Shown here in pieces: positions 1 through 64,000 of a stretch of DNA of 64,000 bases. The notes under the pieces are model-generated. The model searched no databases. It was given only the letters and a program-made list of their open reading frames with translations, and was not told where the DNA came from. Numbering within the stretch: position 1 is the first letter of the stretch; every line of letters starts with the position of its first letter. Position numbers and translations under genes: made by a program. The DNA comes from Candidatus Eiseniibacteriota bacterium (lineage in GTDB: Bacteria > Eisenbacteria > RBG-16-71-46 > JASEGR01). The stretch lies in NCBI GenBank assembly GCA_030017955.1, contig JASEGR010000003.1, forward strand, positions 6,508 through 70,507, in the 5' to 3' direction.

Positions 1-1020
1 TTCAAGAGCAAGAGCGCGGTTATCTCAAGGCTCAAGATTCTTTCCGAGCTTGATATCTCGGAGAAGAGGCTCCCCCAGGACGGGAGGATCGGGATCAGAA
101 TCGCGGAAAAGACTGTCGATCTGAGAGTCTCGACGCTGCCGACGGTGCATGGGGAGAAGGTTGTCCTCAGAATCCTGGACAGGTCAACACTTACAGTCGA
201 CCTGGGGAGACTCGGATTTCCTGAGTCCGGACTCCAGAACTTCAGACAGGCGATAAAGAGTCCGTATGGAATGGTGCTCGTCACGGGTCCCACCGGCAGC
301 GGGAAGACAACGACCCTCTATTCCGCGCTGAGTTTCATAAATACTCCGGAGGTCAATATAATGACTGCGGAAGACCCGGTCGAGTTCAGCATGGACGGCA
401 TCAATCAGATTCAGATCAATGAACCGATAGGACTTACGTTCGCCGCCGCACTCAGATCATTCTTGAGGCAGGATCCGAACATAATAATGGTGGGAGAGAT
501 CAGGGACGGAGAGACAGGCTCAATAGCAACGAGGGCGGCACTGACCGGGCATCTGGTTCTGTCCACGCTGCACACAAACGATGCTCCGAGCGCTGTATCT
601 AGGATGATAGACATGGGAATTGAGCCCTTCCTTGTTGCTGCCTCAACCAATCTGATTCTTGCGCAACGGCTCTTGAGAAAGGTGTGCAAATCCTGCAAGG
701 AAGAAATAAAACTCCACCCTGAGACACTGGAGGAATGCGGGATCGAACCGGAAGAAGAGAAGGATTGCCATTTCATGAAAGGAAGAGGATGTTCAGAGTG
801 CGACGGATCCGGATACAGGGGAAGAACAGGCGCTTACGAGGTCCTTCCCGTCTCTCCGGCAGTAAAAGACCTGATCCTTGACAGAGCGCCCACTTCCGAG
901 ATCAAGAAGCAAGCCATAGCCGAAGGGATGAAGACCCTGAGAGTGGACGGCATCGAAAAACTCAAGATGGGAATCACGACGGCCGAAGAAGTTCTGAAGG
1001 AAACAGCACTGGATACTTGA
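1..1020 (+). CDS. pilB: Type IV pilus assembly ATPase PilB/GspE family, 5'-truncated at window edge (C-terminal ~340 aa present)
   Basis: Frame open from nt 1. The translation contains DISEKRLPQDGRI...RVSTLPTVHGEKVVLRIL, Walker A GPTGSGKTTT, and a C-terminal tetracysteine CxxC...CxxC. It lies immediately upstream of pilT and pilC. Confidence 0.85.
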   Translation, partial: FKSKSAVISRLKILSELDISEKRLPQDGRIGIRIAEKTVDLRVSTLPTVHGEKVVLRILDRSTLTVDLGRLGFPESGLQNFRQAIKSPYGMVLVTGPTGSGKTTTLYSALSFINTPEVNIMTAEDPVEFSMDGINQIQINEPIGLTFAAALRSFLRQDPNIIMVGEIRDGETGSIATRAALTGHLVLSTLHTNDAPSAVSRMIDMGIEPFLVAASTNLILAQRLLRKVCKSCKEEIKLHPETLEECGIEPEEEKDCHFMKGRGCSECDGSGYRGRTGAYEVLPVSPAVKDLILDRAPTSEIKKQAIAEGMKTLRVDGIEKLKMGITTAEEVLKETALDT

Positions 1021-1042
1021 GAAGACGGCCTAAGGAGCGATC

Positions 1043-2128
1043 ATGCCATCTATCAAAGAGTTGCTTGAGGAGATGACTGAGAGAAATGCTTCAGACCTCT
1101 ACATAGGTCCTGGAGTATCGCCGGTGCTCAGGATTGACGGTGAGCTTGTTGGAATGAAAGAGGAGCCCCTTACCGCAGAGGCAGCAAAGAGTCTGTGCTA
1201 TTCGATGCTTTCGGAAGACCAGATAGCGAAGTTTGAGAACGAGAAGGAGCTTGATCTGTCCTTCGGTATGCCGGGGTTGAGCCGTTTCAGAGCGAACGTG
1301 TTCTTCCAGAGAGGTGTCGTCTCATCCTCGATAAGGCAAATACCGTTCACCATTCCGTCGCCAGAAGAGCTTGGCCTCCCGAGACTGGTGGCAAACATGA
1401 TTTCAAAATCTAAGGGTCTAATTCTTGTCACGGGTCCGACTGGATGCGGGAAATCGACCACGCTGGCATCTATGGTGAAGGTCATAAACGAACAGAGAGC
1501 CGTCCATATCATAACAATTGAAGACCCCATAGAATATGTGCACGGTCACAAGAAGAGCATAGTTGACCAGAGGGAAGTCGGCTCGGACACAAAGTCGTTC
1601 GCAAAAGCCCTCAAGTACGTTCTCAGACAGGACCCCGACGTTATCCTGGTAGGGGAGATGCGTGATCTTGAAACGATTGCAGCTGCTCTCACGATTGCTG
1701 AAACAGGGCACCTTGTCCTTGCTACCCTGCACACAAATTCGGCCTCAGAGTCAGTGAACAGGATAGTTGATGTCTTCCCCGCGGAACAGCAGCACCAAAT
1801 ACTCTCCCAAATTGCATTTGTTATTGAGGGAGTAATAACGCAGCAGCTGATCCCCAGAATGGGTAGACCAGGAAGAGTACTGGCTGCTGAGATTCTCATT
1901 GCTACTCCTGCGGTCAGAAGCGTTATTCGCGAAGGCAAGATACACCAGCTTTATAGCCTCATCCAAACGGGACAGAAGCATGGAATGCAGACAATGAACC
2001 ACTCCCTCTGCCATGCCGTTGTTTCGCGGTTGATTTCCCAAGACGATGCAATGGGCCACTCCCCGGACCCAAAGGAATTGCTGGACCTCCTGACGAGGAG
2101 AAAAGAAGAGGTCTCGATCGGAGCATAG
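1043..2128 (+). CDS. pilT: Twitching motility (pilus retraction) ATPase PilT
   Basis: 361 aa with Walker A GPTGCGKSTT and the PilT-type motifs IITIEDPIEY, LRQDPDVILVGEMRD and ATLHTNSA. An RBS lies upstream. Confidence 0.9.
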   Translation: MPSIKELLEEMTERNASDLYIGPGVSPVLRIDGELVGMKEEPLTAEAAKSLCYSMLSEDQIAKFENEKELDLSFGMPGLSRFRANVFFQRGVVSSSIRQIPFTIPSPEELGLPRLVANMISKSKGLILVTGPTGCGKSTTLASMVKVINEQRAVHIITIEDPIEYVHGHKKSIVDQREVGSDTKSFAKALKYVLRQDPDVILVGEMRDLETIAAALTIAETGHLVLATLHTNSASESVNRIVDVFPAEQQHQILSQIAFVIEGVITQQLIPRMGRPGRVLAAEILIATPAVRSVIREGKIHQLYSLIQTGQKHGMQTMNHSLCHAVVSRLISQDDAMGHSPDPKELLDLLTRRKEEVSIGA

Positions 2129-2149
2129 AGCGCGGAGGATAATCCTCAG

Positions 2150-3361
2150 GTGCCGACGACATTTGTTTGGAAAGGAAAAACATTTTCCGGCCAGCAGGCA
2201 AAGGGAGAACTCACATTTGAGACGAAAGCGGAGCTCACGGGTTACCTGAGAAGAAAGAAGATAGTTGCCACTTCGGTGACCGAGAAAAAGGGAGAAAGAA
2301 GATGGCGTTTGAGGCGAAGGAAAGGCGTCACGACAAAGGACCTCGCCGTTTTCACCCGGCAGTTGGCGACGATGATTAACTCCGGTCTTCCCATATCGCA
2401 ATGCCTCGACATCCTGTCGAAACAGAGCGATAAGGGACCGTTCAGGGAGATGACCAGACAGGTTCTTCATGACGTTGAAGCCGGGTCATCGCTGGCCGAG
2501 GCGATGGGAAAGCACAAAACCTTCTTCGATGATTTGTACATAAATCTCGTAGAGGTTGGAGAGGCGAGTGGAGCGCTTGATCAGATGTTCACAAGGCTTT
2601 CAGGATATCTTGAGAAATCAGCGGCGCTCAAGAGAAAAGTAAAAAGTGCAATGACTTATCCTGTCATGGTGACAGCGGTAGCCCTGGGAGCGAGCTGCTT
2701 CATGTTGGTTTTCATAGTGCCTACTTTTTCCAGGATATTCATTGAGTTCGGAGGTCAGCTTCCGCTTCCCACCAGGATTGTCATCGGCTTGTCCAACTTC
2801 CTGCAAAAATTCTGGTGGGCTCTTGGAGTCTTTGTCTTTCTTCTTGCCGTCGGCTTCAAGCAGGCAAAGAAGTCAAAAGGAGCAAGAGAGTTTATTGACA
2901 GACTCAAACTCAAAGTTCCGGTCTTCGGTGATGTCTTGAGAAAGGCTTCGGTTGCGAGATTCACAAGAACTCTGGGGACTCTCGTCACGAGCGGCGTACC
3001 GATTCTGAAGGGACTTGAGATTACAGCCAAGGTGGCAGGCAACAAGGTCATAGAGAATGCAGTCCTTGCTACCAGAGCGAGCGTCAAGGAAGGCGAGACG
3101 ATATCAAGCCCGCTTGCGGAGTCCGGAGCGTTTCCGCCAATGGTGGTCAAGATGATAAACGTCGGAGAAGAAACCGGCGCGCTCGACGCCATGCTCAACA
3201 AGGTCGCTGATTTCTACGAAGATGAAGTCTGGGCCGCCGTTGAAGGGCTTACGGCAGTGATCGAGCCGGCAATGATCGTTGTCATGGGCCTTCTGGTTGG
3301 AGGAATGCTTGTTTCGATGTATTTGCCTATGTTCAAACTTGTAACGGTGATTTCGGGATGA
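2150..3361 (+). CDS. pilC: Type IV pilus inner-membrane platform protein PilC (GspF family)
   Basis: 403 aa with a duplicated GspF-type domain (motifs like RQLATMINSGLPI... and ...TRTLGTLVTSGVPIL) and transmembrane segments. It follows pilT. Confidence 0.85.
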   Translation: MPTTFVWKGKTFSGQQAKGELTFETKAELTGYLRRKKIVATSVTEKKGERRWRLRRRKGVTTKDLAVFTRQLATMINSGLPISQCLDILSKQSDKGPFREMTRQVLHDVEAGSSLAEAMGKHKTFFDDLYINLVEVGEASGALDQMFTRLSGYLEKSAALKRKVKSAMTYPVMVTAVALGASCFMLVFIVPTFSRIFIEFGGQLPLPTRIVIGLSNFLQKFWWALGVFVFLLAVGFKQAKKSKGAREFIDRLKLKVPVFGDVLRKASVARFTRTLGTLVTSGVPILKGLEITAKVAGNKVIENAVLATRASVKEGETISSPLAESGAFPPMVVKMINVGEETGALDAMLNKVADFYEDEVWAAVEGLTAVIEPAMIVVMGLLVGGMLVSMYLPMFKLVTVISG

Positions 3362-4689
3362 AAAAGCAAGTCACACACGAGAAGGTGCCTTTGGCTGCAG
3401 CCGGCGGAGCCGCTCTAGTAAGTCTCTTGACTATGGGCGGTTCCATGCTGGTCGTCATTCCTCTTACTCTGTCACTGGTCCTGGCAGTCACGAGTCTTTG
3501 TCTTGCGAGGAAGAAAAGGGAACTGAGCGAGAGGACCGATGATCTTGAAGATCTCAAAGTCAATACCGAATGTATGATTGAGAGCCTATCTTCAGGTCTT
3601 ATCACAATTGACGCCGATGGACGAATTCTATCTTTCAACAGGGCAGGGAGAAAAATACTGGGGATTGGCGAGAGGGAAGTGTGCGGGATGTTCCTGAGAG
3701 AAGTCTTCACTGAATCACAAACAGGTTTCGTTGAAAGACTCTTTGAAACCTACATCAGAGGTGAGGGCAAACAACGGTTCGAGATGTCCTTTGCCAAAAC
3801 CGACGGGGAAAGCATGCCTCTTGGCGTGAACACCTCGGTTCTCCGCGACGGAGCGGGGTCCAAGATGGGTGTGATTGCGGTGTTCCAGGATCTTACGCAG
3901 GTAAAGAAGACTGAGGAGATTTCCAGGAGAAAGGACCGTCTGGCAGCGATCGGGGAGCTCTCTGCAGTGATTGCCCACGAGATAAGAAACAGTCTGGGCC
4001 CTATTTCAGGTTCGGTGGACCTCTTGATGCAGGAGTCAAATCAGCCCGAAACTGAAAGGAGGCTTCTGTCGATAGTTTCTGTTGAGTCAAGAAGACTGCA
4101 GAGATTCGTTTCTGAACTCCTCGAGTACGCTGAAGACAGACCGATTCATTCTGAAGAGGTCGACGTTGAGAGTCTTCTTGGGGAAGTGGTGGCAATCTCC
4201 ATGAGACACCCCAGCTATTGCGACGGAATTTCAGTCAGACTCAGCTGTGAACCGGCAGGTCTGACTGCGGCAATCGACGCTGACCTCTTGAGAAGAACCC
4301 TTCTCAATCTCGGCATAAATGCTTTCGAGGCGATTGGAATGGTAGGGACCTTGACGATCGAGGCCTGCGTTGAGAAGAAAGAGCCTGGGGTTGATGGAGG
4401 GAGCAGAGAGAAGGACGAAGAACTTGTCATAAGATTTTCGGATGACGGACCAGGTATGAGTGAAGGGGAATTGAAACAAGCGTTGGAGCCGTTTTTCTCA
4501 ACGAAGCGCGGAGGTACTGGTCTCGGTCTCTCGATTGTCCAGAAGACGGTCGAGCAGCACGGCGGAACGTTGGCAATACGGAGCACCCGGGGACTTGGCA
4601 CTACGGTGACGCTCAGGATTCCAAGAACAGATGAAGAGTCCCGGGGAGACGCGGTGAGTGTTGGAACAAAAAAAGGAGTGCCGGATTGA
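3358..4689 (+). CDS. PAS-domain sensor histidine kinase (PilS-like)
   Basis: Two N-terminal TM segments and a PAS region. H-box AAIGELSAVIAHEIRNSL. HATPase_c motifs DDGPGM and GGTGLGLSIV. Its 4-nt overlap with the downstream sigma-54 regulator suggests co-translation. Confidence 0.8.
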   Translation: MKKQVTHEKVPLAAAGGAALVSLLTMGGSMLVVIPLTLSLVLAVTSLCLARKKRELSERTDDLEDLKVNTECMIESLSSGLITIDADGRILSFNRAGRKILGIGEREVCGMFLREVFTESQTGFVERLFETYIRGEGKQRFEMSFAKTDGESMPLGVNTSVLRDGAGSKMGVIAVFQDLTQVKKTEEISRRKDRLAAIGELSAVIAHEIRNSLGPISGSVDLLMQESNQPETERRLLSIVSVESRRLQRFVSELLEYAEDRPIHSEEVDVESLLGEVVAISMRHPSYCDGISVRLSCEPAGLTAAIDADLLRRTLLNLGINAFEAIGMVGTLTIEACVEKKEPGVDGGSREKDEELVIRFSDDGPGMSEGELKQALEPFFSTKRGGTGLGLSIVQKTVEQHGGTLAIRSTRGLGTTVTLRIPRTDEESRGDAVSVGTKKGVPD

Positions 4690-6071
4690 ATCGGGCCAAG
4701 ATACTTATCGTTGACGACGAGCCCAGTGCACGCGAGTTTCTCAGCGTTCTCCTTGGCAAGGAAGGACACGAGGTCAAACAATCGAGCTCGGCTGAGGGGG
4801 CACTGGGCAGGCTGAAAGACGATTCGTTTGACCTCATAATCGCGGACTTGAAGATGTCAGGCATGGACGGCATCGACCTCCTTTCCCGCGTGAAGAAGAT
4901 GGATCCTTCAGTGCCGGTCATAATCATGACGGGACATGCCTCTCAGAGATCGGCGATCGATGCACTCAATCTTGGAGCTTTTCAATACCTCGAGAAGGAC
5001 TGGAGAGGCGATGAGATCAAACTTGTCGTGCGGAATGCGCTTCAGATGAGGAGGATACAAAGAGAAAACGTCCTGCTCAAGAAGGAACTTAAGCGCGGCC
5101 ATGAGGAACGGGAAACGATTGGGAAGAGCGATGGAATGCGCGACGTGTTCAAAATGGTGGAGAAGGTGGCCGACACCGATTCGACCATCCTGATTTGCGG
5201 GGAAAGCGGGACAGGAAAGGAGCTGATCGCAAGGGAAATACACTACAGGAGCCAGAGAGCAAACTCTTCCTTTGTCTCAATAAACTGCGGTGCCCTTCCA
5301 AAGGACCTCCTGGAGAGTAATCTCTTCGGACATGTAAAGGGGTCATTTACCGGAGCCGTGAAGGATAATGCGGGCCTTCTTGTCGTTGCCGAAGGCGGGA
5401 CATTCTTCCTGGATGAAGTAGGGGAAACTCTTCCTGCTACACAGGTGAAGCTGCTCAGGGCACTTCAAGAGAGAGAGATAATCCCTGTCGGAGGCTTGAG
5501 TCCGATCAAGATAGACGTTAGATTGATAGCTGCCACGAATGCCGATCTGGAAAAGCAGATCGCCGAAGGACGGTTCAGGGCCGACCTTTACTACAGACTG
5601 AACGTGATTCAGATAAGACTCCCTCCGCTTCGGGAAAGGAGCGATGACATTCCGCTTCTCATCAATCACTTCCTGAAGAAGCTTTGCGGGAAAGGCGAGC
5701 CCAAGACGCTCAGCAAGGAAGCGCACGAGCTTCTTCTGCGTTACCACTGGCCGGGAAACGTCAGGGAGCTTGAGAACGTGATCGAACGTGCAATCATCTT
5801 GAGTGAGGCAGATGAGATTACGCCTCAGGACCTGCCGGATAGATTGAGAGAGAAGAGGGACTCAATGCCGGGGCTCTTGATCGGCCCGCCGACAATGACA
5901 TTGGAGGAACTTGAGAAGCAATACATCATGAAGGTGCTTGAGTGCACGAAGAACCGGAAGAAACGTGCCTCCGAGATACTTGGAATAAACCCGTCAACGC
6001 TGTACAGGAAGCTGGTGAGCTACGGACTTATCAGCGAATCAAAGGAGAAGGTCCTGGTTGAGCAATGGTGA
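4686..6071 (+). CDS. pilR: Sigma-54-dependent two-component response regulator (NtrC/PilR family)
   Basis: REC domain (ILIVDDE...DLKMSGMDG), AAA+ sigma-54 activation domain (GESGTGKE, GAFTGA-like GSFTGA, ESNLFGH) and a C-terminal HTH. It sits directly upstream of the pilin gene, which has a sigma-54 promoter. Confidence 0.85.
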   Translation: MNRAKILIVDDEPSAREFLSVLLGKEGHEVKQSSSAEGALGRLKDDSFDLIIADLKMSGMDGIDLLSRVKKMDPSVPVIIMTGHASQRSAIDALNLGAFQYLEKDWRGDEIKLVVRNALQMRRIQRENVLLKKELKRGHEERETIGKSDGMRDVFKMVEKVADTDSTILICGESGTGKELIAREIHYRSQRANSSFVSINCGALPKDLLESNLFGHVKGSFTGAVKDNAGLLVVAEGGTFFLDEVGETLPATQVKLLRALQEREIIPVGGLSPIKIDVRLIAATNADLEKQIAEGRFRADLYYRLNVIQIRLPPLRERSDDIPLLINHFLKKLCGKGEPKTLSKEAHELLLRYHWPGNVRELENVIERAIILSEADEITPQDLPDRLREKRDSMPGLLIGPPTMTLEELEKQYIMKVLECTKNRKKRASEILGINPSTLYRKLVSYGLISESKEKVLVEQW

Positions 6072-6179
6072 TTGCAAAGTTCACTCTCTTTTTGCGAAAT
6101 GCAACCCGGAAGAGCAGCGGCAGAAAGCATCGTCCAGCCCTTCTTTGCCCTGCACACAGACTTATGAAACGCGAAACCA

Positions 6180-6194
6180 GGGCACAAAAGTTGC
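6180..6194 (+). promoter_or_regulatory. Sigma-54 (-24/-12) promoter GGGCAC-N5-TTGC upstream of pilA
   Basis: The sequence gGGCACaaaagTTGCc matches the TGGCAC-N5-TTGC consensus at GG(-24)/GC(-12). It lies ~75 nt upstream of the pilin ATG and downstream of a PilR-like activator gene. Confidence 0.55.
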
Positions 6195-6269
6195 CTAATG
6201 TAACATGCGAACCGTACCGATAGTAACGAACAGGTGGGAAATACGCCATGTAGAAAGGGGGTGCTTAAG

Positions 6270-6689
6270 ATGCTCAAGAACAGAAAGGGTTTCTCGCTTA
6301 TCGAGCTAATGATTGTGGTGGTAATCATAGGAATACTTGTTGCCATCGCAGTTCCAAACTTTATCTCGATGCAGAACAGGGCAAAAGAGGGAAGCGTTAA
6401 GGCAAACATGCACACTTTCCAGCTCGCCATGGAAGACTACGCCGTCCAGAACGACGGAACGTATGCGGTTGCAGCCGACAAGGATGACGTGGAGGCACTT
6501 TTCCCGGGCGGAGCGTGGCCTAAGAACCCGTTCACAGGCTCGGCGTACGCAGACGCAGACGTAGGGTTTGGAGCGGATCCTGACGCTGCCGGTGAGATGG
6601 CTGCCAACCCGGCAACGGCAAGTGGCTACACAATAAAGGGCTATGGGAAGAGCGCTATCCTGGCGCTGACTCTGACAAACGGCTCGTAA
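6270..6689 (+). CDS. pilA: Type IVa major pilin (prepilin with N-methylation/cleavage motif)
   Basis: The ATG at 6270 gives MLKNRKGFSLIELMIVVVIIGILVAIAVPNF, the class III signal with G|FSLIE (Glu at +5). The larger ORF-track start at 6234 is probably too early. Confidence 0.85.
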   Translation: MLKNRKGFSLIELMIVVVIIGILVAIAVPNFISMQNRAKEGSVKANMHTFQLAMEDYAVQNDGTYAVAADKDDVEALFPGGAWPKNPFTGSAYADADVGFGADPDAAGEMAANPATASGYTIKGYGKSAILALTLTNGS

Positions 6690-7720
6690 TGCGTGAAATT
6701 GCCCTGGTCAAAGAGAGAGGCGGTAGAACCCTGCTGCCTCTCTCTTCTTTTCCCGGTCTTCAACGGCCGGCGGGAGAGTCCGAGCCGCAGGTCCGCGCTG
6801 AAGCTGCAGTCAAAGTTGAGGGAATCGGCAAGTGCTTCAAATCGCCATTCCTCAGGACCAGGAAGTGGGCCGTGCGTTCGGTCTCGCTTGAGGTAAGGAG
6901 CGGGGAGATTTTTGGCCTCCTTGGGCCAAACGGTGCGGGGAAAACGACGACTTTGAAACTTCTGAGCGGTCTCATATTACCGACCGAAGGGACCGGCTCG
7001 ATACTAGGAAAGCCAATCGGAGATCCGGAGGCAAGGCGTGAGCTGGGATTCCTTCCAGAGAATCCGTCCTTCTACGAGAGGATTACGGTGGACGCCGTTC
7101 TCAAGTTCGCTGCTCGGTTGGCAGGAGTCTCAAAAAAAGGCACAAACGCGAGAGTGAGGCAGCTCATTTCTCTCCTGCGGCTCGACGAATGGGCTCGGAC
7201 TGAAGCGAGGAAACTCTCCAAAGGCACTCTCCAAAAGTTGGGCATCGCGCAAGCTATCGTAGGCAGTCCGAAGCTTCTTATTCTCGATGAGCCGATGAGT
7301 TCACTCGATCCAATTGGAAGAAGAGAGGTGAGAGAGCTTCTCCTCTCAATGAAGGAAAGCGGGGTCACAATTCTATTCTCAACGCACATCCTTCCTGACG
7401 TAGAGGCCTTGTGCGACAGGGTCGGAATAATGAAGGAGGGAAGAATAAGCCGGATCCTCAACTTGAACGAGACCGCAAGGAACTCGGAATCCTACGAGAT
7501 TCTGATTAGACATCCCAGACACGTAGTCGTTGAGAAACTCTCAAAGATATCGGAGGAAACGAGGCCGTCAAGAGAGGGTATCGCAGCGGTTCTCGACAGC
7601 AACCAGGCCCTGAAGAGAGCACTGATGATTGTTCTCGAAGAGGATGCTGAGCTCCTCGCCGTATCAAGGAAAGGCGAGAAACTGGAGGAATCTTTCATCA
7701 GGGAGGTGACAGAAGTTTGA
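6689..7720 (+). CDS. ABC transporter ATP-binding protein (pil-locus associated, PilH-like)
   Basis: Walker A GPNGAGKTT, signature LSKGTLQKLGIA and Walker B LLILDEP. Positioned between pilA and pilD, as in Myxococcus pilGHI. Confidence 0.8.
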   Translation: MREIALVKERGGRTLLPLSSFPGLQRPAGESEPQVRAEAAVKVEGIGKCFKSPFLRTRKWAVRSVSLEVRSGEIFGLLGPNGAGKTTTLKLLSGLILPTEGTGSILGKPIGDPEARRELGFLPENPSFYERITVDAVLKFAARLAGVSKKGTNARVRQLISLLRLDEWARTEARKLSKGTLQKLGIAQAIVGSPKLLILDEPMSSLDPIGRREVRELLLSMKESGVTILFSTHILPDVEALCDRVGIMKEGRISRILNLNETARNSESYEILIRHPRHVVVEKLSKISEETRPSREGIAAVLDSNQALKRALMIVLEEDAELLAVSRKGEKLEESFIREVTEV

Positions 7721-8481
7721 GGATTTCCGCAATTGTGCTGAACACGTTCAGAGAGGCCATAAGGGAAAAAGCCCTGTATCTCGTTGTTGCGTTCGGAATT
7801 CTCCTCATCATCAGCGGGCGGCTGGTGACACCGCTCGCCCTCGGCGAGGAAGCGAAGATAATGACAGACCTGGGGCTATCGGCTCTCTCTCTTTTTTCAC
7901 TTCTTATAGTTGTTCTTGTCGGGACTTCCCTCCTGAGAAAAGAGATGGAACGCCATACCGCTTATTCCGTCCTCTCCAAGCCCGTGAGGAGGGAGGAGTT
8001 CATTCTGGGGAAATACCTTGGGCTTCTGCTCACGGTCACGCTCGCCATTTTTCTCATGTCTCTTATTCTCATTCTCACTTTGAGAATGACCACCGGAAAA
8101 TGGGAGCCAGTGATGCTTCTTGGCGCATTTTTTGCGTTTCTCGAAGCGGTTGTTCTGACCGGCGCGGCAGTTTTCTTCTCCACTTTCGCCGGCTCCGTGA
8201 CCAGTTCGCTCTTCATCCTCTCGATTTACGTTCTTGGAGAGACAAGCGGAAGCCTGAAATACTGGGTCGACAGGGGCGGCTCACAACTGGGAAAAGGGGC
8301 AGTCTCACTTGCGTATTACATGCTTCCCAATCTCACAGCGCTGAATGTGAGAGGGGAGCTGGTTCACGGTGTTCCAGTCACCGCGGAGAGAATTATCTTC
8401 TGCTTCAGCTATTCACTGCTTTATGCATTCGCAACTCTTGCCATTGCCGTGCTGGTTTTCCGAAGGAGAGATCTGGCTTGA
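7717..8481 (+). CDS. ABC-2 type transporter permease (PilI-like)
   Basis: 254 aa with 6 predicted TM helices. Its 4-nt overlap with the upstream ABC ATPase suggests co-translation. Confidence 0.7.
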   Translation: MRISAIVLNTFREAIREKALYLVVAFGILLIISGRLVTPLALGEEAKIMTDLGLSALSLFSLLIVVLVGTSLLRKEMERHTAYSVLSKPVRREEFILGKYLGLLLTVTLAIFLMSLILILTLRMTTGKWEPVMLLGAFFAFLEAVVLTGAAVFFSTFAGSVTSSLFILSIYVLGETSGSLKYWVDRGGSQLGKGAVSLAYYMLPNLTALNVRGELVHGVPVTAERIIFCFSYSLLYAFATLAIAVLVFRRRDLA

Positions 8482-8505
8482 AAATAAAGTGAGGATTGCA
8501 TCCAA

Positions 8506-9177
8506 ATGCCTGCTGCCGGAAAAATCTCAACGACTCTGATTCTGCTCTCTGCTCTCGTATCATTTGCGATCGCCTGCTCGCTTGCCGACAGGATCGAGCG
8601 CGGGCGGGAGGATTTTTTGAAGGGAGAGCTCATGTACTTCCCGTCAGGGCTCTTTATCAAGGAATTTTCGCTGGGTCATGCTCCCCTGATGGCAGATCTC
8701 ATTTGGCTCCGGGGGATTCAGTACTACGGCGAGCACAAACTCACCGATAGGAATTTCAAATACTTGTCACACATTTTCAACACGCTTACAACGCTGGATC
8801 CACAGTTCTCTGCAGGGTACATATTCGGCTCGCTGATTATCTCGCAGGAGGCCGGGGAGACCGCTTCTGCCATACACCTCCTTGAGAAGGGAGTAAGAGA
8901 AAACCCTGGCAATTGGGAACTTCTTTTCGAGACCGGATTCACTTACTACGTTTTTCTCTCCGATTATAGAAAGTCTGCCCAGTACTTTCGGCTTGCCGCA
9001 CAGATCCCGAACTGCCCCGAGTACGTAACTCGATTTGCCGCCTACAGTTCGTCCAAGTCGGGCGATGTCGATTTTGCAATCAAACTCTGGGCTGAATTGA
9101 TGAGAAATACAAAGAATCAACAAATGAGGGAAATTGCCGAAAGAAATATTAGGAAGCTTACTCTAAGAAGGAGTTAG
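8506..9177 (+). CDS. Tetratricopeptide-repeat protein with N-terminal signal/anchor
   Basis: 223 aa with a hydrophobic N-terminus and TPR-like helical repeats. Positioned between the ABC-2 permease gene and pilD, 25 nt downstream of the permease stop. Confidence 0.55.
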   Translation: MPAAGKISTTLILLSALVSFAIACSLADRIERGREDFLKGELMYFPSGLFIKEFSLGHAPLMADLIWLRGIQYYGEHKLTDRNFKYLSHIFNTLTTLDPQFSAGYIFGSLIISQEAGETASAIHLLEKGVRENPGNWELLFETGFTYYVFLSDYRKSAQYFRLAAQIPNCPEYVTRFAAYSSSKSGDVDFAIKLWAELMRNTKNQQMREIAERNIRKLTLRRS

Positions 9178-9959
9178 TGTTGGAAAGGTTTATCCACATG
9201 TCCTGTCTTTTTGTCCTTGGCGCGGTGATGGGAAGTTTCCTGAATGTCTGCATCCACAGAATCCCGAGAGGGATGTCCATCGTCACGCCACGGTCGCACT
9301 GCCCAAAGTGTCTGGCAAAGATACGGGCAGTCGATAACATTCCAGTCCTGAGCTACATCATCCTTCGCGGCAGATGCCGCGTCTGTCACGAAAGGATCAG
9401 CCTGCGCTATATCGCAGTTGAACTCCTTCTCGGCGTTCTTTTTGTCCTTGGCGGGATCGTCTTTGAGCCGGGCTGGAGACTCTTTTTTCTACTTGCGTTC
9501 ATTTCGCTCGTTCTGAGCTCGATCATGACCGATCTCGAACTGCGCATAATACCGGACCGATTCAGCCTGACAGGACTCGGCCTGGGTGTGATATTCGCGC
9601 TATTCCTGGATGGAAACTGGGTCAAGGGAATAGGGGGGGCAATCTTCGGCGGAGGAAGCTTGTTCCTTGTGGGCTGGGCTTACAAGAGATTCAGAGGGAT
9701 AGATGGAATGGGCGGAGGCGACATCAAGATGGCAGCGATGATCGGCGCATTCCTGGGAATGGGGGGCGCGTTCTATTCTATTTTCTTCGCCTCCCTTGCC
9801 GGATCACTGTATGGCATTGCCTCAATTGTCTTGAAAAAGGGAACCATGAAAACTGAACTTCCGTTCGGGGTATTTCTCGGAATTAGTTCTGTTGCCGTGC
9901 TCTTCTGTCAGGAATTGCTCCTTATCCGGGCGATTCCCGCTCTGTGGGGATGGGGATAG
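9177..9959 (+). CDS. pilD: Prepilin peptidase / N-methyltransferase PilD (A24 family)
   Basis: GTG start. The N-terminal Cys tetrad is CPKC...CRVC. It has multiple TM helices and the conserved GGGD(I/V)K motif (GMGGGDIKMAAMIG). Confidence 0.85.
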   Translation: MLERFIHMSCLFVLGAVMGSFLNVCIHRIPRGMSIVTPRSHCPKCLAKIRAVDNIPVLSYIILRGRCRVCHERISLRYIAVELLLGVLFVLGGIVFEPGWRLFFLLAFISLVLSSIMTDLELRIIPDRFSLTGLGLGVIFALFLDGNWVKGIGGAIFGGGSLFLVGWAYKRFRGIDGMGGGDIKMAAMIGAFLGMGGAFYSIFFASLAGSLYGIASIVLKKGTMKTELPFGVFLGISSVAVLFCQELLLIRAIPALWGWG

Positions 9960-9963
9960 TCTC

Positions 9964-10980
9964 ATGCTCTGGAAGAAGAAAGAGGGAATCGGGCTCGACA
10001 TAGGATCAAGCGCAGCAAAGCTCGTCGTCCTTTCGAGAGCAGGAAAGAGGCTTCAGATCTCCCGGTACGGCATTCGGGAGCTGCCCCCGGAGGCAATTGT
10101 CGGTGGAGAGATCATTGATAGAGAGCTTGTCGTACGCGCCGTCTCCGAGCTGTCGGAAGAGCTCAAGGTGAAGGGTAGAAACGTCGTGACTGCGCTTTCA
10201 GGCAGAGGCGTGATTGTAAAGCGAATAACGACGGAAATGGTCGCAAAAGAGGCGCTAAGAGAGGCCGTGTTCTGCGCTGCAGAAGAGCATATACCGTTCG
10301 ACATAAATGATGTGGCAATGGATTTTCACGTTCTTAAGAGCGAAGGCAAGCCAAAGACCCTGGATGTCCTCCTTGTCGCAGTCAGGAAGGAGACGGTTTC
10401 CAACCTCCTGCAGCTATTGAAAGAGGCCGGGATTGGAGCCTCTGTCGTCGATATAAACCCCATGGCTGTTCTCAACTCTGTCAGTTATTCGGAGGATATA
10501 TCCAAGACCGAGATCTTCGCCGTGGTCGATGTTGGCGCCGAGTCAACATGCATAACCATATCAAGGGAATCAGAACCATTCCTGAGCTGGCACGTCTCAA
10601 CCGGTGCCAGAAGCTTCGCCCAGGCACTTCAGAAAGGCCTCAGCGTCACGCAGGCCGAGGCTCTGAAGATATTGATGGGAGAAGATGGAAAGGAGAAGGA
10701 TGAGGTCGTCAGTCTCATCCTGCCCGGCTTGGAGGAGATTGCCGCTTCTCTGGAGAGGGCTGTTTCCTACCTTTCGGATACAGGCGCCGGAGAGAAATTG
10801 GACAAGCTTTTTCTGTGCGGCGGAGGCTCCGCTTCCCTTGGCCTCACCGACTTCTTCTCGGAGAGATTTCCTGTCAATGTGAAGGTCGCAGACACGGTTC
10901 ACAAAATGGGGAGTGCACCTTCTCCTCTAGGCTCCAGATTGGCGGTTGCCATCGGCCTGGCTCTCAGGGAGGTCACGTAG
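9964..10980 (+). CDS. pilM: Type IV pilus assembly protein PilM (actin-like ATPase fold)
   Basis: The ATG at 9964 gives MLWKKKEGIGLDIGSSAAKLVVL, the actin-like phosphate-1 motif. It is followed by pilNOPQ. Confidence 0.85.
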   Translation: MLWKKKEGIGLDIGSSAAKLVVLSRAGKRLQISRYGIRELPPEAIVGGEIIDRELVVRAVSELSEELKVKGRNVVTALSGRGVIVKRITTEMVAKEALREAVFCAAEEHIPFDINDVAMDFHVLKSEGKPKTLDVLLVAVRKETVSNLLQLLKEAGIGASVVDINPMAVLNSVSYSEDISKTEIFAVVDVGAESTCITISRESEPFLSWHVSTGARSFAQALQKGLSVTQAEALKILMGEDGKEKDEVVSLILPGLEEIAASLERAVSYLSDTGAGEKLDKLFLCGGGSASLGLTDFFSERFPVNVKVADTVHKMGSAPSPLGSRLAVAIGLALREVT

Positions 10981-11043
10981 AAATGCTTCCCGGCAATTGC
11001 CTTGGACGCGCCGTCGACACAGATAGGGAGGGCGGCAAATAGA

Positions 11044-11631
11044 ATGATAAGAATCAACCTTGTTCCAGAAGAAGATAGAGACCGAGGTGCGCTCGGTGAA
11101 AGGCCTCGCGCCATCTCCGTCTTTTCGAAATCATTTCTCACTGTCTCACTCTTCATTGTGTTCGCCGGGACATTTTTTCAGATCGAACAGGGGAGAAGGG
11201 TATCTGAAGCTCTCTCTGAACTGGAGAAGAACATTGAGTTGAGAAAGAAAACGTCTTCAGAGATTTTGACGAGAGAAAGGGAGCTGCTCAAGCTCAAGGA
11301 GTACTTTGCAGGGATTCAAAGTCTGACCGGACAAAGGGGAGTCCCGGTCCTGGTTCTGGAAGAACTCTCGAGAAAACTTCCCGGCGATCTTTGGTACACC
11401 AGCGTTTTCCAGAGCGGGTCCCGGGAGATAACTATCGAGGGAGTCTCTTTCTCAAATCTAAGGGTTGCCCAGCTGATGGGTGGAATAGACCGGTCCACAA
11501 TCTTCGAGGGTACGAAACTGCTGTATTCGGAGAAAGGCACGGTATCCGGGAGAGATGTTGTGAAATTCAAGCTTACGGCAGTAGTGAGCTTCGGCGGAGT
11601 CAGTGAGCCTGCCCCGAGGAGGAAAGGATGA
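11044..11631 (+). CDS. pilN: Type IV pilus assembly protein PilN
   Basis: MIRINLVPEE N-terminus (INLLP-type motif), a single TM and a coiled region. It sits between pilM and pilO. Confidence 0.8.
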   Translation: MIRINLVPEEDRDRGALGERPRAISVFSKSFLTVSLFIVFAGTFFQIEQGRRVSEALSELEKNIELRKKTSSEILTRERELLKLKEYFAGIQSLTGQRGVPVLVLEELSRKLPGDLWYTSVFQSGSREITIEGVSFSNLRVAQLMGGIDRSTIFEGTKLLYSEKGTVSGRDVVKFKLTAVVSFGGVSEPAPRRKG

Positions 11632-12206
11632 ACCAACTCGGCATCTTGAGAAAAGGCGGACCAAAGATAACGATCATCTTCTCGGTTCTCATCCTCCTGA
11701 TTGATCTTGTCCTTCCTGGAATACCGTTCTCGTACTCAAGCTTCGCGACAAGGACAAAGGAGAAGGAGGAGAGGCTCGATTCCCTTGAACAGGAATCAGT
11801 CAGACTCGGGAGAAAGCTCTCTGGCCGGAAGGAAACGATGGATGAGCTTGCTGCTCTTCGCGAGAGATGGAATGTGGAGAAAGACCTCATTCCTGCAGAG
11901 CCGGATGTTGCCTCAATGCTTACGATGATCTCGCTTACCGCGATCGGCTGCGGTGTGACGATACTTCTTGTGAAGCCCGAACAGAAAAGGATCGTCAGGG
12001 GAATGACGGAGCTGCCTGTTTCTATCACGGTTGCCGGCGGCTACCACGAGACTGCCCGTTTCATCTCTGACATATTGAATCTTCCCAGACTCCTGAACGT
12101 AAGCCAGGTCAAGTTTCAATCGTACACGAAGGGCGGTCTGGATGAGACTGTAGAGGCAACGATGATAGTAACCGGGTATTCACATGGCGAGGCCGCAGGC
12201 AAATAG
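11628..12206 (+). CDS. pilO: Type IV pilus assembly protein PilO
   Basis: 192 aa with an N-terminal TM followed by a coiled coil, and a 4-nt overlap with pilN. Position and size are as expected for PilO. Confidence 0.7.
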   Translation: MNQLGILRKGGPKITIIFSVLILLIDLVLPGIPFSYSSFATRTKEKEERLDSLEQESVRLGRKLSGRKETMDELAALRERWNVEKDLIPAEPDVASMLTMISLTAIGCGVTILLVKPEQKRIVRGMTELPVSITVAGGYHETARFISDILNLPRLLNVSQVKFQSYTKGGLDETVEATMIVTGYSHGEAAGK

Positions 12207-12855
12207 CCCTATGAAAAATATCCTTGAACGGCTGATGTTAGCGGCGTTTCGAGCTCAACTTCTGGAAAGGACTGTCAGATGGTTCGGGAACGCTCCGGTG
12301 CGCTGCTTGTTTCACCTGGGCATCGCTGCACTTCTGCTTGTTTCGACAGGGACGGCAGGATCGAATACCGATACTGGAAAGGAGGGCTCCGCCCGGCAGG
12401 CGACCGGCGTGGAGAAGAAGGATGGAAGAGAGCTCCCATCGAACCCGGAGAAGAAGCTTGCCAACAACGGCATTTCTCCGGCAAAGAAAACGATGAACCC
12501 GGAAATAGGGTCTGTCCCCAGAACCTCCTACCAGTCCAGCAGGAGGAGAGACCCATTCTACTCGCTGCTTGACGGGGAATTTGAGTCTGAGTTCCCGGTG
12601 AAGCTCCCGAACATTGGAGAATGCTACCTGGTCGGAGTCGTGTGGGGAGAGGGAGAGTGGCTTGCCATTCTTGAGGACAAAGACGACAGGAGCTACATAG
12701 TCAGGGAAGGTGATCCGGTGATAGACGGCTACACCATTCAGGTGCGGAAGAAAGAAGTAATCTTCACGCAAAGAGGATACGGGGAAACACGGACAGTGAG
12801 TTTAAAACTCAGAGATAGGGAGAAGGCCAGTGGTACTAAGAACAAAGCAGGTTAA
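12184..12855 (+). CDS. pilP: Type IV pilus assembly protein PilP-like (low-complexity linker + C-terminal beta domain)
   Basis: 223 aa between pilO and the secretin. It has a hydrophobic N-terminal region and a Pro/Ser/Gly-rich linker. The start may be the internal ATG at 12211. Confidence 0.6.
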   Translation: MARPQANSPMKNILERLMLAAFRAQLLERTVRWFGNAPVRCLFHLGIAALLLVSTGTAGSNTDTGKEGSARQATGVEKKDGRELPSNPEKKLANNGISPAKKTMNPEIGSVPRTSYQSSRRRDPFYSLLDGEFESEFPVKLPNIGECYLVGVVWGEGEWLAILEDKDDRSYIVREGDPVIDGYTIQVRKKEVIFTQRGYGETRTVSLKLRDREKASGTKNKAG

Positions 12856-14464
12856 GATCATCATTTTCTCTGCTCTCTTCCTTGCGTGTGCCGTGGGGAA
12901 CGGGAGTTGTCTCTCAGTCACCGGCATGACTCTCAGGCAGCTGGGCGAGATAGACGAAGTGACTATCTCATCGGATGGGCCGCTGAGCCACAGGGATTTT
13001 CCTACCACAGCGCCTGACAGGATAGTCATCGACCTTTTCGATGCAACTATGAAGCTCAGCGACACCCTGATCAACGGCTCAGAGAGCCGGTTCGTCAGGG
13101 AGATAAAGGCCGAAGAGTGGCTAAGCGAACCGGGGCCCCTTACCAGGATCTCGATTTTGCTGACAAAGAGAAGTTCGTACTCGGTGCGGACAACGGCGTC
13201 CGGAATTGTTGTCTCGGTGCGGAGCAAAAAGGAAAAGAATTCATTACAGTCGAACGTGTCTTCCAAGATCCAGGGTTCAAAGCCCGGTCTGATCTCGATG
13301 AATATTCAGGCAGCGGACATAGTATCTGTTCTGAGGAGCATTGCAGAATACAGCGGAAGAAACATCGTTGCTACAAAGGACGTCAAGGGAGAGGTGACTG
13401 TCTCGCTCAAGGATGTTCCCTGGAGAGAGGCCTTGAACGCGATCGCAAATGCCCACGGATACGGGGTTGTCGAGGGGGACGAGATAATAACCGTCTCAAG
13501 TCTTCAGGATATCAGGGCTGAACAGCTGAGTGCGGACGAAGCAGAAAGAAAGAAGGAAGACTACCTGCCGCTTGAGATAAAAGTGGTCCGGGTGAAATTC
13601 GCAAACGCGAATGAGCTTTCCAAACCGCTCGCAAGAGTCCTGTCGAGAAGAGGAACAATCGAAGTTGACGAGAGGACCGGTTCCCTGATCGTAAGAGACA
13701 TCGCCTCGTCGATTGCCGAGCTTGAGAAACTTGTCGCTGAACTTGATACCCCGACCCCACAGGTCGAGATCACTGCAAGACTCGTTGACATCGACGTCAC
13801 CGCATCAAGAGAACTCGGAGTCGTGTGGTCCGGCGGAAGGACAGAGTCGGCAGGCGGATGGCAGGGGAAAACCGGCGTGAATTCGCCGGTGGGCAGCGCC
13901 ATTGGAACGATGAACTTCAGGACGACCGGAGGCACACTGGGGCTCGATGCTATTCTTCAGGCCCTTGAGTCAGAGAACAAGGCAACCATAATCTCAAATC
14001 CGAGGATCACTACTGCAGACAACAGGGAAGCCAGAATAATCGTCGGGAAGAAGATTCCTCTGATAGTGTCAGACATCGCAGGCAATCCAATCACCCAGCT
14101 TACTACCATCGGAATCCAACTCCTGGTCAGGCCGCACATAATCTCGGACGGAAGAATAACGATGGACCTTCATCCCGAGGTAAGCGATCTGTCTGCACAG
14201 GCCACAGTCCAAGGCGGCGTAATCATAAATACGAGTGAAGCCGACACAAGAGTGACAGTTCTTGATGGGGAGACTGCAGTAATCGGAGGCTTGACCAGGA
14301 CGAACGAAAGTGTCCTGAAGAGACGTGTTCCTCTTCTCGCCAGGATTCCTCTCCTGGGCAGGCTCTTCGGTTCATCCAGTCTGTCAAAGTCCAAGAGAGA
14401 GCTTGTCATCTTTGTCACACCCAAAATCATAGAGCCGGACGCCAGGCAGACGAAAAAGGACTAG
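12830..14464 (+). CDS. pilQ: Type IV pilus secretin PilQ
   Basis: 544 aa with a signal peptide and AMIN/N0-like domains. The C-terminal secretin domain carries the VxxGxxxxIGG and LGRLFG-type motifs (ETAVIGGL...IPLLGRLFG). Confidence 0.9.
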   Translation: MVLRTKQVKIIIFSALFLACAVGNGSCLSVTGMTLRQLGEIDEVTISSDGPLSHRDFPTTAPDRIVIDLFDATMKLSDTLINGSESRFVREIKAEEWLSEPGPLTRISILLTKRSSYSVRTTASGIVVSVRSKKEKNSLQSNVSSKIQGSKPGLISMNIQAADIVSVLRSIAEYSGRNIVATKDVKGEVTVSLKDVPWREALNAIANAHGYGVVEGDEIITVSSLQDIRAEQLSADEAERKKEDYLPLEIKVVRVKFANANELSKPLARVLSRRGTIEVDERTGSLIVRDIASSIAELEKLVAELDTPTPQVEITARLVDIDVTASRELGVVWSGGRTESAGGWQGKTGVNSPVGSAIGTMNFRTTGGTLGLDAILQALESENKATIISNPRITTADNREARIIVGKKIPLIVSDIAGNPITQLTTIGIQLLVRPHIISDGRITMDLHPEVSDLSAQATVQGGVIINTSEADTRVTVLDGETAVIGGLTRTNESVLKRRVPLLARIPLLGRLFGSSSLSKSKRELVIFVTPKIIEPDARQTKKD

Positions 14465-14668
14465 CCCTCAATCGCCGCTTGGCCGGGACAGCGCCGGGGT
14501 CGAAGAAGAGCGGGACAGAAATTTCCCAGCCGGATAACAATTCCCGGATCAGCGCCAATCCGCAACTTGACAAAAGTTCAAGCTCACCTTAAGGTCTAAC
14601 CGCATTCAGCAGACTTGAAATGGTTCTTGATTCAGGGAAATTCTTCGCCATGAGGTGACATTAATCAT

Positions 14669-15289
14669 TTGAGATCGATACTGCCTGGTCTTCTTGGCGC
14701 CTCACTTCTCATCTCGTTCGTTCACGCTGCGATTCCGAGCCACTGGCTTCCGTTTGTTCTTGTGGGAAGGACACGGAGATGGAGCAAAGCAAAGACTCTT
14801 CTGGTCACGCTAATAGCCGGCGGCGGGCATGTCCTCACTACGGCAGTTCTTGGCGCCCTGGTGGCAGTCACCGGAATGAACCTCTTCGACAGATTCGGGA
14901 CTGCCGCACAGATTCTGGCCGGGACAATCCTCATTCTCTTCGGAACAGTCTACTTCATCACATCCCGAATCAGGCACGGGAGAAGCCACGGCCACAGTCA
15001 CGCGGTCTCAGAGTATGCATCAATTCTTTCCCTTCTCCTTGTCTTGAGCCTTTCCCCGTGTGAGGGAATGCTTCCAATCTACCTGGTTGTAAGCAAATTT
15101 GGCTGGCCTGCTTTCTTCCTTGCGTCCACCGTGCTTGCGCTTGGAACACTCTTTGGAATGTTTCTCTTTGTGAGTGCGGCCATGAGCGGCATGGAACGTT
15201 TTAAGTTGACATCCTTGGAAAAACACGAGGGGCTTCTCATCGGAGGCATGATGATCGGACTCGGAGTCCTCGTTTTCCTTGTCGGCTAG
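14669..15289 (+). CDS. Integral membrane protein with His-rich loop (putative Ni/Co/Zn transporter, UreH/HupE-like)
   Basis: TTG start. About 6 TM helices and an HGRSHGHSH loop. It sits directly upstream of a heavy-metal P1B ATPase in the same frame and orientation. Confidence 0.4.
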   Translation: MRSILPGLLGASLLISFVHAAIPSHWLPFVLVGRTRRWSKAKTLLVTLIAGGGHVLTTAVLGALVAVTGMNLFDRFGTAAQILAGTILILFGTVYFITSRIRHGRSHGHSHAVSEYASILSLLLVLSLSPCEGMLPIYLVVSKFGWPAFFLASTVLALGTLFGMFLFVSAAMSGMERFKLTSLEKHEGLLIGGMMIGLGVLVFLVG

Positions 15290-15292
15290 TGT

Positions 15293-17668
15293 GTGCCGGC
15301 CAGATCTTTAGGGAACTCGCCATTGAAGAAACGCATTCTTAAGCTTTCGGTACTCCTCGATTCTGACAGTGATTGTGACAGATGTGTGGAAAGACTTAAG
15401 GGCCTGCTGGCTCGAATCAGGGGAGTGAGTCTTGCGAAAATTGACCCGTCGAGCCGGACGGTCGCCGTCACTTACGACCCGCAGGCAGTCACAATGGACA
15501 CCCTTGACTCTCTCGCACGGGAAGCGGGCGTCACAATATCCACGAGATTCGCTCACAAGAGATGGGCCGTCACCGGTCTCGATTGTCCTGATTGTGCGTC
15601 GAAGATTGAGAAGAATGTTTCTCTCGTGGATGGGGTATTTTGGGTGGGAGTTTCTCTCCCTCTTTCCATCCTTGAGGTTGAATATGACAGGGAGAAAACG
15701 AGAGAAGAAGAAATTGTCTCCCGCGTGAGGAGACTCGGGTATGGCCTGAGAGACAAAAAGAAGGAAGTGCAGCCCGGACACAGGAGATGGGTTCCGATCT
15801 CAATCTCTGGAATGTTCCTCCTTCTCGGCTTCATTTCCCATCACATGGGGAATTTGTGGCTTTCCGGCTCTCTGTTTCTTGTTTCCGTTCTGATTTCAGG
15901 ACTTCCAACCGTGCGAAAAGCATTCTACTCGCTTTTGTCGCGTTCTCCGGATGTCAGCCTACTCATGTCAATTTCTGCGGTGGGAGCAGGGGCAATAGGG
16001 GAGTGGCCCGAAGGGGCAACGGTGCTTTTTCTCTTCAGTCTGGGAAACAGACTCCAGTTCTACACGATGGAGAAGACAAGACATGCTATCAAGTCACTGG
16101 TCGAAGCTTCACCCGACGAAGCAATGGTTGAAATCGACGGAGCGTTGGTAAGGAAGCCTGTCAGAGACCTGCTGCCTGGTGACACGGCGCTGGTAAGGCC
16201 AGGAGACAAGATTCCAGCCGATGGAGAGATTGCTTCGGGCAGTTCATACATAAACGAGTCAACAATCACGGGGGAAGCCACACCCAGGGAGAAGCGCGCC
16301 GGGGACGAAGTTTACGCTGGAACGATAAATGAAGGAAATCCTATCAGGATAATTGTCCGCAAGAAGTCCAAGGACAGCAGGGTTGCAAGAATAGTAACCC
16401 TCGTTGAAGAGGCGCAGCTGAGAAAGGCGCCGTCTCAGAGTTTCATCGAATCCTTTTCGAGATACTACACGCCCTCTGTTGTTCTTGTGTCCTTGCTCGT
16501 TTTCGCCGTACCTGTATTGGCGATGGGAGGCGAAGTAAGAGAATGGCTCTACCGGGCGCTCACAATTCTTGTTATCTCCTGTCCCTGCGCGCTCGTCATT
16601 TCCATCCCGGTTGCCGTTCTTGCGGCAATCGGAAATGCGTCAAGGAACGGGATACTCATAAAAGGCGGAGTGTTCCTGGAAGAACTCGGCAGAGCAAAGG
16701 TGTTTGCTTTTGACAAGACCGGAACAATTACCAGGGGGACTTCCGCTTTTTGCTCGTTAGATGCGTTTGGGCGAAGCGAGGATGATGCGCTCGCACTGGC
16801 CGCATCTTTGGAGAAGGAATCAACACATACGGTCGCAAAGGCCATACTGCATGAGGCAAGACACAGGAAGATAGAATTCAGAAAGACTTTCGATCCGGTT
16901 TCCTACCCGGGAAGAGGGGTCTCTGCAACGATTGACGGCGAAAGATTCTATCTCGGGAAGGAAGAGCTTCTTGATTCTGCAGGGATATGTTTTGACGCAA
17001 GCCCCTTTCATCTTTCCGGGACTGAGAGAAAAGAAAATCTCGTTTTCCTCGGGAGCAGCGGAAAACTGGTTGCAGTCTTTTTCCTGAGTGACAGGCCAAG
17101 GGAGGAGGCGAAAACCGCAGTGGGTGCCCTGAGCGCAATGAACGCAGCAAGGACAGTTTTGCTCTCCGGCGACACCGCCGAGAATACCGCCTCGGCCGGT
17201 TCCGAGATCGGAGTCAGCGAGAGTGTCGGGAATCTCAAGCCCGAGGATAAGGTCGAGATAATCGAAAGACTCAGGAAGGAAATAGGACCGGTGGTTATGG
17301 TCGGAGACGGTATAAACGATGCTCCCGGGCTCGCGGCGGCAAATGTGGGAATTGCCATGGGGGGAGCAGGAACGGATGTTGCACTCGAGACTGCCGATAT
17401 CGTACTGGCAACTGACGACCTCATGAAGATTCCCTACGCTTTCTCGCTCAGTAAGAAGACGAAGCGAGTTGTGCTCCAGAATGTGGTCTTCTCAATTACG
17501 ATTAAACTCCTCTTTCTCCTCATGGCTTTTCCGGGGTTCCTCACACTCTGGGTTGCCGTACTGGGTGACGTCGGCAGCTCCCTCCTCGTCACGTTGAACG
17601 GAATGCGCTTGCTCGGGCCGGGGGATACGGATGGGAAAACGCCCTTGCAGAAAGCAACGCGCGTCTAG
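15293..17668 (+). CDS. Heavy-metal translocating P1B-type ATPase (Zn/Cd/Pb CadA/ZntA-like)
   Basis: N-terminal HMA-like domains (GLDCPDCASKIE), TM CPC motif (SCPCALVIS), phosphorylation site DKTGTIT, and the GDGINDAP hinge. Confidence 0.9.
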   Translation: MPARSLGNSPLKKRILKLSVLLDSDSDCDRCVERLKGLLARIRGVSLAKIDPSSRTVAVTYDPQAVTMDTLDSLAREAGVTISTRFAHKRWAVTGLDCPDCASKIEKNVSLVDGVFWVGVSLPLSILEVEYDREKTREEEIVSRVRRLGYGLRDKKKEVQPGHRRWVPISISGMFLLLGFISHHMGNLWLSGSLFLVSVLISGLPTVRKAFYSLLSRSPDVSLLMSISAVGAGAIGEWPEGATVLFLFSLGNRLQFYTMEKTRHAIKSLVEASPDEAMVEIDGALVRKPVRDLLPGDTALVRPGDKIPADGEIASGSSYINESTITGEATPREKRAGDEVYAGTINEGNPIRIIVRKKSKDSRVARIVTLVEEAQLRKAPSQSFIESFSRYYTPSVVLVSLLVFAVPVLAMGGEVREWLYRALTILVISCPCALVISIPVAVLAAIGNASRNGILIKGGVFLEELGRAKVFAFDKTGTITRGTSAFCSLDAFGRSEDDALALAASLEKESTHTVAKAILHEARHRKIEFRKTFDPVSYPGRGVSATIDGERFYLGKEELLDSAGICFDASPFHLSGTERKENLVFLGSSGKLVAVFFLSDRPREEAKTAVGALSAMNAARTVLLSGDTAENTASAGSEIGVSESVGNLKPEDKVEIIERLRKEIGPVVMVGDGINDAPGLAAANVGIAMGGAGTDVALETADIVLATDDLMKIPYAFSLSKKTKRVVLQNVVFSITIKLLFLLMAFPGFLTLWVAVLGDVGSSLLVTLNGMRLLGPGDTDGKTPLQKATRV

Positions 17669-17900
17669 CATATTGCAACGAAAGCCGCACCGTCAGATCC
17701 CGTCAATCAGATCCGGCGGCCAGGCGTTTGCGTAGTTCTCCGGAGGAAATCTCCGGATTCGGCAGGGATGCGCGCTGGTTGGGCTTTCTGGGCATGATTC
17801 TGGCGCGCTAATCAACTGACTGCTTTTCACCGTTCTCTCACCGGATCTTCTGCGACTCTGCATGCCTTGAGGCTGCCGCGGACGGCGGCTGGTATGCAAT

Positions 17901-18323
17901 ATGCGACTCTCTCACTTGGAGGAGGTGGCGAATACCTTGAGAAGAACACCAGGTTTGAATCTCCTCTCTGAAAAGAGAGGTTTCACCCTCGTTGAGATTT
18001 GTGTCTCGTTCCTCCTAATGGCTCTCTTTTTTGCCGGGCTCGCCCAGTCATTCCCTCTCGCACTTAAGCTCGTGGTCGAGGGAAAGTTGCGAAATGAGGC
18101 CGCCGCGCTCGCCCAGGGAAAGATGGAGGAGCTCAAGTCGTACGGGTACGGGAGCGGCTTTCTCATTTCTGGATCCGATGAAGTTAGGGGGAAATACCGG
18201 AGAAGCTGGAATGTTACCCAGAATTCGCCGGTGCCGAGGATGAACGAGATAGTAGTCACCGTGAGCTGGAATCTGGGCTCGAAGGAACGCACTTTGGAGT
18301 TCAGGAACTATGTTGCACAGTAG
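17901..18323 (+). CDS. Minor pilin / pseudopilin with prepilin-type N-terminal cleavage-methylation domain
   Basis: The N-terminus RGFTLVEICVSFLLMALFFAG is a class III signal (G|FTLVE). Its 140-aa size is typical of PilV/GspI-like minor pilins. Confidence 0.7.
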   Translation: MRLSHLEEVANTLRRTPGLNLLSEKRGFTLVEICVSFLLMALFFAGLAQSFPLALKLVVEGKLRNEAAALAQGKMEELKSYGYGSGFLISGSDEVRGKYRRSWNVTQNSPVPRMNEIVVTVSWNLGSKERTLEFRNYVAQ

Positions 18324-20787
18324 AAACAGATTGCGTCTCGGGAAAGCCGGAGTCACAGTGGCCGAGCTTCTCGTCGTCATGGCGCTCCTTGCCCTTCTGC
18401 TTCTTTCTGTCTACAGGGTCTTGATAAAATCGGTTGAGTCTTCGATATCGGGACAGAGCCTGCAGGAGGTTGAGCAGCTGGCGAACATGGCGTCTCAGTG
18501 GATCGTGAATGACCTCAGACCGGCCGGCTACACTCTTGGTGTCGGCGACACGGCGTTTGCCCAAGCGACAACGGAGGAGATAGAGTTCCTGGGAGACATT
18601 GATGCCGATGGAACATCCGAAAGAGTCAAATACTATCTCGGCACTACCCAGGAGCTTTCCCGGACAATAAACCCAAGAGACAGATATCTGTACCGCTCGA
18701 TTGACGGCGAATCGCCTGGAAGAAGAGTTACGGAGGGAATTGTCAGCTTGCAGTTTGACTTCTTCGACAATGCAAGAGTATCTCTTCTGGACCATTCGGT
18801 GGAACCCCCGGCTGTGAGAGCTGATCCGTTTCTCGCCGACAAGAATGCAAACGGAATATCGGACGTCGTAGACATCAGGCTTGTTTCGGTTTCGATCCTG
18901 TGCGAGAGCGGAAAACAGGCTCCCAAGTCGGCTGGGAACTACTTCAAGACCACGGTCGTTACATCCGTCGCTCCTCCGAACCTTCCAATTCTTGCGCGTG
19001 GACTTAGGGGAACTGCTCCACCATCTGAGCCGGGGGGAGAAGGCGGCATGGTTCCAGCCTCGATTCTTTTCTCTGCCAGCCCTGAGACAATCATTGCCGA
19101 CGGGTTGAGCACATCAGAGCTCACCGCGCTGGTCACCGATCAGGCGGGAGTCGGCATAAGCGGCCTTACGGTTTCGATGACGGTGCTTTCCGGACCAGGA
19201 AATCTGGGAAATGTTGCAGACGCTGGAACCGGTGAATACGAGGCCACATTCATGTCCTCGGCCAGCATTGGCACCGCACTCATAGAGGCATCGACATCAG
19301 AACTTGCAGACACCACATCGGTCGTGCTTGTTCTGCCTGCCGCAAGCATCGGGCTTACGGCCGATCCTGACAGGATATTCGCGGATGGGAGCTCCACATC
19401 TATAATCAAGGCTTTTGTGAAGGATGCAAATGGCAATAGACTTGCTGGCGTGAACGTCAGAATGAGTTTCACACAGAGGGTCGGAGATGACGCCCTGTCT
19501 TCGGTGAGCTATCAATCATCTGATACCAGCTATGTTGCCACCTACACTAGCGCTACCAGACCCGGCGTGGCAACGATACTCTGCCAGGCAGAGGGGCTAA
19601 GCGGGACCGTCGATGTGCTCAACTACTGGTATCATGTGCTGCCGGTCAGCGAAAGGGTGCTGCACGTGAAGCTTGCCGACATTCAGGAAGACGTAGACCA
19701 AGACCTGGATATTTTCGTCGGAAGACCTTATCCCGCCTCTGAGATTGTGGTCTTCACCAATTCGGGAGCAGAAAACGGGCATATGAGGGAGTTCGGTGCC
19801 GTCTATTTCGACGCTCTCGATGCCCCGTTGGGGATGGCAGTCGAGAAGATGAGAGATGACAGGTTTGACGTGGTAGTCGCTACAGGTTCCAACAGCTACC
19901 AGAAGATGCAGGAGATCTTCAACGGTGACCCCAGGGGCACCCTGACATCTTCCACCATCTACGAAAGGTCTTTTGGAGGAAAGACGGTGTCTCTTGCAAC
20001 AGGGAAACTCTACTATCAAGCGGGAACGCCGGACAACTCTATTGACTGCGTCGTGGGCACAGATGCAGGACAATTTGAAATCTGGCTCAACGACGGCAGC
20101 GGGGGCAGGAATTCGCTTTTCTACAACAATACTTTTCCGAAAGGCGGGAGATTCTTGAGTGGCATCCCCTATGCGGTCAAGACAGGAGATGCAAGAGAGG
20201 ATGCTTCCGGGGATGTGGACATTTTCATAGGAGCAGGGACAAGTCTCGAGCTCTGGTTTGCCAACCCGGGTGCGGATTTCGGCAAACAGTCCAGCTCAAG
20301 GCCCAACGATGTCTTCGGTGAAGGAAGCAAGATTCTCAGCCTTGATGTGGGAGATATTGAAAAGGATGGCTATATCGACATCGTTGCGGGAGAGGAAAAC
20401 GGGGTGATTCAAGTTTTCAAGAACAATGGAAAAAAGAAGGCAGGCGATTTCATAAGGACGGGGCGCTTCCAGGCCGGCGGCAGTGTCTATTGTCTCAAGC
20501 TGTGTGATCTAAACAAAGACGGGTGGCTCGATCTGGTTGCAGGAACGTCAAATAACGAATTTGAGGTGAGACTGTCGAATGGAAACGGCTCCTTTCTTCA
20601 GCCGACTGCGTACGCTACAGCCATGTTCGGAGTCGTCAGCACCGTCGATTGCGGGGACATGAAGAAAGATGGAGGACAAGGCAACATAGATATAGTTGTC
20701 GGAGTGAACCTGTTCGCAGGGTTCGGGTTTGTTGAAATATGGTCCAACAATGGAAATGGCACCTTTCGCGGCCCGGATATACCGTGA
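18310..20787 (+). CDS. Giant prepilin-like protein (825 aa) with Ig-like (Big) repeats and FG-GAP/VCBS beta-propeller repeats; putative tip adhesin
   Basis: N-terminus KAGVTVAELLVVMALLALLLL is a class III signal with Glu at +5. The central region has repeated 'ADGSSTS...V.D' Ig-like segments. The C-terminus carries repeated D-x-D-x-D-G / 'DIDIVVG, DVDIFIGAG, YIDIVAGEENG, WLDLVAGTSNNE' FG-GAP-like motifs. Confidence 0.65.
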   Translation: MLHSRNRLRLGKAGVTVAELLVVMALLALLLLSVYRVLIKSVESSISGQSLQEVEQLANMASQWIVNDLRPAGYTLGVGDTAFAQATTEEIEFLGDIDADGTSERVKYYLGTTQELSRTINPRDRYLYRSIDGESPGRRVTEGIVSLQFDFFDNARVSLLDHSVEPPAVRADPFLADKNANGISDVVDIRLVSVSILCESGKQAPKSAGNYFKTTVVTSVAPPNLPILARGLRGTAPPSEPGGEGGMVPASILFSASPETIIADGLSTSELTALVTDQAGVGISGLTVSMTVLSGPGNLGNVADAGTGEYEATFMSSASIGTALIEASTSELADTTSVVLVLPAASIGLTADPDRIFADGSSTSIIKAFVKDANGNRLAGVNVRMSFTQRVGDDALSSVSYQSSDTSYVATYTSATRPGVATILCQAEGLSGTVDVLNYWYHVLPVSERVLHVKLADIQEDVDQDLDIFVGRPYPASEIVVFTNSGAENGHMREFGAVYFDALDAPLGMAVEKMRDDRFDVVVATGSNSYQKMQEIFNGDPRGTLTSSTIYERSFGGKTVSLATGKLYYQAGTPDNSIDCVVGTDAGQFEIWLNDGSGGRNSLFYNNTFPKGGRFLSGIPYAVKTGDAREDASGDVDIFIGAGTSLELWFANPGADFGKQSSSRPNDVFGEGSKILSLDVGDIEKDGYIDIVAGEENGVIQVFKNNGKKKAGDFIRTGRFQAGGSVYCLKLCDLNKDGWLDLVAGTSNNEFEVRLSNGNGSFLQPTAYATAMFGVVSTVDCGDMKKDGGQGNIDIVVGVNLFAGFGFVEIWSNNGNGTFRGPDIP

Positions 20788-20809
20788 ATTCTTAGAGGGA
20801 GGCACAACA

Positions 20810-22228
20810 ATGAATCTCAGAGAGAAGGGCATTGCACTCGTGACAGTTCTGCTCGTAGGTGTTTGCCTCTTTCTCTTCACCGCCGCTGCCGTCATCGTTG
20901 CTCAAAATGCGATGAGGCATGCAAGGAAGCAGGCAAACGAAACGAAGGTTCAGTATGTGGCCGAAGCCGGCCTTGAGAGAGCCCTGGCAAATCTAGCCCA
21001 AAATTCAAGCTGGCTCAACTTAGATCAAGGAGACCCGAACTTCAACGACGTGCCGTTCCAGCGGGGAATATTCGACGTCGATCCGATTATCGTTGATGGG
21101 AGCGACAGGATTGTCACTTCGCACGGATACATTCCTACAAAGGCAAATCCGCTCGCCGAGTTGACCGTGCGGGCAAGGGTCACGCCTGTTCCGCTGGCTT
21201 TTCGCCACGCACTCTTTTCGGCAGGGGAGTTCGAAGGTGAAGGCAGCGCTGGAACAATAGCGAGGGGATCTCTGTTTGCGTCGAAAGGATACACGCAGAA
21301 TTTCAACCGCTTCGTCTTTGACACAACCGCGGCAAAAGCAAATCAATATTTCATAGAGACACCTTCAAACCAAGTCGCACAGTCTCTTCTTTCGGATTAT
21401 GGTCCATATGTCAGATCCGGTTCCCAGGTGAATGATATATCGCTTCCGGACATAGACTATCTTGAGCTGACAAACCCAGGCAATTTCCCGGGGCAGGACG
21501 TTTACATGCTCACCCCTCCGACAATTGACCACCCTGAAGGTTCCCTGTGGACCGAGGGCGGGAAATACTACTATGCACTAGGCCCTTCATCTGATAAGGG
21601 AGAGAACAAGCTCTATCTCGATATTGCTCTGATCAACTCAACACTAGGGGGAACGTCGGAGACAGGGTCAATCGTTGCTGTGGATTTCGCGAGTTACTTC
21701 GACAGTTATCAGAGAATGGAGGATGAGCTTGTGATAACGAATCCAGGAGGGCTTCGCGGTGGATTAGCCACGACCTCATCCAGCATAGTCGCATACGCTT
21801 CACAGGGGGGAACGGCTACAAGGGACTGCGGGGCCGTGATCCAGGTCACAGGGGCCGATGTGACATTCGCCCCGAGAAACAGGTTTGCCCTTGTTGGCGG
21901 GGACATTAACATCATCAATACAAGCGGTACCGTAAAGATAGGAACTCCAACCTTCCCTGCCATTGCCTTCGGAACATCCACACTGCAGGGCTCCGGCACA
22001 GTTGACCTCTGGCCTGGTACATACCGGGGGGAACAAGGTCATATCGAGATCTACGGCTCCATTGTCTCTTCCAGCGATGTTGCGACAATTCACGGAAAGG
22101 GAAACGGGACCAGTGTGACGATCTGGTATGACGAAAGAGTCCTTGACAGCCAGGCTTCCGGCTTCCAGAAAGCCCTTATTGGCGGGGATTGCTATCTGGA
22201 GAGAAAGAGTATCGCAAGGATAAGGTGA
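20810..22228 (+). CDS. PilX-like minor pilin (PilX N-terminal domain) with large C-terminal domain
   Basis: The ATG at 20810 gives MNLREKGIALVTVLLVGVCLFLFTAAAVIVAQNAMRHARKQ, matching the PilX_N pattern. The ORF-track start at 20729 overlaps the upstream gene and is likely too early. Confidence 0.6.
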   Translation: MNLREKGIALVTVLLVGVCLFLFTAAAVIVAQNAMRHARKQANETKVQYVAEAGLERALANLAQNSSWLNLDQGDPNFNDVPFQRGIFDVDPIIVDGSDRIVTSHGYIPTKANPLAELTVRARVTPVPLAFRHALFSAGEFEGEGSAGTIARGSLFASKGYTQNFNRFVFDTTAAKANQYFIETPSNQVAQSLLSDYGPYVRSGSQVNDISLPDIDYLELTNPGNFPGQDVYMLTPPTIDHPEGSLWTEGGKYYYALGPSSDKGENKLYLDIALINSTLGGTSETGSIVAVDFASYFDSYQRMEDELVITNPGGLRGGLATTSSSIVAYASQGGTATRDCGAVIQVTGADVTFAPRNRFALVGGDINIINTSGTVKIGTPTFPAIAFGTSTLQGSGTVDLWPGTYRGEQGHIEIYGSIVSSSDVATIHGKGNGTSVTIWYDERVLDSQASGFQKALIGGDCYLERKSIARIR

Positions 22229-22647
22229 CACTGGACGGCGCTTGTTGGATGCCGACTTGCCGGGGATGTCCTTTCCCTCCTGCCGAAAATGTCGATCCTT
22301 CTTAGACTCGCTCACTCGAATTTGCGAACTCGGGCTTCGCCCTCAGACAGCGCAAATTCGTCCCTTTCAGGGTCGTTCTCTCGTCCAAGAAGGGAGTCCA
22401 GAGATTTTCAGAAGTCGGTTCAAGGACATCCCCGGGCCTCCCAGAGGACGGCGTGCTATCTCAAAGGGCCACCCCCTTTCCAACTTCTCATTGATTTAAT
22501 ACCCCTCCTGAGATTAGTATCGAATCCATGATGGATGCCTCGTTGATTGAACCCTGTGGCCCCGGCCGAGCACGCCCTCGCCGCAGAACTGTCCGGGAAG
22601 GCCAGAATTCATGGTCCTGCACCTATGTTCAATGAGGGCGGGCAAGA

Positions 22648-23211
22648 GTGAGGGTCACGGGGGGAAGTCTCAAAGGGAGAGAGCTGGCGGCCCCCAAGGG
22701 CAGAGCCGTGAGGCCCACCTCCGGGAAGGTCAGAGAATCAATCTTCAGTGTGATCGGGCCACGGATTGCCGGAAGCAGAGTCCTCGATCTCTTCTGCGGA
22801 GTCGGGACACTCGGCATTGAGGCAATGTCAAGAGGAGCAAGGGAAGCAGTCTTCCTCGAGACATCCCCGGCGGCATTGAAATTCCTGGAGCGGAATCTCT
22901 CGACTCTTGGCATTCGGGACGTCGCCAAAGTGATCAAGTCAGACTGCCGCAGTTTCCTGAGGTCGAAAGCACCGTGTAGGGAGTTCGACCTTGTCTTTGC
23001 AGATCCGCCCTATTCACTGAAGTGCGGCCGCGAGATCGTTGAGCTCCTTGAGGAGCAAGACATTCTTTGTCCCGGCGCGCTAGTCGTTTTCGAGCACTCA
23101 AGATTTGAGGATCTTCCGGACCGAACCGGCAAGCTTCTTCTTGCAAAGCGGAGACGGTTTGGTGATTCGGTTTTCTCTATCTACGAAGCAAGTGCCAAGG
23201 AGGGGAAATGA
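22648..23211 (+). CDS. rsmD: 16S rRNA (guanine966-N2)-methyltransferase RsmD
   Basis: MRVTGGSLKGREL N-terminus, SAM motif DLFCGVGTLGIEA and catalytic DPPY. Confidence 0.85.
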   Translation: MRVTGGSLKGRELAAPKGRAVRPTSGKVRESIFSVIGPRIAGSRVLDLFCGVGTLGIEAMSRGAREAVFLETSPAALKFLERNLSTLGIRDVAKVIKSDCRSFLRSKAPCREFDLVFADPPYSLKCGREIVELLEEQDILCPGALVVFEHSRFEDLPDRTGKLLLAKRRRFGDSVFSIYEASAKEGK

Positions 23212-23684
23212 GATCTGCGATTTTTCCCGGAACGTTTGACCCCGTAACAATGGGGCATCTTGACCTGATTGAGAGGGGCCTCAAGATGTTTGACAGAATC
23301 ATTGTCGCCGTTTCGAGCAAGCCTGACAAGGATTTGCTGTTCTCAGTTGAAGAGAGGGTCGAGATGATCAGGGAAGCAACCAAGGGCATGAAAAACGTTG
23401 AGGTCTCGCACTTTTCAGGCCTGCTTGTCGATTATGCAAGGAAGGCCGGGATTGAGATCGTGATACGCGGTCTCAGGGCTGTGTCCGATTTTGAATACGA
23501 GTTCCAGATGGCGCTTATGAATAGAAAGCTTTCAGGCTCTATCGAGGCGGTTTTCCTCATGCCGAGCGAGCAATACTCGTACCTGAATTCGACAGTCGTG
23601 AAGGAAATAGCGAGGATGGGCGGCAACGTCAGTGAACTCGTCCCGCCTTCAGTGGCAACAAGATTGAAGGAAAGATTGGGTTAG
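23208..23684 (+). CDS. coaD: Phosphopantetheine adenylyltransferase
   Basis: The N-terminus MRSAIFPGTFDPVTMGHLDLIER carries the T/HxGH nucleotidyltransferase motif. The 158-aa size fits coaD. Confidence 0.9.
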   Translation: MRSAIFPGTFDPVTMGHLDLIERGLKMFDRIIVAVSSKPDKDLLFSVEERVEMIREATKGMKNVEVSHFSGLLVDYARKAGIEIVIRGLRAVSDFEYEFQMALMNRKLSGSIEAVFLMPSEQYSYLNSTVVKEIARMGGNVSELVPPSVATRLKERLG

Positions 23685-23687
23685 AGT

Positions 23688-24701
23688 TTGAAGCTTATTC
23701 ACGACATATGGAAGAGGGCCAGGGAGAAGCACGCGAGGATTGCTCTTCCTGAGTCGGAGGACGAAAGGACGCTCAGCGCCATCAGCGAAGTCAGAGAGAG
23801 GGACCTCGCTGAAATCGTGCTAGTTGGCGACGGGAAGAAAATTGCAGGAAGAGTGGCTCAGGCAGGTATCGACCCAGCGTCTATTGAGATTATCGATCTT
23901 TCTTCGGAAGAATCGTACGAGAAATACCTGAAGCTAATGTTGGACCACGGCGCCCGTGGGAGAATTTGGGAGAAAGAAGTTCCCGAGCTCGCAAGGAATC
24001 CTCTTTTTGTTTCTGCACTCCTCTTGGACACGTTCCAAGTGGACGGCGTCGTGGCAGGGGTGAATACAAAATCATCAGATGTCATTCGTGCAGGTTTGAA
24101 ACTTATTGGTACTAAAGAACCTAACGGCCTAGTTTCAAGTTTCATGTTAATGATCTTGCCTGAGGGAGGACAAAACCCGGAGAGGGTGCTCCTGTTTTCG
24201 GATTGTGCCGTTGTTCCCGAGCCGACTCCGGAGGGACTTGCAACCATAGCCTTCTCATCTGCCCTGAGTTTCAGAGCAGTAGTTGGTGAAGAGCCCAGGG
24301 TTGCAATGCTTTCTTTTTCGACAAAGGGCAGCGCGTCTCATCCGCGAACGGATAAGGTGAGGGAAGCAACAGCCATCGCAAGGGACCGTCATCCGGACCT
24401 CGCCATAGACGGCGAGTTTCAGGCAGATGCTGCGCTCGTCCCGTCTGTGTGCAGGACGAAGGCCCCCGGCAGTGTTCTGAAGGGCGATGCCAACGTCTTG
24501 GTCTTCCCTGATCTTGACAGTGGAAACATAGCTTATAAGCTTGTGGAAAGACTTGCAGGTGCAAGGGCCTATGGCCCAATACTTCAAGGTCTCAAGAGGC
24601 CTCTGAATGACCTTTCACGCGGTGCAGATTCCGACGCAATAGTCAACGTGATAGCAATAACTGCTCTTCAGAAGGAGATAGTCAGAAGTGCCGACCTATG
24701 A
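23688..24701 (+). CDS. pta: Phosphate acetyl/butyryl-transferase (Pta family)
   Basis: 337 aa. The N-terminus [14 protein letters not shown] and the C-terminal ...[25 protein letters not shown] are Pta/PTA_PTB family-type segments. Confidence 0.7.
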
Positions 24702-24951
24702 GTACGAATGCCCCCGGTGCGGGCGCATGTTTGAATTGTTTACGTCCATGCTTGATGAGAAGGAAAAGCGATGTCCAAAATGCAGGGGAATCGGGAAGAA
24801 GCTTCCTGGGTCGGGAGCGGGGTTTATATTCAAGGGCAGCGGATTCTACTCGACAGACTATAGAAGCGAGAAATATCACAAGGAGAAAGAAAAGGAAAAG
24901 GGACCGTTGAAGGAGACGAAATCAGAAAAGAAAAAGAAATTAGACAAGTAG
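24688..24951 (+). CDS. FmdB-family zinc-ribbon protein
   Basis: GTG start. [12 protein letters not shown]...RCPKCRG carries the CxxC-N19-CxxC FmdB motif. The C-terminus is a KEKEK low-complexity tail. Confidence 0.75.
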
Positions 24952-26333
24952 AGAATAGCCTGAGGTCGGCCCTTGAGCCGTCAGCCGTTCTTTCGTCTCG
25001 GGAGGAAAGGATCTGCTATTCGTTTGATGCAACGACACTGTCCCGCCTGCCCGACCTCGTAGCACTTCCTTCCACAACTGAAGATGTACAGGCAATTCTG
25101 AGGATTTGCCGGAAGTACAGAGTCCCAGTCACTCCCAGAGGGGCCGGAACCGGCATGAGCGGAGGTTCCGTGCCAATCGAGGGCGGCGTTGTGGTCTCGA
25201 TGGAAAGGATGAACAGCATTCTCTCGCTTTGTCCAGAGGAAAACAAGGTGACCGTCGGACCTGGACTGATAAACGGAGAACTGCAAAAAGTGCTGATGGA
25301 GCGGGGACATTTCTTCCCGCCAGACCCGTCGAGCATGGATTTCTCAAGCATCGGGGGAAATGTTGCACTCAACGCAAGCGGCCCGAGGTGCTTCAAGTAC
25401 GGCGCGACCAAACGCTACGTCGAGGCCTTCGAGTTCGTCACGATCGAGGGTGACGTCCTGGAGGTCGATGCGCGAAATCCCTTACCGGGATTGGGAGATA
25501 TGCTGTCGATTCTTGTGGGGAGCGAGGGCACGCTGGGAGTCCTTACCCGGCTTGATCTCAGGACGGTGCGCCTCCCCGAGATGACAACGTGTTTTCTGGC
25601 AAATTTCAAGGACTTCTCGCATGCAGGAGGAACGGTATCGGTGTTTCTTTCTCAGAAAGTGATCCCATCGGTCATCGAAATAATCGACGGGAATACCGTA
25701 AGATGCGTGGAGGAGTTCGCAAGGACAGGTCTGGCATCCGGCGATGGGACTTTGATGCTGGTTGAGGTTGACGGCCCGGAAGATGAGGTCAGAAGTGGAA
25801 GTTCTGCAGTCGAAGAGATTCTCCGGTCTTCGGCCACGTATGTCAGGAGGGCAGAGGAAAAGGGAGAGAGGGATAAGTTGTGGAAACTCAGGAAGTCGAT
25901 TTCTCCCTCACTTGCGAGGATCGGCCCGACCAAAATAAACGAGGATGTGTGTGTGCCGAGAACGAAAATTCCGGAGCTCGCCAGCGCAGTCGATAAAATG
26001 ATAAAGAAGTATGGATTGAAGATCTTTCTTTTCGGTCACGCCGGAGACGGGAACATTCACGTTAATATAATGACTGACAGGAGAAACCTTGATGAAATGA
26101 AGCGTGTAGAAGAGGCAGTGCGGGTTTTGTTTGACACCACGCTGTCCCTTGGAGGGACTCTCTCCGGGGAACATGGCATAGGTCTTACGAAGAAGGAATT
26201 TCTCAAGGACGAGGTTGGGGAATATGGTATGATGGCCTTCAGGAAAGTGAAAGACGCATTCGACCCGGCGGGAATGCTCAATCCAGGAAAGCTCCTTGAC
26301 TCAACCCGATTTGACAGGGGTTGCCACGTCTGA
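24921..26333 (+). CDS. FAD-binding oxidase (GlcD / D-lactate dehydrogenase family); start codon non-canonical (ATC 24921, ATT 24939 or CTG 24960); first ATG only at 25155
   Basis: The FAD-binding PCMH domain (PDLVALPSTTEDVQAILRICRKYRVPVTPRGAGTGMSGG) is encoded upstream of the ORF-track ATG at 25155. The frame is open from 24864 and contains no ATG/GTG/TTG before 25155. AAGGAG lies 5 nt before the ATC at 24921. Confidence 0.6.
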   Translation: MRKEKEIRQVENSLRSALEPSAVLSSREERICYSFDATTLSRLPDLVALPSTTEDVQAILRICRKYRVPVTPRGAGTGMSGGSVPIEGGVVVSMERMNSILSLCPEENKVTVGPGLINGELQKVLMERGHFFPPDPSSMDFSSIGGNVALNASGPRCFKYGATKRYVEAFEFVTIEGDVLEVDARNPLPGLGDMLSILVGSEGTLGVLTRLDLRTVRLPEMTTCFLANFKDFSHAGGTVSVFLSQKVIPSVIEIIDGNTVRCVEEFARTGLASGDGTLMLVEVDGPEDEVRSGSSAVEEILRSSATYVRRAEEKGERDKLWKLRKSISPSLARIGPTKINEDVCVPRTKIPELASAVDKMIKKYGLKIFLFGHAGDGNIHVNIMTDRRNLDEMKRVEEAVRVLFDTTLSLGGTLSGEHGIGLTKKEFLKDEVGEYGMMAFRKVKDAFDPAGMLNPGKLLDSTRFDRGCHV

Positions 26334-26367
26334 TAGTCATCGTGATGCGCCGGAGACTGCATGATCC

Positions 26368-27354
26368 ATGTTCATCGACAGGGTGACAATTGAAGTTGAG
26401 GCAGGGAGAGGAGGAGACGGCTGCGTAAGCTTCAGAAGAGAGAAGTTTGTCCAAAAGGGAGGACCTGACGGTGGGAAGGGAGGGAATGGCGGAGACGTCA
26501 TTCTTGCCGGTGCACGGAATATCCATACTCTCCTGGATTTCAGATGGAGGAGAATCTTCCGGGCAGAGAGGGGCGGCCACGGCAAGGGGAAAAATATGAC
26601 CGGAGCGTCCGGAAAAGAACTTGTTCTTGGGATTCCCCTGGGCACAGTGGTGGAGGACGTGGTGACGCAGGAATTCCTTGGCGAGATAGTAAAGGAAGGC
26701 GACAGGCTCCGGGTTGCGAAGGGCGGGACTGGCGGAAAGGGAAACGTAGCGTATCGGACTTCCACCGACCGCGCACCCACGCGGAGGGAGCATGGCACCG
26801 ATGGAGAGAAGAGGAATCTCAAACTCGAGCTCAAGCTGATAGCGGATGTGGGAATAGTAGGTCTTCCGAATGCAGGGAAATCTTCACTCCTGAGAAGGGT
26901 GTCCCGTGCGACTCCCAAGATAGGCGACTATCCGTTCACGACTACACATCCGAATCTGGGATTTGTCGGAGCCGGCAATTCCGGGGGTTTCGTTATGGCG
27001 GATATTCCGGGGCTCGTAGAAGGCGCCCATCGCGGAAAAGGAATGGGCCTCGATTTTTTGAGACACATCGAGCGGACAAGGGTTTTGCTCTTTCTTCTTG
27101 ATGGCGGCGCGGGTGACGTGACGCGCCAGTATGAAATCTTGAAAGAAGAGCTGAGCTCCTACGGAGAGAAGCTCCTTCAGAAACCCAGGGCGATCTGCAT
27201 AAACAAGATCGATCTTCTTCAAGAATCGCTTGATAAATTACCTGTAACGATTGACGATGAAAAGATATACAATATATCTGCCCTCACAGGGCAGGGAATA
27301 GGTGAGCTTGTGTCAGCACTGGGCGCTCTACTTGAATATGCCCGGGAAATCTGA
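26368..27354 (+). CDS. obg: GTPase Obg/CgtA
   Basis: MFIDRVTIEVEAGRGGDGCVSFRREKF is the Obg fold N-terminus with a Gly-rich region. G-domain motifs GLPNAGKSSLL, DIPGL and NKID. Confidence 0.9.
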   Translation: MFIDRVTIEVEAGRGGDGCVSFRREKFVQKGGPDGGKGGNGGDVILAGARNIHTLLDFRWRRIFRAERGGHGKGKNMTGASGKELVLGIPLGTVVEDVVTQEFLGEIVKEGDRLRVAKGGTGGKGNVAYRTSTDRAPTRREHGTDGEKRNLKLELKLIADVGIVGLPNAGKSSLLRRVSRATPKIGDYPFTTTHPNLGFVGAGNSGGFVMADIPGLVEGAHRGKGMGLDFLRHIERTRVLLFLLDGGAGDVTRQYEILKEELSSYGEKLLQKPRAICINKIDLLQESLDKLPVTIDDEKIYNISALTGQGIGELVSALGALLEYAREI

Positions 27355-27367
27355 CTAGGAGGAAAAC

Positions 27368-27988
27368 TTGGCAGACGAAAGGCTTCCGCTCAGCAGCACG
27401 CTGCGGTCTCTGAAGATGAGAGACCTTGAGGGTCAGCTCTCGGCCATTGCCGAGCTCAAGAGGGAGAAGAGCCCGAAATCACTTCAGACTCTCCTTGAGT
27501 TTCTCTGTGACGAAAGTTGGTTTCTCAGGGAAAAAGCTGCCGATGCTCTTATGGAGGTGGGCGCTTCGGTGGTGCCTGAACTTCTCAAGCTTGCCCAGAA
27601 CAGTCTTTGGTTCACGAGGGCATGCGCGGCGCGTATTCTTGGAAGGGCCGGCTCTCCCGAGTGTACTGCAAGGTTGGTCGAGCTTTTTGCGGACAGGAAT
27701 CGGACAGTCAGAGACTCGGCATTGGATGCCATTCTGGAACTTGCAGCTCAGGACGGGGGAGAGTCCCTGGCAATATCATTAGTCGCCATTCCGCCGGGGA
27801 TGAGGGAAACTTTCCTCGGGAGTCTCAGGAAGGCGAATGCGCCGTTTGCAGAGAAAGTTGTTGGAATGATGCAGGGGAGAAACCCTGCCCAGGACGGAAC
27901 GGCAGGCGTTGAACAAGAGAGAGAGTCTGAAATAATCGACGTTCGAGACATCATCTCGAGGCCCGGAAGTGACAAGCCGGCGCAATAG
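27368..27988 (+). CDS. HEAT-repeat (PBS lyase-like) protein
   Basis: Repeated 'R..AA.AL..G......L..LL.D' helical repeats (WFLREKAADAL, WFTRACAARILG, RTVRDSALDAI). Confidence 0.5.
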   Translation: MADERLPLSSTLRSLKMRDLEGQLSAIAELKREKSPKSLQTLLEFLCDESWFLREKAADALMEVGASVVPELLKLAQNSLWFTRACAARILGRAGSPECTARLVELFADRNRTVRDSALDAILELAAQDGGESLAISLVAIPPGMRETFLGSLRKANAPFAEKVVGMMQGRNPAQDGTAGVEQERESEIIDVRDIISRPGSDKPAQ

Positions 27989-28056
27989 CCGTCTTCTCTT
28001 GTAGAGCTTGGTCAGGCTTCTTCAGAATGTGATTCAGCACGGGGTGCGGGGCGGGG

Positions 28057-29205
28057 ATGACGTTCAAGATGGACGATGAAGAACTAAGGGCGAAGGTTGC
28101 CCTTTCAATGTTTCTGGGAACGAGCGAAGCCGGGCTCGTGAGATTGCTTAAAACTTTCGGCTCCGCAAGGGAGATTCTGAGATCTGGTGTCTTGAGCCGG
28201 GGATTATTTCCGGATCTCGATTGGATAGGCGGGAGTATCCTCGGGGACGACAGGGTAGAAAGAGCTCTTCGGATATTGACTGCGGGTTCAGTAAGAGTCA
28301 CGTCCATCCTTGAACCTGACTATCCGGCCAGTCTCGGCTTGATTTCGAATCCGCCGCCTATTCTGTACGCCAGAGGGAGGCTTCCGGGCAAAGACGAACC
28401 GCTTATTTCGCTGGTGGGGAGGAGAAACCCGTCAGCAAGCGGGAGAAGTATGGCCTATGAGCTGGGGAGGAGTCTTGCACTTTCGGGGATCGGAGTCGTG
28501 AGCGGTCTGGCCCGCGGGATAGACTCTGAGGCGCACAGGGGAACCCTGGAGGGAGGAGGATACGCAGTAGCAGTCCTCGGCACGGGAATTGATGTTCCTT
28601 ATCCGGTCGAGAATAGAGGCCTTATGGAATCGATTGCAGAGAAGGGATGCGTCTTGAGCGAATTTTCTCCGGGCACTCCGCCCACGAGATACAATTTTCC
28701 AAGGAGGAACCGGCTCATCAGCGGGCTGACCCTCGGGATTGTCGTTATCGAGGCCGGTATGAGGAGCGGTTCACTTACGACCGCACGTAGTGCGGAATCG
28801 CAGGGGAAACGCATCTTTGTGGTTCCGGGAGACCCGACTTTCCCTGGAACAGCCGGCAGTAACACGCTTCTCAGGAGAGGCGCAATTCCAGTTCTTTCGG
28901 CATCCGACGTCGTTAGCAGGATTCCGGGGACCTCTGCGCCCCCGGAGAGGAGACCTGAAAGCAAGCGCCACGACCTTCATGGAGTTGACAAAAGGATATT
29001 CGATGCGCTTCATTCAGGACCTATGGACATAAATTCCATAGTCGAGGAGACGGCCTTACCAGCCAACGTCATTCTCTCTGCGCTTGTCAGGCTGGAGCTC
29101 GACGACGCTGTTGAAAGAATTCCTGGAAATATCTTTAGAATAAGGCCCCGATTCCGCGCGGCCCGGTTACCTTTAGGAAGTAATGGAGGTCAACGCACAA
29201 AGTGA
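28057..29205 (+). CDS. dprA: DNA processing protein DprA (Smf)
   Basis: Rossmann-like DprA core GRRNPSASGR...SGLARGIDSEAHRG...VLGTGIDVPYP...NFPRRNRLISGL...VVIEAG.RSGSL.TAR, and a C-terminal winged-helix region. Confidence 0.85.
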   Translation: MTFKMDDEELRAKVALSMFLGTSEAGLVRLLKTFGSAREILRSGVLSRGLFPDLDWIGGSILGDDRVERALRILTAGSVRVTSILEPDYPASLGLISNPPPILYARGRLPGKDEPLISLVGRRNPSASGRSMAYELGRSLALSGIGVVSGLARGIDSEAHRGTLEGGGYAVAVLGTGIDVPYPVENRGLMESIAEKGCVLSEFSPGTPPTRYNFPRRNRLISGLTLGIVVIEAGMRSGSLTTARSAESQGKRIFVVPGDPTFPGTAGSNTLLRRGAIPVLSASDVVSRIPGTSAPPERRPESKRHDLHGVDKRIFDALHSGPMDINSIVEETALPANVILSALVRLELDDAVERIPGNIFRIRPRFRAARLPLGSNGGQRTK

Positions 29206-30326
29206 AAGAGCCTGTTGTGGCAGTTGCCCGCTCAAGGGGCTACACAAGAGAAGAAATATCCGATTCGCTAAGATACTGCCTTCATCCATTTGGAGGCATG
29301 GAGAAATTCGTGAGACACGGTGACACAGTGCTCGTCAAGCCTAACCTTCTCTCAGCGAGGAACCCTGACAGGGGCATTACAACACATCCGGTCATTGTAC
29401 GGTGTCTCTGCGCGATGGTCAAAGAGGAAGGCGGAGTTCCGGTGATAGGAGACAGCCCGGCCGGGGCGGAAAAAGGGATAGAACGGTTGTGGCGGGAGAC
29501 AGGGATGCTCGATGTCTCAAGGGAGGAAAGGGTCGACCTGGTGAACTTTGAATCAAGCGGCACTGTGGAAATGTCCGTAAACGGAAGCAAATACTATGTT
29601 GCGAAGCCGGTCATAAACGTCGATCTTGTAATCAATGTTCCGAAGCTCAAGACTCACTCTCTTGTGCTCTATACAGGCGCTCTCAAGAACACTTTTGGCA
29701 TTCTCCCGGGATTTCAGAAAAGCGGGTTCCATAAATCTCAGCCTTCAGTGACGCAATTCTCCCAGGTTCTTGCAGACGTGTTCTCACTTGTTAGGCCCGC
29801 ACTGACCGTGATGGACGCCGTTGTCGCGATGGAGGGCGACGGGCCGGCATCAGGAAAACTGAGAGAGACCGGGATGCTCGTGGCAAGCGAGGATGCGGTT
29901 GCGCTCGACGCCGTTGTCTCACGATTGATTGGCCTTTCGAGAAAAGAGATGAAGATTCTCGACATGGCCGAAAGAATGGGGCTGGGAAGTGCGAACCTTG
30001 ACAAAATCCGGATTGCCGGTCCGCAGTTTCGTGATCTTATGATTGACGGCTTTTCTCTTCCATCAAACCGGACTTACCGCAATCTTGCTCCATTTGCAAT
30101 TCGTGCACTGGGAGGACTTGCCTGGATAAGGCCAGTCGAAGACAGGGAGAAATGCACTCTGTGCGAGATCTGTGTCAGCAACTGCCCGGTATCTGCCATA
30201 AGGGTCAAGAAGAAATCGCTCAAGTTTGACTACGACAAGTGCATTGACTGCATGTGCTGCCATGAAATCTGTCCGGAGAATGCCGTCAAACTGAAGAAGA
30301 GCTTTCTGGGAAGGTTCATCTGGTGA
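29202..30326 (+). CDS. DUF362-domain protein with C-terminal 2x[4Fe-4S] ferredoxin domain
   Basis: The C-terminus carries CTLCEICVSNCP...CIDCMCCHEICP, two CxxCxxCxxxCP motifs. The N-terminal domain is typical of DUF362 iron-sulfur proteins. Confidence 0.6.
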   Translation: MKEPVVAVARSRGYTREEISDSLRYCLHPFGGMEKFVRHGDTVLVKPNLLSARNPDRGITTHPVIVRCLCAMVKEEGGVPVIGDSPAGAEKGIERLWRETGMLDVSREERVDLVNFESSGTVEMSVNGSKYYVAKPVINVDLVINVPKLKTHSLVLYTGALKNTFGILPGFQKSGFHKSQPSVTQFSQVLADVFSLVRPALTVMDAVVAMEGDGPASGKLRETGMLVASEDAVALDAVVSRLIGLSRKEMKILDMAERMGLGSANLDKIRIAGPQFRDLMIDGFSLPSNRTYRNLAPFAIRALGGLAWIRPVEDREKCTLCEICVSNCPVSAIRVKKKSLKFDYDKCIDCMCCHEICPENAVKLKKSFLGRFIW

Positions 30327-31213
30327 TGAGACGGGTGTCGCATTTCATCGAATACCTCCTGGTCCTTTCCGTTGTGAAACTGGGCTGCATCCTGCCGTTG
30401 CGGGCTTCTCTCTTTGCAGGACGCCTCATAGGGAAAACTGCCTTCAACCTCGTCCGTGCCAGGCAGCGTGTCACCATTGCGAATCTTGAAGCGGCCTTCG
30501 GAAAAGAGAAAACCCGCGAGGAGATAGTGGGGATTGCGAAGCGGTGCTACGAGAATATCGGCCAGACTTTCATAGAATTCGGAAGATTCCCGGTCACGAA
30601 ACCCGAGACTATCAGAAAGCTTGTCCGGATTGAGGGCCTTGAGCATCTGAGGGATGCCATGGCCGCGGGCAAGGGCGGGCTCTTTGTGGCAGGGCATTTC
30701 GGGAGCTGGGAGTTAATGGGCGCGTCGTTTTTTGCCTACGGATTTCCTGTGAGTTTTCTTGTAGGCGAACAGAGTAACAGGGCAGTTGACAATATGATGA
30801 ACAGATACAGGGAAGCGTGCGGCATCAAGATAATTCCGATGGGAATCAGCATGAGAAAGGTTCTCAAGACTCTCAGATCGAATGAATTTGTTGCGCTGCT
30901 TTCGGACCAGGACGCAGGAAGGAAGGGGGTCTTCGTCGACTTCTTTGGAAGAAAAGCTTCAACTCCTTTCGGTCCCGCGGCCTTCTCCCTGAGGACCGGT
31001 TCTCCAATAATAGTGTGCTCCATAGTGCGGGGGGAGCGTGGAAAGCACACGGTGATCCTGGAGAAGCCCGTCTATCCGGAACCGAGCGGCGACGAGCAAC
31101 GCGACATCGAACGGTACACTCAGCTTTACACCTCCGTCATTGAGAAATATGTGAGGCAGTATCCCGACCACTGGTACTGGCTGCACAGACGCTGGAAAAC
31201 CTCACCCAAATAA
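30323..31213 (+). CDS. Lipid A biosynthesis lauroyl/myristoyl acyltransferase (LpxL/HtrB family, LPLAT superfamily)
   Basis: 296 aa with an N-terminal TM and an HX4D-like catalytic region (AGHFGSWE). Length and layout match Kdo2-lipid IVA acyltransferases. Confidence 0.65.
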   Translation: MMRRVSHFIEYLLVLSVVKLGCILPLRASLFAGRLIGKTAFNLVRARQRVTIANLEAAFGKEKTREEIVGIAKRCYENIGQTFIEFGRFPVTKPETIRKLVRIEGLEHLRDAMAAGKGGLFVAGHFGSWELMGASFFAYGFPVSFLVGEQSNRAVDNMMNRYREACGIKIIPMGISMRKVLKTLRSNEFVALLSDQDAGRKGVFVDFFGRKASTPFGPAAFSLRTGSPIIVCSIVRGERGKHTVILEKPVYPEPSGDEQRDIERYTQLYTSVIEKYVRQYPDHWYWLHRRWKTSPK

Positions 31214-31324
31214 GACCCAAAGTTTCAGATTCGATTGCCGCTAACAGAGTTAACTCTTTGGCACATCATGCCGATGAATAAATAAGGCGGAAGAAGGTAC
31301 CGCCACCGGTCAGGGGGTGAGAAG

Positions 31325-31738
31325 ATGAAGAGAGGCAGAATACTTGTGGTGGACGACGAGGAGGACGTTCTAACAACACTGAGGCACGTTTTTGAGCTGA
31401 ACGGGTTCGATGTGCTGCTTGCAAGAAACGGAGCAGAGACTCTCGACATTGCCAGAAGGGAATCGCCGGATCTGATAGTCCTCGATGTGATGCTTCCGGG
31501 TCAAAATGGTTATGAGATCTCGAGGATTCTCAAGGAGGAGATTGAAAAAGGCAGTATCCGCCGCGACATGAAAATCGTCATCCTCACCGCCAGGAAACTG
31601 GATTCCAGCGAAAGGGAAGAGTTCATATCCACCTGGGCAAAGGCCGACGGGTACCTCTACAAGCCGTTCAAGATGGAGGAACTCATCGAGACTGTTGAAA
31701 CGCTTCTGGGCGTGAAGCCGGCCCACGCGAGAACTTAA
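31325..31738 (+). CDS. Stand-alone response regulator receiver protein (CheY-like)
   Basis: RILVVDDEEDVLTTL...DLIVLDVMLPGQNGYE...YLYKPF contains the conserved Asp pocket and the K(P)F motif. It has no output domain. Confidence 0.8.
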   Translation: MKRGRILVVDDEEDVLTTLRHVFELNGFDVLLARNGAETLDIARRESPDLIVLDVMLPGQNGYEISRILKEEIEKGSIRRDMKIVILTARKLDSSEREEFISTWAKADGYLYKPFKMEELIETVETLLGVKPAHART

Positions 31739-33465
31739 GGAGCCCGGGAGTATTGAAGAGGGTCAATATCAGGAAAGAGGTTGTCTCTTTCTTCGACGGA
31801 TGACAGGAAAGTGATTTCTTCCACGGAGAGCCTCTCCCCGTGTTTCAGTTTCTCCAGAAGTCTTATTAGACTTGTGAAGTCTTCGTAGTGCCTCTCAACT
31901 CTTCCTTCGGCGTAGTCTCTTGCACTCCAGGTCGAGATAAGAAACTGCCAGTCGGATGATTCCAGGAGAAGAAGTTCTCTTATTGCCTGTTTGAGAACCC
32001 TGTAGAACTCGCTTCGATCCGCCTGCCTGGCTTCCGCCGAGATTGAATTCATCGATAGTTCCGCCTCATGTATAAGCTTCCATGTCCATTCTGTCCAACT
32101 GTTCAGCCAGACATAATGAAACCCGCCTTCGCCCCACGATCCTTCCGGGAGAGAGACAACGGTCCGGGGAGGAAATTTCTCCAGATACCTGCGAGGGCTG
32201 AGCGCCTCGATCATGTCATCCTCATCGATTATTCTCAGCACAGTCTCAAACCACTGAACTCCTTCGAACCACCAATGGCCAAGAAGTTCGGTGTCATAGG
32301 GAGCACAGAGCATTCCTGGCGTTCCGAATCTCTTGTGGTGTCCGATCAGAGCTTCTTTCACAAGCGAAACGAAGTGCATAGCATTCTCAGGGATTCTTCC
32401 GAATGCATTCTCCGGCACGTAGGTTTCCTTTCTCGCAAGGTCACTCTTTGAGGCAGTCACCCTCCAGTACCGGATTCCTCCCGGAAAATGCTTCTTGTGA
32501 AACTCAAGATAGTTGCCGTCTCCCGGGTAGCCGCGCTCGCCGCTCCACACCTGCACTGCCGTTCTGGGGTCCCTGGTGAAAAACGAGATTGGCTCTCTCA
32601 GGTGAGGTTCAGATGGTGAAGAAACAAGGTAGGGGACAAGATGTGACCTCTCCTGAACAGGCTTCTCAACCATCTCCAGAATAGATCTTTCCCACATCTC
32701 CTTGAGCGCCTTGAACCTGTCAAGATAGACTCCAATCGCCTTCCCGCCTTTCAACATGTGGGAATCAACGAAGAAAAACTTGATGTGAGCCTCGCCCAGA
32801 AATTCTTCTACACCTCTTCTCTCAAAGGAAAGTTTGTCCGAAACCGGGGACGTCCAGTGGTAGCGGGGCCTGTAGGCACACTCTGGCAGCCAGATGCCTT
32901 TCGGTTCCTCACCGAAGTGTCTCATGTAGGAACTCTTTCCGACGAGGATCTGCGCCTTGACTGCCTCATCCGTGCCGAGAAGAGGGAGATAGCCGTGAGT
33001 CGCCGCCGAAGTAAGAATTTCGACGCTTCCCTCATCGCGGAGTCTGCGGAAACCTCCGATTATGTCTCCCGAATAACGTTCCCTGAAGCTCCTAAGGACA
33101 TTTTCGTAGAACCGCTCCCAAAAAGCCGTGAGCGCGTTGAACTCTGTCTTCCCCGAACCAGAAAAGTCCTTCCTGTCATTTCTCACTGCCTCCAGTCTGT
33201 TTTCGAGATATGCCGTGAACTCCTCTTTGAAGGCCTGACTTGAGAGCTGCTCGCAAAGGACTGGTGTCAAGCCGACTGCGCAGGAGGGATTCCCGCCCCT
33301 CTCGAGAATCGAGGTCAAGACATTGAGAAGAGGAATGTAAGATTCGGCGGATGCCTCATTCAGCCAGTCAGTGCCGTGAGGCCACCTGCCGTGCGACATA
33401 ACATACGGAATGTGTGAATGGAGGACGAAAGAGAAGTAGCCGAGAGGGTTCTTAGTTTTCAGAAT
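31735..33465 (-). CDS. Glycoside hydrolase family 57 1,4-alpha-glucan branching enzyme; non-canonical start (ATT 33465..33463 or CTG 33462..33460), first ATG at 33399
   Basis: The minus-strand frame is open from the TAA at 33515..33513. The GH57 N-terminal signature KNPLGYFSFVLHSHIPYV is encoded upstream of the first ATG (MSHGRWPHGTDWLNEASAESYIPLL...). There is no ATG/GTG/TTG in that stretch, and a GAAGGA Shine-Dalgarno lies 6 nt before the ATT. Confidence 0.75.
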   Translation of the reverse strand: MLKTKNPLGYFSFVLHSHIPYVMSHGRWPHGTDWLNEASAESYIPLLNVLTSILERGGNPSCAVGLTPVLCEQLSSQAFKEEFTAYLENRLEAVRNDRKDFSGSGKTEFNALTAFWERFYENVLRSFRERYSGDIIGGFRRLRDEGSVEILTSAATHGYLPLLGTDEAVKAQILVGKSSYMRHFGEEPKGIWLPECAYRPRYHWTSPVSDKLSFERRGVEEFLGEAHIKFFFVDSHMLKGGKAIGVYLDRFKALKEMWERSILEMVEKPVQERSHLVPYLVSSPSEPHLREPISFFTRDPRTAVQVWSGERGYPGDGNYLEFHKKHFPGGIRYWRVTASKSDLARKETYVPENAFGRIPENAMHFVSLVKEALIGHHKRFGTPGMLCAPYDTELLGHWWFEGVQWFETVLRIIDEDDMIEALSPRRYLEKFPPRTVVSLPEGSWGEGGFHYVWLNSWTEWTWKLIHEAELSMNSISAEARQADRSEFYRVLKQAIRELLLLESSDWQFLISTWSARDYAEGRVERHYEDFTSLIRLLEKLKHGERLSVEEITFLSSVEERDNLFPDIDPLQYSRAP

Positions 33466-33761
33466 CCGATGTCCTTCTTCGAGGGTTCGCCTGGGAAAAT
33501 CTTTATCGGCCCGTACTGTTCCTCAAACTTCTTTATGTTCGTGTCCAGGGCATTGAGAAGGGATTTCGCATGCTGGGGGGTCATCACGATTCTGGCGTAA
33601 ACCCTGCTCTTCGGAACGCCGGGCATGAATCTCGCAAAATCGATTATGAATTCGGAAGGCGAGTGCGCTATGAAGGCAATGTTGGAATAGATGCCTTCGG
33701 CCTCTTTCTCGCCAAGCTCCACGCTTATCTGCGGCTGCGGAATCGGCTGCTGTTTCTCCAT
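33459..33761 (-). CDS. DUF3467-family small protein
   Basis: 100 aa. The motif GIYSNIAFIAHSPSEFIIDFARF matches the DUF3467 G-x-Y-x-N...H...EF..DF signature. Its stop overlaps the putative ATT/CTG start of the downstream GH57 gene (ATTCTGA). Confidence 0.55.
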   Translation of the reverse strand: MEKQQPIPQPQISVELGEKEAEGIYSNIAFIAHSPSEFIIDFARFMPGVPKSRVYARIVMTPQHAKSLLNALDTNIKKFEEQYGPIKIFPGEPSKKDIGF

Positions 33762-34088
33762 CTTGCGCGACCTCCGTCTGAAGAAAGCCAGTTTGAGATC
33801 CCCGTCTCTGTTTACGTCGAATGGGTTCTGACAGGATCAAGAACCGGTGCTCCGATCTCAGAGATTCTTGACCGGGCTCCATGGAATCGTTGAACTTGAA
33901 AGAGATTATGGTGAATGAAGTACCATGTCAAGGAGAAACGGGGCATGCTCCGAATTCGGGGACACATCTCTAAGCCTGTTTGGGGAATCAGACCCTGGCT
34001 CAGGCGTTGAATCCTCTCAAGCTAGCTCCTGGCTTAGCCGATTTAATCCTAGGAAGGTGGTCAGTCGCTGGTCCTAGCAGCATTACAG

Positions 34089-34117
34089 TTGACATGGCAC
34101 AGTCTGTTTCCTAATCT
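34089..34117 (+). promoter_or_regulatory. Sigma-70-like promoter TTGACA-N17-TAATCT upstream of GAF sensor kinase
   Basis: A perfect -35 hexamer sits at 34089-34094 with 17-nt spacing to TAATCT at 34112-34117. It lies ~55 nt upstream of the kinase start codon. Confidence 0.45.
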
Positions 34118-34173
34118 GAGCGTGACGAAGGGGCTTCCAGGACAAGGCTGTCTTCTGCGGGGGAAATCCGTCA

Positions 34174-36156
34174 GTGGAGACCAACATAACCTCAAAGGAT
34201 GCTCTTGAAGAGAAGTGTGTGCTTCTCAACAAGAAGCTCGAAGAACTTTCCCTGATATTCAGAATAATGAATCTTCTCCACAGCACCATGGAGGTCGAGA
34301 AGATTCTGAAAATCGCACTTACCTCAGTGACGACCGGGACGGCGCTTGGTTTCAACAGAGCTCTAATTTTCCTCGTTGACGAGGAAAACGGAGTCCTTGA
34401 GGGCAAGATGGGTGTCGGTCCGAAGAACATGGAAGAGGCAGCAAGAGTCTGGGAGGAGTTGGGAAAATCGTCTCTCCCGTTTGAGGCATTTGCGGCAATG
34501 GCTGCGGAAGATGCTCAGCTCGCAGAGAAAAGTCCTCTCACGAGCCTGGTGCAGACTCTGAGTTTCCCGCTCGAGAGGGATACTGACGTAACAGTTGATT
34601 CTCTTCTTGAGAAGCAGTGCGTGATCGTAAGGAATGCCCCGTTTGACCCGCGGGTAAGCGCAAGATTCAATGCGGTTTTCGAGTCGAGAGAGTTTCTGGT
34701 CACTCCAGTAGTGACAAAAGTGAAACCGGTGGGAGTCATCGTTGCGGACAACCATTACACTGGCAGGCCCATCCTGGAGGAGGACTGCGCGATCCTTTCC
34801 TCAGTCGCGCACCAGGTAGGATTGGCGCTCGACAACGCCAGAACATACGCCGACGTAAAAAGACGACTTTCGGAAATCTCAACACTCCAGGAGATGGGGA
34901 AGAAGATCATCTCAATGATGGATTTGAGGAGCGAGCTGGTCACTGTCGCAAAGGTCTCGTCCACGGTGCTTGGTGCAAGAGGGAGCGTCATCTGGCTTAC
35001 CCAGAACGAGGATGAGCTCACGGCCATCGCGAGATTCGCCGAGAAGGACAGCAGCGAACTGGAATCTGCCATTCCGCTTCTTGAAGAGGCTGCCGCCTGG
35101 TCTGTCTCCGAGGGCACCCCTCTACTCGTAAGAAATTCTTCCGAAGATGAAAGGTTCTCCGGCTGGGAAAAACCCGGGTTCTCGTTTCTTGTCGTTCCGC
35201 TTGTCTCAAAAAGCCGCACGATAGGTGCGATAGCCGTTTACGGAAAAGAGAGACGGAACATCTTTGAGTCACCGACTTTCAACAGGAATGACGAGCAGTT
35301 CCTTACTATTCTTGCAGATGAAACCTCGGTCGCGGTTGAAAACGCCAGGCTGTTTGATGAGGTAAGGAGGAGTGAGGCAAGACTGAGGGAGACCCAGGCG
35401 CTTCTCCTTCACTCCGAGAAGCTGGCGGCTCTTGGTGAGATGAGCGCAAAGGTCGCCCACGAGATAAGGAATCCCCTGGCGTCAATTGGCGGTTTTGCCA
35501 GAAGGGCAGCCAAGAACATGGGAGAACAGGACCCGAACAGAGAATATCTTCAGGTAATCGTGAGAGAAACCGACCGGCTCGAGAGGATTCTGACGGAGCA
35601 ACTTCAGTTTGCCCAGCTTTCCAGACCGACCCTGAAGCTTGAAAACATGAATGCAATCATCCAGGAGACTCTCCAATTGATCTCGGATGACATTGCGAAG
35701 AAGAAGGCAAGACTTCTCAAGAAATTCTCGCTTGATCTTCCGAAGCTCCTTCTTGATGCGGACAAAATGAAGCAGGTCTTCCTGAACATATTTCAGAATG
35801 CCCTGGAGTTCATGCCGAAGGGGGGAAGGCTTAGAGTCGAAAGCAGTCTCACGCAGGCCGACGTGCTCGTGGAGATTGCCAACGACGGGCCAAAGATCCC
35901 CGGCGAGATGCTGGACAGGATCTTTGTTCCATTTGCGACGTCCAAGAAACACGGTTCCGGTCTTGGACTTGCCGTCGCGTATCAGATCGTACGGGAGCAC
36001 GGCGGAGAAATCAATGCCCGCAGCGAAGGCGACTGGAGCGCGATTTTCACTGTGAGCGTTCCCATCAAAGGCAATGAAGATAGAAGGAGGATGTCGGATA
36101 GACGGTCGTCAAACACCGACAGACGCGGGAGAATGAAGTGGATGAACCCGTCCTAG
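34174..36156 (+). CDS. Multi-GAF-domain sensor histidine kinase
   Basis: 660 aa with two or three GAF-like segments. HisKA SEKLAALGEMSAKVAHEIRNPLASIGGFA. HATPase_c (NDGPKIP, GSGLGLAVAYQIV). Confidence 0.8.
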   Translation: METNITSKDALEEKCVLLNKKLEELSLIFRIMNLLHSTMEVEKILKIALTSVTTGTALGFNRALIFLVDEENGVLEGKMGVGPKNMEEAARVWEELGKSSLPFEAFAAMAAEDAQLAEKSPLTSLVQTLSFPLERDTDVTVDSLLEKQCVIVRNAPFDPRVSARFNAVFESREFLVTPVVTKVKPVGVIVADNHYTGRPILEEDCAILSSVAHQVGLALDNARTYADVKRRLSEISTLQEMGKKIISMMDLRSELVTVAKVSSTVLGARGSVIWLTQNEDELTAIARFAEKDSSELESAIPLLEEAAAWSVSEGTPLLVRNSSEDERFSGWEKPGFSFLVVPLVSKSRTIGAIAVYGKERRNIFESPTFNRNDEQFLTILADETSVAVENARLFDEVRRSEARLRETQALLLHSEKLAALGEMSAKVAHEIRNPLASIGGFARRAAKNMGEQDPNREYLQVIVRETDRLERILTEQLQFAQLSRPTLKLENMNAIIQETLQLISDDIAKKKARLLKKFSLDLPKLLLDADKMKQVFLNIFQNALEFMPKGGRLRVESSLTQADVLVEIANDGPKIPGEMLDRIFVPFATSKKHGSGLGLAVAYQIVREHGGEINARSEGDWSAIFTVSVPIKGNEDRRRMSDRRSSNTDRRGRMKWMNPS

Positions 36157-36251
36157 TTTTGGGGAGCCGGCCTTGGTCTTTCCAAATGCCTTCGTTTCAT
36201 TAGACGGCAGCGGCGGGCGGCTTCTGATGGCTCAAGGAAGGAGGTGGCAGG

Positions 36252-36626
36252 GTGAAGAAAGTTTTGGTAGTTGAGGATGATGACAGTCTGAGACTTCTCT
36301 ACACAAGCGAGCTCTCCGATGACGGCTACGAAGTCCTTCCTGTATCATGTGGCGATGAAGCGCTGGAAGTCTTCAAAGAAAAGAAGCCGGATCTTGTTGT
36401 TCTTGACATCAGGTTGAGCGGGATGAGCGGCCTCGAAATACTCGGGGAAATGCTCAAGGTGAAGAAAGACATCCACGTGGTGATAAACTCGGCGTATCCT
36501 AACTTCCAGAGGGAGTTTGCCACCTGGGGAGCGGATGCTTATCTCGTGAAATCGTCGGACACGTCGGTTCTTCGTGAGACAGTGAAGAGCATCCTCGAAG
36601 AGAAGCCGGCGAGTACGTCTGTGTGA
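36252..36626 (+). CDS. Stand-alone response regulator receiver protein
   Basis: KVLVVEDDDSLR...DLVVLDIRLSGMSGLE...YLVKS is a REC domain with no output domain. It lies downstream of the GAF kinase. Confidence 0.8.
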   Translation: MKKVLVVEDDDSLRLLYTSELSDDGYEVLPVSCGDEALEVFKEKKPDLVVLDIRLSGMSGLEILGEMLKVKKDIHVVINSAYPNFQREFATWGADAYLVKSSDTSVLRETVKSILEEKPASTSV

Positions 36627-36761
36627 ATAGAACTGTAGTCACTCATTCTGTTGTTAGGTCTGAGAAGTGCAGCAGTTGGATTTCTGCCGCCCATAGTCCT
36701 GTTTGAATTCCCTTGACCAGAAGCCCTTCTCCATGCTAAGAAAGGTCTTGCATACGGGTGT

Positions 36762-36837
36762 GCGACCCTAGCTCAGTCGGTAGAGCACCAGACTGAAAAT
36801 CTGGGTGTCCGCAGTTCAATTCTGCGGGGTCGCACCA
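36762..36837 (+). tRNA. tRNA-Phe (anticodon GAA)
   Basis: Manual fold: acceptor GCGACCC/GGGTCGC, D-arm GCTCAGTCGGTAGAGC, anticodon stem CCAGA/TCTGG with loop CTGAAAA, T-arm CGCAG-TTCAATT-CTGCG, discriminator A, and an encoded CCA. Confidence 0.85.
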
Positions 36838-36948
36838 TTTCTTGAAGCCCACGAGGCCTGCAAAGACCGTCCTCGGGTTCCGGCTGCTGTTCCCTGGCTT
36901 AAGGCCTGCACATGCCTCGCCGAATCAGGGCAAAGTTCAAACGGAGAA

Positions 36949-37024
36949 GCTGGTGTAGCTCAGCAGGTAGAGCAACGCACTCGTAATGCGTAGGTCAGCG
37001 GTTCGATTCCGCTCACCAGCTCCA
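36949..37024 (+). tRNA. tRNA-Thr (anticodon CGT)
   Basis: Manual fold: acceptor GCTGGTG/CACCAGC, D-arm AGCTCAGCAGGTAGAGC, anticodon stem ACGCA/TGCGT with loop CTCGTAA, T-arm GCGGTTCGATTCCGC, and an encoded CCA. Confidence 0.85.
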
Positions 37025-37140
37025 CGTACAGACAGTCTCTCAAGTACTGAGAGGAATCGAAGCCGACCCGAGCGCCTCCTGTGGAGGATGAAGCGAGGGC
37101 GGCCGGCGACGGAGGAGGAGCGGGAGCGACGGGGGAGGAG

Positions 37141-37160
37141 GATTCCGCTCACCAGCTCCA
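37141..37160 (+). repeat. 20-nt direct repeat of the tRNA-Thr 3' end (att-like remnant)
   Basis: GATTCCGCTCACCAGCTCCA at 37141-37160 is identical to 37005-37024 (T-arm and acceptor 3' strand plus CCA of the tRNA-Thr). Confidence 0.6.
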
Positions 37161-37213
37161 GATGCTTGTTCCTTACCGAGTTGTGAATTGGATAATGCGA
37201 GAAGAGGCTAAAT

Positions 37214-38572
37214 GTGACTGCTGATCCGATTGTGAGCGTCTCCGGCGTAAGAGGCATTGTCGGGGAATCCCTGACGTCCGACTTTGCGCTCAGGCTTGGT
37301 TCAGCCTTTGGGACGACTCGCGGTGCCGGAAGGATAGTAGTCGGCAGAGATACCAGACCGTCCGGCAGAACACTCGTCCGGGCAGTCCTCGCCGGACTAT
37401 CATCCGTCGGATGTCACTGCATCGATACGGGAATTGTGCCCACACCAACCGTTCTCTGTATGGTCGGAGAAGCCGAAGCGAAGGGCGGCATCATCATTAC
37501 TGCCAGCCATAACGGGCCTGAGTGGAATGGCCTGAAATTTGTCTCCGGTGATGGAAGTTTCCTGGATGAGAAGGGAATGAAGGAAGTCGTGTCTCTTGCC
37601 GAGGGCCGCGACGGGTTTGCGTGGAAGGGATACAAGTCGCTTGGAGAATCCTGGCCGAATGCGTGGGCTCCATACCGGCACGTAAGAAGAATCACCGAAT
37701 CCAAGGCCATCGATGTCTGGGGTCTGAGAAAAAGGAACTTCTCAGTGGTTGCCGACTGCGTAAATGGAGCCGCATCTACCGTGCTTCCCGTTTTGCTGAG
37801 CGAGCTCGGCTGCAAGGTAAACCTGATCTTTGATTCCCTGAGCGGGGAGTTTCCTCGCGGCCCGGAACCGGTGGCTGAGAACATCGGTATGCTTGGTGAC
37901 GAGGTGAAGAAAAGAGGGGCGGATATTGGCTTTGCTTTTGACCCTGACGGGGATAGAATCAGTATCGTAGCGAGCAGTGGAAGACCTTTTGGAGAAGAGA
38001 ACTCCATTGTGCTTGCCTCCAGACTCATTCTCACGAAACTGGGAGGCACGCTCGTTGTGAACGCTTCCACGACATCTGCTGTCGATGAGATCGCCAGCCG
38101 GGCCGGCTGCAAAGTGGTGAGATCAAAAGTCGGTGAAAGAAACGTGGTCGAGCTCATGAGGAAGCACGGTGCAATTTTAGGCGGAGAGGGGAATGGCGGT
38201 GTGATTCTTCCACAGGTAAACTGGGGCAGGGATGGAATTGCCGCCTCGGCCCTTTTTCTTCAGGCTTTGCTTGAGTGGGGAGGCGACTCCGATACTCTCC
38301 TCGATTCCCTTCCAAAGTACTTCATGGTGAAGGAGAAGATTACCTGCGAAAAGCCGCTCAAAGAAGTTGAGGCAGTCCTGCTTGGTGCCTTTGCTCCCAC
38401 AAGCATAGATAGGACCGATGGGATAAAACTCTTTTTTGAGGATGGCTGGCTTCACGTTAGAAAATCCGGGACTGAGCCGGTTGTCAGGATCATGGGAGAG
38501 GCCAGGGTAAAAGGAAAAGCAGAGGCAATGGTCGGGGAAGCCATTTCCAGTCTTGGAAAGACCGGGGCGTGA
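37214..38572 (+). CDS. glmM: Phosphoglucosamine mutase / phosphohexomutase family (GlmM-like)
   Basis: GTG start. The N-terminus is VSVSGVRGIVGESLT, the active-site Ser loop is TASHNGPEWNGLK, and the metal-binding loop is DPDGDR. It lies adjacent to glmS. Confidence 0.75.
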   Translation: MTADPIVSVSGVRGIVGESLTSDFALRLGSAFGTTRGAGRIVVGRDTRPSGRTLVRAVLAGLSSVGCHCIDTGIVPTPTVLCMVGEAEAKGGIIITASHNGPEWNGLKFVSGDGSFLDEKGMKEVVSLAEGRDGFAWKGYKSLGESWPNAWAPYRHVRRITESKAIDVWGLRKRNFSVVADCVNGAASTVLPVLLSELGCKVNLIFDSLSGEFPRGPEPVAENIGMLGDEVKKRGADIGFAFDPDGDRISIVASSGRPFGEENSIVLASRLILTKLGGTLVVNASTTSAVDEIASRAGCKVVRSKVGERNVVELMRKHGAILGGEGNGGVILPQVNWGRDGIAASALFLQALLEWGGDSDTLLDSLPKYFMVKEKITCEKPLKEVEAVLLGAFAPTSIDRTDGIKLFFEDGWLHVRKSGTEPVVRIMGEARVKGKAEAMVGEAISSLGKTGA

Positions 38573-38687
38573 GAGAAAAGCGGATCACGAAGAGCGTGCA
38601 TCATGAGACTTTGTCAAGAACGGTGATACGAACTTAGTTTGCGGGCCGTTTGGATCTGGCAACCGAAGGCTGTAAAGGAGAAAAGCA

Positions 38688-40514
38688 ATGTGTGGAATTG
38701 TGGCTTATGTCGGCAAGAAAGAGTGCAAGCCTATTCTCCTCGAAGGCATAAAGAGGCTTGAGTACCGCGGATATGATTCGGCTGGCATAGCGATTATCGG
38801 AAAGGATGGAGTCCTAATCGAGAAAACGGCCGGGAAGATTGCAACCCTCGAGGCAAAACTTCTCTCAATCCCGATGTCTGGGACGTCGGGGGTCGCACAT
38901 ACGCGGTGGGCGACCCATGGTGAGCCGACGGATGAGAATGCCCATCCGCATCTTGACTGCAAGGGAGAGATTGCGGTTGTCCACAACGGAATCATCGAGA
39001 ATTACATGGTGCTGAAGAGCAAACTGGAGAGCGAGGGGCACAAGTTCAGGACCGAGACCGACACCGAAGTCCTTGCTCATTTCATAGAGAAATACTACTC
39101 CGGAGACCTTGTCGAAGCGGTTCGACAGACCCTCACGATGGTCGAAGGAACCTATGGCATTGCAGTCATATGTTCGAAGGAACCTGGCAGGGTCGTGGGT
39201 GCAAGAAATGGCAGTCCGCTGGTGGTTGGAATCGGCCGCGGAGAATATTTCCTCGCCTCAGACGTTTCCGCCGTCCTCAGACACACCAACCAGGTCATCT
39301 ATCTTGATGACAGGGAGCTCGTGGTGATTGACACCGAGGGATTCAGCACGTCCACGATTGAAAACGAGAAGGTTCATAAAACCATTGAGGAGGTTGAGTG
39401 GAATCTTGAAATGGCCGAGAAGGCCGGGTTCAAGCATTTCATGTTGAAAGAGATCTTTGAGCAGCCACAGTCCATAAAGAACACAATGAGGGGAAGGCTG
39501 ATCCTTGACGACGGTGGAGCAAGACTCGGCGGGCTTAATGCGGCCGAGTCCGAACTGAGGGCGGTCAACCGGATAATTATCACCGCCTGCGGGACCTCGT
39601 GGCATGCGGCTACGATTGGCGAGTACATGATTGAGGAACATGCCCGAATCCCGGTCGAAGTCGAGTACGCGTCCGAGTTCAGGTACAGAAACCCGGTCAT
39701 AAGAGACGGCACCGTTGTCATCGTGATAAGCCAGTCCGGCGAGACCGCTGACACCCTGGCCGCAATGAGGGAGGCCAAGCGCAAGGGTGCAAAGACATGG
39801 GGAATCTGTAACGTCGTCGGCAGCACGATCGCAAGGGAGGCAAGCGGAGGAATCTACATCCATGCGGGTCCCGAGATAGGCGTTGCCTCAACCAAAGCAT
39901 TCACGTCTCAGGTGGTGGCGCTTGCCGTTCTCACGGTGCTCCTCGGAAGGCTCAAATCCATGTCCAGAGATACCGGAAAGCAGATTGTGACCGAGCTTCT
40001 GAGGATACCCGGGAAGATGGAGCAGATTCTGAAGAAGAACAAGGAGATCGAATCCATTGCCGAGGAGTACTACAGGCACGAGAACTTCCTCTATCTCGGA
40101 AGGGGATACAACTTCCCAGTCGCCCTTGAAGGGGCGCTCAAGCTCAAGGAGATCTCATATATCCACGCGGAAGGATATCCTGCCGCTGAGATGAAACACG
40201 GGCCCATTGCATTGATCGACCAGAACATGCCTGTGGTCTTCATTTGCACAAAGGACAGCGCGTACGAGAAGATAATGAGCAACATGGAGGAAGTCAAAGC
40301 TAGAAAGGGCAGAATCATAGCAATCGCAAGCGAAGGAGACAAAGAAATCTCGAAGAAGACTGATCATGTCATTTACATTCCCGAGACGGTTGAGCTTCTT
40401 ACGCCGCTGCTTTCGGTGATTCCTCTCCAGCTGCTTGCCTATTACATCGCAGTAAAGAGAGGATGTGATGTTGACCAGCCGAGGAATCTTGCGAAATCCG
40501 TCACAGTCGAATAG
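38688..40514 (+). CDS. glmS: Glutamine--fructose-6-phosphate aminotransferase (isomerizing)
   Basis: The N-terminal nucleophile MCGIVAYVG marks the class II glutamine amidotransferase domain. Two SIS domains follow. The C-terminus is ...KSVTVE. Confidence 0.95.
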   Translation: MCGIVAYVGKKECKPILLEGIKRLEYRGYDSAGIAIIGKDGVLIEKTAGKIATLEAKLLSIPMSGTSGVAHTRWATHGEPTDENAHPHLDCKGEIAVVHNGIIENYMVLKSKLESEGHKFRTETDTEVLAHFIEKYYSGDLVEAVRQTLTMVEGTYGIAVICSKEPGRVVGARNGSPLVVGIGRGEYFLASDVSAVLRHTNQVIYLDDRELVVIDTEGFSTSTIENEKVHKTIEEVEWNLEMAEKAGFKHFMLKEIFEQPQSIKNTMRGRLILDDGGARLGGLNAAESELRAVNRIIITACGTSWHAATIGEYMIEEHARIPVEVEYASEFRYRNPVIRDGTVVIVISQSGETADTLAAMREAKRKGAKTWGICNVVGSTIAREASGGIYIHAGPEIGVASTKAFTSQVVALAVLTVLLGRLKSMSRDTGKQIVTELLRIPGKMEQILKKNKEIESIAEEYYRHENFLYLGRGYNFPVALEGALKLKEISYIHAEGYPAAEMKHGPIALIDQNMPVVFICTKDSAYEKIMSNMEEVKARKGRIIAIASEGDKEISKKTDHVIYIPETVELLTPLLSVIPLQLLAYYIAVKRGCDVDQPRNLAKSVTVE

Positions 40515-40666
40515 CAGAAGAATGGGAGAGCGTGACCGATGAGCCCGCTGGAGCGGACACAGATTCGCGGCCTTGCGGCTTGCCCTCTGCATAGGCGTGC
40601 CGCTCAGCTCGCATCACGGCCGCTGGAATTGTCCCGGGACCATGAGAAGAATGAGGGGAAAACAGT

Positions 40667-41050
40667 ATGAGAGAGATTAGGACTAACCAAGCCCCGGCCG
40701 CAATCGGGCCCTACAGCCAGGGAATCCAGGTCGAGCCCAAAAGGATGTTCTTCTTTTCCGGACAACTCGGAATCGACCCGCAGACAGGGAGCCTGGTGGC
40801 GGGCGGCATTGAAGCAGAGGTCAGGCAGGCTCTGACCAATGTGAAAAACCTGCTCTCATCAGAAGCGATGAATTTTGACAATGTGGTAAAAGTCACAGTC
40901 TTCCTCTCCGGAATGGAACATTTCGAAAGCATGAACAATATCTATTCAACACATTTCCTGAACTTTCGTCCTGCGAGAAGCTGCGTGGCCGTGAAGGGAC
41001 TACCGAAATCTGCCCTCGTCGAAATTGAGGTAGTCGCAGTGAAGGAGTGA
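40667..41050 (+). CDS. ridA: RidA/YjgF/TdcF family reactive-intermediate deaminase
   Basis: 127 aa. The motifs APAAIGPYSQG...GQLGIDP...RSCVAVKGLPK..VEIEVVA are diagnostic for the YjgF family. Confidence 0.85.
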   Translation: MREIRTNQAPAAIGPYSQGIQVEPKRMFFFSGQLGIDPQTGSLVAGGIEAEVRQALTNVKNLLSSEAMNFDNVVKVTVFLSGMEHFESMNNIYSTHFLNFRPARSCVAVKGLPKSALVEIEVVAVKE

Positions 41051-41414
41051 GTTGAGGCCCTGCGACCTCCTATTCCATGGGCTAGTGCACCGTAACATAA
41101 GTAAGTTGACATTCACATTGCCGCTGAACGGTGCACTGCTGGGGGTTTTAGGGGGTCGAGCCCGACCCCCTAAGGGGTTACAGTTGCGAAAGTTGCCGGT
41201 GGCAAGTTTCGAAACGTCATAGGGGCGATAGCCCCTGTGAAAGTGCTGGGTCACCCCATAATAAGTCCGTGAGTTTATGTGACACAGCACTAGGAGGCCC
41301 GAGCAGCAGGCAATCTCCAGAGTGAGCTACCCGGAAGCCCAGCTCCAGGAAGAATCAGGAGGCTGGGCTCAATCAGAAAAGGAGTAGGAGTAGACTTCAC
41401 CTCAATAAGAGGAG

Positions 41415-42470
41415 ATGGCGGTGACCAAAGAGGAACTGAGCCGGCTGACGCAGGAAGTCTCCTGCGCAGGCTGAGCGGCAAAACTGGGTCCGGCGGACCT
41501 TTCGAAAGTCCTTAAGACAGTCCCAAAGCAGAAGGACAAGCGGCTCCTGGTCGGGCTTCACACTTTGGATGATGCCGGCGTCTACAAAATCGGGAAAGAC
41601 CTGGCTATTGTCCAAACAGTCGATTTCTTTCCGCCGGTCGTGGACGATCCGTATGACTTTGGGATGATAGCTGCGGCGAACGCCCTCAGTGATGTGTACG
41701 CCATGGGAGGAACTCCGCTCACTGCAATGAGCATAGTCTGCTTTCCGAGCGAAAGAAAGAATATCGGAGTCCTCGCAAGAATTCTGAAGGGCGGGACCGA
41801 CAAACTCAGGGAAGCAGGCACAGTGCTCGTAGGCGGTCATTCTGTGAAGGACAATGAGCTCAAATTCGGTTTTTCCGTCACAGGGACAGTCAATCCGAGG
41901 AAAATCGTGTCCAATGCCGGAGCCAAGCCGGGAGACGCTTTGATACTCACAAAGCCTCTCGGCACCGGTGTTCTCACAACTGCGCTCAAAATGGGAATCT
42001 TGTCGGAAAATGGCAGAAGAACGGTGACCCGTGTCATGTCGTCGCTCAATTCCACTGCTTCGAGATTGATGTGTAAGTTCGGCGCTGATTCCTGTACGGA
42101 CATCACGGGTTTCGGTCTCGGAGGCCATGCCTGGGAGATGGCACGGGCAAGCAAAGTGACTCTTAGATTCTATTCGGCAAAAATCCCGGTTCTTCCAGGA
42201 GTCCGCGAGCTTGTTGAGAAAAAGTCCGTTCCCGGCGGGACAATATCCAACAAGGAATTTCTTAAAAGAGACGTATTGATCCACAGCTCTGCGGCGGGGC
42301 TATCCCCTCTGATATTCTTTGACCCGCAAACCTCCGGCGGCCTCCTGATCAGCATCAGTCAGAAGCGGACAGAAGCTCTATTGAAAGAACTTCGAAAGAG
42401 CGGGATAAGGGACGCGGCGCTTGTCGGGGAAGTGGTGAGAAGAAAGAAGGCGCTGGTTGAGGTTTTCTAG
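41415..42470 (+). CDS. selD: Selenide, water dikinase (selenophosphate synthetase) SelD - selenoprotein with in-frame TGA (Sec) at 41472-41474
   Basis: The ATG at 41415 gives MAVTKEELSRLTQEVSCAG-U-AAKLGPADLSKVLKTV...LDDAGVYKIG, which aligns with E. coli SelD [24 protein letters not shown]...RDDAAVYDLG. The TGA falls exactly at catalytic Cys17 and the conserved Lys follows 3 residues later. The hairpin GGUCC-GGC-GGACC starts 12 nt after the UGA, which is SECIS-like. The ORF-track version (TTG 41565) lacks the essential N-terminal motif. Confidence 0.8.
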
Positions 42471-42654
42471 CAGCGAGTGCGTGGAAGGGGGTTCCGGAAT
42501 AGAGGTTTTCTCAGTGTCTTCTGCGATTGGCCGGGAGCGAATGGGCTCTGGTGGGCCCCGAGGACTTCAAATCCTTAAGTCGGGCGCCAATACCGTCCGG
42601 GGTGGGTTCGATTCCCACGCGTTCCCGCCATCTCGTTCGTGGTCACAGCAAGGC

Positions 42655-43161
42655 TTGCGTGTGGCGCTTCTGGCTGCTCTCCTGCTTTGCGTCTTGGCGC
42701 AAGGATCTCCTGCTGCCGTCTCGACCGTGGACACCTCGAAGGCGGGATTTTTCGGTACTCCATTTTTTGTGATGATGAGGTCCGGCGTTATTCCTGGATG
42801 GGGACAGGTTCACAACCATAAGTACTTGAAGGGAGCGGGCGTGTTCCTTCTCGAAGGCGCACTGGCTTTCAAAATCTATGATGAGAACAGAAAGGTGAAT
42901 GACTATTGGACGAAGCATGTTGGCGCCGCCACCTACCCCGAGCAAGTACGTTACTTTGACCTCTACGCCTTTCATTACGACAGGCGAAGCAATTACATCT
43001 GGTGGCTTGCTGGTACCACAGTATTGAGCCTCGTTGATGCGTACGTTGACGCACATCTGAGAGGTTTTGACGAAGAGGTAGCGAGGGAAACTGCCGTTGA
43101 CCTTGCGGTCATACGCCGCAGCGGGGAGGCCGTAGCAGTAGTGGTGAGAAAGACATTCTAG
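42655..43161 (+). CDS. Secreted/membrane hypothetical protein with PGWGQ motif (DUF5683-like)
   Basis: A TTG start at 42655 (or GTG at 42661) gives the signal peptide [22 protein letters not shown]. The motif [16 protein letters not shown] resembles the DUF5683 P-G-x-G-Q signature. The ORF-track start at 42457 overlaps the selD 3' end and is probably too early. Confidence 0.4.
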
Positions 43162-43169
43162 AATCGAAG

Positions 43170-44978
43170 ATGGAAGAAAACTCAAATACAAGAAACTTCT
43201 GCATAATTGCCCATATTGACCATGGCAAGTCCACCCTTGCGGATAGATTTCTCGAGCTTACGGGAGCAATCCCGAAGAGCGAGATGAAGGAGCAGGTTCT
43301 GGACGACATGGATCTCGAACGAGAGCGGGGCATAACAATAAAATCGCACCCCGTCACTATGCATTACAAGGCAAAGGATGGGAACACGTACCTTCTGAAT
43401 CTGATAGATACCCCAGGTCATGTTGATTTTTGCTACGAAGTGTCGAGAAGTTTGGCGGCATGCGAGGGCGCAGTTCTTCTCGTTGATGCATCCCAGGGAG
43501 TCGAGGCGCAGACCATAAGCAACCTCTTCCTGGCCAGGGATGCGAACCTTGCAATTGTTCCCGTGATTAATAAAATCGACCTCCCAACGGCTCACATCTC
43601 GAACACAGTAAAAGAAATGATTGATGTGCTCAGCTCCAGGGAAGACGAAATAGTACTTGCAAGCGCGAAGGAGGGGACAGGAGTGGAAGAGATTCTTGAA
43701 GCGGTAATAACGAGAGTCCCTTCTCCGCCCGGCAGTTCGAGAGGTTTTCTCAAGGCGCTGATCTTCGATTCAGTTTTCGATCAGTTCAGAGGTGTTGTGC
43801 CCTACGTGAGAATCTTCGACGGCTCCGTGAAGACAGGGAAAAAGATCGTCCTCCTTTCCTCGATGAAGAGTTTTGAGGTTGTTGAAGTTGGAATCTTCAA
43901 GCCGGCGATGACGCCGGTTGATGAACTTCATGCCGGTGATGTCGGTTACATTGTGGCCGGGGTCAAGGATATACAGGATGCAAAGGTCGGAGACACCATC
44001 GGCGAGGAGGGTGATCCGGCGCCCACAGCGCTTCCCGGATACCGTCAGATGAAACCGATGGTATTCAGCGGGCTCTATCCCGTAAACGCTGAGGGATACG
44101 AGAACTTGCGAGATGCACTTGGCAAACTGTCGCTCAACGATGCATCCCTATCATATGAAGCGGAAAGTTCTGTGGCGCTCGGTTTCGGTTTCAGATGCGG
44201 GTTTCTCGGGCTTCTCCATCTTGAGATTGTGCAGGAACGCCTCGAGAGGGAGTATGATGTCAGCCTCGTCGCTACATTTCCCAGCGTCGGTTACAGAGTC
44301 GTTTTGAAAGACGGTACTTCAATCATGGTCCACAACCCCGTCAACATGCCTGCCCCGGGCAGAATTGACAGAATTGAGGAGCCCTACGTCAGCGCAGAGA
44401 TTATTACGCCGCCTGAGCATCTCGGGGGAATTCTGAAACTTGCACAGGAGAAAAGAGGTATATATGTGAGCATGGAGTTTCTTGAAGCAGACAGGGTGAG
44501 ACTCAAGTATCTAATGCCGTTGTCCGAGATCGTTGTCGATTTCTACGACAAGCTCAAATCCGTTTCAAGGGGATATGCATCATTTGACTATGAGTATGCA
44601 GCCCACAGGGAATCAAAACTCGTGAAACTTGATATACTCCTCAACGGCGACCCGGTCGATGCGCTTTCCCAGGTCGTCCACGACGAGAAGGCATACGAGA
44701 GAGGGAGAACCATAGCGTCCGCTCTGAGGAAACTTATCCCGAAGCACATGTTCCAGATTGCCATACAGGCAAGTATCGGCGGCAAAGTGATCGCGAGAGA
44801 AACAATCTCGGCATTGAGAAAAGACGTGACGGCAAAATGTTATGGAGGAGATATCACAAGAAAACGAAAGCTGCTTGAAAAGCAGAAGGAAGGGAAGAAG
44901 AGGATGAAACGGATTGGGAGTGTTGACATTCCCCAGGAAGCTTTCCTTTCCGTCTTGAGAAGCAGGGAAACCGGGTAG
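43170..44978 (+). CDS. lepA: Translation elongation factor 4 (LepA)
   Basis: The N-terminus is [20 protein letters not shown] with G-domain motifs DTPGH and NKID. The LepA-specific C-terminal domain ends ...[24 protein letters not shown]. Confidence 0.95.
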
Positions 44979-44987
44979 GAGGGAGCC

Positions 44988-45623
44988 GTGGCAAATAGGA
45001 AAGAGCTCAAGAAACGGTCTTTGAAAAGCACAGTCAGAGAGTATCTCGAGGCGATTGCCCTTGCGATTGTCGTTACGCTTTTCGTGAGGGCCTTCATTAT
45101 TCAAGCGTTCAGGATCCCGACTGGTTCGATGACCGATACTCTTCTCGAGGGGGATTTCCTTTTTGTCAGCAAGTTCATCTATGGCGCACAGGTCCCTTTC
45201 ACCAACTGGCATCTCCCCAAAATCAGAGAGCCGAGGCCGGGAGATATAATTGTCTTCAAATATCCCGAAGACCCGAAGAGGGATTTTATCAAGAGATGCG
45301 TGGCCGTTGGCGGGCAGACGATAGAGATTCGGAACAAAGAAATGTATGTAGACGGACGGAAGCAGAACGCCGGTTATGTGAAGCACGTCGATGATCGCAT
45401 ATACTCGGCATTCGAAAGCCCAAGAGACAATTTTGGGCCTTTCTATGTGCCAAAAGGATACCTTTTCATGATGGGTGATAACCGCGACAACAGTCACGAC
45501 AGCCGCTTCTGGGGTCCTCTTGATGAGAAACTCGTGAAGGGAGAGGCGCTCGTCCTTTACTGGTCATGGGACAGGGAGCATTTCAGACCAAGATTCAGCA
45601 GGCTATTTCACCTGATAAAATGA
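44988..45623 (+). CDS. lepB: Signal peptidase I
   Basis: N-terminal TM, catalytic Ser box IPTGSMTDTL, Lys box KRCVAVGGQTIE, and the GDNRDNSHDSR box. It forms the classic lepA-lepB pair. Confidence 0.9.
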   Translation: MANRKELKKRSLKSTVREYLEAIALAIVVTLFVRAFIIQAFRIPTGSMTDTLLEGDFLFVSKFIYGAQVPFTNWHLPKIREPRPGDIIVFKYPEDPKRDFIKRCVAVGGQTIEIRNKEMYVDGRKQNAGYVKHVDDRIYSAFESPRDNFGPFYVPKGYLFMMGDNRDNSHDSRFWGPLDEKLVKGEALVLYWSWDREHFRPRFSRLFHLIK

Positions 45624-45633
45624 GCGAGCACAT

Positions 45634-45669
45634 CCTCTCCCCTCTGGGGAGAGGACCGAGGTGAGGGGA
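45634..45669 (+). repeat. 36-nt palindromic REP-like element, copy 1 (contains SD + GTG start of hemW)
   Basis: CCTCTCCCCTCTGGGGAGAGGACCGAGGTGAGGGGA. The inverted repeat is CCTCTCCCC/GGGGAGAGG. It is near-identical to the copy at 49392-49427. Confidence 0.6.
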
Positions 45670-46818
45670 TTGCCATCTGATTCATCCCTGGGACTCTATC
45701 TCCACATTCCATTCTGCAGAAAGAAGTGCAGCTACTGTTCGTTCATGTCAGTAGTTCCACAAGATGACCTTCTGCGCAGGTTTGCGGCTTGTCTCAAACG
45801 TGAGATTGATCTCAACCGGGATCTTCTCTCTCAGAGGAAGATTGCGACGGTCTATGTCGGCGGCGGAACTCCGGGCGTTCTCGGTGAGCGTCTCCTCGAT
45901 ATTATCCGGTGTCTTTCCGGGAACTTTGATCTAAGCGATATTGTCGAATTCACAGTCGAGCTCAATCCTGAATCTTCGCCAGTCGAGCTCCTCAGAGGAA
46001 TCAGAAAACTCGGGGTAAACAGAGTGAGCATCGGAGTTCAATCATTCCAGGATTCCCTGCTCTCCACGCTTGGCAGGATTCACACCCCAGACATGGCGAG
46101 GACAGCTTACTCGCGGGCGAGGGAAGCCGGATTCCAGAACGTCTCCATCGACCTAATGGCCGGAATCCCTGGCCAGAATCCTGAGCTGCTGAAAGAAGAT
46201 CTGGAACAAGCGGTCTCGCTGCTGCCCGAGCACATATCGTACTACCTTCTTACGCCCGAGAGCATGACACCGCTCTCTCATGCCATTACATCAGGGTATG
46301 CCCATCTCCCGGCCGACTCTCTCGCCAGAAGAATGCTTCTCCATGTTTCGAAGTTTCTGAAACAGAATGACTATGAAAGATACGAGACATCCAACTTCGC
46401 CAGACCAGCGTTCGAGTCGCGGCATAATATAAATTACTGGAAAAGGGGCGAGTACCTTGGGCTAGGGCCGTCTGCCTGTTCTCATCTGTCCGGGAAGAGA
46501 TGGAGGAACAATCCAGACCTGGAGAAATATCTTTCCTCTTTGGAAGATTCGAGAGTTCCAATGGTTGACGAGGAAGTGCTGACAAGCCGCGAGATTCTAA
46601 CAGAGAGCTTCATGCTCGGCTTGAGAATGAAAGAGGGCATCCCTCTTGAATCGCTAAGAGAAACTATCCCTCCTGAAAAGAATGAATCTCTTATGCTGCT
46701 TGTGTCATCTCTTTCCGAACAAGGGCTTCTCAGTCAAAAGGGAGGCAATCTTTCCATAACTGAAGAAGGGCTCCCGGTCTCAGATTCCATAATCGTTGAG
46801 CTTGTTTCCTCACTGTGA
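45661..46818 (+). CDS. hemW: Radical SAM heme chaperone HemW (HemN-like, oxygen-independent coproporphyrinogen III oxidase family)
   Basis: GTG start. LYLHIPFCRKKCSYCSF carries the CxxxCxxC radical-SAM motif. The C-terminal HemN_C-like domain is present. The lepA-hemW neighbourhood is typical. Confidence 0.85.
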   Translation: MRGLPSDSSLGLYLHIPFCRKKCSYCSFMSVVPQDDLLRRFAACLKREIDLNRDLLSQRKIATVYVGGGTPGVLGERLLDIIRCLSGNFDLSDIVEFTVELNPESSPVELLRGIRKLGVNRVSIGVQSFQDSLLSTLGRIHTPDMARTAYSRAREAGFQNVSIDLMAGIPGQNPELLKEDLEQAVSLLPEHISYYLLTPESMTPLSHAITSGYAHLPADSLARRMLLHVSKFLKQNDYERYETSNFARPAFESRHNINYWKRGEYLGLGPSACSHLSGKRWRNNPDLEKYLSSLEDSRVPMVDEEVLTSREILTESFMLGLRMKEGIPLESLRETIPPEKNESLMLLVSSLSEQGLLSQKGGNLSITEEGLPVSDSIIVELVSSL

Positions 46819-47535
46819 GTTTTGCTTCCTTCCTACCGGCATCATACCTAATGGCTGTTCTTCTTCCGGCATATTCAGAACCTTCTTCGTTTTGTCATCA
46901 TCAAAGGCCCCGATGAATACTGTTCCCAACTCTAGCGAGATTGCCTGCAAATAGACATTCTGGGCCGCGCAGCCAACTTCCATGTGCGCGTATCTTGTGC
47001 CTCTCTCCCCATATTTCACAGTTGTTCGTTGATAAACTGCTGTGAATACTATGACTGCAGCGGCATCTTTAACCAAAGACTGGCGAACAACAACGTTGCA
47101 TAGATCCGCTCTTCTATCTCCTTCCATCACTTCTATCAGTTCGCGCCCGTGGGGCTTGTACTTGTAAACGCCACGTGAAAGGTCGGTCACATTGCCTGCC
47201 ACAATATAGAGTTCAAGCGGGTACAGAGCTCCAGCAGAAGGAGATGTTCTGAAGCTTCTCGCTGAATCTGTTATTCCCTGAGCTGCCCACAGAAGCTGTG
47301 ATACTTCAGCTAGTGTCAGTGGTTCATCGTTGTAACCTCTGACCGACCTTCTCTCAAGCAGAGCTTTTTCCACCGAGGTTTTGCCATCGTACTTGGGTTG
47401 AGGGAGTTTTATTGCTTGCTGGTTCAAAACGGATTTGTGCCTCATTTTTTGGGGTGCCAATGTAACAGCCAACACCACCCCTGCAGACATCAGAATTACA
47501 ACTGATATCAAAGCGTACTTCTTCGCTCTGGTCAT
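46810..47535 (-). CDS. SagB/ThcOx-type dehydrogenase (nitroreductase-fold) with N-terminal membrane anchor
   Basis: 241 aa with an N-terminal TM helix. RSVRGY...LSQLLWAAQG...GALYPLELYIV...AHMEVGCAAQNVYLQAISLELGTVFIGAFDD match the SagB-type/nitroreductase family signatures. Confidence 0.65.
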   Translation of the reverse strand: MTRAKKYALISVVILMSAGVVLAVTLAPQKMRHKSVLNQQAIKLPQPKYDGKTSVEKALLERRSVRGYNDEPLTLAEVSQLLWAAQGITDSARSFRTSPSAGALYPLELYIVAGNVTDLSRGVYKYKPHGRELIEVMEGDRRADLCNVVVRQSLVKDAAAVIVFTAVYQRTTVKYGERGTRYAHMEVGCAAQNVYLQAISLELGTVFIGAFDDDKTKKVLNMPEEEQPLGMMPVGRKQNSQ

Positions 47536-47795
47536 TGTTTGTTCTCCTCGCGTATTGGACTAAACTCTTAGGCGTTTGATCTTTTCCACCCAATTCCGTT
47601 CCAACGAATAGCGGCAAGGATACCATTCCCAAGTTAGAGGATATTAAGAGACACGGCAAGTGGAAATACGGGGCAGTGCATCTTATTCATCGAGCGTGTG
47701 CCGGGCGAAAAGATACCTATCTCCCCAAGCCGTGGGAAACTCCCCTTTACCTGTGCTTGCTTGAAGGAGGCGCGTAGAAGTGATATTCTTAAGTA

Positions 47796-49358
47796 TTGGT
47801 ACCTTATCGGACCGCCCGTGGATGGGCCCGGGCATCAGACTTGGAACCTCCGAACTTGCCAAAGGCCACTCAAATACTAGCGTTTTCTGCCATCCTGGTG
47901 CTTGCTGCTGTCCCGGCTTACCTTTTCTCGGCTCCTATTCATACGACATACCTCTGGCATATGCATCAGCCAATCTACTGGCCTGACAAAAGCACGTGGA
48001 ATCCGTGGAGATATGAGACTGCTTTCGAAACCGTAACTCTGGGACATTCACAGAGTGATGTTTTCTCCATATTCAACTGGGTGGTGGTCCCCGATATTCA
48101 CATTGCAAGGGCGTGCAAAGACTATCCGTTCGCCGGCCAGGAGGACAACTGCGATCCGCCAAACCAAGCCGACAAGATAAATCCGCCTCAAGGCACCTAC
48201 ACGAAAACGAGCATTTCGAGAGGAGTGGCCGTAAAGGTGCCGCCCGGATACGCAGAAAGACCGCACTACGCAAAGTACATCGACCCCGGAACCGGGACGG
48301 AATACAAGATCCTGGTCATCCCTTCGGCGATGGCACCGAGTTGGAATGAAGGATACGGCATGTACGGAACGAGTGAGATTGACTCGATGGCCCGGTTCAA
48401 TGATCCGGCGCACCCAATTCTTGTTCTGTTCAGCCACGATGGAGACAACGCCTGGTCAGGCGGATACTCTTATTACTACGAGAATGTATCAAGCTTCAGC
48501 CATCAGGCGGTCTCAAGAGGCTACGAGCCGACAACGGTGGAAGAGTACCTTCAGGATCATCCTGTTGATCTGAACGACATCGTTCATGTCGAAGCGGAAG
48601 ATAGCCAGGGCAATGTAAAGAGAACTCCGATTCAGCACGTCTGGATCGGGACCGGGGCCGGTGGAGATGAGGCTTGCTTCTGGGAACCGGAAACTCCTTC
48701 TTTAGGCGACACTCTCTCCATCTTCTACAGCGCGGTTTATGGCACGCTTCCTGACACAGCAAGCAGAGTCTTCATCCGCATCGGACATAGCGGGTGGAAA
48801 GACATTCTCACGCCTGACCCAGCAATGGTTTTTGATGCCGAAAGAGATTACTGGAAGTACCGCTATGCAATTCCGTCTCAGGCAACCTCCGTCGATTTCG
48901 TTTTCAACGATGGGAGAGGGAATTGGGACAATAACAGTGGTGATGATTGGACAGTACCCGTATCGGGAACCATTCAATTTGTGATGGACGGCGTGCTCGA
49001 TTCGTCTGCTGTGAAGATCGCAAGTTCAAGCGGAATCGATCTGCGGGCTTGTGTGAGCGGTACGGTTCTTTACTTCGCCACTCAGGGGGTCCTATCTACA
49101 AACGGTGTGGATCACTTCGTTTTCGTTTCGACTTCGCCGGGAAGCTTGAAATCGGCACCCTGGGCAAAGTCCGGGAGTGTGGCTTCCTGGAACTACTTCC
49201 TCGGCGGTGAAGATTCAAACAACTGGTGCGGCTGGTTTGACGGGGCAGGAACGTTAGTGAATTCATCTTCTCTTGGGAAGGCGCAAGGAGCTGCGCTTGA
49301 GGGAACGATAGACCTGGAGGCTCTATTCAGGACTATGCCAAGAAGGTCCTCTACCTGA
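47796..49358 (+). CDS. Secreted carbohydrate-active protein: N-terminal GH57-like domain (HxHQPxY motif) and C-terminal CBM25/26-like starch-binding module
   Basis: Signal/anchor ILAFSAILVLAAVPAYLFSA. YLWHMHQPIYWPD is the GH57 conserved-region-I-like motif. The C-terminal FVFNDGRGNWDNNSGDDWTVPV resembles the CBM25/26 (NWDNNxGxNY) motif. Confidence 0.45.
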   Translation: MVPYRTARGWARASDLEPPNLPKATQILAFSAILVLAAVPAYLFSAPIHTTYLWHMHQPIYWPDKSTWNPWRYETAFETVTLGHSQSDVFSIFNWVVVPDIHIARACKDYPFAGQEDNCDPPNQADKINPPQGTYTKTSISRGVAVKVPPGYAERPHYAKYIDPGTGTEYKILVIPSAMAPSWNEGYGMYGTSEIDSMARFNDPAHPILVLFSHDGDNAWSGGYSYYYENVSSFSHQAVSRGYEPTTVEEYLQDHPVDLNDIVHVEAEDSQGNVKRTPIQHVWIGTGAGGDEACFWEPETPSLGDTLSIFYSAVYGTLPDTASRVFIRIGHSGWKDILTPDPAMVFDAERDYWKYRYAIPSQATSVDFVFNDGRGNWDNNSGDDWTVPVSGTIQFVMDGVLDSSAVKIASSSGIDLRACVSGTVLYFATQGVLSTNGVDHFVFVSTSPGSLKSAPWAKSGSVASWNYFLGGEDSNNWCGWFDGAGTLVNSSSLGKAQGAALEGTIDLEALFRTMPRRSST

Positions 49359-49391
49359 AATAGAATAACGAGCTCCGCTGCCCCTCATCAA

Positions 49392-49427
49392 CCTCTCCCC
49401 CTCGGGGAGAGGATCAAGGTGAGGGGA
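49392..49427 (+). repeat. 36-nt palindromic REP-like element, copy 2
   Basis: CCTCTCCCCCTCGGGGAGAGGATCAAGGTGAGGGGA, flanked by an outer inverted repeat CCCCTCA...TGAGGGG. It sits in a ~410-nt gene-free region. Confidence 0.6.
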
Positions 49428-49770
49428 ACTTGCCCTGCGACGCTCCCTTTTCGGGGAGACAGGAACCCAGGAATCTCATTATGTTCGCTCCAACGCCATC
49501 TTACCTTACAGTTGTACACAATGTCTTATTTCTTCACATTAGCCGCTAATTCTGACAGAATACCTGCTCGGCCCAGCACCCGAGACGTTCCGGGCCATGA
49601 AGGAACTGAGTCCCAGTAATCCAAGCATCGTGTATAATGGCGGGTGGTCAAATAGGTTGTGCTGTTCACCGCGCGGATCAAGCTGACTATCATGCGTCTC
49701 CACAACGGCTAGATCTCAGCTGCAGCCTATCCGCGGCAACCCCAGTGACAATAGGAAGCCTACCACCGAA

Positions 49771-50907
49771 ATGAGACAGCATCAGGCAGCAGCGCGCGGT
49801 TCAAAACTGTCAGTTGCTCTTGTCCAGGATTGGCTCACCGGCATGAGGGGAGGGGAGAAGTGCCTCAGCGCCTTCTGCGAGCTCTTCCCTGATGCTCCGG
49901 TATTCACGTTGATTCACAAGAAGGGAACTATCTGGAAGAGCATAGAAGATCACCGTATCGAGACATCTTTCATCGAGAAGCTTCCCTTCGCGTTCAAATC
50001 TCACCAGAAATACCTTCCACTTTTCCCGGCTGCCATCGAGCGGTTCGACCTGCGGGGATTCGATCTTGTCATATCTTCGAGCCACTGCGTTGCCAAGGGT
50101 GTGCTCACATTTCCAGGAACTACTCACATCTGCTACTGTCACACTCCCATGAGGTATGCATGGGACATGTATTGGGACTACTTCGGGCCCGAGAGGGAGC
50201 GCGGAATAAAGGGGAAATTCATTTCGGTCGTCCTGAGCTATCTGAGAACGTGGGATGTGGCATCATCGCAGAGAGTGGATCACTTCATCGCCAATTCGGA
50301 GAACGTGAAGAAGAAGATTGCCAAGTACTACGGGAGAGATTCCGAGGTCATCCATCCCTGGGTTGATACGGAAACCTTCGTAGAAAACGGAAACCCTGGT
50401 GATTACTATCTCATTGTTTCCGCACTCGTTCCTTACAAGAGAATCGACCTTGCCATTGAGGCAACTAGAAGACTCAATGCCCCTCTCGTAATCGTCGGAA
50501 ATGGAGTTGAAAGGAAGAGGCTTGAGAAGCAGGCGGGCCCGAATGTGAAGTTCACCGGATGGCTTGATGGCCAAACGCTTTCGAAGTATTACTCGGGCGC
50601 AAAGGCGGTGATCCTTCCAGGAGAGGAGGATTTCGGAATAGTGCCTCTTGAGGCGCAATCTTGCAGGAGGCCGGTCGTCGCTTACGGAGCCGGAGGAGCC
50701 CTCGAGACCGTGGAAGAGGGGAAGACAGGATTCTTCTTCTATCCGCACACCGTTGAATCCCTGATCGAAGCTCTCGTCAAAGTCGGAAAGGAAAAGCTTG
50801 ATGGGGATGCGATGAGAAAGAACGCTCTCAGATTCACAAAAGAGAACTTCAAAGAAAAGATCAAAGCTTCGATAGAAACAAAGCTGGGGGAGCGAAGTTT
50901 TGGGTAA
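49771..50907 (+). CDS. Glycosyltransferase family 4 (GT-B, RfaG-like)
   Basis: 378 aa. The C-terminal GT4 motif is PGEEDFGIVPLEAQSCRRPVVAYGAGGALETV (E-X7-E). Confidence 0.8.
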   Translation: MRQHQAAARGSKLSVALVQDWLTGMRGGEKCLSAFCELFPDAPVFTLIHKKGTIWKSIEDHRIETSFIEKLPFAFKSHQKYLPLFPAAIERFDLRGFDLVISSSHCVAKGVLTFPGTTHICYCHTPMRYAWDMYWDYFGPERERGIKGKFISVVLSYLRTWDVASSQRVDHFIANSENVKKKIAKYYGRDSEVIHPWVDTETFVENGNPGDYYLIVSALVPYKRIDLAIEATRRLNAPLVIVGNGVERKRLEKQAGPNVKFTGWLDGQTLSKYYSGAKAVILPGEEDFGIVPLEAQSCRRPVVAYGAGGALETVEEGKTGFFFYPHTVESLIEALVKVGKEKLDGDAMRKNALRFTKENFKEKIKASIETKLGERSFG

Positions 50908-52312
50908 GATCGAAAGGCGAAAGAGGGAGACGAAGCTGCAATCCTTCTGGCTTTTGTCCGACTTTGCGTCAATTCTGATTTCGTTCTGCCTCGCATACTC
51001 TTTGAGATTTGGCTGGCCGTTGAGCAAGATCTTCCCGGTCGCGAAAGGTGTCCCATCGTTCACCCTGTATTTCCTGACAGCAGTTTTCCTCGGAGTCTTG
51101 TGGCCTGTTATCTTCCGGACATTTGGATTGTACAGCGTGCGGAGGTCGCTTGCCATCGGCCAGGAAATCTCATCGATCCTGCTAGCGGTCACATCCTGCA
51201 TGATTCTCTCTCTGGCATTGAGCTTCTTCGTAAGGGACTTGAGCTACTCGCGCCTGGTCATCGGCGTAGCATGGGCTCTTTCCATGCTGTTCGTGACTCT
51301 GGGAAGAAGAGTCGTCGGGAAGTTCGTCGGGATTCTTTGGAGAGGAGCGTCTTTCGGAGTGGCAGTTGTCGGCGCAACTGAGGTCGGCCTTCGTCTTGTA
51401 TCGCGACTTCGTGAGAGCCCGCCCCCCGGATTCAAGCTGGCCGGAGTTATTCTTGAAGATGAAGGAACCCAGGTCCCGGAGGATGTCCCGATTCTTGGCT
51501 CTCTGAAGGACATTGGTGAGATCGTTTCGAAGAACGACATACAGACGCTTTGGTTTTCGCTTCCGCTCTCGAAGCATTCCGAGATTCCCGTGCTGATGGA
51601 GAATACGTCTCACCGCGATCTCGATTTTGAATTTGTCCCGGACCTAGTCGAGCTGATGTCGAGAAGATCAAGAGTGACTGAGATTGACGGAATTCCTCTC
51701 CTGTCTCTCAAGGAGTTCCCGCTGGTCGGCTGGAACGTCGTCCTGAAGCGCACCTTTGACGTTGTCTTCTCTTTGGTCCCCCTGATCCTTTTGATTCCGC
51801 TTTTTGCCGTAGTCGCCCTTCTCATCAAGCTTGACTCGAAGGGCCCCGTCTTCTACGAACAACAGAGAATGGGAAGAGACGGCAGGCTCTTTCAGATCCA
51901 CAAATTCCGTTCCATGATTGTAGGAGCCGAGGACAAGACCGGACCTGTCTGGGTGGCGAGAGATGATGTCAGGAGAACCAGGCTGGGGAAACTCCTCAGA
52001 AGGTCCAGTGTGGACGAACTTCCTCAGCTCTTAAATGTGCTCAAGGGAGAAATGAGTCTTGTTGGTCCGCGGCCGGAGAGACCTCACTTTGTCGCGGAGT
52101 TCACGGCGAAGCGGCCCGACTATTTTCAAAGGCACCGGGTGAAGTCCGGAATAACCGGATGGGCGCAGGTGAACGGGCTAAGAGGCGACACGCCTCTCGA
52201 AGAACGGACTGATTACGACCTGTACTACATTGAAAACTGGTCCCTGGGGTTCGATCTGAAGATTCTTGCCATGACCGCCAAGGTGGTCCTGAGCCAAAGG
52301 GGAGCATATTGA
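50900..52312 (+). CDS. Undecaprenyl-phosphate hexose-1-phosphate transferase (WbaP/EpsB-type 'bacterial sugar transferase', initiating enzyme)
   Basis: 470 aa with 4-5 N-terminal TM helices. The C-terminal Bac_transf domain is LDELPQLLNVLKGEMSLVGPRPERPHF...GITGWAQVNG. Confidence 0.85.
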   Translation: MGKIERRKRETKLQSFWLLSDFASILISFCLAYSLRFGWPLSKIFPVAKGVPSFTLYFLTAVFLGVLWPVIFRTFGLYSVRRSLAIGQEISSILLAVTSCMILSLALSFFVRDLSYSRLVIGVAWALSMLFVTLGRRVVGKFVGILWRGASFGVAVVGATEVGLRLVSRLRESPPPGFKLAGVILEDEGTQVPEDVPILGSLKDIGEIVSKNDIQTLWFSLPLSKHSEIPVLMENTSHRDLDFEFVPDLVELMSRRSRVTEIDGIPLLSLKEFPLVGWNVVLKRTFDVVFSLVPLILLIPLFAVVALLIKLDSKGPVFYEQQRMGRDGRLFQIHKFRSMIVGAEDKTGPVWVARDDVRRTRLGKLLRRSSVDELPQLLNVLKGEMSLVGPRPERPHFVAEFTAKRPDYFQRHRVKSGITGWAQVNGLRGDTPLEERTDYDLYYIENWSLGFDLKILAMTAKVVLSQRGAY

Positions 52313-52890
52313 CGAAAGAGCGCCTTGGGAAGATCGTCTTTTCGCTAAGGAGCTATACTCCGATTCCCTTCCTTCTGGCGGCTCTTGTCTGGTCCAGGGT
52401 GAGCTGGGGAAGCTATTTTTCGGGACTCGCACTTGTGATTTCCGGCGAGGCCGTGAGGTTGTGGGCAGTTAGCATAGCTGGCCCCATGACGAGAATGAAG
52501 AATGTCGGGGCCGCAGAGCTAATCACCGCCGGACCTTTTGCTCACACCAGAAATCCCCTTTACTCAGGAAATTTTCTCATCGGATGCGGCTTCTGCATCA
52601 TGTCCTGGGCGCTTATGCCCTGGCTGCTCATGGGATTCGTCTTCGCTTTCTTCGTCCAGTATTCGTTGATCGTCTTGCATGAAGAAGAATTTCTCAAGGA
52701 AAAGTTCGGCGTCAAATACTCCGAATACGCGCATGATGTTCCCGGAATTTTCCCCAGATTCAATCCCTACAAGAAGAGATCAGGGCCTGTTCCGAGCATC
52801 GTGCGGGGCCTGAAGTCCGAGAGAAGAACGCTTCAGACAATCGTGCTTCTCCTGGTCCTCTTCATAGCCCGGCGGCTCCTTCAATCCTGA
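52309..52890 (+). CDS. Isoprenylcysteine carboxyl methyltransferase (ICMT)/PEMT-family membrane methyltransferase
   Basis: 193 aa, multi-TM. The C-terminus GPFAHTRNPLYSGNFL...EEEFLKEKFGVKYSEYAHDVP matches the ICMT/PEMT signature (R-H-P-x-Y...EE..L...FG..Y..Y). Confidence 0.6.
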   Translation: MTKERLGKIVFSLRSYTPIPFLLAALVWSRVSWGSYFSGLALVISGEAVRLWAVSIAGPMTRMKNVGAAELITAGPFAHTRNPLYSGNFLIGCGFCIMSWALMPWLLMGFVFAFFVQYSLIVLHEEEFLKEKFGVKYSEYAHDVPGIFPRFNPYKKRSGPVPSIVRGLKSERRTLQTIVLLLVLFIARRLLQS

Positions 52891-52951
52891 AGGAATCTTT
52901 CATGCCATCTTCCAGAGAAGAGATGGGAACTCTCCAGAGACAGGAGCGGGA

Positions 52952-54040
52952 GTGAGAATCATCTTTGTGAACACCTCGAGGATTTGGGGAGGGAACGAGA
53001 AGTGGACATTTGAAGCCATCAAGGGTCTCCGGTCACGGGGGAACGAGGTGGCTCTTATCTGCGGCAGGAGCCTTCTGGAGAAAAGGGCAAGAGGGCTTGG
53101 GATCCAGGTTGTCCGGATGCGCATGAGAAGCGACATTGACCTCATTTCACTTTTCAGACTCACGGTTTTCTTCAGGACGTGGAAACCTCGGAGCGTCGTA
53201 CTCACGAGGGGAAGGGAATACTGGCTTGGCGGAATCGCCGCGAGAATGGCACGGATTCCGTTCATCGTTGCCAGAATCGGGATTGAAAGAGAGGTAAGAC
53301 GTTCCCTCAAAGACAGACTCATCTTTGGATTCCTTCTCGACAAGATAATCGTGAACTCGTCCTCGATACGCAGCTCTCTCCTGAGCGGCGGCGCAATCCC
53401 TGCCGATAAGGTCGCGGTCATCTATAATGGAGTCAGGACGGATCCGCCTGACGAGAAAGCAAGGCAGCGGATAAGAGAGAGTCTTGGCGTTCAGAAAAAT
53501 GAACTTCTCATTGGGACGGCAGGAAGGCTCATACACAGAAAAGGAGTAGACATCCTGCTCGATGCAGGGAAGAGACTTATGCTCAAGGACAAAAGTGTGA
53601 AACTGGTCTTCTTAGGCGACGGCCCACTGAGAGAAGACATACTTGCAGCATCCAGGGAGGAATGTTTCAGCGGCAGGATTATCGTCACGGGCTTCATCGA
53701 AGGCATCGAAGAATATCTTGCTTCCCTGGACATGTTCGTTCTCCCTTCGCGGGCAGAAGGAATATCGAATGCCCTTCTTGAAGCGATGGGACTCGGTATC
53801 CCATCCATCGCTGCCAGAGCAGGCGGTCAGGAAGAGGCAATTGCAGACGGGGAAACCGGATTTCTGGTCGGGAAAGAAGATGTGAGCTCACTTTGTGAAC
53901 GCCTCCTCGAGCTGACCTCGAAGCCCGACAAGAGATCGACCATGGGGAAGCTGGCAAGACATTTTGTGGGCGAGAGATTCCCAATGGACGTGATGCTCGA
54001 GAAGCTCGAATCGCTGCTCGCCGGCGGCGAGAAAGGCTGA
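52952..54040 (+). CDS. Glycosyltransferase family 4
   Basis: 362 aa. GT4 C-terminal motif PSRAEGISNALLEAMGLGIPSIAARAGGQEEAI. Confidence 0.8.
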   Translation: MRIIFVNTSRIWGGNEKWTFEAIKGLRSRGNEVALICGRSLLEKRARGLGIQVVRMRMRSDIDLISLFRLTVFFRTWKPRSVVLTRGREYWLGGIAARMARIPFIVARIGIEREVRRSLKDRLIFGFLLDKIIVNSSSIRSSLLSGGAIPADKVAVIYNGVRTDPPDEKARQRIRESLGVQKNELLIGTAGRLIHRKGVDILLDAGKRLMLKDKSVKLVFLGDGPLREDILAASREECFSGRIIVTGFIEGIEEYLASLDMFVLPSRAEGISNALLEAMGLGIPSIAARAGGQEEAIADGETGFLVGKEDVSSLCERLLELTSKPDKRSTMGKLARHFVGERFPMDVMLEKLESLLAGGEKG

Positions 54041-54045
54041 TTCCA

Positions 54046-55203
54046 TTGAAAATCCTGAAGAGGCTCGAGAAAGCCAACAAGGCACTTTTTTCTCTCATCC
54101 TCTCTTTGTCTCTCCGTCCCAGAGGAGAAAAGGAAATTCCGGGCAGGGATGAGATCAGAAGGATCCTGCTCGTGAGACATGACGATAGACTCGGGAATCT
54201 AGTTATGCTAACGCCTCTTCTTTCGGCGCTAAGAAGCCATCTTCCTCACGCCAGGGTGACCATGCTCGTCGGAAAAAGATATTCAGACCTGTTCAAGCAT
54301 GACCGGCGAATTGACGAGCTCCTCATCTTCACCCGTGGACTGGGGCCGAGGAACCTCCTGGGTATTCTCCGCCTGGCCATCAGGCTCAGGAAAGAAGAAT
54401 TCGATATTGCCCTCGATCTCTCCCACGGCCATTCGTTTTCGCTCACGAATGCGCTTCTCATCCGGTTTTCAAAGTCCATGGTGAGGATTGGCTACAAGAG
54501 GGGGCTAAGTAACAGATTCATTGATAATGAGCTACGGATGTCTGTTCACGTGACACATGAAATCAATATCTTCCTCGGCCTTCTGAGGACAGTGATAGAA
54601 GTGCCGGTGGATCTGGAGCCCAAAATCGCTCTTCGTGACGAGGACCTTCGCGGCGGGAGGGAACTTCTTCGCAGAATCGGCTTCCGCGGCCGGGAGGCAG
54701 TAGTTGGAATTCATCCGGGCGGAAGAGGAGACAAGCTCTGGCCCATCCAGAATTTCCTGAGAGTTGCCGAGCTCCTGAAGGAAAGTGGAGCGGAGGTCGT
54801 CTTCTTCCTGGGTAATCCTGAGAGAAGGCTGATTTCGATGGCGCACGCGGAAGGAAGATTCAAGATTCTCAAGGGCTCATCCACCTCCGCTGAGGCAGAA
54901 TCGCAGTCCGGCTCGCCTGATTCCTCCTCCTTCGGGGCGTTTCAGCCTTCAGGCGTGATTGAGCTGGCCGCCCTCATTAAGAACTGTTCTGTCTTTCTGT
55001 CAGGGGACTGCGGGCCGATGCATCTTGCAGCCGGGCTGAAGGTTCCAACTGTTACAATCTTTCTCGTTGAGAACTATGGGCGATATGGCTACGCCGGTGA
55101 GATGAACAGGATACTGCACGGCCCCGGTGCGGTGAATCCTGAAACAGCCGCAGATTGCGTGGAAGAACTCCTGAAACTCAGTGAGGAGAAACGCTCTTCG
55201 TGA
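54046..55203 (+). CDS. Glycosyltransferase family 9 (ADP-heptose:LPS heptosyltransferase-like)
   Basis: RILLVRHDDRLGNLVMLTPLLSALRS (the GT9 N-terminal pattern) and C-terminal ...FLSGDCGPMHLAAGLKVPTVTIF. Confidence 0.75.
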   Translation: MKILKRLEKANKALFSLILSLSLRPRGEKEIPGRDEIRRILLVRHDDRLGNLVMLTPLLSALRSHLPHARVTMLVGKRYSDLFKHDRRIDELLIFTRGLGPRNLLGILRLAIRLRKEEFDIALDLSHGHSFSLTNALLIRFSKSMVRIGYKRGLSNRFIDNELRMSVHVTHEINIFLGLLRTVIEVPVDLEPKIALRDEDLRGGRELLRRIGFRGREAVVGIHPGGRGDKLWPIQNFLRVAELLKESGAEVVFFLGNPERRLISMAHAEGRFKILKGSSTSAEAESQSGSPDSSSFGAFQPSGVIELAALIKNCSVFLSGDCGPMHLAAGLKVPTVTIFLVENYGRYGYAGEMNRILHGPGAVNPETAADCVEELLKLSEEKRSS

Positions 55204-56321
55204 CCGCCAAGCTCAAGATTCTTTTTCTCAACTCAGTCCGAAGGGAGATGTGGGGCGGAGGCGAGAAATGGATGGTTACTGTCGCAGCCGGCCTCAAAAA
55301 ACGTGGCCATACAGTTTTTCTCGGGGGCAGGGAAGGTTCCCGTTTTCTTGAGGAGGCACGCAAGGCGGGAGTTGAGACGGTGAGGTTCAATTTTCGTGGA
55401 GACCTTGATCCTGTCACTTCCTTCAGGATTTTCCGTTTCATCTGGGAGAACAATCTCACGACGGTGTGCACCAACTACGACAAGGAGCTCAGGCTGGCGA
55501 TGATTCCCGCAAAGCTGTCGAGGGGCACTGCGGTCGTTGCAAGAAAAGGGCTCCCCTTGATACGGGACAGATTGACTTACAGAATATGCTATCAGCACTT
55601 TGTAGATGCGATCATCGTCCCTTCCAAGAGCCTGAAGAGAGAGTTGAGCCAGATACCGTGGCTCGACAAGAATATCATTAACGTTGTGCCGAACGGGGTT
55701 GATGCTTCAAAATACCTTCCTGGCCTTGACAGATCGCTTCTTGCCGAGTTCAGACTTCTACCGGACAGCCCGTCCGTGGGAGTAGTGGCCCGGCTGTCAG
55801 GCCAGAAGGGGCACCTCGCTTTCCTTCAGGCGGCCAAAAAAGTGAGGGAGAAATTACCTGATGCTGTGTTCTTCGTGGTGGGTGACGGGAAGGAAAGAGG
55901 CGCCCTGGAAGAGAGAGCAAGAGTTCTTTCGCTCGAGAAGAATGTAATTTTTGCCGGGCACAGAAGAGATATGACAAAGGTGTACGCGGCGCTCGACGTC
56001 GTCGTCCTCCCTTCACTCTATGAAGGAATGCCAAACGCAGTTCTTGAAGCGATGTCATGCGGGCGGGCAGTGGTCGCGACACGCACGGGAGGAACTGAGG
56101 AGGTGGTTCAGGACGGCATCTCAGGCTTCATGGTCAACAGGGAAGATCACACTGCAATCGCCGAAAGGGTCATCCAACTCCTCTCCGAACCTGAACTTCG
56201 TGAAAAGATGGGGAATGCCGGAAGACGCCTGGTACTTGAGAAATTCACGGTGGAAGATATGATCAAGTCTGTCGAGACGATTTTTCTGTCGCGCTCATTG
56301 CCGGTACCCAACGCGCTATGA
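55200..56321 (+). CDS. Glycosyltransferase family 4
   Basis: 373 aa. GT4 motif PSLYEGMPNAVLEAMSCGRAVVATRTGGTEEVV. Confidence 0.8.
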   Translation: MTAKLKILFLNSVRREMWGGGEKWMVTVAAGLKKRGHTVFLGGREGSRFLEEARKAGVETVRFNFRGDLDPVTSFRIFRFIWENNLTTVCTNYDKELRLAMIPAKLSRGTAVVARKGLPLIRDRLTYRICYQHFVDAIIVPSKSLKRELSQIPWLDKNIINVVPNGVDASKYLPGLDRSLLAEFRLLPDSPSVGVVARLSGQKGHLAFLQAAKKVREKLPDAVFFVVGDGKERGALEERARVLSLEKNVIFAGHRRDMTKVYAALDVVVLPSLYEGMPNAVLEAMSCGRAVVATRTGGTEEVVQDGISGFMVNREDHTAIAERVIQLLSEPELREKMGNAGRRLVLEKFTVEDMIKSVETIFLSRSLPVPNAL

Positions 56322-57442
56322 ACATTCTGCAGTCTCTCAACTTCAGATGGTGGAATGCGAGTGCAGAGTATGCGATAAGTCTGTCAAAGGGCTTATCCGA
56401 CCTTGGACACAATGTGATCACGTTTTCCCGGAATGGAAGCCCGGCATCGAACAGAGCAGAAGAACTGGGACTCAGGGTCGTTTCGCCGGCCGGTATGGGC
56501 TCAAAGAATCCGCTCTCGAGAGTGCCCGTGCTCCGCAGCATGCTCGCAGTATTCCTGAGAGAGAGAATAGAAATCTCAAATCTTCACGATGGGGAATCTC
56601 ACTTTCTTGGCGCAGTTGCTTCACTCTTCTCGGGGAGAAAGACGAAGGTCGTAAGGACATTGAGTGAGACGAGAGGTTCAAAGGCCAATGCCTTTAACCT
56701 TTTCCTCTACAGATTCATGACGGATGCCGTAATCGTGACAAACGGCTGGACGGTTGATGCATTGGCGCAGAAATTCGGAATCAACAGGGAAAGGGTGTTT
56801 TCAGTCCATCCCGGGATAGACACCGAGAAGTTCTCTGCCGGTATGTTCCGCGGAATGCTGCGTTTGAAACTTGGGATTCCTTCTGATGTGCTGCTGGTTG
56901 GACTAATCGGGAGGCTCTCGCCGGTCAAGGGGCAATACTATTTTGTTAAAGCTGCCTCTCTTCTGAGTGACCCGAGAAACATGCGTTTTGTTGTCTCCGG
57001 CAGGGCCGAGGAAGTGAGACACGAAGACTTGATTGAGACTGCCCGGGCGCTTGGTGTCGAGCACCTGTTCTGTTTCCTGGGCGAGTTCAGTGACGTAAGG
57101 GAGGTTATCGACGACCTCGATATTGCGGTTGTGCCCTCTGTCGGCTCCGAAGAGATCTCAAGAATAGTGCTGGAGCTGATGTCTATGGGGAAGCCGGTCA
57201 TAGCTTCTTCTGTCGGTTCGATTCCGGAGTTGATCGAAGACGGAGTGACCGGGCATCTTGTTCCGCCGGGAGACGCAGCCGCGCTTTCGGATAGAATCAG
57301 CGAACTGACGAGGAAAAAGGAAAAACGAACCTTCCTGGGAAAGGCCGCGAGAGAGGAGGCAGTCCGGAAGTTTGACAGCCGGAATGTCGCGCGAAGGGTC
57401 GAGAGAATATTCGAGGACTGTCTCCAGAGGAAGAGAAGATGA
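56318..57442 (+). CDS. Glycosyltransferase family 4
   Basis: 374 aa. GT4 motif PSVGSEEISRIVLELMSMGKPVIASSVGSIPELI. Confidence 0.75.
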   Translation: MNILQSLNFRWWNASAEYAISLSKGLSDLGHNVITFSRNGSPASNRAEELGLRVVSPAGMGSKNPLSRVPVLRSMLAVFLRERIEISNLHDGESHFLGAVASLFSGRKTKVVRTLSETRGSKANAFNLFLYRFMTDAVIVTNGWTVDALAQKFGINRERVFSVHPGIDTEKFSAGMFRGMLRLKLGIPSDVLLVGLIGRLSPVKGQYYFVKAASLLSDPRNMRFVVSGRAEEVRHEDLIETARALGVEHLFCFLGEFSDVREVIDDLDIAVVPSVGSEEISRIVLELMSMGKPVIASSVGSIPELIEDGVTGHLVPPGDAAALSDRISELTRKKEKRTFLGKAAREEAVRKFDSRNVARRVERIFEDCLQRKRR

Positions 57443-58242
57443 GCGTGGAAAAAACCGATACAAATCCCGGCAACAAGATCTCCGCAACCGTAATTTGCTA
57501 TAACGAAGAGGAGAAAATTGAAGCGTGCCTGGGGAGTCTCCGCTGGGCAGATGAGATTATTGTCATTGACTCCGGGAGCACGGACAAAACCCTTGAGATA
57601 GCAGGCAGGTTCACGGACAAGCTATTCTCTGGTCCCTGGCCCGGCTACGGAGAGCAGAAGAACAAGGCAATTCAGAAGGCAAGCTACGATTGGATACTTT
57701 CAATTGATGCAGACGAAAGAGTTACGGATGAGCTTGCCAGGGAAGTAAGGAAGGCGCTCGATGAGAATGCTGCATGCGATGGATTCTTCATACCGAGGAA
57801 AACATTTTATTGCGGGAAATGGATAAGGCACTGCGGCTGGTATCCGGACCGGAAACTGAGACTTTTCAAGAAGACAAAGGGCAGGTGGTCTCCCGGGCTT
57901 CACGAGAGAGTGATCCTGAACGGGAAAGCCGGAGACCTGAGCGCGAACATACTTCATGAATCCTTTACAAGCATAGGAGAGCACATTCGCACTATCGAGA
58001 ACTTCACCTCGATTGCCGCCCGCGAACTCAGGGATAGCGGAAAGAAAGCACGACTGTTTGACCTTCTCGTGAGGCCGGGGGCGGCGTTCTTCAAGATGTA
58101 CTTCGTGAAGAGGGGATTCCTCGACGGATTCGAGGGTTTCCTGGTTTCGATTCTCTCGTCGTTTCACGTCTTTCTCAAGTACTCGAAACTTGGACTCATT
58201 GAGAGAGAAGAGCGGCGGAGAGGATGGGCGAGGTCCGCGTAA
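57439..58242 (+). CDS. Glycosyltransferase family 2 (LPS-core/KdtX-WaaE-like)
   Basis: ISATVICYNEEEKIEACLGSLRWADEIIVIDSGSTDKT...SIDADER carries the GT2 DxD/DAD motifs. Confidence 0.8.
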   Translation: MSVEKTDTNPGNKISATVICYNEEEKIEACLGSLRWADEIIVIDSGSTDKTLEIAGRFTDKLFSGPWPGYGEQKNKAIQKASYDWILSIDADERVTDELAREVRKALDENAACDGFFIPRKTFYCGKWIRHCGWYPDRKLRLFKKTKGRWSPGLHERVILNGKAGDLSANILHESFTSIGEHIRTIENFTSIAARELRDSGKKARLFDLLVRPGAAFFKMYFVKRGFLDGFEGFLVSILSSFHVFLKYSKLGLIEREERRRGWARSA

Positions 58243-59285
58243 TGAGTCTGGCTGAGCCGCGAAAGCGTGAAAGAATCCTTGTTGTAAGAGCCGACAGAGT
58301 CGGCGACATCATATTGACTATTCCTGTGTTCTGGAATCTGAGAGAGAACTTCCCGAAGAGCACGATAGCTGCCCTTGTCGCCCCGCATGGGAGGGAGATA
58401 CTGAGACTCGAAGAAAGTGTTGATGAATTCATCGTCTATGAACGGGCAGGAAAGCACTCAGGTCTCAGAGGATTACTGTTGCTGACGCGCGAACTGAGGA
58501 AGAATAAGTTTGACTGCGTCCTCTTCATCCAGCCTGAAGGCAAGCTCGCCCTGGCCTCTTATCTGGCACGGATTCAAGAGAGGATCGGGACGCTCTACAG
58601 GCCGTACTCACTCCTCTTCACGAAGAAGCATGCGCAGCACAAATCACCATCCCTTAAGCATGAGATGGAGTATTCACTCGATATCCTGAGAGAGCTCGGA
58701 ATGACACCGAGAAGCGGAGCCCCGGCGATCCGTCTCTCGGATGAGGAAATCGAAAATGCAAATTCCCTCAAGAGGGAAATCGGCCTGGAGGAGTCATCGA
58801 AACCGATCGTAGTCCATCCCGGCTCCAGCGGCTCATCCGGAAGATGGCCTGTAAGTCGGTTTCGAGAGCTCGTAGATCTCATAATAAGTGACGGGAAAGA
58901 AGTTGTGGTGAGCGGAAACTGCGAGGAACTTCCACTTCTGGAGGAAATGATTGAGCCGATGAAAGAGAAACCACTGTCAATTGTCGGGAGGACTGACCTG
59001 AGGACATTGGCTGCATTCTATTCGCTCTCGAAGCTAGTTGTTTCAAACAGTACCGGGGTAGTTCATTTGTCTGCCGCTGTCGGGACTCCGACGGCAGCGG
59101 TCTTTTCACCCGTGATATCTTCGAGCCCCACAAGGTGGAGGCCCATTGGAAAACGCCATAAGGTTTTTCTTCCGGACGTGCCTGAGTGCAAGAAATGCAC
59201 TGAAGAGAAGTGCGTGTATTTTGACTGCATGGAGAAAGTCCTGGCTCAGGATGTGTTTCGTGACATCCGTGATATGATCGCATGA
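58224..59285 (+). CDS. Glycosyltransferase family 9 (heptosyltransferase WaaC/WaaF/WaaQ-like)
   Basis: RILVVRADRVGDIILTIPVFWNLRENFP...VVHPGSSGSSGRWP...LVVSNSTGVVHLSAAVGTPTAAVFSP are GT9 signatures. Confidence 0.75.
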   Translation: MGEVRVMSLAEPRKRERILVVRADRVGDIILTIPVFWNLRENFPKSTIAALVAPHGREILRLEESVDEFIVYERAGKHSGLRGLLLLTRELRKNKFDCVLFIQPEGKLALASYLARIQERIGTLYRPYSLLFTKKHAQHKSPSLKHEMEYSLDILRELGMTPRSGAPAIRLSDEEIENANSLKREIGLEESSKPIVVHPGSSGSSGRWPVSRFRELVDLIISDGKEVVVSGNCEELPLLEEMIEPMKEKPLSIVGRTDLRTLAAFYSLSKLVVSNSTGVVHLSAAVGTPTAAVFSPVISSSPTRWRPIGKRHKVFLPDVPECKKCTEEKCVYFDCMEKVLAQDVFRDIRDMIA

Positions 59286-59449
59286 GCGTGTTTGAGTGCA
59301 AGAAAGTCCTTGACTGTAGGGCGGCTGTCTTGTAGAATGGCAGTGTTGGTTCCGGAGAATGTGTTCGAAAGTGCCAAAACAGAATAATGACAAAGTCTAA
59401 AGGGGCTAAGGTTGCCCCTAATTTTTTGTGAAAGGAGGTTGGGAAGAAG

Positions 59450-59653
59450 ATGCCAGAAAAAGGCCGTGTTAAGTGGTTCAATGAGACCAAGGGATTTGGT
59501 TTCATTGAGCGCACAAATGGCCCGGACGTGTTCGTGCACTATTCTGCAATCGCTGGAGAAGGATTCAGAAGCCTCGAAGAAGGTCAAGAAGTGCAGTTTG
59601 ACGTCACGGAGACCCCAAAAGGGTTGCAGGCAACAAACGTAGTCAAAATATAG
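59450..59653 (+). CDS. cspA: Cold-shock protein (CspA family)
   Basis: [30 protein letters not shown] contains the RNP1/RNP2 motifs. 67 aa with a strong RBS. Confidence 0.95.
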
Positions 59654-59678
59654 ATGTAAATCATCTTATTTGACTGAA

Positions 59679-59714
59679 GGGCTCCGGCCTCCAGGCTGGA
59701 GCCCTAGTTTTTTT
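59679..59714 (+). terminator. Rho-independent terminator after cspA
   Basis: An 11-bp GC-rich stem (GGGCTCCGGCC / GGCTGGAGCCC, one G.U) with loop TCCA is followed by TTTTTTT at 59708-59714. Confidence 0.75.
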
Positions 59715-59869
59715 GTCCGACGGTCCTCGAGCTGGCATCGGTTCCCCGGCCGCGAAAACCGGATTGACACTGTCCCGCAGAGTTGCTACCGTGCGCTTAC
59801 TTCTGAGTGGCAGTCGGCATGTCAACGTCCGAACCAGAAGGCGCAATTCCCCTAACGCGAGGTGGAGAA

Positions 59870-60529
59870 ATGGTACTCAGAAAGCTATTGCTGTTGTTTT
59901 TCGCGCTGGTGTGCGTCGTGATTGCCTACCCTGCTCCTGTCCCGGCTGATGACGTAACTGACCAGATTGACGGAGCGGTGAAGCTCTACAAGGAGGGGAA
60001 ATTCTCCCAGGCCGCTTCGGAGCTAGATTTCGCACTGCAGCAGATCCGGGAAAAACAGGCAGAAAAGCTTAAGGGAGTTTTCCCAAAGCCGCTTGCCGGA
60101 TGGACTGCGGAGGAGCCGGAGATGTCAGCCGCTGGAGCCAGCTTTATGGGAGGCGGAATCTCCGCGTCTGTGAAATATCAAAAGCCGCCTGCCGCGACCG
60201 CGAAACCATCGGAAGAGGGCGCAGAGGAGGTCGAAATCCCGGAAGTTGGTATCGAGATGATGACTGATTCGCCACTCCTCCAGGGTATGCTTCCCTTGCT
60301 CACCAATCCGGCACTAATGGGCAGTCAGGGAGGAAAACTAGTCAAAGTGAAGACATATCGTGGGGTTTCCAAGAAGGCGGGTGACGGCGGTGGCCCGGAA
60401 CTGACCCTTGTCGTTGCCAACAAAGTTCTGCTGACTCTCAAGGGAAGTAATGGCGCAACCGAAGCTGATTTGCTTGCGTATGCTAACGCTATCGACTTCG
60501 TGATGCTGGAGAAACTGGTAGCCCCATAA
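59870..60529 (+). CDS. Secreted hypothetical protein
   Basis: The ATG at 59870 gives the signal peptide MVLRKLLLLFFALVCVVIAYPAPVPA. The mature region is helical and low-complexity. No recognisable family. Confidence 0.45.
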   Translation: MVLRKLLLLFFALVCVVIAYPAPVPADDVTDQIDGAVKLYKEGKFSQAASELDFALQQIREKQAEKLKGVFPKPLAGWTAEEPEMSAAGASFMGGGISASVKYQKPPAATAKPSEEGAEEVEIPEVGIEMMTDSPLLQGMLPLLTNPALMGSQGGKLVKVKTYRGVSKKAGDGGGPELTLVVANKVLLTLKGSNGATEADLLAYANAIDFVMLEKLVAP

Positions 60530-60542
60530 AGCGGCCTTGTGA

Positions 60543-61994
60543 TTGCTGACATCAATGGGTAAACGAGTCGGGCTCATGCGGAAAAGTATTCGATCTGCTT
60601 TCCCGATAATCTTTGTCCTCGTCCTTCAGCTTCTTTCATCGTCTCCACTCTGCTCTCAGAGCAGTTCAGCTCCGAGACTTGTCCTCATCTCAATCGACGG
60701 TCTCTACCCTGATATCTACCGGCAAGCTGTGGAACTCGAGCTCAGGGTTCCGAGCCTTGAGTCTTTGGTCAGAGACGGAGTGAGCGCTGATGGAATGATA
60801 GGGATTTTTCCCACTGTAACTTTTCCTTCTCACGCAGCCATCATAACAGGAGTCCGTTCGTACCTTAACGGAATCACCGGAAACATAACTCTTGGAGATG
60901 GATCACCCCAGGGAACCTGGTACTGGTTCTCGGATTCGCTCCTGGTTCCAAGCCTGCCTGAAGCAGCTCACAGGAAAGGGCTCAAAGTAGCAGTTTCATC
61001 CTGGCCCTCGCTCTGCGGCGCTTCATATGTGGACTTCAGTCTTCCCGAAATATGGACTGTGGAAAAGGGAGTGACTTCGCGGGAGCTTGTTTTTCGCTAT
61101 GACACGCCCGGCCTCACCGAAAAAGTCGAGTCGATGTATGGTCCCTGGACAGATAAGAGATTCGACTGGGGATATCAGGACGATAGGATTGCTGATGGAG
61201 CATGCGCGCTCATAAAGCTCGAGAAGCCCAACTTACTTCTGGTCCATTTGGTTGAGGTTGACCACGTGCTTCACTCCTTCGGGAGAGACTCAAAAGAAGC
61301 TCTGAAGGCATTCGAGTTGGCTGATGCTCAGGTCGGCAGGATACTTGATGCATTGGAAGAGGTTGGCCTTAGAGATAGTACGAACATCATCGTTGTCGGC
61401 GACCATGGCTTCGCCAACATTCATAACGAATTGAGGCCAAACGTGGAGCTTGGAAAGCTCGGCGTTCTGGAGAGCAGAGATTCCAGAGGAAAGACGCAAA
61501 GCTCTCAGACTACCGGCTCTCCAAAGTCATCGCCTCGAGCCACTGCTTTCTTCCGTTCGAGCGGAGGAGGAGGAGCGGTTTACTTCTCGCAAGGAAGCGA
61601 CACAATGGCAATAGCCGATGTGATCTCACACTTCAAGAAGTTGAGTGAGACTGAATACAAGAGGATTTTCTACGTTCTGGACAGGAAGGAGCTTCAAAGA
61701 TACGGCGCATTTCCGGGTGCAGCGTTTGGCCTTGCCTGTGAACCCGGCTACACCTTTTCGGGTGGCAGAGCGGGCAACTTTCTCTCCCCCACGGAATCAC
61801 GCGGCACGCACGGATTCCTGCCTGAGAATCCGCTCATGTATTCAGGTTTCATCGCCTCAGGTCCTTCGTTCAAGAAGGGACTCAGAATTCCGTCCATCAG
61901 CATTCTCGATGTTGCGCCGACTGCGGCAAAAATCCTCGGAACATCTTTAGGCCCGCAAGTCGAGGGAAAAGTCCGGGAAGATATACTGAAGTAG
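60543..61994 (+). CDS. Alkaline-phosphatase superfamily enzyme (nucleotide pyrophosphatase/phosphodiesterase, NPP-like), secreted
   Basis: Signal peptide. VLISIDGLYPD...FPTVTFPSHAAIITG (a Thr nucleophile in the metal-site context typical of NPP/AP family) ...VVGDHGF. Confidence 0.7.
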   Translation: MLTSMGKRVGLMRKSIRSAFPIIFVLVLQLLSSSPLCSQSSSAPRLVLISIDGLYPDIYRQAVELELRVPSLESLVRDGVSADGMIGIFPTVTFPSHAAIITGVRSYLNGITGNITLGDGSPQGTWYWFSDSLLVPSLPEAAHRKGLKVAVSSWPSLCGASYVDFSLPEIWTVEKGVTSRELVFRYDTPGLTEKVESMYGPWTDKRFDWGYQDDRIADGACALIKLEKPNLLLVHLVEVDHVLHSFGRDSKEALKAFELADAQVGRILDALEEVGLRDSTNIIVVGDHGFANIHNELRPNVELGKLGVLESRDSRGKTQSSQTTGSPKSSPRATAFFRSSGGGGAVYFSQGSDTMAIADVISHFKKLSETEYKRIFYVLDRKELQRYGAFPGAAFGLACEPGYTFSGGRAGNFLSPTESRGTHGFLPENPLMYSGFIASGPSFKKGLRIPSISILDVAPTAAKILGTSLGPQVEGKVREDILK

Positions 61995-62149
61995 ACGCGC
62001 AATATTGTGCCGGAGTACACTGTACACCTCGAGGTGTCCGTGATTCACATCATACGCTCTCGCTCCACAAAAGTGGAGATGAAAGATGTGCCTGATCCCG
62101 CGATTAGGCAACGCATAGCCGAGATCACTCATGAGCTTTTGGGTGGCGT

Positions 62150-62500
62150 ATGAAAGACCTCACGGCCATCCGCGAACGCTACTTGCGTGACGACCTCCCT
62201 GTCCGCTTAGGTGGGCTGGCAGCGAACTTGAGTCGAATCAGGTCATTCGCCAGCAACGACGCGAATCGGGAAGCAGTGGAAGGTTTGCTTGAAGAGAGCA
62301 AGTTCTTTATTGAGTGGACTGCGCCAGAAGCTGAGATTGATGCCGCCGCTGAATTGGTTCAATTACAAATTCTGCTGACTTGCTGGCAGCACAGGTGGAA
62401 AAGCATTTGGGCTGATCCTGTAGAACGCGCCAAGGTCGCCGAGCAGTCAAGTTCGTGGGCAAAGCGCATATTAGATCTGTCAGGCCTACTATCTTCTTAA
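62150..62500 (+). CDS. Hypothetical protein
   Basis: 116-aa ORF with reasonable codon usage and no recognisable motifs. Confidence 0.3.
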   Translation: MKDLTAIRERYLRDDLPVRLGGLAANLSRIRSFASNDANREAVEGLLEESKFFIEWTAPEAEIDAAAELVQLQILLTCWQHRWKSIWADPVERAKVAEQSSSWAKRILDLSGLLSS

Positions 62501-62623
62501 CAGGGTATAAGTAGCCCATGTTGCAGCCACCCCGCAAATTGCACAGCACGGGTTCTTCATGATTTCTCTCGCGAGCTCACAATTTCACTCGCAACATGAA
62601 GACATTCATAGCAAGAACAACTT

Positions 62624-62887
62624 TCACCCATGCCTCCGCGCCACAGACAGTGCCTTCTTAATGTCTGACCTCTTCATGCCAGATTGCTTCGCCCGGCGAC
62701 GCGCATCCGCAATTAATCTGTTGAACTCGCGCATGGACGGCGGCAGGATCTCTTTCAGGATGACAACATCCCCATCACCGACGATAATAAACCGCGATCC
62801 AGGTTTCAGGTGAAGCTGTTTACGGATCTCCTCCGGAATAACAACTTGGCCTTTCGACGACATCTTGGTAGTGGCTAGATTCGTCAT
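62624..62887 (-). CDS. AbrB/MazE/SpoVT-type DNA-binding protein (antitoxin-like)
   Basis: SSKGQVVIPEEIRKQLHLKPGSRFIIVGDGDVVILK is the swapped-hairpin AbrB/MazE domain. The real start may be the ATG at 62863. No cognate toxin gene is evident. Confidence 0.6.
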   Translation of the reverse strand: MTNLATTKMSSKGQVVIPEEIRKQLHLKPGSRFIIVGDGDVVILKEILPPSMREFNRLIADARRRAKQSGMKRSDIKKALSVARRHG

Positions 62888-63287
62888 TTTCCAACCCTCC
62901 CTCCGGTATACTCTGACTGCGTCTTACTGGTAAGAATAGCAGTAAGCTCGACAAACTGGAAGCAGAAATTGGCGGCTTGACGTGACGACACGATCTTAAC
63001 GTTGGAGCAGTCTGGCACCTGCGACGATTGCTGGTTAGCGCTAAGAGATAAATGGCCGGCTTCAAAAGTCTTCTGCCGCCAGGAAAGACGACTGGATCCG
63101 CGGGAATGCTTACCCACCGACTTGAGCCCTACGTGGCGGTTTGCAGTCACTCACGTTAGGGTACCTCGGCGATTTGCTCCACCACGCTCTCAGCATCAGC
63201 TTTGGCCCGTTGAGAATGAACTGACTGGGTTATGTCAGCCATGCGCGGTCATTGTATTGTCGCATCCTCTACTTCAGTGGCAGATAC

Positions 63288-63929
63288 TCACCAATTGGAT
63301 GGCTTCTGGATCGCTGTTCCGTCAGGCAAGACCAGTGGATCAGGAAATTGGTTTCGAAGATATGCTTTCAGCTTGATCGAAAAAGACTCGGGGGCAAGAC
63401 CTGCGAGCTCTCTATTGGTTCGCTTATATGGGAAAGCGAAAAACACTAACTTGCTGGGGAACATCCGCTTGCAGACTCTGACTGCGGGTGCCAGGTCCGT
63501 ATCTCCAGTCATAAGAATCACGGTCTCGCACTCATCGCCACAGCAAACTTCAAAAAGTCTAGCGGCAATTGCAACATCGGTCTCTTTTTCTGCATGAGTG
63601 ATGAAGACTCTTTTGCAGTTGGGGCAATAAACCTCCTTCTGCTTGAACCTAGCCAGCTCTACATTTATTCCGGTTGCCCTCAAGCATTTCATGAAAAGCA
63701 GGTGTCGCCCAAGTTTGTCTGGTGTGCGGTGAGTGGGGGGAGCTGAGAAATAATAGACTCGTTCGAGAGTTGCTTTCTCGCTGCCGAACTTGCCCGCAAT
63801 TGGCAGGTAGGAGAAACAGAGCTTCTTGATATCAAGCCATTTTGTCGTCGTGCCGGTAGCGTCTCGGCTGGCTTCCACTACGGAGTGATATAGGTTGAAA
63901 CCATCGACTAGGAAGACGGTTCTATTCAT
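63288..63929 (-). CDS. NYN-domain (LabA/YacP-like PIN-fold) nuclease with C-terminal zinc ribbon
   Basis: The N-terminus MNRTVFLVDGFNLYHS is the NYN/PIN Asp motif, with further acidic residues (TGDTDLAPAV). Zinc-ribbon CPNC...C..C. Confidence 0.65.
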   Translation of the reverse strand: MNRTVFLVDGFNLYHSVVEASRDATGTTTKWLDIKKLCFSYLPIAGKFGSEKATLERVYYFSAPPTHRTPDKLGRHLLFMKCLRATGINVELARFKQKEVYCPNCKRVFITHAEKETDVAIAARLFEVCCGDECETVILMTGDTDLAPAVRVCKRMFPSKLVFFAFPYKRTNRELAGLAPESFSIKLKAYLRNQFPDPLVLPDGTAIQKPSNW

Positions 63930-63941
63930 ATCAAGGAGAAG

Positions 63942-63969
63942 AAAAAACCTCCGGGTCGCAACCCGGAGG
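63942..63969 (-). terminator. Probable rho-independent terminator for a minus-strand gene beyond the window end
   Basis: A perfect 8-bp stem (CCTCCGGG / CCCGGAGG) with loop TCGCAA is preceded on the + strand by AAAAAA, which reads as a U-run after the hairpin on the minus strand. Confidence 0.45.
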
Positions 63970-64000
63970 GGGCCAGCAGGTTCAGAGAACCTGACTGGGG

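Follow-up and report, generated by a model that had tools for sequence, protein, structure and literature searches.

Why are ridA and selD separated by a long, gene-free and hairpin-dense spacer, and does this DNA encode an RNA that controls the selenoprotein gene behind it? An earlier note on the locus had proposed a candidate structured RNA or riboregulator at this place. We followed up the proposal in the window, that is, the whole stretch of 64,000 nt that was analysed, which stems from a deep-branching, low-GC Candidatus Eisenbacteria MAG (GC about 53% vs 70-73% in other Eisenbacteria), to whose proteins RidA and LepA of the window are 100% identical. The lineage is very isolated, with next-best matches of 57% identity for RidA and 67% for LepA. 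The genes of the window lie nearly all on the + strand, and those around the spacer are glmM, glmS, ridA, selD, DUF5683, lepA and lepB. The spacer was indeed flanked by ridA and a selenoprotein selD, as judged from the match of RidA to MDI6807527.1 and from the in-frame UGA and SECIS hairpin of selD (Table 1). The ridA stop codon (TGA, 41048-50) is part of a GTGA tetranucleotide (41047-50), as it is at the ridA/selD overlap of related genomes. We found no sign of a protein encoded in between. Several stops interrupt each of the three + frames, and the two open reading frames that can be drawn, of 56 aa on the + strand and 96 aa on the - strand, had codon scores of -0.34 and -0.23, respectively. 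These values resemble those of off-frame sequence (-0.41 +/- 0.19) and not those of genes (+0.28 +/- 0.11), in agreement with the earlier view that no credible ORF exists here. A small ORF or small selenoprotein in the spacer was rejected.

Table 1. Features of the ridA-selD spacer and its surroundings, in window coordinates.
Feature	Position	Strand	Remarks
ridA (Rid family deaminase), upstream gene	40667..41050	+	PF01042; product 100% identical to MDI6807527.1
Spacer, non-coding, hairpin-dense	41051..41414	+	z -7.1; outlier among window gaps
Closed multi-hairpin domain	41067..41390	+	encloses hairpins A-G; helix probability 0.89
Closing long-range helix	41067-76/41381-90		CUCCUAUUCC pairs with GGAGUAGGAG; 10 bp, one G.U; probability 0.89
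Hairpin A	41084..41137	+	arms AGUGCACCGU 41084-93/ACGGUGCACU 41128-37; P 0.98
Hairpin B	41147..41174	+	arms 41147-58/41163-74; -21.8 kcal/mol; P 0.92
Hairpin C	41183..41215	+	CGAAAGUUGCC-GGU-GGCAAGUUUCG; P 0.99
Hairpin D	41217..41240	+	UCAUAGGGGC 41217-26/GCCCCUGUGA 41231-40; z -6.4; P 0.99
Hairpin E	41242..41291	+	arms 41242-54/41279-91; loop carries CAUAAUAAGU 41257-66
Hairpin F (weaker)	41293..41318	+	SD-like GGAGG pairs with UCUCC; P 0.72
Hairpin G	41336..41369	+	AGCCCAGC-UCC / GGA-G-GCUGGGCU; P 0.91
selD start region	41407..41423	+	SD AAGAGGAG 41407-14, ATG 41415, GTG 41421
selD (selenide, water dikinase), Sec-type	41415..42470	+	in-frame UGA 41472-74
selD SECIS hairpin	41486-41500	+	GGGUCC-GGC-GGACCU; conserved in relatives
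tRNA-Sec (selC)	42533..42626	+	RF01852, 68.3 bits; 62 nt 3' of selD

The region 41051-41414 is not only non-coding but also exceptionally structured. Its minimum free energy of -157.6 kcal/mol compares with -120.4 +/- 5.2 kcal/mol for dinucleotide shuffles (z -7.1), and 0 of the 100 shuffles folded as well. For comparison, z-scores stayed above -2.7 in 14 further gaps between genes and in 24 segments of 364 nt drawn at random from the window, the one exception being a gap flanking csp that holds a canonical intrinsic terminator. Perfect hairpins of at least 9 bp occur at just six sites across the 64 kb. Within the spacer, six local hairpins formed with pair probabilities of 0.9-0.99, and a long-range helix enclosed them together with a seventh, weaker one in a single closed domain. 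This core fold and its closing helix persisted when the end of ridA and the start of selD were added to the folded sequence. On the strength of the z-score of about -7, the high pair probabilities and the missing coding potential, the structural half of the original proposal, a candidate structured RNA, is well founded. The reverse strand folds almost as stably (-153.4 vs -157.6 kcal/mol, z from -5.6 to -7.3), and each of the two strands has 10 G.U pairs. With G.U counts equal and stabilities nearly so, the stems amount in essence to DNA palindromes, and folding gives no pointer to the functional strand.

All stems that had been listed from the sequence were found in the predicted fold, displaced by 1-3 nt at most, and two elements came in addition: hairpin E and the long-range helix. 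The hairpins differ considerably in their make-up. Hairpin A is a perfect 10-bp stem with a 34-nt loop, which carries a TTGACA hexamer (41106-11) and the segment CAUAAGUAAGU (41096-106). Hairpin B is G/C-rich, with 12 bp (11 of them perfect Watson-Crick) and an AGCC loop, and is followed by AAGGGGUUACAG, with no U-tract. In hairpin C, two sets of 5 bp in the arms 41187-97/41201-11 flank one G.G mismatch, and the base is extended by 3 bp; hairpin D comprises 10 bp including one U.G pair, closed by a GAUA loop; hairpin E has a 24-nt loop on a 13-bp stem that includes one mismatch. Hairpin G (arms 41336-46/41358-69, 8+3 bp) sequesters in its 3' arm a second SD-like AGGAGG, the first being the one paired in hairpin F. 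Altogether, SD-like AGGAG(G) motifs occur at three internal sites of the spacer, and in the predicted fold a CUCC-type partner pairs with each of them. Hairpins A and E have their basal five pairs in common (AGUGC/GCACU) and also a loop motif, CAUAA(G)UAAGU, which occurs 3 times in the window vs 0.06 expected; otherwise hairpins A-G are mutually unrelated in sequence.

To place the spacer in an evolutionary frame, we compared the locus with its relatives. Close relatives of this SelD are rare: among 5.8 billion protein clusters there were only two, 92% and 80% identical, both on 1.2-kb contigs, of which the first (L011) starts 8 nt inside selD and the second (L012) 22 nt upstream of it. The latter bears on the selD start. 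In the window, the selD SD abuts ATG 41415 with 0-nt spacing and lies 6 nt from GTG 41421; L012 has GGAGGAG, 6 nt and GTG, with ACG in the place of the ATG. Because L012 keeps the arrangement of SD, 6 nt and GTG, GTG 41421 is favoured and is likely to be the real selD start, which would lengthen the spacer from 364 to 370 nt. L012 keeps SD and GTG but not the sequence immediately upstream of the SD. The presence of SD and GTG in L012 implies that a leader, not a ridA overlap, predates the split from the window lineage.

More distant Eisenbacteria loci were gathered around LepA homologues. Five share the gene order tRNA-Phe, tRNA-Thr, glmM, glmS, ridA, [selD], tRNA-Sec, DUF5683, lepA and lepB, and a sixth (L034), whose sequence starts within the DUF5683 gene, does not reach the junction. 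In two of the five, ridA and selD overlap by 4 nt in a GTGA, selD being of the Cys type in one (L033) and of the Sec type, with a SECIS of the window's kind, in the other (L036). A third (L035) has a 34-nt gap in front of a Sec-type selD. In the remaining two (L031 and L032) selD is absent, and ridA is followed by tRNA-Sec after 35 and 24 nt, respectively. The spacer element was absent from every other Eisenbacteria locus recovered, and from 30 other selD loci. Judged from this gene order, the module of selD and tRNA-Sec at this position is ancestral, whereas the overlap or 34-nt gap in relatives marks the spacer, in sequence comparison, as a derived, lineage-specific insertion, set precisely between the stop codon of ridA and the start codon of selD. 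At the level of the phylum, then, the recovered Eisenbacteria loci lack the spacer, and conservation in related genomes, whose absence the earlier note had named as refuting its proposal, does not extend that far. Within the same operon, this lineage also has enlarged glmM-glmS (115 nt) and glmS-ridA (152 nt) spacers. Both are unstructured, so that spacer growth as such needs no function.

Searches for known families and for homologues gave a consistent picture. At gathering thresholds, only two tRNAs and tRNA-Sec in the whole window matched Rfam 15, and a scan of 40900-41600 at E<=10 returned just two chance-level matches (SNORD98, 16.6 bits; fiv_FSE, 14.1 bits). The inability to match the spacer by eye to a known RNA consensus was thus borne out by the covariance-model scan. 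ARAGORN detected no tRNA or tmRNA in 40900-41600, and a degenerate copy of tRNA-Sec was rejected, as local alignment to the neighbouring tRNA-Sec was no better than for shuffles. There was no second copy of the spacer in the 64-kb window, no nhmmer or blastn match in 36 loci (293 kb), no blastn match in plasmids and phages, and no metagenome contig matching the palindrome pattern of hairpin B (0 matches). The SelD relatives detected among GTDB species genomes shared no more than 50% identity and had no homologous RNA upstream; the low z-scores upstream of selD in two of these loci (L003 and L004) are due to tRNA-Sec. Likewise, a metagenome scan with an alignment of the SelD N-terminus yielded 18 loci of 67% identity or less, in which the structure upstream is accounted for by tRNA-Sec and by glycine riboswitches on the minus strand. 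The exact RidA sequence had no record in the 5.8-billion-protein database, and we found no literature on selenocysteine in Eisenbacteria. Internal direct repeats did not exceed the shuffle level, and a tandem-duplication origin or two-unit architecture of the spacer is not supported. A REP-like 'TAGGGG...CCCCT' family was also discarded: its extra match at 59401 is the hairpin of the csp 5'-UTR, and the count of the core pattern was not significant. A short hairpin repeat family does exist elsewhere in the genome, and the spacer hairpins are unrelated to it. We conclude that the spacer is an orphan insertion matching no known RNA.

How might such an insertion be transcribed, and could it act as a switch? 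On the + strand, no sigma-70-like promoter was found in 40500-41420. The TTGACA in the loop of hairpin A was rejected as a promoter, having no -10 box 16-19 nt away; by comparison, the window does have recognizable promoters of the form TTGACA-17-TAnnnT at other places, such as in front of csp. Nor did we find an intrinsic terminator in 40600-41700, although the same genome has a canonical one after csp; hairpin B, G/C-rich as it is, was dismissed as terminator of ridA for lack of a following U-tract. With neither promoter nor terminator on the + strand, read-through from ridA is the simplest assumption, and we infer that the spacer is most probably transcribed in this way. In the predicted fold, the selD SD is left out of the closed domain, on its 3' side, where no more than a weak 4-bp local hairpin reaches it, and folding revealed no strong anti-SD alternative. 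The mutually exclusive pairings that had been pointed out around hairpin B are present, but hairpin B itself surpasses them in stability by 5-12 kcal/mol. An expression platform of the riboswitch kind, be it a terminator or an SD-sequestering helix with a competitor of similar stability, was not found in the spacer. The second half of the original proposal, likening the region to riboregulators, attenuators and riboswitches, is therefore not supported: neither a terminator nor a + strand promoter was found, the domain leaves the SD free, the alternatives are weak and the other Eisenbacteria loci recovered lack the element. In sum, the structured nature of the region is strongly supported, and its reading as a riboregulator, attenuator or riboswitch is not.

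Our preferred explanation, which we hold tentatively and at somewhat less than even odds, is that the spacer forms a structured leader between the two cistrons, transcribed along with them, which takes the place of translational coupling and may serve in mRNA processing or stability. About 364-370 nt would have been inserted at the ridA/selD junction within a long co-directional cluster. The read-through RNA would fold into the closed domain of six or seven stable hairpins, hiding the three internal SD-like motifs and leaving the selD SD and GTG 41421 in the 3' tail. The ancestral translational coupling between ridA and selD would thereby be broken, and translation of selD would start constitutively from an SD of its own. 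The stable stems may join with the A/U-rich loops of hairpins A and E to form a barrier in mRNA processing or stability that separates the glmM-glmS-ridA part from the selD-tRNA-Sec part of a transcript that presumably already needs cutting by tRNA-maturing nucleases. Such a role in stability or processing is suggested by analogy. More generally, we infer transcription, the functional strand and any effect on stability, processing or translation from the sequence and its predicted folding. Counting against the leader reading, the element is known from a single sequence, both strands fold near-equally, a recent mutational event could have left such stems, and the two other enlarged spacers of the operon are unstructured.

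Nearly as likely as the leader is a neutral or mobile-element origin. According to this possible, though on its own rather doubtful, explanation, the spacer is an insertion, neutral or selfish, that does nothing of its own as RNA, being either a MITE- or PATE-like relic or a product of template-switch build-up, and it would be tolerated for bringing or keeping an SD for selD. A recent mutational origin would be expected to leave near-perfect stems even in the absence of any function, and template-switch events form perfect inverted repeats in a single step. Such an origin would account for a strictly lineage-specific insert at a place where the two genes of relatives overlap or leave a gap of 34 nt, for near-perfect Watson-Crick stems that are equally stable on both strands, for the lack of a family match in any search and for the enlargement of neighbouring spacers in this lineage. 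The genome's short hairpin repeat family also fits. Moreover, perfect hairpin stems have been documented to arise and persist through template switching in replication (PMC8794818). Excising 41051-41424 would restore the GTGA stop/start overlap, which could reflect a 4-nt target duplication; the GTGA repeat (41047-50 / 41421-24) fits such a duplication but is not significant.

Several observations run counter to this neutral origin. No second copy exists in the 64 kb. Terminal inverted repeats are not significant, the best score of 22 being reached by 22 of 500 shuffles, and flanking direct repeats do not exceed 4-6 nt (AGGAGT was equalled in 228 of 500 shuffles). With neither terminal inverted repeats nor a target duplication of significance, the hallmarks of a MITE are missing, and this specific candidate was rejected. 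Internal direct repeats stay at the shuffle level, the seven hairpins are mutually unrelated, unlike those of a REP/BIME cluster, and no transposase, integrase or other mobility gene is found among the neighbouring genes. Finally, a neutral origin leaves unexplained why a long-range helix closes all hairpins and why every internal SD-like motif is paired.

A cis-acting riboregulator of selD-selC, that is, a riboswitch-like or protein-binding leader serving, for example, selenium sensing or SelB binding, appears unlikely. What makes it attractive is the position of a large, well-defined fold directly 5' of a selenoprotein gene that is co-located with tRNA-Sec. The apex of hairpin C (CC-GGU-GG) resembles that of the selD SECIS (CC-GGC-GG), and hairpins A and E have a base and loop motif in common, as two sites for one factor might; in principle, the several SD- and anti-SD-like motifs could re-pair. 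There is also a precedent in the selAB 5' UTR of E. coli, where a SECIS-like hairpin operator is bound by SelB (PMC13449736). To test this idea, we built a covariance model (R1) from 7 selD SECIS sequences of the clade. It scored 31 bits at the true selD SECIS (41483-41503) and there only, and even at E<=10 with filters off it detected no hairpin in 41051-41414, hairpin C included. The heptamer CCGGYGG is common, with 28 occurrences in the window, and a SECIS-like decoy in the spacer is not supported. In addition, hairpin C lies ~200 nt from the SD vs 3 nt in E. coli, neither a terminator nor a strong SD-sequestering alternative is available, no Rfam riboswitch matched, and neither the phylum's other Sec-type selD loci nor 25 more distant ones carry the element. 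Support for a riboswitch or SelB operator is thus lacking. A variant of this idea, that an orphan, recently evolved RNA of ~320 nt was recruited as a dedicated regulator of selD and tRNA-Sec in one low-GC Eisenbacteria lineage, is a long shot; it could, for example, sense selenium or Sec-tRNA, or bind a lineage-specific protein at the CAUAA(G)UAAGU motif of hairpins A and E.

Still harder to credit is an independent small or medium-sized ncRNA gene between ridA and selD, on either strand. A closed, multi-stem architecture of ~320 nt is reminiscent of stand-alone structured RNAs, the minus strand folds nearly as well as the plus strand, and the minus strand carries a weak sigma-70-like site (GTGTCA-16-TATTAT, 41285 to 41258). 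However, this site scores 9/12, a value that shuffles reach equally often, and lies inside hairpin E; the + strand has no promoter, neither strand has a terminator, and no homologue or Rfam family turned up in the collections searched. Least probable is that the spacer acts as DNA, offering DNA-binding proteins a series of palindromes as operator or recombination sites: the Watson-Crick stems are palindromic and symmetric on both strands and hairpins A and E have AGTGC...GCACT arms in common, but the arms lie 3-4 or 24-34 nt apart and are unrelated in sequence, unlike repeated operators, there is no promoter to regulate, and the neighbouring genes include no regulator or recombinase. We found nothing positive in support of the riboregulator, the independent sRNA or the DNA-level site array.

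What the spacer means depends on which of these explanations applies. If functional, it would represent a datable case of a tightly coupled gene pair parted by a newly arisen structured RNA domain, with the ancestral state, a 4-nt stop/start overlap, still present in sister lineages, and it would be the first leader element reported for selD. Because selD contains UGA-Sec, its product is needed for its own translation; should the orphan regulator be true, it would be the first RNA leader known to control selenophosphate synthetase. If neutral, the spacer teaches that an intergenic folding z-score of -7 alone does not indicate a regulatory RNA, a caution for structure-based ncRNA screens, given that insertion or template switching can accumulate perfect hairpins. 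With one sequence known, the practical value is limited; the place is biologically suggestive, and the predicted fold displays no switch architecture.

Among the closest known systems are the structured hairpin elements inside bacterial operons, namely REP/BIME of E. coli, the enterobacterial ERIC, the Correia elements of Neisseria and pneumococcal BOX, which are multi-copy families with shared sequence. Like these, the spacer is non-coding, co-directional with the operon and devoid of its own promoter and terminator, its stem-loops are very stable, near-perfect and lineage-restricted, and it would be expected to be co-transcribed and to affect, if anything, mRNA stability or processing. In contrast to them, it has no second copy in the 64-kb window, its seven hairpins are unrelated, and with its 364 nt and the long-range helix that closes it, it exceeds a REP cluster in size and elaboration. 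MITEs and PATEs derived from IS200-IS605 are short (100-400 bp), non-coding, hairpin-rich intergenic insertions. The spacer shares with them its hairpin-rich intergenic nature, a possible 4-nt GTGA duplication and two similar hairpins (A and E) in the same orientation, and differs in lacking significant terminal inverted repeats, further copies in the window and a related transposase, and in that hairpin E is not subterminal. Large orphan RNAs and riboswitch leaders, such as OLE, GOLLD, ROOL, raiA and the T-box, are defined by conservation and covariation across many genomes. With these the spacer has in common a length of more than 300 nt, many helices around a terminally closed junction and a very low z-score; unlike them, it is so far known from a single genome, the rest of the phylum lacking it, and neither these nor other Rfam 15 families matched it at E<=10. 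Finally, compared to the selAB operator of E. coli, the spacer would likewise place RNA hairpins in the leader of a selenocysteine-machinery gene, and hairpin C has a small GG-starting loop, as in the selD SECIS of this clade. It departs from that operator in the distance of hairpin C from the SD, in belonging to selD and not to selAB, and in that the clade SECIS model recognizes none of its hairpins.

The selD gene itself encodes a selenoprotein, in which an in-frame UGA is followed, after an 11-nt spacer, by a GGGUCC-GGN-GGACCU hairpin that we identify as its SECIS element. When Eisenbacteria and Dehalococcoidia loci were compared (alignment A3), the stem of this hairpin showed a compensatory G-C to A-U change, and one Eisenbacteria relative (locus L033) carries a Cys form of selD. 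Searching the rest of the window with the selD-SECIS covariance model, built from seven selD hairpins, returned a single further, sub-significant match on the plus strand (11349-11369, 15.4 bits, E 0.08). Because this match lies inside an uninterrupted ORF (11002-11631), it is probably due to chance. A G/C hairpin preceding the 17901 ORF does not have the distance from its TGA that a SECIS requires.

Regarding the selD start codon, the Shine-Dalgarno motif directly abuts the annotated-looking ATG at 41415 (0-nt spacing) and lies 6 nt from a GTG at 41421; moreover, the ATG is replaced by ACG in the relative with 80% SelD identity (L012, positions 1-30). This combination argues that GTG 41421 is probably the selD start.

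The gene resides in a long co-directional cluster of mixed tRNA and protein genes that is conserved across Eisenbacteria (loci L031-L036). In L031 and L032, tRNA-Sec is kept in the cluster, but without selD at the same locus. In distant selD loci, selD is directly preceded by tRNA-Sec, which shares its intergenic region with a glycine riboswitch serving a divergently transcribed gene. Two other spacers of the cluster are likewise far longer than in other Eisenbacteria, namely glmM-glmS (38573-38687, 115 nt vs 5-67 nt) and glmS-ridA (40515-40666, 152 nt vs -4 to 25 nt); both are unstructured, with z-scores of -0.7 and about +1, respectively. A mechanically called ORF (42457-43161) overlaps tRNA-Sec, and the real start of the DUF5683-family gene is probably TTG 42655 or GTG 42661. 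From either codon, the product would begin with a signal-peptide-like sequence.

Features located in the window and in distant selD loci
Feature	Position	Strand	Details
selD UGA + SECIS	41472-41503		compared with L011, L012, L035, L036, L003, L004
Gene cluster	36762-45623		tRNA-Phe, tRNA-Thr, glmM, glmS, ridA, (selD), tRNA-Sec, DUF5683, lepA, lepB
Glycine riboswitch, L014	4467-4560	-	distant selD locus
Glycine riboswitch, L016	5501-5600	-	distant selD locus
Glycine riboswitch, L028	4709-4803	-	distant selD locus
Hairpin repeat (~45 nt), copy 1	45633-45669	+	CCTCTCCCC-loop-GGGGAGAGGAYCRAGGTGAGGGGA
Hairpin repeat, copy 2	49392-49427	+	as copy 1
TGA with immediate 8-bp G/C hairpin	17868-17900		GGCUGCCG-CGGA-CGGCGGCU; gap before 17901 ORF
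Cold-shock protein (csp) gene region	59300-59715		
csp promoter	59310-59338		good; TTGACT-17-TAGAAT
csp 5'-UTR hairpin	59401-59430		with U-run
csp terminator	~59678-59715		canonical intrinsic

The hairpin repeat, found twice in the window vs zero expected occurrences, sits in both cases directly 3' of a plus-strand gene. Its appearance suggests a repeat family of this genome, either REP-like or terminator-like, and it shares no sequence relation with the hairpin-dense spacer upstream of selD. The csp region, in turn, resembles the Rfam cspA thermoregulator at a sub-threshold level, scoring 52 bits vs a gathering score of 78.

Follow-up and report, generated by a model that had tools for sequence, protein, structure and literature searches.

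The selD-selC locus

The window (the whole stretch of 64,000 nucleotides analysed here) carries a selD gene with an in-frame TGA near its 5' end, a short hairpin just behind this codon, and, 62 nt beyond the selD stop codon, selC, the gene for tRNA-Sec. The features are collected in Table 1. Housekeeping genes, namely glmM, glmS and a Rid gene, lie upstream of selD, and selC is followed by a DUF5683-family ORF, lepA, lepB and hemW.

Table 1. Features of the selD-selC locus (positions in the window)
Feature	Position	Strand	Details
Shine-Dalgarno GAGGAG	41409..41414	+	6 nt upstream of GTG 41421; sequence reading
selD CDS (selenide, water dikinase)	41421..42470	+	349 aa from GTG 41421 (probable start), Sec18 and Lys21
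UGA read as selenocysteine (predicted)	41472..41474	+	aligns with E. coli Cys17 and the Cys of the A. aeolicus construct
Lys codon AAA	41481..41483	+	equivalent of E. coli Lys20; ungapped alignment to 3u0o and 2yye
Candidate bSECIS core	41486..41500	+	6-bp stem GGGUCC/GGACCU, apical loop GGC 41492-41494; MFE structure
selC tRNA-Sec	42533..42630	+	anticodon UCA, encoded CCA; ARAGORN, Rfam RF01852

When the frame is followed from ATG 41415-41417, the TGA is the only stop codon ahead of TAG 42468-42470, and the conceptual read-through product, MAVTKEELSRLTQEVSCAG*AAKLGPADLSKVLKTV..., runs through without frameshifts or further stops; both the coordinates and the translation are as the first-pass annotation had given them. 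That annotation began the gene at the ATG, which yields a product of 351 aa with Sec20. However, GTG 41421 is probably the likelier start, because a close relative (locus L002) has ACG in place of the ATG and keeps both the GTG and the GAGGAG.

Aligned to SelD profiles with the TGA read as Cys, a check that had been proposed with the annotation and that bore it out, the read-through product scores 381.9 bits against TIGR00476 (cutoff 125) and 326.7 bits against NF002098 (cutoff 299). The profile match starts at residue 10, i.e., upstream of the TGA, and the two Pfam domains follow in order, AIRS (PF00586) at residues 52-159 and AIRS_C (PF02769) at residues 171-345. The best solved-structure matches are 2yye of Aquifex aeolicus (E = 1.3e-76; we take PDB 2yye/2zod to represent the SelD of this species) and 3u0o of E. 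coli (E = 3.6e-68, match 4-347 vs 3-345). In the N-terminal part, the alignment with 3u0o is ungapped: the TGA codon falls opposite Cys17 and the Lys opposite Lys20, exactly where the earlier reading had placed them, so that Sec18/Lys21 of the window protein are offset by one residue from their E. coli counterparts. The A. aeolicus chain 2yye reads SSGCAAKVGPGDL where the window SelD has CAG-U-AAKLGPADL, and the E. coli motif is GAGCGCK as against CAGUAAK. The N-terminal Gly-rich loop of the window protein thus has the catalytic position, here a predicted Sec, with the Lys three residues later. In E. coli SelD, Cys17 is the selenide-binding residue within the glycine-rich 14-21 loop, and the C17S protein is catalytically inactive (PMC3956282). 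Judged by its sequence, the window SelD is a full-length selenophosphate synthetase, predicted to depend on ATP and selenide.

In contrast to this, a mechanical ORF caller begins selD at TTG 41565 and ends it at 42470, giving 301 aa. Because the UGA aligns with Cys17 in the Gly-rich loop, this model is deprived of the catalytic loop that carries Sec/Cys and Lys, a loss that had already been recognized in the first-pass annotation. The protein collection had no entry for the window SelD, whether as the 301-aa form or in an X-substituted version.

The tRNA gene matches RF01852 over the full model (1-91) with 68.3 bits (gathering score 47). By sequence reading, its D arm is GGGCUC-UGGU-GGGCCC, with a 6-bp D stem and a 4-nt loop; it also has a long variable arm, a 5-bp T stem and an acceptor strand of 8 nt whose innermost pair is A-G. 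In the Rfam search around selD, tRNA-Sec alone was matched, and no SECIS-family or leader-RNA match was obtained. It had been stated earlier that selA, selB and selC are all missing from the window; this holds for selA and selB, since a scan of all ORFs with 120 aa or more in the 64 kb turned up neither, but not for selC. The lone match to a selB model was the GTPase domain of LepA, far under the threshold (78 bits vs a cutoff of 242).

The selC genes of the two closest relatives (L001 and L002) are the same in all bases but one, whereas the flanking spacer and the downstream DNA diverge. A tRNA-Sec gene directly beside a Sec-type selD was recognized in 11 loci (namely, L001, L002, L005, L006, L023, L024, L028, L035, L040, L049 and L062), and the adjacency thus extends to at least nine loci beyond the two close relatives. 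The window cluster differs in that it is without selA and selB and is surrounded by housekeeping genes. Since no terminator-like site was seen between selD and selC, their co-transcription is plausible.

The in-frame UGA and the downstream hairpin

Sec-type SelD proteins occur in Haemophilus influenzae and in many Deltaproteobacteria and Clostridia. The window SelD resembles the Sec-type bacterial proteins in its match to TIGR00476, in the order of AIRS and AIRS_C, and in the G-[U/C]-x-x-K loop, and differs in its host, an uncultivated Candidatus Eisenbacteria lineage. Of all bacterial selenoprotein families, SelD ranks second in breadth of distribution (PMC1794560, PMC13188914, PMC4561486), and it has been described as "often a selenoprotein itself" (PMC4561486).

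A similarity fetch with SelD gave 12 loci from genomes and 80 from metagenomes, of which 89 could be placed at the UGA codon. The equivalent codon is TGA in 71 of the 89 homologous loci and TGC or TGT (Cys) in the other 18. The upstream RLT motif is in frame in all 89, and the Lys three residues after Sec/Cys is present in all 89 homologues listed. In both close relatives, L001 and L002 (92% and 80% identity), the TGA and the hairpin are kept, the frame ahead of the TGA is intact, and upstream of the TGA the differences from the window gene are synonymous; the 17 codons in this part are kept in frame in these two and in the 89 homologues. The contigs of the relatives derive from separate samples (ENA ERZ27247591 and JGI 3300063152). 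With TGA in 71 of the 89 loci and Cys in the remainder, the placement of TGA at this codon is, on the aligned sequences, not a matter of chance.

The stop codons of 30 window genes are TGA in 19, TAG in 10 and TAA in one; TGA is thus the commonest ordinary stop in the window, which shows that the genetic code is not reassigned. The first-pass annotation had considered that further TGA-interrupted selenoprotein genes might exist here or elsewhere in the genome. In a window-wide scan with TGA taken as sense, selD alone was credible as such a gene, and the two best other candidates, 31735-33969 (minus strand) and 47793-49619 (plus strand), proved to end at ordinary stops.

The hairpin consists of GGTCC (41487-41491), GGC and GGACC (41495-41499) and starts 12 nt after the TGA, as had been noted from the sequence; a G41486-U41500 pair lengthens it to 6 bp. 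Folding of the region near the UGA, which the annotation had suggested, returned this hairpin: the UGA plus 56 nt has an MFE of -12.6 kcal/mol, and in a 106-nt context the pair probabilities of the hairpin are 0.85-0.998. The distance from the UGA to the loop is 17 nt. In the published bSECIS model, the apical loop has 3-9 nt, the upper stem has 4-16 bp, a G stands in the first two loop positions, and the UGA-loop spacing is 16-37 nt, with an MFE of -7.5 kcal/mol or lower (PMC13188914). The selD hairpin agrees with all four published constraints: its loop starts with GG, its spacing lies within 16-37 nt, and the folded region is below -7.5 kcal/mol, the bare hairpin being borderline against this threshold at -7.4 to -7.9 kcal/mol.

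The energy of the hairpin is, however, unexceptional. Its MFE did not differ significantly from that of dinucleotide shuffles (z = +0.61) or of synonymous recodings (z = +0.17), and the peptide L-G-P-x-D-L predisposes to the hairpin and almost dictates it. By itself, the selD hairpin is indistinguishable from chance, and it is convincing only through comparative evidence.

Such evidence was obtained from 72 distinct Sec-type selD genes aligned without gaps. In the helix columns 14-19/25-30, 77.1% of the cells are paired, compared with 21-56% when the partners are slid. There are 13 compensatory cells at three pairs of the helix, a count that none of 500 shuffles reached, and the changes are of the types G-C to A-U, G-C to C-G and U-A to G-C; thus, GGUC/GACC becomes AGUC/GACU in Dehalococcoidia and GCUC/GAGC in an Ardenticatenia MAG. 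Of 49 Sec-type genes, 39 use GGU for the Gly encoded in the 5' arm, although GGT is the rarest Gly codon in the source genome (13% of the Gly codons). Model-compliant perfect hairpins have a mean energy of -7.66 kcal/mol in Sec-type genes and only -3.06 kcal/mol in Cys-type genes (Mann-Whitney p = 7e-7), and codon-permuted controls have a mean of -2.12 kcal/mol (p = 2e-36 vs Sec-type). At this register the hairpin is missing from Cys-type selD genes, and model-compliant hairpins are far commoner in Sec-type genes. RNAalifold found no consensus pairs in the full 72-sequence alignment, because about a quarter of the Sec-type genes carry the hairpin in another register; in some SelD subfamilies it lies instead 27-37 nt downstream of the UGA. 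An overlapping alternative hairpin, GGAC-CUUUCGAAA-GUCC, which had also been put forward, had to be abandoned: 53.8% of its cells are paired, the same as in the shuffled and slid controls, and its pair probability in the window is 0.001.

The Sec-type homologues thus share with the window gene a UGA at the same codon and a hairpin over the L-G-P-x-D-L codons. E. coli selD needs no SECIS, because its codon is TGC (Cys). The E. coli fdhF SECIS element spans roughly 40 nt. Like the fdhF-type elements and the consensus bSECIS model of Zhang and Gladyshev (summarized in PMC13188914), the window hairpin is a stem-loop that closely follows the UGA inside the gene and has a G at the start of a small apical loop; it is, however, much shorter than the fdhF type, with a 6-bp perfect stem and a 3-nt loop, and lacks the bulged U. 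Together, the agreement with the bSECIS model and the comparative data support the earlier reading of the 41486-41500 hairpin as a SECIS-type element, to which SelB would be predicted to bind. Likewise supported, at the level of sequence, is the proposal that selD is a selenoprotein gene in which a Sec-UGA takes the place of the catalytic Cys and is closely followed by a hairpin of the SECIS type.

Probable recoding of the UGA

The UGA at 41472 is very probably recoded as Sec in a full-length SelD, with the hairpin serving as SECIS and the tRNA coming from selC. During translation of selD, the recoding would place Sec in the catalytic N-terminal loop, and the short G+C-rich hairpin (loop GGC), 14-29 nt downstream, would act as the bacterial SECIS element. 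As in the known bacterial Sec pathway, SelB bound to the hairpin would deliver Sec-tRNA(Sec), supplied by the selC gene next to selD, to the UGA. The resulting SelD, whose glycine-rich loop would hold Sec18 and Lys21, would make selenophosphate from selenide and ATP, and SelA would use this selenophosphate to form Sec-tRNA(Sec) (for the SelB and SelA steps, see PMC13188914 and PMC9312934). Because the charging of tRNA(Sec) needs selenophosphate, the synthesis of SelD would depend on its own product, and the gene would be a further instance of this known self-dependent loop. Both the insertion of Sec at the UGA and the binding of SelB are inferred here; what is observed is the gene's identity, where the UGA lies and that it is conserved, the hairpin with its comparative support, and selC itself.

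If the TGA were instead a true stop, the product would be the 301-aa protein from TTG 41565, or the gene would be a decaying pseudogene. The mechanical ORF caller gives exactly this model, the closest database relative (P0001) has been called likewise, and selA and selB were not seen in the 64-kb window. However, the truncated form would have no Gly-rich loop with Sec/Cys and Lys, and replacement of the Cys in this loop abolishes the activity of the E. coli enzyme (C17S; PMC3956282). In addition, the codons upstream of the TGA stay in frame in both close relatives and in the 89 homologues, the TGA occupies exactly the same codon in 71 independent loci, a conserved tRNA-Sec gene adjoins selD, and the gene has neither frameshifts nor further stops. 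Termination at the TGA is accordingly regarded as very improbable.

It is also conceivable that the UGA is read through without Sec, e.g., by a near-cognate Trp or Cys tRNA, with the help of the hairpin, and a mechanism of this kind, with a stem-loop as an aid, has been suggested for the hymenopteran SPS1-UGA (PMC4561486). The tRNA-Sec gene that neighbours selD, in the window as in many Sec-type loci, speaks against it, as do the location of the codon at the catalytic Cys/Sec site and the fit of the hairpin, including its loop-initial G, to the SelB-type bSECIS model, and we consider such read-through highly unlikely. The window derives from a metagenome-assembled genome, and such assemblies can hold errors, so that a TGC or TGT might have been misread or misassembled as TGA; otherwise, TGA might have been reassigned throughout the genome (code 4 or 25). 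However, the TGA is also found in the two independent assemblies from other samples, TGA terminates 19 of the 30 window genes, and the window-wide scan disclosed no other credible TGA-interrupted gene. The TGA of the relatives and the use of TGA as a stop effectively refute these explanations, to which we assign a negligible probability.

Lineage, annotation and the spacer upstream of selD

Close relatives of the window SelD are few: in a collection of 5.8 billion proteins there were only P0001 (92% identity) and P0002 (80%), and beyond these two metagenome fragments the identity is at most about 58%. In a scan of genome contigs the best match had 50% identity, and the lineage is thus not among the GTDB representatives reached. 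Another Eisenbacteria SelD, P0085 (52% identity), is of the Cys type. LepA and Rid of the window have 100% identity to proteins of a MAG labelled Candidatus Eisenbacteria bacterium (LepA, MDI6807530.1). The next relatives of the window LepA are only 66-67% identical, and a search with the Rid protein for close relatives of the region upstream of selD gave none besides the source MAG.

A Sec-type selD and the adjacent selC predict selenocysteine decoding of UGA in a deep-branching lineage of Candidatus Eisenbacteria, a capacity not reported for the phylum in the literature searched, where no paper pairs Eisenbacteria with selenocysteine. In a lineage that decodes UGA in this way, other selenoprotein genes should be sought in the genome before its genes are called split or truncated. 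The combination of a Sec-type selD with an adjacent selC is a well-known arrangement, here from a poorly sampled lineage; as a finding it is ordinary and answers no open question. Its main value is for annotation, in that ordinary gene callers truncate selD and drop the catalytic loop. Database "SelD" proteins of 314 and 328 aa start just after the UGA, and the same truncation is found in many entries.

Outside the coding region, the spacer between the Rid gene and selD (41051-41414, 364 nt) stands out: among the intergenic regions of the window, it has the strongest structure (z = -6.3 and z = -5.9). Neither copy of its core (41071-41300, about 230 nt), i.e., that of the window and the one homologue present in 1.37 Mb of loci (in L074; nhmmer E = 4e-7), matched an Rfam family. 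A covariance model (R1) run over 683 kb of loci found no members beyond these two, and neither a pattern scan of viral contigs nor blastn against plasmids and phages added any. The L074 copy, too, has a Sec-type selD as its neighbour, though in the opposite orientation, and a link between the RNA and selD would be drawn from these two cases only. It is doubtful that the element represents an undescribed RNA family tied to Sec-type selD that helps control the use of selenium, perhaps by regulating selD-selC in response to SelB or selenium. Of the 41 predicted pairs that the window and L074 copies have in common, nine show compensatory double changes and none is disrupted, and the 41071-41300 region looks like an undescribed RNA of about 230 nt.

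A candidate structured RNA element beside selD

Among the 13 intergenic regions of the window that were tested, the spacer preceding selD is the top structure outlier, with a minimum folding energy of -157.6 kcal/mol (z=-6.3). The core of this spacer is a candidate for a new ncRNA of about 230 nt. It matched no Rfam family, and the small ORFs of the spacer had no match in Pfam. A single homologue was found, on L074, a metagenome contig retrieved by SelD similarity, where it also adjoins a Sec-type selD (with TGA at the catalytic codon) and lies on the strand opposite to that gene. The two copies share 41 predicted pairs, nine of which show compensatory double changes and none of which is broken, and both retain the core CAUAGGGGCG-NNAG-CCCCNGUGNAAGUGCU. 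No further members were found in 683 kb of fetched loci, viral contigs, plasmids and phages; the link between the element and selD rests on two cases, the window and L074.

On L074, the product of the ORF directly preceding selD (...VAIVPAIAGGS) resembles, by eye only, a carrier protein of the MoaD/ThiS type.

The second-ranked structured "intergenic" region of the window (z=-4.5) contains a cold-shock protein gene. This locus (59350-59708, +) matches the Rfam cspA thermoregulator with a sub-threshold score (49.6 bits against a gathering score of 78, E=1.4e-11).

Features of the window and of contig L074
Feature	Location	Strand	Basis or setting
Small zinc-ribbon protein gene, ~86 aa	24691-24951	+	Pfam Zn_ribbon_8, E=3.6e-11
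GlcD-like FAD-linked oxidase gene	24864-26333	+	homology, Pfam FAD_binding_4
Phosphoglucosamine mutase, archaeal GlmM type (by profile)	37214-38572	+	TIGR03990
Structured spacer, candidate ncRNA	41051-41414, core 41071-41300	+	just 5' of selD; folding energy and homologue
Mechanical ORF, 234 aa, DUF5683 homology	42457-43161	+	ORF listing and domain match
Cold-shock protein gene, 67 aa	59450-59653	+	within structured region 59286-59806
Homologue of the 41071-41300 element	L074 622-860	-	nhmmer E=4e-7
92-aa ORF	L074 977-1255	+	immediately 5' of Sec-type selD

Gene boundaries at selD and the tRNA-Sec gene

In the databases, many proteins named "SelD", 328 or 314 aa long, start immediately past the Sec codon (for example, P0002, P0018, P0024, P0039, P0045; P0017, P0058), for instance at the Leu of LGPxDL, with TTG or CTG taken as Met. 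Judging from these starts, gene callers systematically cut Sec-type SelD short in public collections, some NCBI MAG records included. Downstream of selD, the mechanical ORF passes through the tRNA-Sec gene; because its DUF5683 homology is confined to residues 105-205, the predicted true start of the DUF5683 gene must lie downstream of 42630.

Other genes of the window

The frame of the GlcD-like oxidase gene is open throughout the tabulated span, and homology (LRSALEPSAVL...) begins near 24960. The earliest in-frame ATG, GTG or TTG (25155) falls inside the FAD_binding_4 homology, where the profile has reached position 37. The gene therefore seems to have no canonical start; the candidates are a CTG at ~24960 and an ATT at ~24939, the latter overlapping the stop codon of the small gene upstream. 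This zinc-ribbon gene, situated between pta and the oxidase gene, is under the 120-aa threshold of the ORF listing.

The phosphoglucosamine mutase scored 464 bits against TIGR03990 (cutoff 439), whereas its score of 222 bits against the bacterial TIGR01455 was under the cutoff of 447.55. This gene adjoins glmS, and the genome is bacterial.

Follow-up and report, generated by a model that had tools for sequence, protein, structure and literature searches.

Two near-identical palindromic elements near hemW in a Candidatus Eisenbacteria genome are very probably copies of the BoxC/PIT/TM triplex repeat

The short spacer in front of hemW in a Candidatus Eisenbacteria MAG holds a palindromic element that occurs a second time further downstream, and this raises the question of what the element is and whether it provides hemW with its translation start. 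In the window (the whole stretch of DNA that was analysed, 64,000 nucleotides), the two near-identical elements described in an earlier note were confirmed at 45634-45669 and 49392-49427, with 31/36 positions identical in an ungapped alignment and the inverted repeat CCTCTCCCC/GGGGAGAGG present in both. A repeat finder aligned 45631-45669 with 49389-49427 (39 nt, 85% identity) without any extension past that. Each element consists of three blocks, namely CCTCTCCCC, the complementary GGGGAGAGG and the mirror-symmetric GGTGAGGGG, and copy 2 carries a fourth, upstream block, CCCCTCATC, and so forms a nested palindrome of 46 nt; the mirror block and the fourth block were both absent from the earlier description. 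The two copies are intergenic, copy 1 reaching 9 nt into hemW as annotated and copy 2 lying inside a 412-nt gap. The features of the region are the following:

44988-45623, + strand: lepB, signal peptidase I (Peptidase_S26, E = 4.5e-49), C-terminus ...HLIK*
45633-45669, + strand: copy 1, very probable BoxC/PIT/TM-type repeat in the lepB-hemW spacer
45633-45642, + strand: copy 1 Y block TCCTCTCCCC, then loop TCT
45646-45655, + strand: copy 1 R block GGGGAGAGGA, then loop CCG
45659-45668, + strand: copy 1 mirror block AGGTGAGGGG, then A
45661-46818, + strand: hemW, radical SAM heme chaperone, GTG start as annotated, 385 aa, Radical_SAM and HemN_C domains
47796-49358, + strand: 520-aa ORF with a weak CBM_25 match, stop 22 nt upstream of copy 2 block 0
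49381-49427, no single strand: copy 2, four-block nested palindrome, triplex motif readable on both strands
49381-49389: copy 2 block 0, CCCCTCATC
49392-49400: copy 2 Y block, then loop CTC
49404-49412: copy 2 R block, then loop ATCAA
49418-49426: copy 2 mirror block GGTGAGGGG
49419-49619, + strand: 66-aa ORF opened by the copy 2 GTG, most likely no gene
49633-49638, + strand: TATAAT hexamer in the 412-nt gap, outside the repeat
49771-50907: glycosyltransferase gene, downstream of the 412-nt gap

Two copies were counted over the full 64 kb: a search allowing up to 3 mismatches found none beyond these, and shuffles gave a chance expectation of 0.06-0.11 such copies in the window. A Y-R-mirror scan with ITxF criteria (stem of at least 8, at most 1 mismatch, loops of 1-6, triads G*G:C, A*A:T and T*A:T) returned these two loci only, with 0 matches in 20 shuffles. 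Copy 1 was read as a perfect motif of 10 triads with loops of 3/3 and 0 Watson-Crick and 0 triad mismatches; for copy 2 the + strand gave 10 triads with 1 Watson-Crick mismatch, or 9 perfect ones, and the - strand gave 9 triads with 1 triad mismatch. Each copy is built of a block of pyrimidines, the Watson-Crick complement of that block, and, in third place, a G/T block that is the mirror image of the purine block; because of this three-block design a single DNA strand could fold back twice, using the triads named above. We therefore infer that the window copies may form an intramolecular triplex as single-stranded DNA. Such folding has been demonstrated in vitro by CD/NMR for E. coli oligonucleotides, but a triplex has never been seen in vivo, E. 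coli included, the DMS footprint being negative (PMC4666352). An RNA copy would form just the GC hairpin of 9-10 bp. In ViennaRNA, which covers the hairpin model only, the copy 1 hairpin was predicted at -18.7 kcal/mol as RNA and about -11 kcal/mol as DNA, and the nested RNA hairpin of copy 2 at -32.3 kcal/mol, with fold z-scores for copy 2 of -3.3 (RNA) and -3.7 (DNA).

Both elements are very probably copies of the known BoxC/PIT/TM triplex repeat, passive or selfish and with local side effects, the passive-copy status being our default reading. This G/C-rich, purine-motif intrastrand triplex repeat was named BoxC in E. coli, then PIT elements and then TM/TMECO (Bachellier et al. 1999; Hoyne et al. 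2000; Hoyne & Maher 2002; Holder et al. 2015; PMC4666352). The published TMECO consensus, whose E. coli copies are given in Table 1 of that source, is CCCTCNCCC N3-6 GGGNGAGGG N3 GGGNGAGGG[GTC-], and one mismatched triplet is tolerated by the authors' definition (PMC4666352). By hand count, copy 1 matches E. coli K-12 TMECO no. 18 at 31/36 positions and no. 16, which was confirmed between zntA and tusA, at 29/36; it is as close to no. 18 as it is to copy 2. Set against the TMECO pattern, copy 1 reads TCCTCTCCC CTCTG GGGAGAGGA CCG AGGTGAGGG G. The strict E. coli regex does not match it, as the change of the outermost triad, from C:G*G to the still allowed T:A*A, accounts for three coordinated deviations.

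The likeness to the E. coli repeat comprises the three-block architecture, an almost identical sequence, the intergenic site and the same triads, as well as the second loop CCG of copy 1, which corresponds to the E. coli 'type B', and the palindromic double form of copy 2, which occurs now and then in the family. The differences are that the outermost triad is T:A*A in copy 1 or A/A*A in copy 2, whereas it is C:G*G in E. coli; that the host is a Candidatus Eisenbacteria MAG, whereas the 2015 survey reported TMECO in 262 proteobacterial genomes; and that copy 1 runs into a start codon, unlike the E. coli copies, which keep a distance of 10-310 nt from ORFs. Since the 1990s no cellular function has been demonstrated for the family. 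The earlier note had not recognised the elements as this repeat.

In a genome scan the exact core, CCTCTCCCC N2-6 GGGGAGAGG N3-8 GGTGAGGGG, was found in at least 120 genome stretches, the matches listed coming from Enterobacteriaceae, Rhizobiales, Planctomycetota, Acidobacteriota, Rokubacteria, Nitrospirota and others. The enterobacterial matches (L008, L042, L054 and L074, which are Leclercia, Klebsiella and Enterobacteriaceae loci) have identical core blocks, and the commonest second loops among the matches listed, G-TTA-G and G-CCG-G, are also those of E. coli types A and B. A fourth block as in copy 2 is present in 17/142 copies. The repeat occurs with a near-E. coli sequence in many MAGs that are non-proteobacterial by record title as well as in this Candidatus Eisenbacteria MAG, a wider range than the 262 proteobacterial genomes of the 2015 survey. 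The distribution between strains is patchy, a conserved flank extension was found in none of 294 copies, and the canonical form was present in hundreds of plasmid records, 313 of them conjugative, which points to plasmids as a possible route of the repeat's spread.

The sole position at which the window deviates from the consensus changes jointly in all three strands, and the combination C:G*G to T:A*A was observed in 6/142 copies against 0.21 expected. Such a coordinated change is the covariation expected if the triplex, beyond the hairpin, is under selection.

At copy 1, the lepB TGA stop (45621-45623) lies 9 nt upstream of the element, which occupies the 37-nt spacer between the co-oriented lepB and hemW. 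The hemW ribosome-binding site, together with GTG 45661 or the adjacent TTG 45670, is therefore element-derived, and since the purine-rich arms of copy 1 resemble Shine-Dalgarno sequences, hemW would initiate from element-derived sequence. Of these two candidate starts the GTG lies in the mirror block and is annotated by NCBI, and the TTG begins at the first base past the element; no in-frame start exists further upstream because a TAA at 45616 closes the frame. The proposal that the element supplies both the Shine-Dalgarno sequence and the start of hemW holds for the former and, as a probability, for the start codon. The 385-aa HemW of the window is 100% identical to the Candidatus Eisenbacteria protein P0001, which is named HemW, and its next-nearest homologue shows 44% identity only.

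Predicted anti-Shine-Dalgarno binding amounts to -11.8 kcal/mol for the GAGGUGA before TTG and to -10.8 kcal/mol for the GGAGAGGA before GTG, but the latter is sequestered: the hairpin would bury this Shine-Dalgarno sequence of the annotated GTG, its P(unpaired) being 0.02 in the predicted RNA ensemble. GAGGUGA pairs partly with UUUCACCU, which belongs to the 3' end of lepB, and has a P(unpaired) of 0.20. Among HemW homologues the commonest start is just 3 residues before LY[IL]HIPFC, with no MRG... extension. From the predicted RNA structure, in a local fold no more stable than shuffles (z = 0.65), we judge TTG 45670, which the exposed GAGGUGA of the third block would serve, to be a somewhat better candidate for the start than the annotated GTG 45661. 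The hairpin had also been proposed to act as a regulatory switch by sequestering the Shine-Dalgarno sequence; the predicted ensemble agrees with the sequestration, and nothing was found in support of the switch.

In this Eisenbacteria lineage, hemW may have acquired its ribosome-binding site and start codon by exaptation of a BoxC/TM repeat inserted into the lepB-hemW spacer. The ancestral start, ~3 residues before LYLHIPFC, would then have been replaced with a gain of 8-11 non-conserved residues, the hairpin and the pairing to the lepB 3' end would make hemW translation depend on lepB translation, and, more broadly, new ribosome-binding sites and N-termini would now and then arise from the purine arms of this cross-phylum repeat. 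All this taken together we consider rather unlikely.

Somewhat less probable still is an RNA role of the hairpin, either as a REP-like shield of the lepA-lepB message from 3' exonucleases or in lepB-hemW translation coupling or Shine-Dalgarno sequestration. Such a role would fit the stable RNA hairpin in the spacer of two co-oriented genes with its buried GGAGAGGA, the -32 kcal/mol stem of copy 2 right behind a gene end, and the partial pairing of GAGGUGA, owing to which lepB translation would free this site. However, copy 1 in its 121-nt context is predicted to fold no more stably than shuffles (z = 0.65), position and orientation are not fixed in the family, and PIT elements of E. coli have no promoter or terminator activity and leave RNA polymerase unaffected (PMC4666352).

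It had further been suggested that the repeat is a portable translation-initiation module, a cassette of Shine-Dalgarno sequence, GTG and MRG that would equip genes or new ORFs with a start at any site of insertion. The annotated hemW GTG and its preceding GGAGAGGA do both fall within copy 1, the ORF opened by copy 2 has the same MRG start, and in about 6/258 copies in GC-rich loci the block-3 GTG is the first possible start of a coding-like ORF. In 3 of these 6 candidates (L216, L124 and L167, phage connector-like proteins), however, the evident start is an internal MTIAEL about 70 codons past the block-3 GTG, and in our judgement a downstream start seems likelier for the remaining 3. Nor is the GTG frame enriched: in 294 copies taken from other genomes and from viral contigs, the block-3 GTG frame opened an ORF of 100 aa or more 64 times and a control frame 74 times, and the corresponding counts for coding-like ORFs were 23 and 24. 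The HemW homologues and the non-coding ORF at copy 2 (see below) speak against a cassette as well, as do the 10-310 nt that separate E. coli elements from ORFs. In published work on the family, neither a fixed ORF distance nor an orientation bias was seen (PMC4666352). A start cassette as a property of the family is thus largely refuted and, as an explanation of these elements, highly improbable.

About as poorly placed, if not slightly worse, is mobilisation as a RAYT-dependent REP or as a MITE. Repeats of this family are short, palindromic, intergenic, multi-copy and patchy between strains, and are frequent on plasmids, including the conjugative ones. Like the REP/BIME repeats of enterobacteria and pseudomonads, they are GC-rich imperfect palindromes that are dispersed and often lie just past gene ends, and REP/BIME RNA hairpins can affect mRNA stability. 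The sequences are unrelated, however, and REPs lack a third mirror block, are lineage-specific and are RAYT-linked, whereas the window element hardly differs from phylum to phylum, and no enzyme is known to mobilise it. Neither copy has terminal inverted repeats past the palindrome, a target-site duplication, a GTAG-type head or a conserved 5' tetranucleotide head, and none of the eight ORFs scanned in the neighbourhood of the two elements resembles a transposase; beside TMECO, remnants of a transposase or integrase were never found by Holder et al. (PMC4666352). REP membership was rejected on the missing 5' head and on the absence of a transposase-like ORF from the eight scanned, and MITE membership on a size of 36-47 nt (MITEs usually measure 50-500 bp), the lack of duplicated flanking bases and the unconserved flanks of the 294 copies. 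Of the earlier REP/MITE-like description, it is the small, dispersed, REP-like repeat that survives.

Intrinsic termination, to which GC-rich stem-loops right after the ends of lepB and the 520-aa ORF could point, is very improbable and was rejected: no T-run follows either copy, neither was listed by a terminator scan, hemW coding sequence begins at once after copy 1, and measurements on PIT elements gave no terminator activity. Hardly credible at all is copy 2 as the relic of a locally duplicated hemW 5' end, an alternative suggested by the direct orientation of copies 3.76 kb apart and by the ..TTGCC.. after both, but ruled out by the core matches in unrelated genomes, by the equal closeness of copy 1 to E. 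coli and to copy 2, by flanks whose similarity is unconvincing (p about 0.03 upstream, about 0.1 downstream) and ends at the element edges, and by the lack of hemW-like coding sequence after copy 2.

The whalefall-1 RNA motif (RF01762) has a similar three-block look, its consensus being a CUCUCC/GGAGAG hairpin followed by GGGUGAGG. This candidate was rejected, since copy 2 reached 18.3 bits on the - strand and 10.4 on the + strand against a gathering threshold of 37, with the model's 18-nt insert unmatched. Rfam placed no family at threshold on the window elements, and none matched canonical copies in 15 loci.

The gene-free gap around copy 2, previously given as 410 nt, measured 412 nt (49359-49770). 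Its TATAAT is present, but with a weak -35: GTCCCA, located 17 nt before it, agrees with TTGACA at 3/6 positions, and the site is absent from the promoter scan list. The GTG-started ORFs of 385 and 66 aa were both recovered at the positions first reported. The shorter one is most likely not a gene; its codon score of -0.151 per codon, versus 0.247 +/- 0.082 for 66-codon pieces of real window genes, is that of non-coding sequence, and a Pfam search assigned it to no family.

Regarded as passive copies of the BoxC/PIT/TM repeat, the two elements have a small significance for the window, given a known family with long-open biology whose question two extra copies do not make more testable. They do bear on annotation: the G-rich arms mimic a Shine-Dalgarno sequence plus GTG and thereby yield spurious ORFs of the form 'MRG...' or '...PLPSGER..VRG' as well as questionable start calls, as with the 66-aa ORF and possibly with the HemW start as annotated.

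The two near-identical 36-nt elements described in the earlier note are indeed present, copy 1 in the lepB-hemW spacer and copy 2 in a 412-nt gap between a 520-aa ORF and a glycosyltransferase gene. An ungapped comparison gives 31 identical positions out of 36; a repeat finder joined them as 39 nt at 85% identity, not extending beyond. Sub-pattern searches allowing at most 3 mismatches found only these two copies in the 64 kb, where 0.06-0.11 were expected from shuffles.

Features around the two elements
around copy 1, + strand: lepA, lepB and hemW
45634-45669: copy 1, CCTCTCCCCTCTGGGGAGAGGACCGAGGTGAGGGGA
45661-46818, + strand: hemW ORF, GTG start, 385 aa, Radical_SAM and HemN_C domains
between hemW and copy 2, - strand: nitroreductase
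ending at 49358: 520-aa ORF, weak CBM_25 match, followed by copy 2
49381-49389: fourth block of copy 2, CCCCTCATC, upstream of it and complementary to the third block
49392-49427: copy 2, CCTCTCCCCCTCGGGGAGAGGATCAAGGTGAGGGGA
49419-49619, + strand: 66-aa ORF, GTG start
starting at 49771: glycosyltransferase gene; a glycosyltransferase/sugar-transferase cluster lies 3' of copy 2

The inverted repeat CCTCTCCCC/GGGGAGAGG was likewise found, together with a third block that had been overlooked. This block, GGTGAGGGG, reads in reverse as GGGGAGTGG, identical to the purine block except that a T stands in place of one A. When GGTGAGGGG is laid antiparallel on GGGGAGAGG, all contacts are G·G, A·A or T·A, the set of triads of a predicted purine-motif (class II) intramolecular triplex. 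A scanner for a pyrimidine block, its complement and a mirror block (stem of at least 8, at most 1 mismatch, loops of 1-6, both strands) returned copies 1 and 2 as the sole loci in the window, and none in 20 shuffles. With each block extended by one base (T 45633, A 45655 and A 45659), copy 1 matches the motif perfectly over 10 triads, with loops of 3 nt; the outer triad position of copy 2 has one Watson-Crick mismatch. Since its fourth block complements the third, copy 2 is a 46-nt nested palindrome with the triplex motif on both strands. A further hairpin, CTCCC-TTTTC-GGGGAG (49444-49459), lies 17 nt 3' of copy 2 and may be what is left of a further, degenerate copy.

Judged by their architecture and their sequence, which is nearly the published one, the elements are copies of an already described repeat family, named in turn BoxC in E. 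coli (Bachellier et al. 1999), PIT for 'potential intrastrand triplex' (Hoyne et al. 2000; Hoyne & Maher 2002) and TM/TMECO (Holder et al. 2015, PMC4666352). The TMECO consensus is CCCTCNCCC N3-6 GGGNGAGGG N3 GGGNGAGGG, and Table 1 of that study lists 23 copies in E. coli K-12 (PMC4666352). By hand count, copy 1 is identical to TMECO no. 18 (CCCTCGCCCCTCCGGGGAGAGGGCCGGGGTGAGGGG) at 31 of 36 positions and to no. 16 at 29 of 36; with 31/36 in both comparisons, copy 2 is thus no closer to it than TMECO no. 18. The CCG of the E. coli 'type B' TMECO is present in the second loop of copy 1. We confirmed TMECO no. 16 in the E. coli K-12 chromosome between zntA and tusA (NC_000913.3, about 3608684-3608721; positions 285-322 of the extracted locus L241), where the RefSeq annotation carries no feature; routine annotation does not show the family. 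The window copies are new members of it, in a candidate phylum outside the 2015 survey. For TMECO, triplex formation was demonstrated in vitro by CD and NMR, in vivo DMS probing was negative, and a G-quadruplex reading of the G-rich half was excluded by NMR (PMC4666352). The sole reported correlate is a higher local sequence variability among E. coli strains (PMC4666352).

The only departure of the window from the consensus is at the outer triad, which in copy 1 is changed in all three strands from C:G·G to T:A·A. The bases concerned stand before block 1, after block 2 and before block 3 (45633, 45655 and 45659 in copy 1). Among the genome matches listed, the C/G/G combination occurs in 105 of 142 copies and T/A/A in 6 of 142, copy 1 of the window being one of the six, where independence of the positions would give 0.21. 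This covariation would fit selection on a three-stranded structure and is suggestive only, the copies being phylogenetically non-independent.

Rfam assigned no family at the gathering threshold, either to the window copies or to canonical copies in 15 other loci, and permissive E-values gave sub-threshold hairpin look-alikes only (whalefall-1, Pab91, miRNA precursors and TCV_Pr). The best of these was whalefall-1 (RF01762) at copy 2 (49346-49415, - strand), with 18.3 bits against a gathering score of 37. Its consensus resembles the repeat in having a CUCUCC/GGAGAG hairpin followed by GGGUGAGG, and this metagenomic motif may be a relative of the BoxC/PIT/TM family.

When one genome per species was searched with the core pattern taken from the window, at least 120 stretches matched, the source genome not being among the matches listed; blastn of the window against the matched loci gave no match. 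By record title, the matches listed include Enterobacteriaceae, Rhizobiales, Xanthomonadales and Pseudomonas among the Proteobacteria, and also MAGs of Planctomycetota, Acidobacteriota, Rokubacteria/Methylomirabilota, Nitrospirota, Anaerolineae, Atribacterota and Omnitrophota; at least 22 of the first 80 (L001-L080) are non-proteobacterial MAGs. This range by record title would be wider than that of the 2015 survey, in which TMECO was recorded in 262 proteobacterial genomes. Among the copies in the genome matches listed, G-TTA-G and G-CCG-G, the loops of E. coli types A and B, are the most frequent second loops, and a fourth block as in copy 2 is present in 17 of 142. The canonical form also occurs in 785 plasmid records of PLSDB, of which 313 are predicted to be conjugative, a count that needs cleaning because some of these 'plasmids' are chromosome-sized (about 4.9 Mb); the hosts include Escherichia, Klebsiella, Rhizobium, Sinorhizobium, Azospirillum and Aeromonas. 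The strict core pattern was found in at least 120 IMG/VR viral contigs as against only 5 curated phage records, and a search of curated phages with a window copy gave weak matches only. According to the 2015 study, TMECO showed no association with plasmids or phages (PMC4666352).

At copy 1 the repeat meets the start of hemW. A 385-aa protein on record, 'radical SAM family heme chaperone HemW [Candidatus Eisenbacteria bacterium]', is 100% identical to the window HemW, and the closest homologue outside the source MAG is only 44% identical, so that there is no orthologous lepB-hemW junction for comparison. The lepB stop codon lies at 45621-45623; the hemW frame is closed by a TAA at 45616 and has no start codon ahead of GTG 45661. 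Only three starts are plausible.

Candidate hemW starts
45661, + strand: GTG, inside the third block, the start in the NCBI annotation
45670, + strand: TTG, at the first base 3' of the element
45688, + strand: CTG, without a Shine-Dalgarno sequence (-2.6 kcal/mol)

The Shine-Dalgarno sequence for GTG 45661, GGAGAGGA, has a probability of being unpaired of 0.02 in the predicted RNA ensemble, because it makes up the 3' arm of a hairpin of -18.7 kcal/mol; the earlier suggestion that the hairpin sequesters a Shine-Dalgarno sequence thus agrees with prediction for this one. GAGGUGA (45658-45664) lies outside the hairpin, 5 nt ahead of TTG 45670, and pairs perfectly over 7 nt with a generic 16S tail (-11.8 kcal/mol). 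Its probability of being unpaired is 0.20 in the same ensemble, its partner being UUUCACCU inside the lepB 3' end. From the buried GGAGAGGA and the more exposed GAGGUGA in the predicted structure, TTG 45670 would be somewhat favoured over GTG 45661, which would still be a serious candidate. The ribosome-binding site is element sequence with either start; in that respect the earlier proposal, that the element supplies hemW with its Shine-Dalgarno sequence and GTG start, holds. The fold of the 121-nt context of copy 1 is no better than that of shuffles (z = 0.65).

In the window HemW, residue 12 is the first of LYLHIPFC, the conserved radical-SAM N-terminus. Among 116 homologues in which the motif was found, typically as M-x-x-LY[IL]HIPFC, the Met is most commonly 3 residues ahead of it (median 5), and the 8-11-residue N-terminal extension of the window HemW (45661-45693) is accordingly not conserved. 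CTG 45688 lies near the Met position of the homologues, and an upstream shift may have brought the hemW start into the repeat.

An RNA-level role of the hairpin, in protecting an mRNA 3' end or in coupling lepB to hemW, seems unlikely. The lepB stop codon ends 9 nt ahead of the stem, so a ribosome terminating there would by estimate reach the stem base only, and coupling by melting of the hairpin was set aside. An intrinsic terminator was excluded, as no T-run follows the copies.

The further proposal of a portable translation-initiation module did not hold. In 294 copies from other genomes and IMG/VR contigs, ORFs of at least 100 aa numbered 64 in the frame of the block-3 GTG and 74 in control frame +2; frame +1 is closed by a TGA within GGTGAGGGG. 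At loci with a GC content of at least 0.58, coding-like ORFs (GC3 > GC1 > GC2) numbered 23 in the GTG frame and 24 in the control. The block-3 GTG was the first possible start of a coding-like ORF in 6 of 258 copies. Three of these six encode phage connector-like proteins with an evident start (MTIAEL...) about 70 codons downstream, and for a permease-like and a phage protein a downstream GTG start seems likelier. The 66-aa ORF opened by copy 2 exists, and its doubtful function is borne out: it scores -0.151 per codon in the window's own codon model, where 66-codon pieces of real genes score 0.247 +/- 0.082 (5th percentile 0.107), and it has no Pfam match. The literature agrees, TMECO being intergenic, 10-310 nt from ORFs, without orientation or functional bias, and PIT elements lacking promoter or terminator activity (PMC4666352). 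Starting genes is not a trait of the family; what is seen at hemW reflects the chance local position of a purine-rich repeat.

The flanks, which lack clear similarity (downstream p about 0.1, upstream marginal at p about 0.03), and the core matches in at least 120 stretches of other genomes exclude a locally duplicated hemW 5' end as the origin of copy 2. In a gapped alignment, the upstream stretches ACCTGATAAAATGAGCGAGC (45606-45629) and ACCTGAAATAGAATAACGAGC (49353-49376) are alike, sharing ACCTGA..CGAGC; each covers the stop codon of the gene before it, and the frames differ. In tests with shuffles and window controls this likeness was of marginal significance (p about 0.03-0.04), and the stretch was left outside the element. 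The cross-genome matches uphold the earlier view of a dispersed repeat; its REP/RAYT or MITE status was rejected on sequence features, since a target-site duplication is lacking and the flanks of the 294 copies are not conserved.

Base composition is flat across the region, with no anomaly between the copies that would hint at an inserted cassette. In the sugar-transferase region, a 63-nt direct repeat of 73% identity (53726-53788 and 55992-56054, 2.3 kb apart) probably reflects a motif that two paralogous glycosyltransferase genes have conserved. A selenocysteine tRNA (68.3 bits, 42533-42626) lies about 540 nt upstream of lepA, with two ordinary tRNAs further upstream (36762-36834 and 36949-37021).
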